In this document: positions 1 to 32,000 of the stretch, piece by piece | Layout of the letters: each line of letters starts with the position of its first letter | Position numbering within the stretch: the first letter of the stretch is position 1 | NCBI RefSeq assembly: GCF_000400465.1 | Contig: NW_008806303.1 | Span: 8,564 to 40,563 of the forward strand | DNA: 32,000 bases | DNA from: Wallemia ichthyophaga EXF-994 | Lineage: Eukaryota; Fungi; Basidiomycota | Direction of reading: 5' to 3' | The notes under the pieces: model-generated | What the model was told of the DNA's origin: nothing | What the model saw: the letters and a program-made list of their open reading frames with translations, nothing else | Databases searched by the model: none | Program-made: the position numbers and the translations under genes

Positions 1-642
1 GCTTCGGTGAGGAGTTTGACAGTGAGCCGTGGTTACAGCTTTTGAAGGAACTGTTTACGCAGGTGAGAGGAGGCTGTCGTGAGACTATCGAAGCACCCGC
101 TAATCAACAAACTTACTTAGACATTCGGCGTTCCTACTTCATCCCGTCGCATTAAACCTTTCTTCGATCACGTCCTTTCGTTCTCTTATCTGGATGGCAA
201 GATCTGGTTCAGGTCTCACCAGGTTGGTTCGTTTACTTGGCGTTGTACACAACTCACACTAGACTCAGATTGTGGAGAAAGATGCGACGACAATCAAGGC
301 TGAACTCGGAAACAAGAATAAATCTCCTGCAACTACACTGGTTGAAATTGGTCCACGTTTCGTGCTCACCCCAATACGTATATTTGAAGGCTCTTTCGGT
401 GGCCCAACAGTGTTTTCGAATCCAGGTGCGTAAACGTATACTGTGTAGCTTATTACACCACTTACACGGTCGCAGAATTCTTGCCTCCTACCAAAATACG
501 CAAAATGGAGAGAGAGGAGAAGGCAGAAAAGTACAGCAACAGGAAGGACACACAAGAGGAGTCGAAGCAGCGCAAGAAAGATATCAGCAAACGCGACAGA
601 GGATTGGCTGGGGAATTGGAAACAGCCAAGGTATTTGCATGA
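1..642 (+). CDS. BRX1: Brix-domain ribosome biogenesis protein, 3' part (5' end outside window), spliced
   Basis: Spliced translation gives WLQLLKELFTQ/TFGVP..RRIKPFFDHVLSFSYLDGKIWFRSHQ/..LVEIGPRFVLTPIRIFEGSFGGPTVFSNP/EFLPPTKIRK..; three GT-AG introns; TGA at 640-642. Confidence 0.93.
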
Positions 643-779
643 TAAGGTTGAATTGTATAGACAAAGATATTTATTTATGTTTCTGGTTTCAAATGGGTTG
701 TTACCGCACCGTCATTGGATATAAGATAAACCAAACAATGAAATCAACATTCTGTTCATGGGCATCAGCATCGAATAAG

Positions 780-1618
<839 letters not shown>

Positions 1619-1680
1619 ATAGAAACAAATTTATATCTCAGACTTGTTTGACTGATACCGTCATCACTTGTACGCAGACG

Positions 1681-4053
1681 ATGGATCATCAAATAATTGG
1701 TATTGTGAATAAGCTTCAAGTGGGTTGTGATTGGGGATATTTGAATACTGGTCATCTCACACATCCAAACCCAAGGACGCTTTCACAAATGTTGGAATCC
1801 CAAATCCAATCGATTTACCACAAATTACAGTCATTGGATCTCAGTCGAGGTAATTTGCTGTTTACTTGGCTATACACGTACTCATTCATCCACTCTCAGC
1901 GGTAAATCATCTGTTTTAGAGGTTGGTGCATTTATCCCCGCTTAAATATCATTAATATTGATGGATTTTAGAATATTGTGGGTAAACACAGCTTAACAAG
2001 ATAACCCGCTAATCCATTCACAGGTCGGTAGAGACTTCCTTCCACGTGGCACTGGTATCGTTACAAGAAGACCTTTGGTTGGTTGTCTTTGATTGGCTGA
2101 AATCTATATTCACTCGTCCATCCAGATTCTTCAACTTATCCACAGACCTGCCACCGCTAAAAAAGAAGACAGTGGTGCGTCTCATCCGCTGTCGTCTTTG
2201 CCCAACCACTCACTCACTAAATCCCAGAAGAGCGCTCAAATGAAAACAACCCAGATGAATGGGGCGAATTCCTTCACTTGCCAGGCGAAAAATTCCACGA
2301 TTTCGACAAGATCAGGGATGAAATTGTCAATGATACAGAATTAAAGACTGGTAAAAATGCTGGTATCAGTCCACTCCCAATTAACTTGAGGATCTTCTCC
2401 CCTAACGTCCTCACTTTGACCCTCGTTGACTTGCCGGGAATGACTCGCGTACCTGTCGGTGATCAGCCACGCGACATTGAAAGACAGATACGTGACATGC
2501 TCTACAAGTTCGTTTCCAAGCCTAATGCCGTCATTCTTGCTGTTACTGCTGCAAATACTGACTTAGCTAACTCTGATGGTCTCAAATTGGCTAGAGAAGT
2601 TGATCCAGACGGCACGAGAACTATTGGTGTACTTTCTAAAGTTGACTTGATGGACCAGGGTACCGATGTTGTCGATATTTTAGCCGGTAGAGTCATCCCC
2701 CTCCGACTAGGTTATGTTCCTGTCGTCAACAGAGGTCAACGCGATATAGAGCAGAAGAGAGCTATCTCCTCAGCATTAGAAACTGAAAGAGCCTTCTTTG
2801 AAAATCACAACAGCTATAGATCTAAAGCTCAATACTGCGGTACACCCTTCTTGACAAGGAAGTTGAACATGATACTCATGCATCACATCAAAACGTGCTT
2901 ACCAGACATTAAATCAAAAATTTCTGCCTCATTGGCCAAATTCCAATCTGAATTACAATCATTAGGTGGTACACATGGACAGGACAACGGAGCGAATGTT
3001 GTCCTGACGGTCATAACAGACTTCTGTAATGAATTCAGAACAGTTATCGACGGTAACACCCATGACTTGTCCTTGCAAGAGTTATCAGGTGGTGCAAGAA
3101 TTTCTTTCTGTTACCACGAGCTATTCAACAATGGTGTCAAGTCTATTGATCCGTTCGATCAAGTAAAAGACGGAGATATTCGCACTATATTATATAACAG
3201 CTCTGGATCGACACCTGCACTCTTCGTTGGTACTACCGCTTTCGAAATTATTGTCAAGCAGCAGATTAGAAGATTGGAGGATCCAGCCATCAAGTGTTGT
3301 GCACTTATTTATGAAGAGCTGATTAGAATACTTAGTCAACTACTCAGCAAGATACAATCTTTCAAGCGCTATCCAGCATTAAAGGAGAGGTTCAATAGTG
3401 TAGTCATTGCCTCGTTCAAGAAAGCAATGGAGCCAACACAGAAACTCGTGACTGACATGGTCAACATGCAAGCGTGTTACATTAATACCACACACCCAGA
3501 TTTCTTATCAGGACACAAAGCTATGGCATTGGTGACAGAGCGCCAACAACAAGCACAAAAGGCTCCTCCACCAGCTGTGGACCCTAAGACAGGAAAATTG
3601 GCACCAGGTGTGTTGAACAACAATCGTGATTTAGATGTAGACACTAAGAAGGAAGAACCATCGTTCTTTGGCTCCTTCTTCTCCAAAGCGGGCAGTGGTA
3701 CCGGGCAGAAGAAGAAGGGACCAGTGATGGAGTCACCACCACCACAAATAAGACCACAGAGTGCTCTTAACGACAGAGAGCTACTTGAGACGGAGGTGAT
3801 TAAGATGCTGATAACGTCATATTTCAATATCGTCAAGAGGGAAATGATCGACATGGTACCCAAAGCGATCTCATACACGCTCGTGCAAAAATCGAAGGAT
3901 CACTTGCAGAGAGAGCTTTTACAAGAGCTCTACAAGACAGAGGTGCTCGATGATTTGATGAAAGAGTCAGATTTCGTCGTGCAGAGGAGAAAAGAATGTA
4001 TCAAGATGGTTGAAGCATTGAACAAAGCGGAGGAAATCATTTCAACCGTCTAG
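1681..4053 (+). CDS. VPS1: Dynamin-like GTPase Vps1; small exons clustered at 5' end
   Basis: [65 protein letters not shown]; DLPG, TKVD-like SKVD, middle domain and GED ending EEIISTV*. Confidence 0.93.
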
Positions 4054-4548
4054 ACTGAATAAACTGAGTTAAGAATGAATACCAAATTTTCTTTTTCTAA
4101 GTGTTAATAATAAAAAATGGTGAAAATCTGCAAATATATAAAGAGGGATTTCGCCTTATGTTTCAAACCATCAGTACGTAGTATATGAGAGTGGTCATGC
4201 ACTCAACACTATACAAATTCAACTGAATGGTGGCGTTAGTCAGTGACAGCTTTAGCCGGTGTAACGTATAGCACCTGTTGACGTACTGGAGAGCAATGGC
4301 GTGAGTTGAGGTTAGATCGGGCCGTCCGTTGTGCAAACAACGTCGATGGTGGATCGCTATGGTCTCGCTCATGCCACGTCTGTGATTCCTAAGCATTCCG
4401 CTATGTCAATTTGGCTTTAACGGTTGTGCAAAACCCACAGACGGACATACTCTTGTAAACTGAAATGAATATATATATCGTTAGACGTATCTGGATATAA
4501 ATTTTGATGTTATTGACTTGATATTCTAGTGCTCAGACTTACACTGTG

Positions 4549-6235
4549 ATGGACGAGGGCCATGTCAACTCGCCGCTTATGGCTTCGCAAAGTTCCTCGC
4601 AGCGATTCCACCACTCCAGGCAACGTGCAACCAGCGTTTCTAATGCCTTCGCTATCAATCCCATCCCTCTCCTCAGTAGCAGCGAAGACAATGACGGTGC
4701 TAGTGGTAACGCTGCAGTCTCGCCTAGTCGTACGATTGGCAGACTCGGTGGCGTGTCACTTGTATTCGGTATGATCGTCGGTTCTGGTATTTTCAGCAGT
4801 CCTGGAAATATACTCAGTCTGACTGGATCCCCTGGTGCCAGTTTGGTTACATGGGCAGTCGGTGGATTATTAGCTTGGATGGGTGCCAGTTGTTTCGCTG
4901 AACTTGGAACTGCTCTTCCTGTTTCCGGTGGTCCAGTGGCTTACTTGAGTTATGCATATGGTCCTCTGACATCCTTCACCTTTACTTTTACTTCCATCTC
5001 AATCATAAAGCCCTCAGGGGCTGCTCTCATAGCTACCATCTTTGGCGAGTACCTCTCCCGTTTCTTCTGGCTCCTACCTAGCACAGCCGATAGTGTACCC
5101 AGCACCGATGACATACCGTCATGGCTCACAAGATTGATAGCGTGTGCTGGCGTTGTCATTGTCTCTGCATTGAATATGGCTTCTACGCCTCTCTCCACCA
5201 CGACGCAGACGCTGTTCATGTTGATCAAAATACTCGCTATCATTTTCGTAGTAGTGCTCGGCATAGTCGCTGCTGTGCGCGGAGGTTCTGATAATCTCGC
5301 ACCGAGCAATGCGTTTACCGGTACCAATGTGAGTGCTTCCAGCACAGCTCTAGCGCTCTATTCGGCACTGTGGGCATTCGACGGATGGGACCAGTCCAAT
5401 TATGTAGCTGGAGAGATGATAAACGTGCAGCGAAGCCTTCCTTTCGTTATTCACGTCTCAATGCCACTCACAATCATCATCTTCCTACTCGCTAACATGT
5501 CTTATCTGATTGCGATGCCTGTGTCACAGGTGGCCATGTCTAACACTGTGGCGCTCGATCTGGGCAACAGTGTGCTAGGGAAAGTGGGAAGTGGGGTAGC
5601 GACTATCCTAATATCGATATCGGCCCTCGGCGCACTCAACAGCGGTGCATTGACGACGTCGCGTCTAATAAGCAGCGTCGCGGGTAGTCATACTGAGGCA
5701 GGCTTCTTGCCCAAATTTCTGTCTACTTTCAACTCCAAAACACACACACCGGTCAACGCACTAATCTTTCAGACACTCCTCACTTGCATTTATGTCGTCA
5801 TCGGCGGAGGTTTTCAGACTCTGGTCAATTTCTACTCTATCGGGATTTGGTACTTCTACCTGCTCTGCGCGCTTGCTGTCGTGGTGCTCAGGATTAAGGA
5901 ACCGGATTTAGAGAGACCTTACAAGACGTGGATAACTGTACCGATGGTGTTCTCGTCACTTACTATATTTTTGTTATGTGAGTTGGGCATCGCTGTTGGA
6001 TAAACCGACTCATACTCATACTCACTCGCAATCACTAGGTATGCCCGTGTTCGCTGCACCACTCGAAGCTGCAGCGGCATTTGGATTCATTGGTCTCAGC
6101 GTGCCGATATACTTTATATCCAACTACGTCAAATATCGTGAATTAAACATTTACCAGCACATCCCAAGCTTTATAAAGAATCGAATGGGTAAATCTAATT
6201 ACAGTAAAATACCAGTAGAGATGCAAGATTTGTAG
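4549..6235 (+). CDS. APC-superfamily L-type amino acid transporter (LAT/Mup1-like permease), intron 5978-6038
   Basis: GMIVGSGIFSSPG, CFAELGTALPVSGG, LWAFDGWDQSNYVAGEM, LRIKEPDLERPYK motifs and many hydrophobic segments; 5' end uncertain. Confidence 0.9.
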
Positions 6236-6313
6236 AAGCGCTAATTTAATTTTTGTATTTTTATATTTCCGTTGTACACCGAGTAAATAGAGGGTTTCTA
6301 TTGGACGTTGAGG

Positions 6314-7138
6314 ATGTTGAGCATTAGAGGCGTAAGAAATTTAGCAAGGAGTGGCAGAGCGTTGAGGAGTATCTCTACGTCCACCGCACGCAGCTCAGAT
6401 GCACTCTTTGTGGTTAGTTGGGGTGTCTAAATGGCTTCGTATGGCTGACGGGACACAGCACAGAGACACGGAATACAACAACAGCTCAGTGGGTGCAGGC
6501 GGAACAGAAAAAGCCACTCTAACACGCAGCAGATCCCATTCAAATTCAACAGCCAAAATGAACCAATTACAAAAGAGATATTAAGCAGATATCCTCCACA
6601 GTACAAGAAAGGCGCTATTATGCCCCTTCTAGATCTCGCTCAACGCCAAAACCAAGGTTGGACAAGCATAAGCTGTATGAACGAGGTGGCAAAGATTGTC
6701 GAGGTACCTCCAATGAGAGTTTACGAGGTAGCCACGTTCTATACTATGTACAATAGGGAACCAGTGGGTGATCACCTCGTACAAGTCTGCACTACAACGC
6801 CGTGTATGTTGAACGGTGCTTACGATATCATGCACGCTATCGAAAAGGATTTGCACGTCAAGCCAGGCCATACGACTAATGATAAGAAGTTCACTCTCCT
6901 TGAGGTGGAATGCTTGGGCGCTTGCTCTAACGCTCCAATGATGCAGATCAATGATCACTACTACGAGGATCTCAACAACAAGAGCACACTCGATATCATT
7001 AACCAGCTCAAGAATGGTAAGCAGCCTCACATCGGCCCTCAATCTACCAGACACACCTGCGAGAACAGCAGCGGTCTGACCAATCTCACTGAAAAACCTT
7101 ATGGTCCTGGTGAACACTGCCAGCCTGAATTCCAGTAA
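6314..7138 (+). CDS. NDUFV2: NADH:ubiquinone oxidoreductase 24 kDa subunit (2Fe-2S), mitochondrial precursor, 2 introns
   Basis: Arg/Ser-rich presequence, SDALFV/HRDT, then [18 protein letters not shown] cluster motif. Confidence 0.96.
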
Positions 7139-7153
7139 TTATTAATACATTTT

Positions 7154-7490
7154 CTATCGTTCCTTTACATGATCCGTGGGTATCGTTGGGGGTGTTTTGG
7201 TACTGGTGCTAGTGCTGTTTCTACTTGTACTACTGTTGCTACTTGTGCTCCCGCTTTCGTCTACAACTTGGTTGGCAGCTTCTTCCTCATCCATACTTCG
7301 GTATTTACGCCTGTATATTATAAAAAACACAGCCAGATATCCAGCGCATATTATAACTGTCTTTATGTTATTCGTTTACCTCCACTAAGCATCACACTCA
7401 CGCACTGCTACTATTATCGCTGCGAAGAATACATGGTCTCCTCTTTTGTCACCTGGCTGAGCAGTATATTTCACAGAAACCATATGGCAT
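7154..7490 (-). CDS. Predicted small (~76 aa) single-pass membrane protein, 2 introns; not in the ORF track
   Basis: Model 7490-7481, 7419-7402, 7356-7154 translates MPYAIIVAVLIICAGYLAVFFIIYRRKYRSMDEEEAANQVV..STSTKTPPTIPTDHVKER*. Second intron is 45 nt GTGAGT..ACAG; first donor (GTTTCT) is weak. Confidence 0.55.
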
Positions 7491-7617
7491 ATTGTGAACG
7501 TTTATTTGTAAGAGACGCAAACAGACTCTTGTATAAGTTACGTTGCTATTTTTACATTTTTCTATCAGTTACGTCAATTTATTTTTAGTTGCTGTATGAT
7601 GCCGCTATTTAAACTAT

Positions 7618-9008
7618 CTAATCTCTCTGTTGCCAAACCTGCATTTCATTTTCAGCTTTTCTATCTCCTTCAACGCCTTCACTCAACTCACCTGCAAATA
7701 TGTCTCACCAAGGAAAATAAGTCGTCTGTCGATCTCTTCAACAAACAAATCCTGCAACTGGTACCACTTGTTAGTGCCATCGTCATTTGTCAACGGCGAC
7801 TTGAGCTGCGATTTCCATTTACTGCTGTTGTTGTTATCGTGCTCGTGGCAGATATTCGCTACCAGATCATATACTGTACTCTCGTCACCATCACTATTCT
7901 CCACGTAATCCTTAAAGTCTACACCCGAGATTGGGTAGTTTATGATTGTCTGATTGTACTCCTCCTTGAATTTGTTCTTGGAAAACCTCTTGAAGTGTAT
8001 TATGAGATACTTGGGCAACTTAACCAATTGGTAAGACCGTCTCTGACCGAATTGCTCTTGTTTGTGCACTCCGTCATACTTTCTTAGCACCTCAGCTAAC
8101 GATACCTGTGGAATAATGTTCTCATCGTCACTGAAAACAGGTTTGGGCGGTAAATCGCACGATAAGATGAGGAATGGTGTGGTATTGATAGCTATCTTAT
8201 CCTCTTCTATGAACTTCTTATCAATCTCTTCATTTTCGTCGAGCTGAATGATTTTCTGCGACGTTATTCGCAACATGCCTTGAAATAACCTGTATATCAC
8301 ACTACTATCAGGCTTCTTGCTACCACCTAAATCCTTGTGAAGGGAATTGAGAAGAAATGTAAGAAATTCGACTGGATCCGCTGAGTTCTGTATATTAAAT
8401 CTATTCTTCGACAGCTTTGACATCAATTCCAATAGTTCATGAGGACTGACTTGAGATTTGAATAGATGCTTATTCCACATTCGTTTATTTAGCGTGCTAA
8501 AGCGCTCCAATAGCTCGCTCCTGTAAGTATCCATGAGGAGGAATGCATTTCTGAGCGGATTGATATGTGTGAGCGTATGAATGATAACATTCGCGTAATC
8601 GTTCTTCTTCATATTGTTCAAACCGACATATCCACACAAATAGGGTTGTTTAGTGAGGTCATGGCTTATCACTGCGTTATCGAGCTGGTTGACCTCTTCC
8701 CCGGTGTATGCTGGTTGAAGAACTCGGACAATATCGCTCAACGAGTTGTCCTCTACTTTGTAATCCTCTGGGAGAATGTAGAACTCTTTCCTGTCTAAGC
8801 TCAAGAAGACATGATGCTCTTCGTCGATTGAGTGGTTATAAGCTGGTGACGACTTGGACCGGCCTTGAAAGTAGCGCCCACAAACGAGACAGCAGTAGAC
8901 AGATTTATTCGTAAGCGAAACACTACAAACTTTCTCAAAATCGAAATCTAGCAGGTGGCGGTTGATCGTGTCTAGGTATAAATTACTCTGAACTTCCCTC
9001 TTGGCCAT
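7618..9008 (-). CDS. SAD1: U4/U6.U5 tri-snRNP protein Sad1/USP39 (ZnF-UBP plus inactive USP domain), one 3' intron
   Basis: LYLDTINRHLLDFDFEKVCSVSL..YCCLVCGRYFQGR; GLNNMKKNDYAN with Asp at the catalytic Cys position; last exon VWQQRD*. Confidence 0.95.
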
Positions 9009-9113
9009 CGACGTCAACGTTGAAGGGATATTGAATAACTTTTGTGGCAATCCCGTTATTATTACATTCTAAACATCAATCAATGCATTGATCCATACAA
9101 AGTCTCTCCAGTA

Positions 9114-9389
9114 ATGCGTAAATCAGGTCTTCAACTTCATACGGTCAGCCTCTACAGACAGGCACTCAGGATGGCACTCTCTAAGCCGCATGATCATCGT
9201 AAATCGTGGATCGCGTTCGTCAGATTCAATTTCCGTCAATACTCAAATATTTCACCAAGAGACGTCAGTTCAATTGAGTATTTACAAAGAAAGACATCGA
9301 GGTTAATTGAAACATATTCAAACCCTTCTGCGAAATCCATTAATTTATCTAATCATGCTAAAATTTACATTCCTACTAAAAATTTTTAA
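9114..9389 (+). CDS. SDH6: LYR-motif protein, succinate dehydrogenase assembly factor 1
   Basis: MRKSGLQLHTVSLYRQALR..FVRFNFRQY..SIEYLQRK pattern matches Sdh6/SDHAF1 as I recall the family. Confidence 0.8.
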   Translation: MRKSGLQLHTVSLYRQALRMALSKPHDHRKSWIAFVRFNFRQYSNISPRDVSSIEYLQRKTSRLIETYSNPSAKSINLSNHAKIYIPTKNF

Positions 9390-9406
9390 TACATGTTTGA
9401 TTTGTG

Positions 9407-12400
9407 TTACATTTTGTTGAAGGAAGCCCTTGCTGATTCAAATGAGTAGCGCTTGCCTAGTTCAGGTGTAGGTTTAGATGAGTATGGTGTATACGAGATT
9501 GGCGGTGTAGGCGGTGGTGGCATAGAAGATATAGATTGTGAATGGTGATTACCATGCAGACTCCGGTTAGACGCTCTTAACGCTGAATCCCTATCTAAAC
9601 CGCTAGACATAGTCCTACTCCGCGCCCTTAGCACTTCTATATCTTCTTCCAATCGGCGATTATCCTCCTCTTGCATCTTGAGATCACGCTGATAACGCCT
9701 CTTCTCCACTTCAATCACATTTCTCGCCTCTTCCAGTTTCTTGTAGACATTCTCGCAATCCTTCTCCTTTATTTTGATTATTTGCTCAAGTTCGAGGAGA
9801 CGCTTATCTGTAGGAGTCCGCAGTCGAATTTCCAGCTCAGTGAGCTGTTCCGGAGTTAGACGAGACTTGATCTTTTCAGCTGACTTCATCTGGGTTGACA
9901 TGTTCGTGATCTCCATACGTGATTCTCTGAGCTGTCGGTCTGTTACGCGCTTCGCCTCTTCAAGGACGTGTACATGCTCAATCACTGTCTTGTCACTACG
10001 TGATCTGCTTAACAAATCTACCTCTTGCTGCGACGCTAGAAGGTCGTCCTTCATCACACTCAGTTTTGTCTCTAGATCACTGATCACTTCTTTGAGATTG
10101 TTCATATCGACTTTACGTGATTTGGATTCTTGGCTGCGACGATCTTCGACTGATTTAATATCATACGTTAGCACTTCATTGGATTGTCTTATGTTGTCGC
10201 GCTCTATTCTCAATTCGTCGCGCTCCTTCTCGAGGTCAAGACAGGCGTCTTCATAGTCATTTTGTTTCTTATGAGAAAGTTGCAACGCTCTTTGCAGTTG
10301 CTATTTGTCGTGATTAGCATATATTCAACTCCCAAAAGTCAAACTCACGTCGTTGTCCTGTTGTGATTGCCGCAAGGTTGATTCGAATTCAGTTTGCACG
10401 GCTAAGATGGATTCAAACTCGTTCATGATTCTTTGATTCTTTTCTTCACTTTGATGCAGTTGTCGCAAAGTCGAATCATACTCAGATTGCAGTCTTCTAA
10501 AAGACTCAAATTCACTCTTGATCCTCTCACTCTTGTTCTCACTTTGCTGTAATTGCGATTGTAGCAACTTGATGTCATTATTTTTCTCGACAGTACCCTG
10601 ACGCAGAGCATCATGCTGCAACACCTCCTCATCGTAGTCCTGCTTCAATCTCTCGTAGTTGTCTTTGTGGGCTTCTGCGTGGAGTGCCCTCTCCACGACT
10701 TCGTCGTAGTCTTGTTGCAGTCTTTCGTAGTTGACTTTGTAAGTTTCTGCTTCGACTGCTCTCTGAACCTCTTCATCGTAGTCTTGCTTCAATCTTTCAT
10801 AGCTGTCTTTATAGGCTTCTGCGTGGAGTGCTCTCTTCACCACTTCATCGTAGTCTTGTTGCAGTCTTTCGTAGTTGACTTTGTAAGTTTCTGCTTCGAC
10901 TGCTCTCTGAACCTCTTCATCGTAGTCCTGTTTCAATCTTTTGTAGTTGTCTTCGTAAGACTCTGCATCGAGCGCTCTCTTCTTGAGTGATTCAATTTCA
11001 CTCCTTGAGGTTTCAGCATCTTCTATAGATTGAGTTAGTTGCTCGCGCATTTCCTCCAATTCGTCGTCTCTTGTACTCTTAGAATGCTTAAATTGCAGCA
11101 CAACATCAGCCAACTCGCTTTCCACCTCCTGGCATCTCAAGGAGATATCGTCAAATCTTGTACTCTTCTCCTCGAATTCCTGCAGCTGATGGAGTGTTTC
11201 GGTGAGCTTACTGCGAAGTGCCTGCAACTCCCGTCCAAATTTGTCGCGCTCAGAGGATGTTACTGCAAGTCTGTGCTCATAATCATTGGCTAGTTCCTTC
11301 ATTTTACTATTGTCAGCCACTGTACTTTCCAAGCGCAAGATTTCGGTACTGGCAATATCAAAGTCGCTTCTTAGATCCTGGTGTCGAGATTCCGCCTCTT
11401 TCATTCCATTCAATGCCTTTTCGAGTTGGTTTTCTAGATCTTTGATGAAAGCACGGTGGTTGTCTATCTCTTCGCTCATCTCAACTTCGCGCGTCTGGAA
11501 TCTTTCTATGAGGTGCGAGTTTTGCAGTGATTGATCCCGTTCGGTTTCTAAGGCTGTTTGTGTACTCATAAGCAGCTTTTGTATGCGCCTCTGTTCAGAG
11601 TTATTCGCTTGCTGGTCTTTTACTATAAATTCAAGCCTCCTCTGCATGGATTGTAATTGATCCTGTCGAGCGTCAGTTATTGAGTATACTAAGTACTAAT
11701 TATTATACTTACTTCCCGCTTCCTGATCTCCTCTTCGGATCTCGTAGCAGTTAGGAGTGGTCTGACCTTATTAAAAACTCTCCACCATGCCCATTGCGAT
11801 AGGTTGTTAGATAACTCAGCGTTCCTATTGATAATTAGAGCAGCGTTGGCCTTATTTCTCAGCTTGTGTATAATCCTCCTCGTAATGAATCCTCTAGAAG
11901 ATGCTTGAATGGACGTGAACAAGTCGTAGAGAATGTTGTCCCTTCTCTCTTCCATTTCGGCGAGCACACCTGACTTGAAGAAGATCTTGCTATTACCGAT
12001 TCTGTATAGCTCTGAGTCCAGCTCCAAACTCTCGAGCATGCGCTGGCACACTTTCCTAGCATCCATATAGTGTACTGAGAGAACATTTGGAGTGAGGACA
12101 CCATACCTGGATCTGAACTCTGAGAACGGCAGTCTGTTTGGATAACCCAGTCTAGCAATTCTGATACCCTCCAGTACACCATTGCAGCGCAGCTGATCGA
12201 GTACAAGATTTACCTCAATTCTTCCCGGCTTCTTTATTGAGTTGGGTAGAATACATCTGACGAAATGTGGTTCCGTAGAGTTGAGTTGCCTCATCAACGC
12301 ATTTAGCTGCTCTTTATGTCTTTGTGCGACAGTTCTGAAAGCTCCACCTTTTCCTCCTCTGCTTGCTTTTCTGTCATCCGGTGTGTACTCTGAGAAAAGG

Positions 12401-14455
12401 TCTGCGATATATGCATCTGAGCTATTCGATAGAACTTTGGTGAGATGGTCATTAATTGGATCTTTGTTCTTCTCCAACCATGCTTCAGTATCGTATTCAA
12501 CTTTACCCGCATAATGCTGCACTATGAACCCTTCGTCTCCGAATTTAGACTTGCTGAATTTCAGTTTGCTGCCGTCATCTCTATTCATGCATAGCGATGT
12601 AAGTTTTTGAGTGAATGTCTGATCGTTAGCTTTTGGCATAATACACTCCTCATCCAAGCAGCTAAGAATACCAATTGGAGAAACACTCTCAATGAGATTG
12701 ATAGTGGGCTGAAGATCCAATCCAAAATTGACAAAGTTCCATTCGATGCCCTCTCTCTGATACTCTTCCTGCTCGAGCACAAACATGTGATGATTGAAGT
12801 ATTGTTGCAGACACTCATTAGTGTAGTTGATACATAGCTGCTCGAACGAGTTTTTCTTGAATATCTCAAATCCTGCTATATCAAGCACACCAATAAATGT
12901 GTTGCTTTCTGTAGCGCGGTCGAGGACTGTGTTAACTTTCTCAATCAGCTTGGAGAAATTCTTTTCGTAAATTGTTTTAGCGAGTGATGCAACTTCCGCT
13001 TTAGCTTGACTTTCAGAGCGTGATTGGATCACTGTTTCCTTGCCCGCCATCACGCGGGGGTTGATAATGGATTGCTCGAGCTCCTTAGAGGATGACAATC
13101 CTAAAACAAGGGAGAGTCGCTCAAGCGCATCCTTGTCTTCAATACGTGCCTGGCCCGATCTGTCTCCTTTGATGTCAATGTTGCCGAGGTGGAGGATCGC
13201 ACCAACGACTCTGAACAGATTCAGCTGCTCCTCCTTGTCGAACCCAAGTACATCCAGTGCACCAATGAGCATGTCCCATTCTTTCTCGTCATCTATACCA
13301 TCCACCTGCTTGCGCGTTTTGGAGAGGTAATTGTAGTGATTGATGTCGGCTGAAGGGATCTGCAAGGCATCGAGCAAATCTTGATCGGCACCGTTGAGGA
13401 AATGGTAAAAGACATGGAACGATCTTTCCTGATTAGATCTTGAGCTAACTCTGGACTTTTCAAGCAAATACCAATCTATGTGTGCACCGGCTATTTGACC
13501 TTTAGTGCTGAACTCAATGCGCACAAATTTACCGAATCTTGACGAGTTATTGTTTCTGACAGTTTGTGCATTACCAAAAGATTCAAGAATCGGGTTGGCT
13601 TGTAGGATCTGTCTTTCCAATGTGCCTAGACTTGTCATTGAGGATGATGGCGTTATAGACTGGCCCAAGGAAGGTGAATTTGGTACAGAAACTGGAGTTG
13701 AGAATGCGGTTGGTGTTCTAGACGGTGTACGAGGCTGTGTAGATCGTGACAAAGAGTCGACGCGTCCTGCTGAGTTGCTAGCTATTGAAGCGAGGTATTG
13801 AATTACTTTTTTTGTGTTCTCAGTTTTACCAGCACCTGATTCACCACTGGAGATTTTTTGTCAGATTGCAACTCCTCTATTCAATTGAACCCACGTAATC
13901 AGAACAGATTGATTTTCGCGCTCAGCCATCATATCATTCCAAGCTCTGTCAGTCACAGCAAAGATATGCGGCGCATTATCTTCTCTCCGTTTATTGCGAT
14001 AGGCTTGTACGTGCGCGTCTGTGTATATGGGCAGGTCACGATAAGGGTTTACCGCCACGAGGAAGAGGCCAGAGTAGGTGTAAATCAAATCAGAGCCATA
14101 TCTCGATCTGAGGTTGTGTACTACGGATGCTTCATTAAGAAATGTAAGTTCGGCGATATCGCTGACTTTATCAAATCGTGGCGGATTCTGCGGTGATAGC
14201 AAGTCACTCCGCATCGTTCTCGTCTGTGAATGACGCGTGAGTAGTGTAGATGAGATTAACCAAGAAATTAATCACCTCGCTGTTGCATACGACGTCCCAC
14301 TCTTCGCCATTCTCCTTGGCTACCCAGCCAGAGAGATAGCCCTCCTTGTGATCTGGCACCCACACGCGTTTCTTCTCTGCGAACTCAGCATTGGCGGCTG
14401 CATCTGCCAGGCTTATCTCTCTGTTAAACTTGGGCTTGAGTGGAGACCTCTGCAT
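9407..14455 (-). CDS. MYO1: Type II myosin heavy chain, full-length copy, 4 introns
   Basis: N-terminal SH3-like RVWVPDHKEGY, P-loop GESGAGKT, ILESFGNAQT, NSSRFGKF, LDIAGFE, QLRCNGVLEGIRI, IQ region, WWRVFNKVRPLL, then long coiled coil. Symbol follows the S. cerevisiae class II name. Confidence 0.92.
10622..10981 (-). repeat. Coding tandem repeat in myosin tail: 5 x 72 bp (24 aa), alternating A/B units (144-bp higher-order repeat)
   Basis: KRALDAESYEDNYKRLKQDYDEEV / QRAVEAETYKVNYERLQQDYDEVV / KRALHAEAYKDSYERLKQDYDEEV / QRAVEAETYKVNYERLQQDYDEVV / ERALHAEAHKDNYERLKQDYDEEV. Confidence 0.95.
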
Positions 14456-14611
14456 TTCGTTTCTTCCGTTTTTGTTGGTTTTAAGCAAGGGGTGGACGCG
14501 AGATAGGATAACGCAGACGCGTGTTATTACAAAATCCGGAATTTATAAATTTTAGATTTATTTTTCATTTACAAGTAAAAGAAACATGCGCGTGAGCGTG
14601 TATATCTGTGC

Positions 14612-15764
14612 TTACTGCGATATCTCATTGTTAGTTCGGTCTACGTTGGTGCGCAGCGCGTAGTCGCCATCGTTGGTGAGGTATCTAACCCAAGGCAGAG
14701 CTTGGTAGCCGCTCTTTTCAACAATCTTCAAATAGCGCACTTGTATGCCAGAGACCTATAGATACATTAGGCATTTGAGATGAGTGATATCACAACCAAC
14801 TTACAGTGAAATATGGAATTTCGAATTTAACCAAGATTGGACGTTTGGATTGTATATCATCTCCTTTCACACTAGGCAGCCCAAACTCGGCTCGAAGCAA
14901 GAACTCTTTTCCACCAGCCAGCTGCTTTATTTTCCAGATGAAACAACTCTGATCAGGCGCATAGCTGACTGATCCAGTCGCACTTCTAAATTTAGGGGTA
15001 TCAGCGTCATCTGGAACTGGAATAAGTATTTCAACGTTGTTTGCAGATGATCTCTTTTTGAAGTTTGCTTTTACTTTGACAGTGTATTCGACACGTGAGC
15101 CTGAATGATATTCGATACTTGCTTCAGCCCAGACAAGGGGTTTTACTGAAGTTGACAACCGATAGCTCATCAGCTCGAATTCACCGTCGGGTGGAATGAA
15201 AGAGATGGTTCTATCATTTTCAAACCTCGACAACCTCACGCACTGATGAAATTTGACATCCTCCATTTCAATACTCTTCCCTCTGTTTGTCCTGCCAGTA
15301 GTTTCGAACATGACTTTGTCGTTCAAACCGAGCCTCAACTCAGGCATTCCAGTGAGGAAGCATTTCATTTTGACGGCACCAAGAATCTCACTTCTAATGA
15401 CGTTACCAGAAGCGTTAACGAGCATATTTACAGACTCGACGACATCTAAGAAGACTTCGTTCTTGCGATAACGGATACCCTCACTACGCCAACTGACAGC
15501 GTTTGTGACAGCCATTGGAGGTCTAGCTTGAGATTCGAGCTTATAAGATTCCTGAGTAATGTACTCCTGTAGAATCTTTGATTCAGTTGTCTGTGGATGA
15601 CCATAGTCCATCATTTCATCGAAAAGTTCATAAATAATAACGAAATTGTCTCTAATGGATTCCTCTTCAAGTTCCTTGAAATATTCAGTAAAAACAGAAG
15701 CAAGTTTATGCAAGAAAAGGATAATTTCAGCTGCGTTTGAGTTGTTTTTAGAGAGAGCGAGTAT
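14612..15764 (-). pseudogene. APM1: 5'-truncated duplicate of AP-1 mu subunit (from ILALSKNN onward), no native start or promoter
   Basis: Identical to 19507-20659; begins abruptly at the duplication junction downstream of myosin tail sequence. Confidence 0.88.
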
Positions 15765-18700
15765 CGTAGTTGACTTTGTAAGTTTCTGCTTCGACTGCTC
15801 TCTGAACCTCTTCATCGTAGTCCTGTTTCAATCTTTTGTAGTTGTCTTCGTAAGACTCTGCATCGAGCGCTCTCTTCTTGAGTGATTCAATTTCACTCCT
15901 TGAGGTTTCAGCATCTTCTATAGATTGAGTTAGTTGCTCGCGCATTTCCTCCAATTCGTCGTCTCTTGTACTCTTAGAATGCTTAAATTGCAGCACAACA
16001 TCAGCCAACTCGCTTTCCACCTCCTGGCATCTCAAGGAGATATCGTCAAATCTTGTACTCTTCTCCTCGAATTCCTGCAGCTGATGGAGTGTTTCGGTGA
16101 GCTTACTGCGAAGTGCCTGCAACTCCCGTCCAAATTTGTCGCGCTCAGAGGATGTTACTGCAAGTCTGTGCTCATAATCATTGGCTAGTTCCTTCATTTT
16201 ACTATTGTCAGCCACTGTACTTTCCAAGCGCAAGATTTCGGTACTGGCAATATCAAAGTCGCTTCTTAGATCCTGGTGTCGAGATTCCGCCTCTTTCATT
16301 CCATTCAATGCCTTTTCGAGTTGGTTTTCTAGATCTTTGATGAAAGCACGGTGGTTGTCTATCTCTTCGCTCATCTCAACTTCGCGCGTCTGGAATCTTT
16401 CTATGAGGTGCGAGTTTTGCAGTGATTGATCCCGTTCGGTTTCTAAGGCTGTTTGTGTACTCATAAGCAGCTTTTGTATGCGCCTCTGTTCAGAGTTATT
16501 CGCTTGCTGGTCTTTTACTATAAATTCAAGCCTCCTCTGCATGGATTGTAATTGATCCTGTCGAGCGTCAGTTATTGAGTATACTAAGTACTAATTATTA
16601 TACTTACTTCCCGCTTCCTGATCTCCTCTTCGGATCTCGTAGCAGTTAGGAGTGGTCTGACCTTATTAAAAACTCTCCACCATGCCCATTGCGATAGGTT
16701 GTTAGATAACTCAGCGTTCCTATTGATAATTAGAGCAGCGTTGGCCTTATTTCTCAGCTTGTGTATAATCCTCCTCGTAATGAATCCTCTAGAAGATGCT
16801 TGAATGGACGTGAACAAGTCGTAGAGAATGTTGTCCCTTCTCTCTTCCATTTCGGCGAGCACACCTGACTTGAAGAAGATCTTGCTATTACCGATTCTGT
16901 ATAGCTCTGAGTCCAGCTCCAAACTCTCGAGCATGCGCTGGCACACTTTCCTAGCATCCATATAGTGTACTGAGAGAACATTTGGAGTGAGGACACCATA
17001 CCTGGATCTGAACTCTGAGAACGGCAGTCTGTTTGGATAACCCAGTCTAGCAATTCTGATACCCTCCAGTACACCATTGCAGCGCAGCTGATCGAGTACA
17101 AGATTTACCTCAATTCTTCCCGGCTTCTTTATTGAGTTGGGTAGAATACATCTGACGAAATGTGGTTCCGTAGAGTTGAGTTGCCTCATCAACGCATTTA
17201 GCTGCTCTTTATGTCTTTGTGCGACAGTTCTGAAAGCTCCACCTTTTCCTCCTCTGCTTGCTTTTCTGTCATCCGGTGTGTACTCTGAGAAAAGGTCTGC
17301 GATATATGCATCTGAGCTATTCGATAGAACTTTGGTGAGATGGTCATTAATTGGATCTTTGTTCTTCTCCAACCATGCTTCAGTATCGTATTCAACTTTA
17401 CCCGCATAATGCTGCACTATGAACCCTTCGTCTCCGAATTTAGACTTGCTGAATTTCAGTTTGCTGCCGTCATCTCTATTCATGCATAGCGATGTAAGTT
17501 TTTGAGTGAATGTCTGATCGTTAGCTTTTGGCATAATACACTCCTCATCCAAGCAGCTAAGAATACCAATTGGAGAAACACTCTCAATGAGATTGATAGT
17601 GGGCTGAAGATCCAATCCAAAATTGACAAAGTTCCATTCGATGCCCTCTCTCTGATACTCTTCCTGCTCGAGCACAAACATGTGATGATTGAAGTATTGT
17701 TGCAGACACTCATTAGTGTAGTTGATACATAGCTGCTCGAACGAGTTTTTCTTGAATATCTCAAATCCTGCTATATCAAGCACACCAATAAATGTGTTGC
17801 TTTCTGTAGCGCGGTCGAGGACTGTGTTAACTTTCTCAATCAGCTTGGAGAAATTCTTTTCGTAAATTGTTTTAGCGAGTGATGCAACTTCCGCTTTAGC
17901 TTGACTTTCAGAGCGTGATTGGATCACTGTTTCCTTGCCCGCCATCACGCGGGGGTTGATAATGGATTGCTCGAGCTCCTTAGAGGATGACAATCCTAAA
18001 ACAAGGGAGAGTCGCTCAAGCGCATCCTTGTCTTCAATACGTGCCTGGCCCGATCTGTCTCCTTTGATGTCAATGTTGCCGAGGTGGAGGATCGCACCAA
18101 CGACTCTGAACAGATTCAGCTGCTCCTCCTTGTCGAACCCAAGTACATCCAGTGCACCAATGAGCATGTCCCATTCTTTCTCGTCATCTATACCATCCAC
18201 CTGCTTGCGCGTTTTGGAGAGGTAATTGTAGTGATTGATGTCGGCTGAAGGGATCTGCAAGGCATCGAGCAAATCTTGATCGGCACCGTTGAGGAAATGG
18301 TAAAAGACATGGAACGATCTTTCCTGATTAGATCTTGAGCTAACTCTGGACTTTTCAAGCAAATACCAATCTATGTGTGCACCGGCTATTTGACCTTTAG
18401 TGCTGAACTCAATGCGCACAAATTTACCGAATCTTGACGAGTTATTGTTTCTGACAGTTTGTGCATTACCAAAAGATTCAAGAATCGGGTTGGCTTGTAG
18501 GATCTGTCTTTCCAATGTGCCTAGACTTGTCATTGAGGATGATGGCGTTATAGACTGGCCCAAGGAAGGTGAATTTGGTACAGAAACTGGAGTTGAGAAT
18601 GCGGTTGGTGTTCTAGACGGTGTACGAGGCTGTGTAGATCGTGACAAAGAGTCGACGCGTCCTGCTGAGTTGCTAGCTATTGAAGCGAGGTATTGAATTA

Positions 18701-19350
18701 CTTTTTTTGTGTTCTCAGTTTTACCAGCACCTGATTCACCACTGGAGATTTTTTGTCAGATTGCAACTCCTCTATTCAATTGAACCCACGTAATCAGAAC
18801 AGATTGATTTTCGCGCTCAGCCATCATATCATTCCAAGCTCTGTCAGTCACAGCAAAGATATGCGGCGCATTATCTTCTCTCCGTTTATTGCGATAGGCT
18901 TGTACGTGCGCGTCTGTGTATATGGGCAGGTCACGATAAGGGTTTACCGCCACGAGGAAGAGGCCAGAGTAGGTGTAAATCAAATCAGAGCCATATCTCG
19001 ATCTGAGGTTGTGTACTACGGATGCTTCATTAAGAAATGTAAGTTCGGCGATATCGCTGACTTTATCAAATCGTGGCGGATTCTGCGGTGATAGCAAGTC
19101 ACTCCGCATCGTTCTCGTCTGTGAATGACGCGTGAGTAGTGTAGATGAGATTAACCAAGAAATTAATCACCTCGCTGTTGCATACGACGTCCCACTCTTC
19201 GCCATTCTCCTTGGCTACCCAGCCAGAGAGATAGCCCTCCTTGTGATCTGGCACCCACACGCGTTTCTTCTCTGCGAACTCAGCATTGGCGGCTGCATCT
19301 GCCAGGCTTATCTCTCTGTTAAACTTGGGCTTGAGTGGAGACCTCTGCAT
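15748..19350 (-). CDS. Tail-truncated type II myosin duplicate (motor, IQ, ~280 aa of tail, ends ..YKVNYDTRSL*)
   Basis: Same promoter region, exons and introns as 10870-14455; reading frame crosses the junction into AP-1 mu DNA out of frame and stops at 15748-15750. Functional status unknown. Confidence 0.7.
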
Positions 19351-19506
19351 TTCGTTTCTTCCGTTTTTGTTGGTTTTAAGCAAGGGGTGGACGCGAGATA
19401 GGATAACGCAGACGCGTGTTATTACAAAATCCGGAATTTATAAATTTTAGATTTATTTTTCATTTACAAGTAAAAGAAACATGCGCGTGAGCGTGTATAT
19501 CTGTGC

Positions 19507-20857
19507 TTACTGCGATATCTCATTGTTAGTTCGGTCTACGTTGGTGCGCAGCGCGTAGTCGCCATCGTTGGTGAGGTATCTAACCCAAGGCAGAGCTTGG
19601 TAGCCGCTCTTTTCAACAATCTTCAAATAGCGCACTTGTATGCCAGAGACCTATAGATACATTAGGCATTTGAGATGAGTGATATCACAACCAACTTACA
19701 GTGAAATATGGAATTTCGAATTTAACCAAGATTGGACGTTTGGATTGTATATCATCTCCTTTCACACTAGGCAGCCCAAACTCGGCTCGAAGCAAGAACT
19801 CTTTTCCACCAGCCAGCTGCTTTATTTTCCAGATGAAACAACTCTGATCAGGCGCATAGCTGACTGATCCAGTCGCACTTCTAAATTTAGGGGTATCAGC
19901 GTCATCTGGAACTGGAATAAGTATTTCAACGTTGTTTGCAGATGATCTCTTTTTGAAGTTTGCTTTTACTTTGACAGTGTATTCGACACGTGAGCCTGAA
20001 TGATATTCGATACTTGCTTCAGCCCAGACAAGGGGTTTTACTGAAGTTGACAACCGATAGCTCATCAGCTCGAATTCACCGTCGGGTGGAATGAAAGAGA
20101 TGGTTCTATCATTTTCAAACCTCGACAACCTCACGCACTGATGAAATTTGACATCCTCCATTTCAATACTCTTCCCTCTGTTTGTCCTGCCAGTAGTTTC
20201 GAACATGACTTTGTCGTTCAAACCGAGCCTCAACTCAGGCATTCCAGTGAGGAAGCATTTCATTTTGACGGCACCAAGAATCTCACTTCTAATGACGTTA
20301 CCAGAAGCGTTAACGAGCATATTTACAGACTCGACGACATCTAAGAAGACTTCGTTCTTGCGATAACGGATACCCTCACTACGCCAACTGACAGCGTTTG
20401 TGACAGCCATTGGAGGTCTAGCTTGAGATTCGAGCTTATAAGATTCCTGAGTAATGTACTCCTGTAGAATCTTTGATTCAGTTGTCTGTGGATGACCATA
20501 GTCCATCATTTCATCGAAAAGTTCATAAATAATAACGAAATTGTCTCTAATGGATTCCTCTTCAAGTTCCTTGAAATATTCAGTAAAAACAGAAGCAAGT
20601 TTATGCAAGAAAAGGATAATTTCAGCTGCGTTTGAGTTGTTTTTAGAGAGAGCGAGTATGTAGAGGTTTGAGTACCTGATGTGCATGTAATTGACACCAT
20701 CCTTTGTAAAGCAAGGAGTTACAGTTTGTAGATCTTCTTCCATATCCAAGACTATTGGCATGAATCTATCGACGGTGGACGCGGGAATATCATCCTTATA
20801 AGACCTCTGTATTAGAGACTTCCCTTTCAAATCTAATATCGCGATTAATGAGGCCAT
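19507..20857 (-). CDS. APM1: Clathrin adaptor AP-1 complex mu (medium) subunit, one 3' intron
   Basis: MASLIAILDLKGKSLIQRSYKDD; IRDNFVIIYELFDEMMDYGHPQTTES; VSWRSEGIRYRKNEVFLDVVES; last exon VSGIQVRYLKIVEKSGYQALPWVRY. Confidence 0.96.
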
Positions 20858-20890
20858 TGGTGGTTGTTGAGGTACAACGAGGTTATTTAC

Positions 20891-21552
20891 ATGTTTTTCG
20901 TTGTGAGTTGGATAAGGGATTTGATGTATAGCCAGGCTTAGGTTAAATAGAAACACGACCTTACGCACAGGCTGCACCTTCATCCCAGTTACTTTGGACC
21001 GCAGACGATGGATTATATCAATAGTAAGCTGTTCGCAGACGTGGAGGGAACGTGCACAGGTAGATATGGGTATATAATCGCTGTATTGTCGATATCGGAT
21101 CCAGGATCGGGGACAGTTATACCAGGTGTTGGTACAGCAGAGTTCGTGGTGAAATACACAGCCATCGTGTATAAGCCATTTAAAGGGGAAGTAGTGGATG
21201 GGAAGGTGGCAAATGTCAATAAGATGGGATTCTTTGCAGACGTCGGACCACTTCAAGTATTCGTTTCTAGTCACGTAGGTTGGATTCCAAGGTACAAGAA
21301 TTAGGCTAACGAAACACCCAGTTGATCCCTCAAGATATAAAATTCGATCCCAGTGCGACTCCACCTTGCTTTAGCTCAGAAGATCAAGTTATTGAGAGGG
21401 GTTCTAAAGTCAGGCTTAAGGTTGTTGGTACGCGTGTGGATGCAACAGAAATTGTGAGTACAAGTGAGTGGAATACAATGGGGTTATTCTAACATCTATA
21501 TAAGTTTGCAATTGGTACTATAAAAGAGGATTATTTGGGTGTACTTGATTAG
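20891..21552 (+). CDS. RPB7: RNA polymerase II subunit Rpb7, 3 introns
   Basis: [67 protein letters not shown]../[15 protein letters not shown]. Confidence 0.97.
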
Positions 21553-21559
21553 ATGTACA

Positions 21560-21801
21560 TCACTCAAAATCAAGCTATATGCGTGTATTAGCCTATGTAT
21601 TTACTTAAATCCCAGTAAACCCACGGGATCATATATTATTCTAATTATCAGACTACAGCTTGGACAGCGTGCAATGTCTTCACCCTCTTTAAGCTGATCC
21701 TCTGTGATTTCAAACCTATCGCCACACGGACATGGGTAATGGTATACCTGCTTATCCTCATCGAAGCTACAGTCTTCTATTTCTATTTCATCGTAGTACA
21801 T
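21560..21801 (-). CDS. DPH3: CSL zinc-finger diphthamide biosynthesis protein Dph3/Kti11, one intron
   Basis: [39 protein letters not shown]. Confidence 0.95.
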
Positions 21802-21852
21802 GATCGTTGTCCTGTAACTTGTAAATTTGCAGCTTCCATAACGACGTCCATC

Positions 21853-22811
21853 ATGAGCTCCCCGATAAAAAAGAAATCAAAGCCTTCTCAACAGCCTGTA
21901 TCTCATACGTCTATTTTCAAATCTCAAAATAGCCAAGCAGACAATGAGCACGCTCAGCTACCAACGGATAATCTCGCTGAGTTATCTCTTGGCCAGAGGT
22001 TGAAGGCATCTGCAAACAAAGCAGGTGATGACCAAGCTGATAATGAGGCTATAGATGCCCCAACTATCCCTGCTCAATCTTTGGCTACTCTTCTCACTCA
22101 ATCTCTCAATTCGAATGATAAAAATCTCCTTGAAAGCTGCTTGAGTCAGACAGATTTGAATATTATTAGAAATTCCGTTAATAGACTACCTTCACAACTC
22201 GCTATTCCTCTCCTTCATCAGTGTACAACTAGACTCGCTAAACCTGGTAGAGCAGGTCCAAAGCGCGCCAAATCTTTATTAGAATGGTCAAAAGCAGTTT
22301 TGACTATACACACTGCCTATTTGTTGTCAGTACCTCAAATTACTCAAAAATTACTTGGTTTGCATTCTGCTCTGAGTCAGCGTATAAACTCACACGAGCA
22401 ACTCATGTCCCTTTCCGGTAGACTTGACGTTGTACTCTCTCAAATCGCTTTACAAAGATCTATTCAACAAGAGAGGCGATCAGCTGAGCAAGGCAATCAA
22501 AAATCAAACAATGCCGTCACCTACGTCGAAGGCGATTCAGATGAGGAAGATAACATTGAGTATGATAACGATGATGGTCAGGGTATTGAGGATGTTGAAC
22601 TCGGTAACGGTGAGAATGATAGCGACCAAGATAGTGAGGAAGATGATGAGGGACTTGTGAGTGTGATCTTTCTTATCATTCATATCACTCATACTAACAC
22701 CCTAAAAAGGACAATAGTTCAGATGGTGATGACAGCGATAGAAATGCAATGGTGGAAGATGAGGCTATCGAAGATGACGATGATTCGGATGATGATGAAG
22801 AGGATAATTGA
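21853..22811 (+). CDS. UTP5: Utp12/Dip2-domain small-subunit processome protein (Utp5-like) with acidic tail, one intron
   Basis: [51 protein letters not shown]; D/E-rich C-terminus; TGA 22809-22811. Confidence 0.75.
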
Positions 22812-22828
22812 TTTTAGATGCACTTTAT

Positions 22829-23725
22829 TTATAGTTTAAATGCTGTCAAATGTGATTGAAATCCCTTTTCGAGTAGCTCATCCTTGCTCATTTCATATAT
22901 CAGAGCATCTGCTATAAAGTTAGCGCAGGTATTCTGCATTTCCTCAGGTACTTGATGCTTCACTTCTTGCAGCGACTTGAACATGACAACTGATTTGCTG
23001 TCCTGTGCGTACAAATCATCTAGCTGCCTAATGAATTCTAATTGGTGCTTTGGTGCAACAAGCTTGTCGCTACCACCACTCAAAGCCATTATTTTCTTAC
23101 CCTTCCATGCATCCTTTGAGTGCGCGAGAGACAGCATAGGGTCGTATCTGTTGAGTTGCCCTGTGAAAGCAATTGATGGGTTGATGTTGATGTTCCTACT
23201 ATCAGCTCTCTCTTTCATTAAAGAGAGGTAATCAGCACAGGCTATGATAGGAACACCGACGGTGATTCTTTCATCCTGGTGCAAGGACATCCAGGTAGCA
23301 TGACCGCCCAGACTAACACCAATACAACCGTAGTCAACGATGTTATGTTGATCATGAGGGAATAAAAAGGAAGGGATATAGTCTATAAGGTAGCTGACGT
23401 CTCTAGATGTACCTTGTTGAATCGAGAACATATCAATAAAGTGATTTTGGTTATCTGGCCAGCCTTGATTGTGTAAGTCATTGATAAGCCTAGAACCGTG
23501 ATTACGCTGGTCAAAGGAGACGACTATTAAATCTCTTTTGCGTAATTCAGATTGACGAGAAGCTGTTAGACACTTGGACGCAATCGATGAATATCGATCA
23601 CCGCACTGGGTCTCACCTCTGCCGTGGAGCAAGAAAACAACGACAACGTCTCTTTTAATGGAATCTAAGGAAAGATGGTCTAATCCGTAAACAATACATT
23701 TTATACCACCAATTACGAATTCCAT
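22829..23725 (-). CDS. Alpha/beta-hydrolase fold protein, intronless
   Basis: FLLHGRG, DQRNHGSR, nucleophile elbow GVSLGG, GGSDKLV, VKHQV (Ser-Asp-His order). Confidence 0.85.
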   Translation of the reverse strand: MEFVIGGIKCIVYGLDHLSLDSIKRDVVVVFLLHGRGETQCGDRYSSIASKCLTASRQSELRKRDLIVVSFDQRNHGSRLINDLHNQGWPDNQNHFIDMFSIQQGTSRDVSYLIDYIPSFLFPHDQHNIVDYGCIGVSLGGHATWMSLHQDERITVGVPIIACADYLSLMKERADSRNININPSIAFTGQLNRYDPMLSLAHSKDAWKGKKIMALSGGSDKLVAPKHQLEFIRQLDDLYAQDSKSVVMFKSLQEVKHQVPEEMQNTCANFIADALIYEMSKDELLEKGFQSHLTAFKL

Positions 23726-23762
23726 CGTGGCAGTAGCGGTTGAACCAGCCCTATCATCATTC

Positions 23763-24849
23763 ATGTCGGTAAATTCAGGGATACAGCCAACAGCAGCGCT
23801 AGCCAAAGAGTTTGAAGAGTCAAATAGATTCGAATCAACGGTGCGCTGTTTGAAAGTTGAGATTATCGATGAGCAGCTACGATCAACCCAGTGCACAGAT
23901 ATAAGTGGTGATGAGAATGAGGATTATAAGAACTTATACAAAGTACTATCAAACAATATACCCGCATTCCTATTATTCAAGCAGGATAATAAGAAGTTCA
24001 GAATTATACACTACGCGCCGGAATCTGCTTCAATTAAGCTCAAAATGATCTACTCGAGTTCACGCGCCAGCCTCGAAAAACAGCTTGGATCACAGTTTTT
24101 TATCAAAACTGACTTTATTGACGATATAAAACAATTCAGCGAAGATGCTGATGCTCCTACGCATCCTTTCAAGGTTATTCAAGAAGCTGATAAGCCTTAT
24201 TCGGAGAAGGAAAGGCAGTTGAATGAGATCGATGACCTCATAAAGTCGTCTGGTAGTCTATCCAAGGTTACTCAGTCTATCAAGTTCAATTGGAATGAGG
24301 ACGTCACTCAGGCACTAAACGAAATTGTAAACAATGAGCACAATTTTGTGCAGTGTGTGGGTCGTCAGCTTGATGAAGGCGGCTGCGATGAAATACTGAC
24401 GAAACTTTAAGGGTATTGATATGAAAACAGAGACTATTATCCTCGAATCCAAGAAGAATGTTGAGCTTGTGAATGTCAGAGACAATATATCCACAGACGA
24501 GCCAAGGTACACGCTATACAAAATGAAAGGCGGGGATTATAGTAAGCACCTTTGCTTATCTCACCACTAATCTGATACAACCTCAGTCTTCATTTACACG
24601 TGTCCACCCACTTCAAACATCAAGTCGAGGATGTTGTACAGTTCCTCTGCGACCAACTTCCCAAGCTCGATACAGAGTACCTTCACTATCGTTATCAAGA
24701 AGAAATTAGAAACGAATGATCCTGCCGAGTTATCAGATGTACATATCAACGCTGAGCTTAATCCGACGAAGGCCTCGACAATAACAGAAGAAATCAAATT
24801 CAGTAAGCCACGTGGCCCAGCGAACAGGAGAAGAGTTATTTACAACTAA
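23763..24849 (+). CDS. TWF1: Twinfilin (two ADF-H domains plus tail), 2 introns
   Basis: MSVNSGIQP..; YAPESASIKLKMIYSSSRASL; VFIYTCPPTSNIKSRMLYSSS; basic tail FSKPRGPANRRR. Confidence 0.93.
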
Positions 24850-24907
24850 AATTTATACATTTTTTGATTTCGGAGATCTTGTCCTAAAGCCCTGTGTAAA
24901 AACAATC

Positions 24908-27644
<2,737 letters not shown>

Positions 27645-27755
27645 GTTTTTAGAATATGTAAATGATTAAATGATTTGATAGATAGATTTTTTCTCTTTAT
27701 GGTCTATTTCGGACACTTTTAAGATAGCAATCTAATCTTGCGAGCTATCATCATA

Positions 27756-28451
27756 ATGAAATCGATATTGAAGAATACGCAAGCGGAGCAACAGCATAGG
27801 GATGACCACGGGCTGACGTGGGACGAAGAGAACATAGCCGTCACTGAAGCGCAAAAAGACTCAACGATGAAAGTGACTGAGCCGTGAGTAGCGAGGTTTG
27901 AGTGCAGGAATGTTAGTAACACGGCTGCCCGCAGCAAAACGCCATACGTTAAGTACAATGCAGAGAGTAAGTAGATTGGAAGAGCACAGGACAAACACTC
28001 GTCTTATACACTCACACTCACAGCCGATACGGTGGAGAACATCAACGATATCCCTGGACTTACACTCGACAGCCACCGCTCACCCTCATCGCCTCCTTCT
28101 ACCAGCCCCAGCTCGAGATCGGCGTCGTTCAGTTTACCCCCTGAGCATATCGACGACGTCAGGTCAGAGCTCAGGGGCCAGCAGAGGATAGTCAATACCG
28201 GCACAGAAGATGAGCACGAGTATGGTGATGAGACTGAGCAGGATGTAGAGAAACACAAAGATTTCGAGAAAAAGAGGGGAAAGCACTAGTGAGTTTGGTC
28301 GTTTTGTGTGGTGTTAAATCTGTGAAATCTGACTCAAATAACTAGCTCAAACGAGGCAGAAGCTATGCGTAAAGCCGCAGCACTTATCGCAAAGGAAGAT
28401 GACGACGATGACAACAATCCGGTTACTAACGGTACTTCAAATTCGCACTAG
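27756..28451 (+). CDS. GLC8: Protein phosphatase 1 inhibitor-2 family protein, 3 introns
   Basis: MKSILK, LTWDEENIA, MKVTEP/KTPY, FEKKRGKHY/SNEA motifs of IPP-2; TAG 28449-28451. Confidence 0.9.
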
Positions 28452-28851
28452 TTGTGTTGCGGTCTGATCACCACTTGCGCTTCAGCTAGCGCTCTTGATC
28501 TTTAATCTGCCTCGTTTAAACCCCCCGGCATTCTATAATTCTCCTCTTTCCCGCTATGTTTATAAATCTTATCCTGGTCATGAACGCTTTATCATTAACG
28601 GCAGCATATCTATTTACGCTTTGCTCTTTGAGTCCATTACTGCTCTTCTTTTCGCTTCTTGATCAGTCCAATTTGTATGTCCTCGAATTGGCAGAAAATT
28701 TGAGATCGCAGCATGACACACTTGGGAGCACATATTATGCATTCAAAAAGAGATAAATCAAATTTGATGTAAGTGCACGCGCATTTAAAGCTCTTAAAAA
28801 CTAGCCCAAGGCCAAAATTCATTAAAATTTAAAACTTTCATACAAGGTCAC

Positions 28852-28857
28852 TATATA
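28852..28857 (+). promoter_or_regulatory. TATA-like element ~30 bp upstream of the reconstructed pre-insertion tRNA start
   Basis: TATATA at -34..-29 relative to G28886 of the left AGGT; the uninterrupted tRNA copy has TATATAA at -30..-24. Confidence 0.4.
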
Positions 28858-28888
28858 GATTTACTTGAAATAGCTGATGCTATCAGGT

Positions 28889-29391
28889 TGTAAACGTCTT
28901 GATCTTTGTGAGGTGAAATTTTGCACAAAGGGCAAGGCGCTGAGATTATTAAGAGAATTAAGTCTGAAATGTATAAGAGTAAAAGTAATCGTTTAAATAG
29001 TTTAGATTTGGAGTCTTCTCCTTGTGGTCACTCAACCCATTGTCCTCCATGTTCCTGCTTTACGCCCGCCGTCCAACCTGATCGGGGAGATACACATCCT
29101 CATAAGGTCTGTAAGGATACGGCCCTCTACGCAAAGGACTAGGATCACCCCCAGGAACCTCGTCCAACTATAAATAGAACAGAGAACAATGAGAATAAAG
29201 AACAATGAAGATTATGCATGATTATGCACGAGAACAATGAAGATAACGAAACAATGGGAATAAAACCTAGAATTCTAAACTATTTACACAACTACTTTAA
29301 TATTGATACATCTTAGACTTCATTCTTTTATTAATCTCAGCGCCTTGCCCTTTGTGTGCAGTTCAACCTCACAAAGATCAAGACGTTTACA
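28889..29391. mobile_element. 503-bp non-coding element with TGT...ACA termini, 118-bp terminal inverted repeats and 4-bp TSD AGGT (MITE-like, Ginger-like ends; solo LTR not excluded)
   Basis: 28889-29006 aligns without gaps to the reverse complement of 29274-29391 (99/118 by manual count, first 26 bp identical); AGGT at 28885-28888 and 29392-29395. Confidence 0.85.
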
Positions 29392-29392
29392 A

Positions 29393-29473
29393 GGTCTCTT
29401 AACTCAGTTGGTTAGAGTGTGGAGCTAATACTAGAATACTCCAAAGTCGCAGGTTCGAGCCCTGCAGGGACCA
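29393..29473 (+). tRNA. tRNA-Ile(AAT) with 7-nt intron at 37/38 (29431-29437)
   Basis: Cloverleaf: GGTCTCT/AGGGACC acceptor, ACTC/GAGT D stem, TGGAG/CTCCA anticodon stem with CT-AAT-A, GCAGG-TTCGAGC-CCTGC T arm; TTTT at 29479-29482. Confidence 0.93.
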
Positions 29474-29593
29474 AAATATTTTGCTTCTTCACATTATGTT
29501 TTGAACGACAGTGTCCTGCTATTGTTTATATGTTCGTAGCACATTCACACAACGCTCGCAAATTAGCAAAAAAGCGTGAAATATTATGTACAG

Positions 29594-29666
29594 AGGCATT
29601 TAGGATTAAAAATTAAACCATCTGACGACGAATCAGACATCGGAGGTGAGAATCCTCTTGGGCCCA
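29594..29666 (+). pseudogene. Degenerate tRNA-Arg(ACG)
   Basis: 73-nt cloverleaf spacing; intact TCTGA/TCAGA anticodon stem around ACG and GGAGG/CCTCT T stem; broken acceptor pairs, D-loop GG replaced by AA, T loop TGAGAAT; TTTTT at 29673-29677. Confidence 0.7.
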
Positions 29667-30994
29667 CTTTCCTTTTTGTCCGAACAATCGTAATCCTCAT
29701 TGAATAACTACCCTGTTTTGACGCTACATGCATTCCAGATGCACTTATTCCTGAAAAAATTTCGTCAAGAAATTTTCGTTTGCTTAGCTGTGTCAGAGAT
29801 CAGCTTATTTCAAAAGCATGTTTGTAGATAAGCAAACAAAATGCAGTATATGAGATACAAAGGATTAAATTACAGTAGTGAGTAGAGATAGTATTCGAAT
29901 TTGTGTTGTATTCGGTTGTATTTGATTGTCTTCGTTGCATTCGAAAGTCAAACTAACCAGTCATTTTACTGTTCAACTGAGCCACAAATGTGGCTGAACC
30001 AATATTTGGCTCAGTTTCACACCAATATGTACCGCAGCGCGTTATTGTTTAACTGATGTCACAAACTTCTGATCCGATTTAAACTCTACTTCTACAGCTT
30101 TGAATTCTCGAAATGTACTGGCCCGAAGCCAAATCCCTCTATTCAGAAATGGGATCTCCTTAAATTTCTTTGTATAATTTACATTCAATAATTGTGTAAT
30201 GTTCCGGTATGAGATGTATTTGGAATGCTGAAGATGCTACAAGAATAATGCTTTTGCGAAGTTGCTCAATGCGCTTAACTTCTCACATACTGGGTCATTT
30301 GCAAGGTGAGCTAAGTACTATTGCTATTCATGGATTCCATATATACCACAATACATCTTAAAATCGTTCTGCCTTTTCAAAAACTCCTCCACAAGCCGTC
30401 ATTGAAGGATAAAAACTGTAGTTTTGCAGCTTTCAATATTTACTGAAGATAAATCGGTTAATTGTTACAATTTCATTCACTCGATTGAATAGAGGTGATC
30501 AACTCAGCTAGCAAAACATCAATAAGTTGAAAAAACCAAACACTGACATGACATACAATGTCTCACTGTGCAATTTTACCTATGTTGAGCTGGTCAACAC
30601 ACCAGCTTGAATACTGAATCATTAATTACATAAATGGTAACGTGAGCCTGATCAGTACACTATTCAACCCGATAAAATCAAAAAAAAATTGGTAAATTGC
30701 CGTTGATAAAACTGGTTATGTTTACGTGAACTCAAATTATGTTTGATTAATTGGTTGAGCGTCAAAGTTCTCCTCATTGCGAAGTAGTAACAGTAAAATC
30801 AAATGCATAGTTAAAGCGATACAAAGTAATAATTGCGCCCATTTATATTTCTTAGGTTGGTATTTTGTATTCCTGGGACACTCATTTGTATATACAGCGT
30901 TTTTTCGTTTGCTTCGTAAAGATTTATTAGAATTAAGTCTGTCTAGCTGGAGGCCGGGCAGATATTACAGGCTTCATTGAGAGTTCGTGAAATA

Positions 30995-31108
30995 TTTAGG
31001 GGTTGAGAATTCGTATAATGCTTGTATGTTCTGTAAGTTGCGTAGCATCGCTCCTAATTCGAACCTCATTCCGAGTACGATCACTTTTCTCCGTAATGTC
31101 GATCTTGC
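30995..31108 (-). pseudogene. Decayed coding remnant B of an unidentified family
   Basis: ARSTLRRKVIVLGMRFELGAMLRNLQNIQALYEFSTPK, flanked by in-frame stops; homologous to 31716-31830. Confidence 0.45.
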
Positions 31109-31715
31109 TTGCTCTCATATACTTCACAGATAAAAATCATGTGTGCTTTCGTATCATCCACCTTGCACAATGATGAATAATTTTCAACAAAATGACTTGA
31201 TTTTCATCGCGTGGTAGGTACATTGACTGGGTTTCAAATTACGTGATAAATCTTATCTGTCAAAAAGCGTCTGATACTGGCTCATTTGTCTGAACTGTGA
31301 GAACGATACATTTTTCGAAAATTTGCTTGAGTGATTAATTGATTTATATAGGTTTGATGGAGAAACATTTCTTATTTCCATGACTTTCGATAGTTCTTTT
31401 TGGATTTGCATTATTTGATAAAATTACAGGTAAATACAATTAAACATTTTTTTTTTTGTTGCTAACTACGAAAGGTACATAGTCTTCAGTGAAATTTTGT
31501 TTGGACAAATGATTGTGTATATGATGATGAAATCTGAATATATTGTTAGAACGATACATGTTTGAGACTGCGTTTTTCAATACTTCTTAAAGCATGAGGA
31601 GTCAAAGGGGGTGCTGAATTTACTGGAAGCGTTTCTTAACTAGCGTCGTAATTTGTAAATTGTTGTTGGTTCTCAATTACATTGAACCACCGGAGTATCT
31701 TTTGTACGTAGTTAA

Positions 31716-31830
31716 TTGCGGTTTGAAGAACTCGTAAAGGACTTGTAGAGAGTGCGTTTCTGAGTATTGGACCTAATTCGAACCGGATATTGATTTTGGT
31801 AATCTTTCTTCTTAATGTGATTCTGGCCAT
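31716..31830 (-). pseudogene. Decayed coding remnant A of an unidentified family (frameshifted relative to B)
   Basis: MARITLRRKITKINIRFELGPILRNA then, after a 2-nt indel, LQVLYEFFKPQ. Confidence 0.45.
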
Positions 31831-31952
31831 TATATGTTTTCTGCGTATGAAGATTCTATGCGAGATGGTATACTCTGTGACACATGCACTGCATTTAGGT
31901 GGAGGGTGTATTGTGTAGAATGTAAAATTTGAGAGTCAAAACGATGTAGGAT

Positions 31953-31959
31953 TATATAA
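31953..31959 (+). promoter_or_regulatory. TATA-like element upstream of second tRNA-Ile
   Basis: TATATAA at -30..-24 from the tRNA start at 31983. Confidence 0.45.
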
Positions 31960-31982
31960 GGTATAAGATTTCGATTCTCCAA

Positions 31983-32000
31983 GGTCTCTTAACTCAGTTG
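31983..32000 (+). tRNA. Second tRNA-Ile(AAT)-type gene, 5' end only (cut by window edge)
   Basis: GGTCTCTTAACTCAGTTG is identical to 29393-29410; anticodon not visible. Confidence 0.75.

Follow-up and report, generated by a model that had tools for sequence, protein, structure and literature searches.

A probable MITE-like transposon with long terminal inverted repeats at the mature 5′ boundary of a tRNA-Ile gene in a basidiomycete genome

The window that we analysed, a 32-kb stretch of genomic DNA from the basidiomycete Wallemia ichthyophaga, carries at the 5′ end of a tRNA-Ile gene a short element, present in one copy, that is probably a class II (cut-and-paste) transposon of the non-autonomous MITE type. 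We read it in this way because it combines long terminal inverted repeats (TIRs) with a target-site duplication (TSD) at their boundary, conserved TGT...ACA ends, small size and no coding capacity. The TSD, AGGT, spans positions -1 to +3 of the tRNA-Ile gene, and the element abuts the mature 5′ boundary.

Results

Architecture of the element

The element was read directly from the sequence as 503 bp (28889-29391) with ends TGTAAACG...CGTTTACA. Its boundaries read as TGTAAACGTC...GACGTTTACA, with AGGT immediately outside each end, and the layout from left to right is gatgctatc-AGGT-[TGTAAACGTCTTGATC...GATCAAGACGTTTACA]-AGGT-ctcttaactcag. A match of four bases between the two flanks has a probability of ~1/256 by chance. 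The coordinates of the features are collected in Table 1.

Table 1. Features of the element, its target and the neighbouring tRNA-Ile copy (window coordinates).
Feature	Position	Strand	Remarks
Presumed native TATA-like upstream element CTATATAG	28851..28858	+	about -34 in the reconstructed empty site
Left TSD copy, AGGT	28885..28888		adjoins the tRNA's original upstream flank; same as 29392-29395
Non-autonomous TIR element (probable)	28889..29391		503 bp, without coding capacity
Left TIR	28889..29009	+	121 bp; perfect blocks 28889-28914 (26-bp terminus) and 28924-28948
Unique core	29010..29270		261 bp
Right TIR	29271..29391	-	121 bp; last 26 bp (29366-29391) are the exact reverse complement of 28889-28914
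Right TSD copy, AGGT	29392..29395		GGT is tRNA bases +1 to +3
tRNA-Ile(AAU) gene	29393..29473	+	intact; Rfam RF00005
Start of second tRNA-Ile, cut by the window end	31983..32000	+	paralogous empty target with AGGT at -1 to +3

The only long inverted repeats that a repeat finder returned in the 32-kb window are the pair 28888-29009 and 29271-29392, whose arms are 122 nt long, 84% complementary and separated by 261 nt. Aligned without gaps, the two TIR arms agree at 101 of their 121 positions (83.5%), and there are zero indels between them. The identities are unevenly spread: positions 1-26 and 36-60 form perfect blocks and the mismatches cluster outside them, as would be expected for ends that are bound by a transposase. 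When the same number of mismatches was placed randomly in a permutation test, a perfect terminal run of at least 26 arose with P = 0.005 and two perfect runs of at least 25 with P = 0.001. The 26-nt terminus occurs twice in the window when up to 3 mismatches are allowed (0 expected from 100 shuffles), and both occurrences are the element's own ends. Together the inverted arms make up 48% of the element's length, and a single strand of the element folds as one long hairpin at -105.6 kcal/mol (z = -14.6 relative to shuffles).

The core is G+C-rich from ~29030 to 29165 and A-rich thereafter. The A-rich part holds 4-5 imperfect copies of GAACAATGA(A/G)(G)AT/A at 29182-29260, and the motifs TATAAATA and AATAAA lie at 29169 and 29194, each at the position where the original prediction had placed it. 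Direct reading of the sequence and alignment of the arms also bore out the length of 503 bp, the AGGT flanks and the perfect outer 26 bp that had been proposed. The TIRs had been described as 118 bp long and ~84% identical; the identity holds, and the length is 121-122 bp.

Other ways of delimiting the duplication were tried. At the 8-9 bp that are typical of hAT and Mutator TSDs, the flanks do not match, and they differ likewise for a TSD of TA, TWA or TTAA. A 2-bp GG duplication around TTGT...ACAA ends is formally possible and requires two extra coincidences.

The longest stop-to-stop frame within the element is 76 codons. A Pfam scan of the element's own frames returned no domain, and a search of ten concatenated stop-to-stop frames against 5.8 billion proteins returned nothing at E ≤ 1; the proposal that the element holds no transposase ORF therefore stands, as its frames have neither a Pfam domain nor a protein homologue. 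Among the features by which a MITE is recognised, TIRs, a directly flanking TSD and a small non-coding body are thus present.

The tRNA-Ile gene and the reconstructed empty site

The tRNA at 29393-29473 scored 54.9 bits with Rfam, against a gathering score of 29, and was the sole match when Rfam was run at a permissive threshold over 27600-32000. ARAGORN, run in bacterial mode without intron handling, missed it. Reading by hand showed an acceptor stem of 7 bp, an AAT anticodon (29427-29429) and a 7-nt intron (29431-29437) in the canonical place, one base 3′ of the anticodon. The B box, GGTTCGAGCCC, is good, and a run of four T residues lies 9 nt downstream of the gene. The register of the insertion agrees with what had been claimed: GGT of the right AGGT supplies bases +1 to +3 of the tRNA.

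Rejoining the flanks with a single AGGT gives the reconstructed empty site, CACTATATAGATTTACTTGAAATAGCTGATGCTATCAGGTCTCTTAACTCAG. This arrangement puts a TATATA motif at -34 relative to the tRNA start, within an interval (-40 to -20) of 70% A+T. The unoccupied second tRNA-Ile copy of the window has TATATAA at -30 and an equal A+T content of 70%. At present, the corresponding interval upstream of the occupied gene is TIR sequence with 50% A+T and without a TATA-like motif, and CTATATAG (28851..28858) lies ~540 bp from the tRNA-Ile gene. Because the rejoined flanks give a normal tRNA upstream region, insertion is supported as the direction of the event.

It had been proposed that the insertion regenerates an intact tRNA gene. 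This is correct for the coding sequence and fails for the upstream region, since the native AT-rich, TATA-like region has been shifted by ~507 bp. Some fungi require an upstream TATA-like element for transcription by Pol III. Given this displacement of the native region, the insertion may not have been harmless to expression of the tRNA-Ile gene.

A second tRNA-Ile copy and the genomic surroundings

In its final 18 bases (31983-32000), the window enters a second tRNA-Ile gene, which is its only other tRNA gene. Here 21 nt, CAAGGTCTCTTAACTCAGTTG, are identical to 29390-29410, and the 5′ end, CAAGGTCTC..., is identical to that of the first copy; no element precedes this second gene. Thus the window shows two identical potential tRNA-Ile targets, of which just one is occupied. 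The 2.5-kb spacer between the two genes is 35% G+C and contains no ORFs of at least 70 codons, and a six-frame Pfam scan of it gave no signal, with no remnant of a transposable-element protein. This spacer may be decayed repeat DNA.

Otherwise the window is an ordinary, gene-dense piece of fungal chromosome with housekeeping genes. These encode a dynamin-like protein, an amino-acid permease, the NADH-dehydrogenase 24-kDa subunit, a ubiquitin hydrolase, myosin II, an AP-complex mu subunit, Utp12, a cofilin/twinfilin-like protein and ARG5,6. A GLC8/IPP-2-like gene at ~27.78-28.45 kb lies between ARG5,6 and the element, and the gap between this gene and tRNA-Ile is the insertion site. No signals of reverse transcriptase, integrase, gag or transposase were found in the window.

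Searches for other copies and for orthologous sites

When the entire element was compared with the masked window by sensitive blastn, no further copy emerged (best E = 0.56). The terminal 20-mer gave 0 matches in JGI metagenome contigs, GTDB genome contigs and IMG/VR. When the 26-nt 5′ half of the tRNA was used to query metagenomes, the five contigs recovered were all irrelevant, carrying bacterial or organellar tRNA(CAT). The ARG5,6 protein shares 60-66% identity with proteins of many Basidiomycota, and its best match, at 81-82%, is a protein from two ENA metagenome assemblies. Exact look-ups of two ORFs of the window in the protein collection returned no record. The two syntenic ENA contigs of this closest relative end 93-128 bp past the ARG5,6 stop, before the tRNA, and show no similarity to the element. 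Transposon families are usually proved by their multiple copies; from the window and the collections scanned, one copy is known.

Comparison with named transposon systems

The enzyme that defines Ginger transposons is a Gypsy-integrase-like DDE transposase with an H2C2 zinc finger in addition to the DDE. Ginger1 elements have TGTNR termini, TIRs of 40-270 bp and a strict 4-bp TSD, which is CCGG in 75% of cases and CCGT/ACGG in 24%; in the 2010 paper, they were reported from four animal species only (PMC2836005). Ginger2/TDD elements share the TGTNR termini, have TIRs of 50-180 bp and a TSD of 4 bp (5 bp in TDD-4/5), insert into the AT-rich target RTATAY and include non-autonomous copies (PMC2836005). 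Across related groups, TSD lengths are given as 4 bp (Ginger1), 4-5 bp (Ginger2), 6 bp (Polinton and IS3EU/GingerRoot) and 3-6 bp (LTR elements and retroviruses) (PMC10045372).

With TGTAA at both ends, 121-bp TIRs and a 4-bp TSD, the element shares the TGTNR termini, the range of TIR lengths and the size of the TSD with both Ginger1 and Ginger2/TDD. It differs from Ginger1 in having AGGT rather than CCGG or CCGT/ACGG as its TSD, and from Ginger2/TDD in having inserted at c-AGGT-c at a tRNA 5′ end rather than at AT-rich RTATAY. The hallmarks of Ginger that had been claimed for it are accordingly present in the termini, the TIR length and the 4-bp TSD, but the target, c-AGGT-c, matches neither CCGG/CCGT nor RTATAY; this comparison is based on n = 1 insertion. 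The target preferences of Ginger are a tendency of the animal families and not a strict definition. As judged by structural resemblance only, the combination of TGTNR ends, TIRs of ~120 bp and a 4-bp TSD would best fit Ginger, and Ginger2/TDD over Ginger1.

No tRNA-targeted Ginger-like family in fungi was known to the original prediction. Ginger as such has been reported from fungi: a Ginger2 vestige has been described in the basidiomycete Malassezia globosa (PMC2836005; Bao, Kapitonov & Jurka 2010), and in a survey of fungal genomes the "Ginger" elements, defined by an rve domain, were classed as fungus-wide and ubiquitous (PMC5751038). With regard to tRNA, this survey is silent (PMC5751038), and the word appears 0 times in the Ginger paper (PMC2836005).

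Dada transposons are specific to multicopy small RNA genes, including tRNA-Ile in Perkinsus marinus (PMC3706591), a habit whose logic is that redundant genes offer safe insertion sites (Kojima & Jurka 2013, PMC3706591). They lack TIRs, having short sub-terminal repeats only, generate TSDs of 6-7 bp and split the RNA gene from inside (PMC3706591). In contrast, the element described here has 121-bp TIRs and a 4-bp TSD and leaves the tRNA coding sequence whole, and these three features rule out membership in Dada. IS481EU elements have TGT...ACA termini, TIRs mostly <50 bp and discrete TSDs (4, ~15 or ~25 bp), and are known only from parabasalids (PMC10045372). The likeness to our element lies in the termini and in the 4-bp TSDs of some IS481EU families, whereas their short TIRs, compared with 121 bp, and their known hosts, parabasalids only, set them apart.

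Discussion

If the element is a MITE, its history would be as follows. We infer that an autonomous relative elsewhere in the genome would have provided a DDE transposase in trans, and that this enzyme would have bound both conserved blocks (positions 1-26 and 36-60) in each 121-bp inverted end. A 4-bp staggered cut would then have been made in the target at AGGT, the 3′ ends of the TGT...ACA element would have been joined to the cut target, and repair of the gaps would have produced the duplication of AGGT on both sides.

Two other accounts of the 503 bp deserve weighing against a transposon with inverted ends. An inverted duplication or palindrome might have formed locally and in place, without ever being mobile, and the AGGT match would then be a coincidence. 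This account draws on the finding that no second copy was seen in the window, the JGI metagenomes, the GTDB genomes or IMG/VR. Nevertheless, the inverted repeat stops exactly at a 4-bp direct repeat (~1/256 by chance), its ends are the canonical TGT...ACA, its termini are conserved well beyond the remainder of the arms, and excision restores a normal upstream region together with the tRNA. In light of these features, we consider formation in place highly improbable. The alternative that the 503 bp are a solo LTR, left behind by LTR-LTR recombination of a tRNA-adjacent Ty3/gypsy-like retrotransposon, is also unlikely, though not to the same degree. TG...CA ends and a TSD in the range of 4-6 bp are present, as expected for an LTR, and the short TIRs and asymmetric body of an LTR are not. 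Terminal inverted repeats of LTRs are normally a few to ~20 bp long, while here the 121-bp inverted arms account for nearly half of the element. A length of ~500 bp is typical of LTRs and both TATAAATA and AATAAA are found internally, but the AATAAA lies 18 bp past the TATA motif and would precede any transcript start, and there is no U3-R-U5 layout. The 4-bp TSD is within the 3-6 bp range of LTR elements (PMC10045372). Furthermore, all fungal tRNA-adjacent elements tabulated in PMC5911963 are LTR retrotransposons, belonging to Ty3/gypsy except for the Ty1-copia elements Ty1, Ty2 and Ty4, and all the tRNA-adjacent elements named in that review are retrotransposons, for the most part Ty3/gypsy. 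Against this, the fungal Ty3-like elements in that table enter 1-10 bp upstream of the Pol III start or 6-30 bp before the coding sequence, and not at the mature +1 (PMC5911963), and the window holds no remnant of RT, integrase or gag. We therefore retain the MITE-type reading.

Why a MITE should lie at this boundary is a separate matter. One possibility, which we regard as less likely than not, is that its family is actively steered to tRNA (Pol III) genes at their 5′ edge, perhaps through contact of an integrase-like transposase with TFIIIB or TFIIIC, in the manner of Ty3 integrase. The insertion is exactly registered at the mature 5′ end of the tRNA, and the element has termini and a TSD of the integrase type. 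There are precedents in Dada, for tRNA genes, and in the integrases of the Ty3/gypsy clade, for Pol III genes. Indeed, Pol III targeting is biologically plausible because the latter integrases, which are related to those of Ginger, have evolved it repeatedly (PMC5911963), the mechanism in the Ty3 type being tethering of the integrase to TFIIIB (PMC5911963). Ty3, Tj1, Tyl3/Ylt1/Tyl6, Tca8 and DGLT-A resemble our element in having TGT...ACA ends and short, integrase-type TSDs and in lying directly 5′ of a tRNA (PMC5911963). They differ from it in that their long repeats are direct, not inverted, and they replicate via RNA; they enter 1-10 bp before the Pol III start or, in other cases, 6-33 bp ahead of the mature coding sequence; and their tabulated hosts are ascomycete yeasts or social amoebae, with no basidiomycete (PMC5911963). 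More generally, Pol III-targeted insertions fall 1-10 bp upstream of the transcription start site, which itself lies ~10 bp before the mature end, and others lie 2 bp or more ahead of the mature coding sequence (PMC5911963). In that table, no Pol III-targeted element straddles +1, which argues against targeting in the present case, as do the sample of one insertion, the empty paralogous AGGT site at the second tRNA-Ile, the loss of the native TATA-like region around -30, a change that is not evidently benign, and the fact that the finding was picked because of the tRNA coincidence itself.

The explanation to which we incline, by a little, is that a MITE without preference for Pol III genes landed or survived at the tRNA boundary by chance. 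As to the cause, it seems on the whole reasonable that tRNA genes are favourable ground, being nucleosome-poor, and that a gene-dense genome offers few neutral sites. This explanation competes with the targeting claim and leaves the identity of the element untouched. It accords with a single insertion, with the emptiness of the adjacent tRNA-Ile despite its identical AGGT site, with the gene-dense window of housekeeping genes and with the table in PMC5911963, where no TIR DNA transposon is found among the tRNA-adjacent integrators. On the other hand, a TSD across positions -1 to +3 of a tRNA would seldom arise by random placement (~1e-3 to 1e-4 per surviving intergenic insertion, by our own rough estimate), and this is the only TIR element in the 32-kb window. 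One copy cannot decide among tethering to the Pol III machinery, open chromatin and the survival of tolerated insertions, and the targeting hypothesis is neither strengthened nor refuted here.

In summary, the MITE-like element is real and well formed, and it is ordinary apart from its suggestive position. Its 26-bp terminus has practical value as a genome-wide query, and the displacement of the -30 TATA-like region raises a testable question about expression of this tRNA-Ile copy. That it represents a family of TIR-bearing, cut-and-paste DNA transposons, probably of the integrase type (Ginger-like), that in a basidiomycete lineage homes to tRNA genes at their mature 5′ boundary is doubtful on present evidence. 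Such a family would differ from Dada in enzyme type, in end structure and in insertion register. If it exists, it would parallel, among DNA transposons, the Pol III targeting of the Ty3 style and would join two routes to Pol III genes, that of the TFIIIB-tethered Ty3/gypsy integrases and that of Dada, which recognises the sequence of the RNA gene. The link would sit in the Basidiomycota, for which PMC5911963 lists no tRNA-targeted element, and it would back the proposed kinship between Ginger transposases and LTR-retrotransposon integrases at the level of target choice.

Genes and contigs bordering the insertion

Most of the interval from ARG5,6 to the element, a 503-bp MITE-like insertion with 121-bp terminal inverted repeats (TIRs), is occupied by an unannotated, intron-containing gene resembling GLC8/protein phosphatase inhibitor 2 (Pfam IPP-2, E = 3.5e-7). 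Because this gene fills most of the gap, the original intergenic region upstream of the tRNA spanned only about 430 bp.

The closest relative, at 81-82% identity, is represented by two independent ENA metagenome assemblies with 32% G+C. Both contigs, which are syntenic with the window, stop 93-128 bp past the stop codon of ARG5,6 (L001, 4890-4982; L002, 6062-6189). Their ending at nearly the same place resembles contig breaks at repeats. The final 17 nt of L002, TGTAAATCGTCATAACC, are faintly similar to the start of the TIR, TGTAAACGTCTTGATC, a match too short to judge.

Farther upstream in the window, a 4,896-bp segment is duplicated head-to-tail in two copies that are 100% identical. It includes the stretch of a myosin II heavy-chain gene that encodes the motor domain, together with part of an AP-complex mu-subunit gene, and chimeric reading frames are present at the junction. 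Either this perfect duplication is an artefact of the assembly, or it is a segmental duplication that arose very recently. The ORF for a coiled-coil tail was also seen to carry an internal tandem repeat with a 72-bp unit (24 codons), in about 5 units that are 75-92% identical, with the motif ...YKxNYERLxQDYDEEV...

Features of the window
Feature	Position	Remark
Coiled-coil tail ORF	10325-11647	
Tandem repeat within this ORF	10623-10982	
Duplicated segment, two copies	10869-15764; 15764-20659	
Myosin II motor-domain ORFs	11689-13752; 16584-18647	
GLC8-like gene	27780-28450	+ strand
Second TACAAGGTC	28841-28849	
TATA-like box, copy 1	28851-28858	about -34 in reconstructed empty site
Direct copies in element core	29182-29260	
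tRNA-Ile(AAU), copy 1	29393-29473	+ strand
Spacer	29474-31982	
TATA-like box, copy 2	31953-31959	-30
tRNA-Ile, copy 2	31983-32000	cut by window end

Motifs within the element

In the core of the element, GAACAATGA(A/G)(G)AT/A is directly repeated in 4-5 imperfect copies, and inside each TIR lies a small palindrome, CTTTGTG...CACAAAG. The direct copies and the palindromes are possible protein-binding sites. AACAAT and ACAAAG in the element are similar to HMG-box sites.

The tRNA-Ile genes and their upstream regions

The tRNA-Ile gene abutting the element (copy 1) is interrupted by a 7-nt intron. With its bacterial setting, ARAGORN reported no tRNA anywhere in the window; since this setting misses the intron-bearing tRNA-Ile, tRNA checks on this genome require a eukaryotic, intron-aware search. 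Copy 2, which lacks the element, starts 2,590 bp past the start of copy 1. The spacer between them (35% G+C), in which neither an ORF of at least 70 codons nor a Pfam or Rfam signal was found, may be decayed repeat DNA. Such a stretch is atypical for this gene-dense window.

The 9-mer TACAAGGTC consists of the last four bases of the element, the target site duplication (AGGT) and a C. It occurs a second time 44 bp upstream of the insertion, directly before the native TATA-like box. This extra copy could be due to chance (P about 0.03, estimated post hoc), could be an old excision footprint or could represent a target-like motif.

Insertion of the element has taken the TATA-like box of copy 1 away from its tRNA gene; the box was located relative to the gene by joining the flanks with one AGGT. 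The presence of TATA-like boxes before both tRNA-Ile genes hints that an upstream TATA-like element is used at tRNA genes of this fungus.
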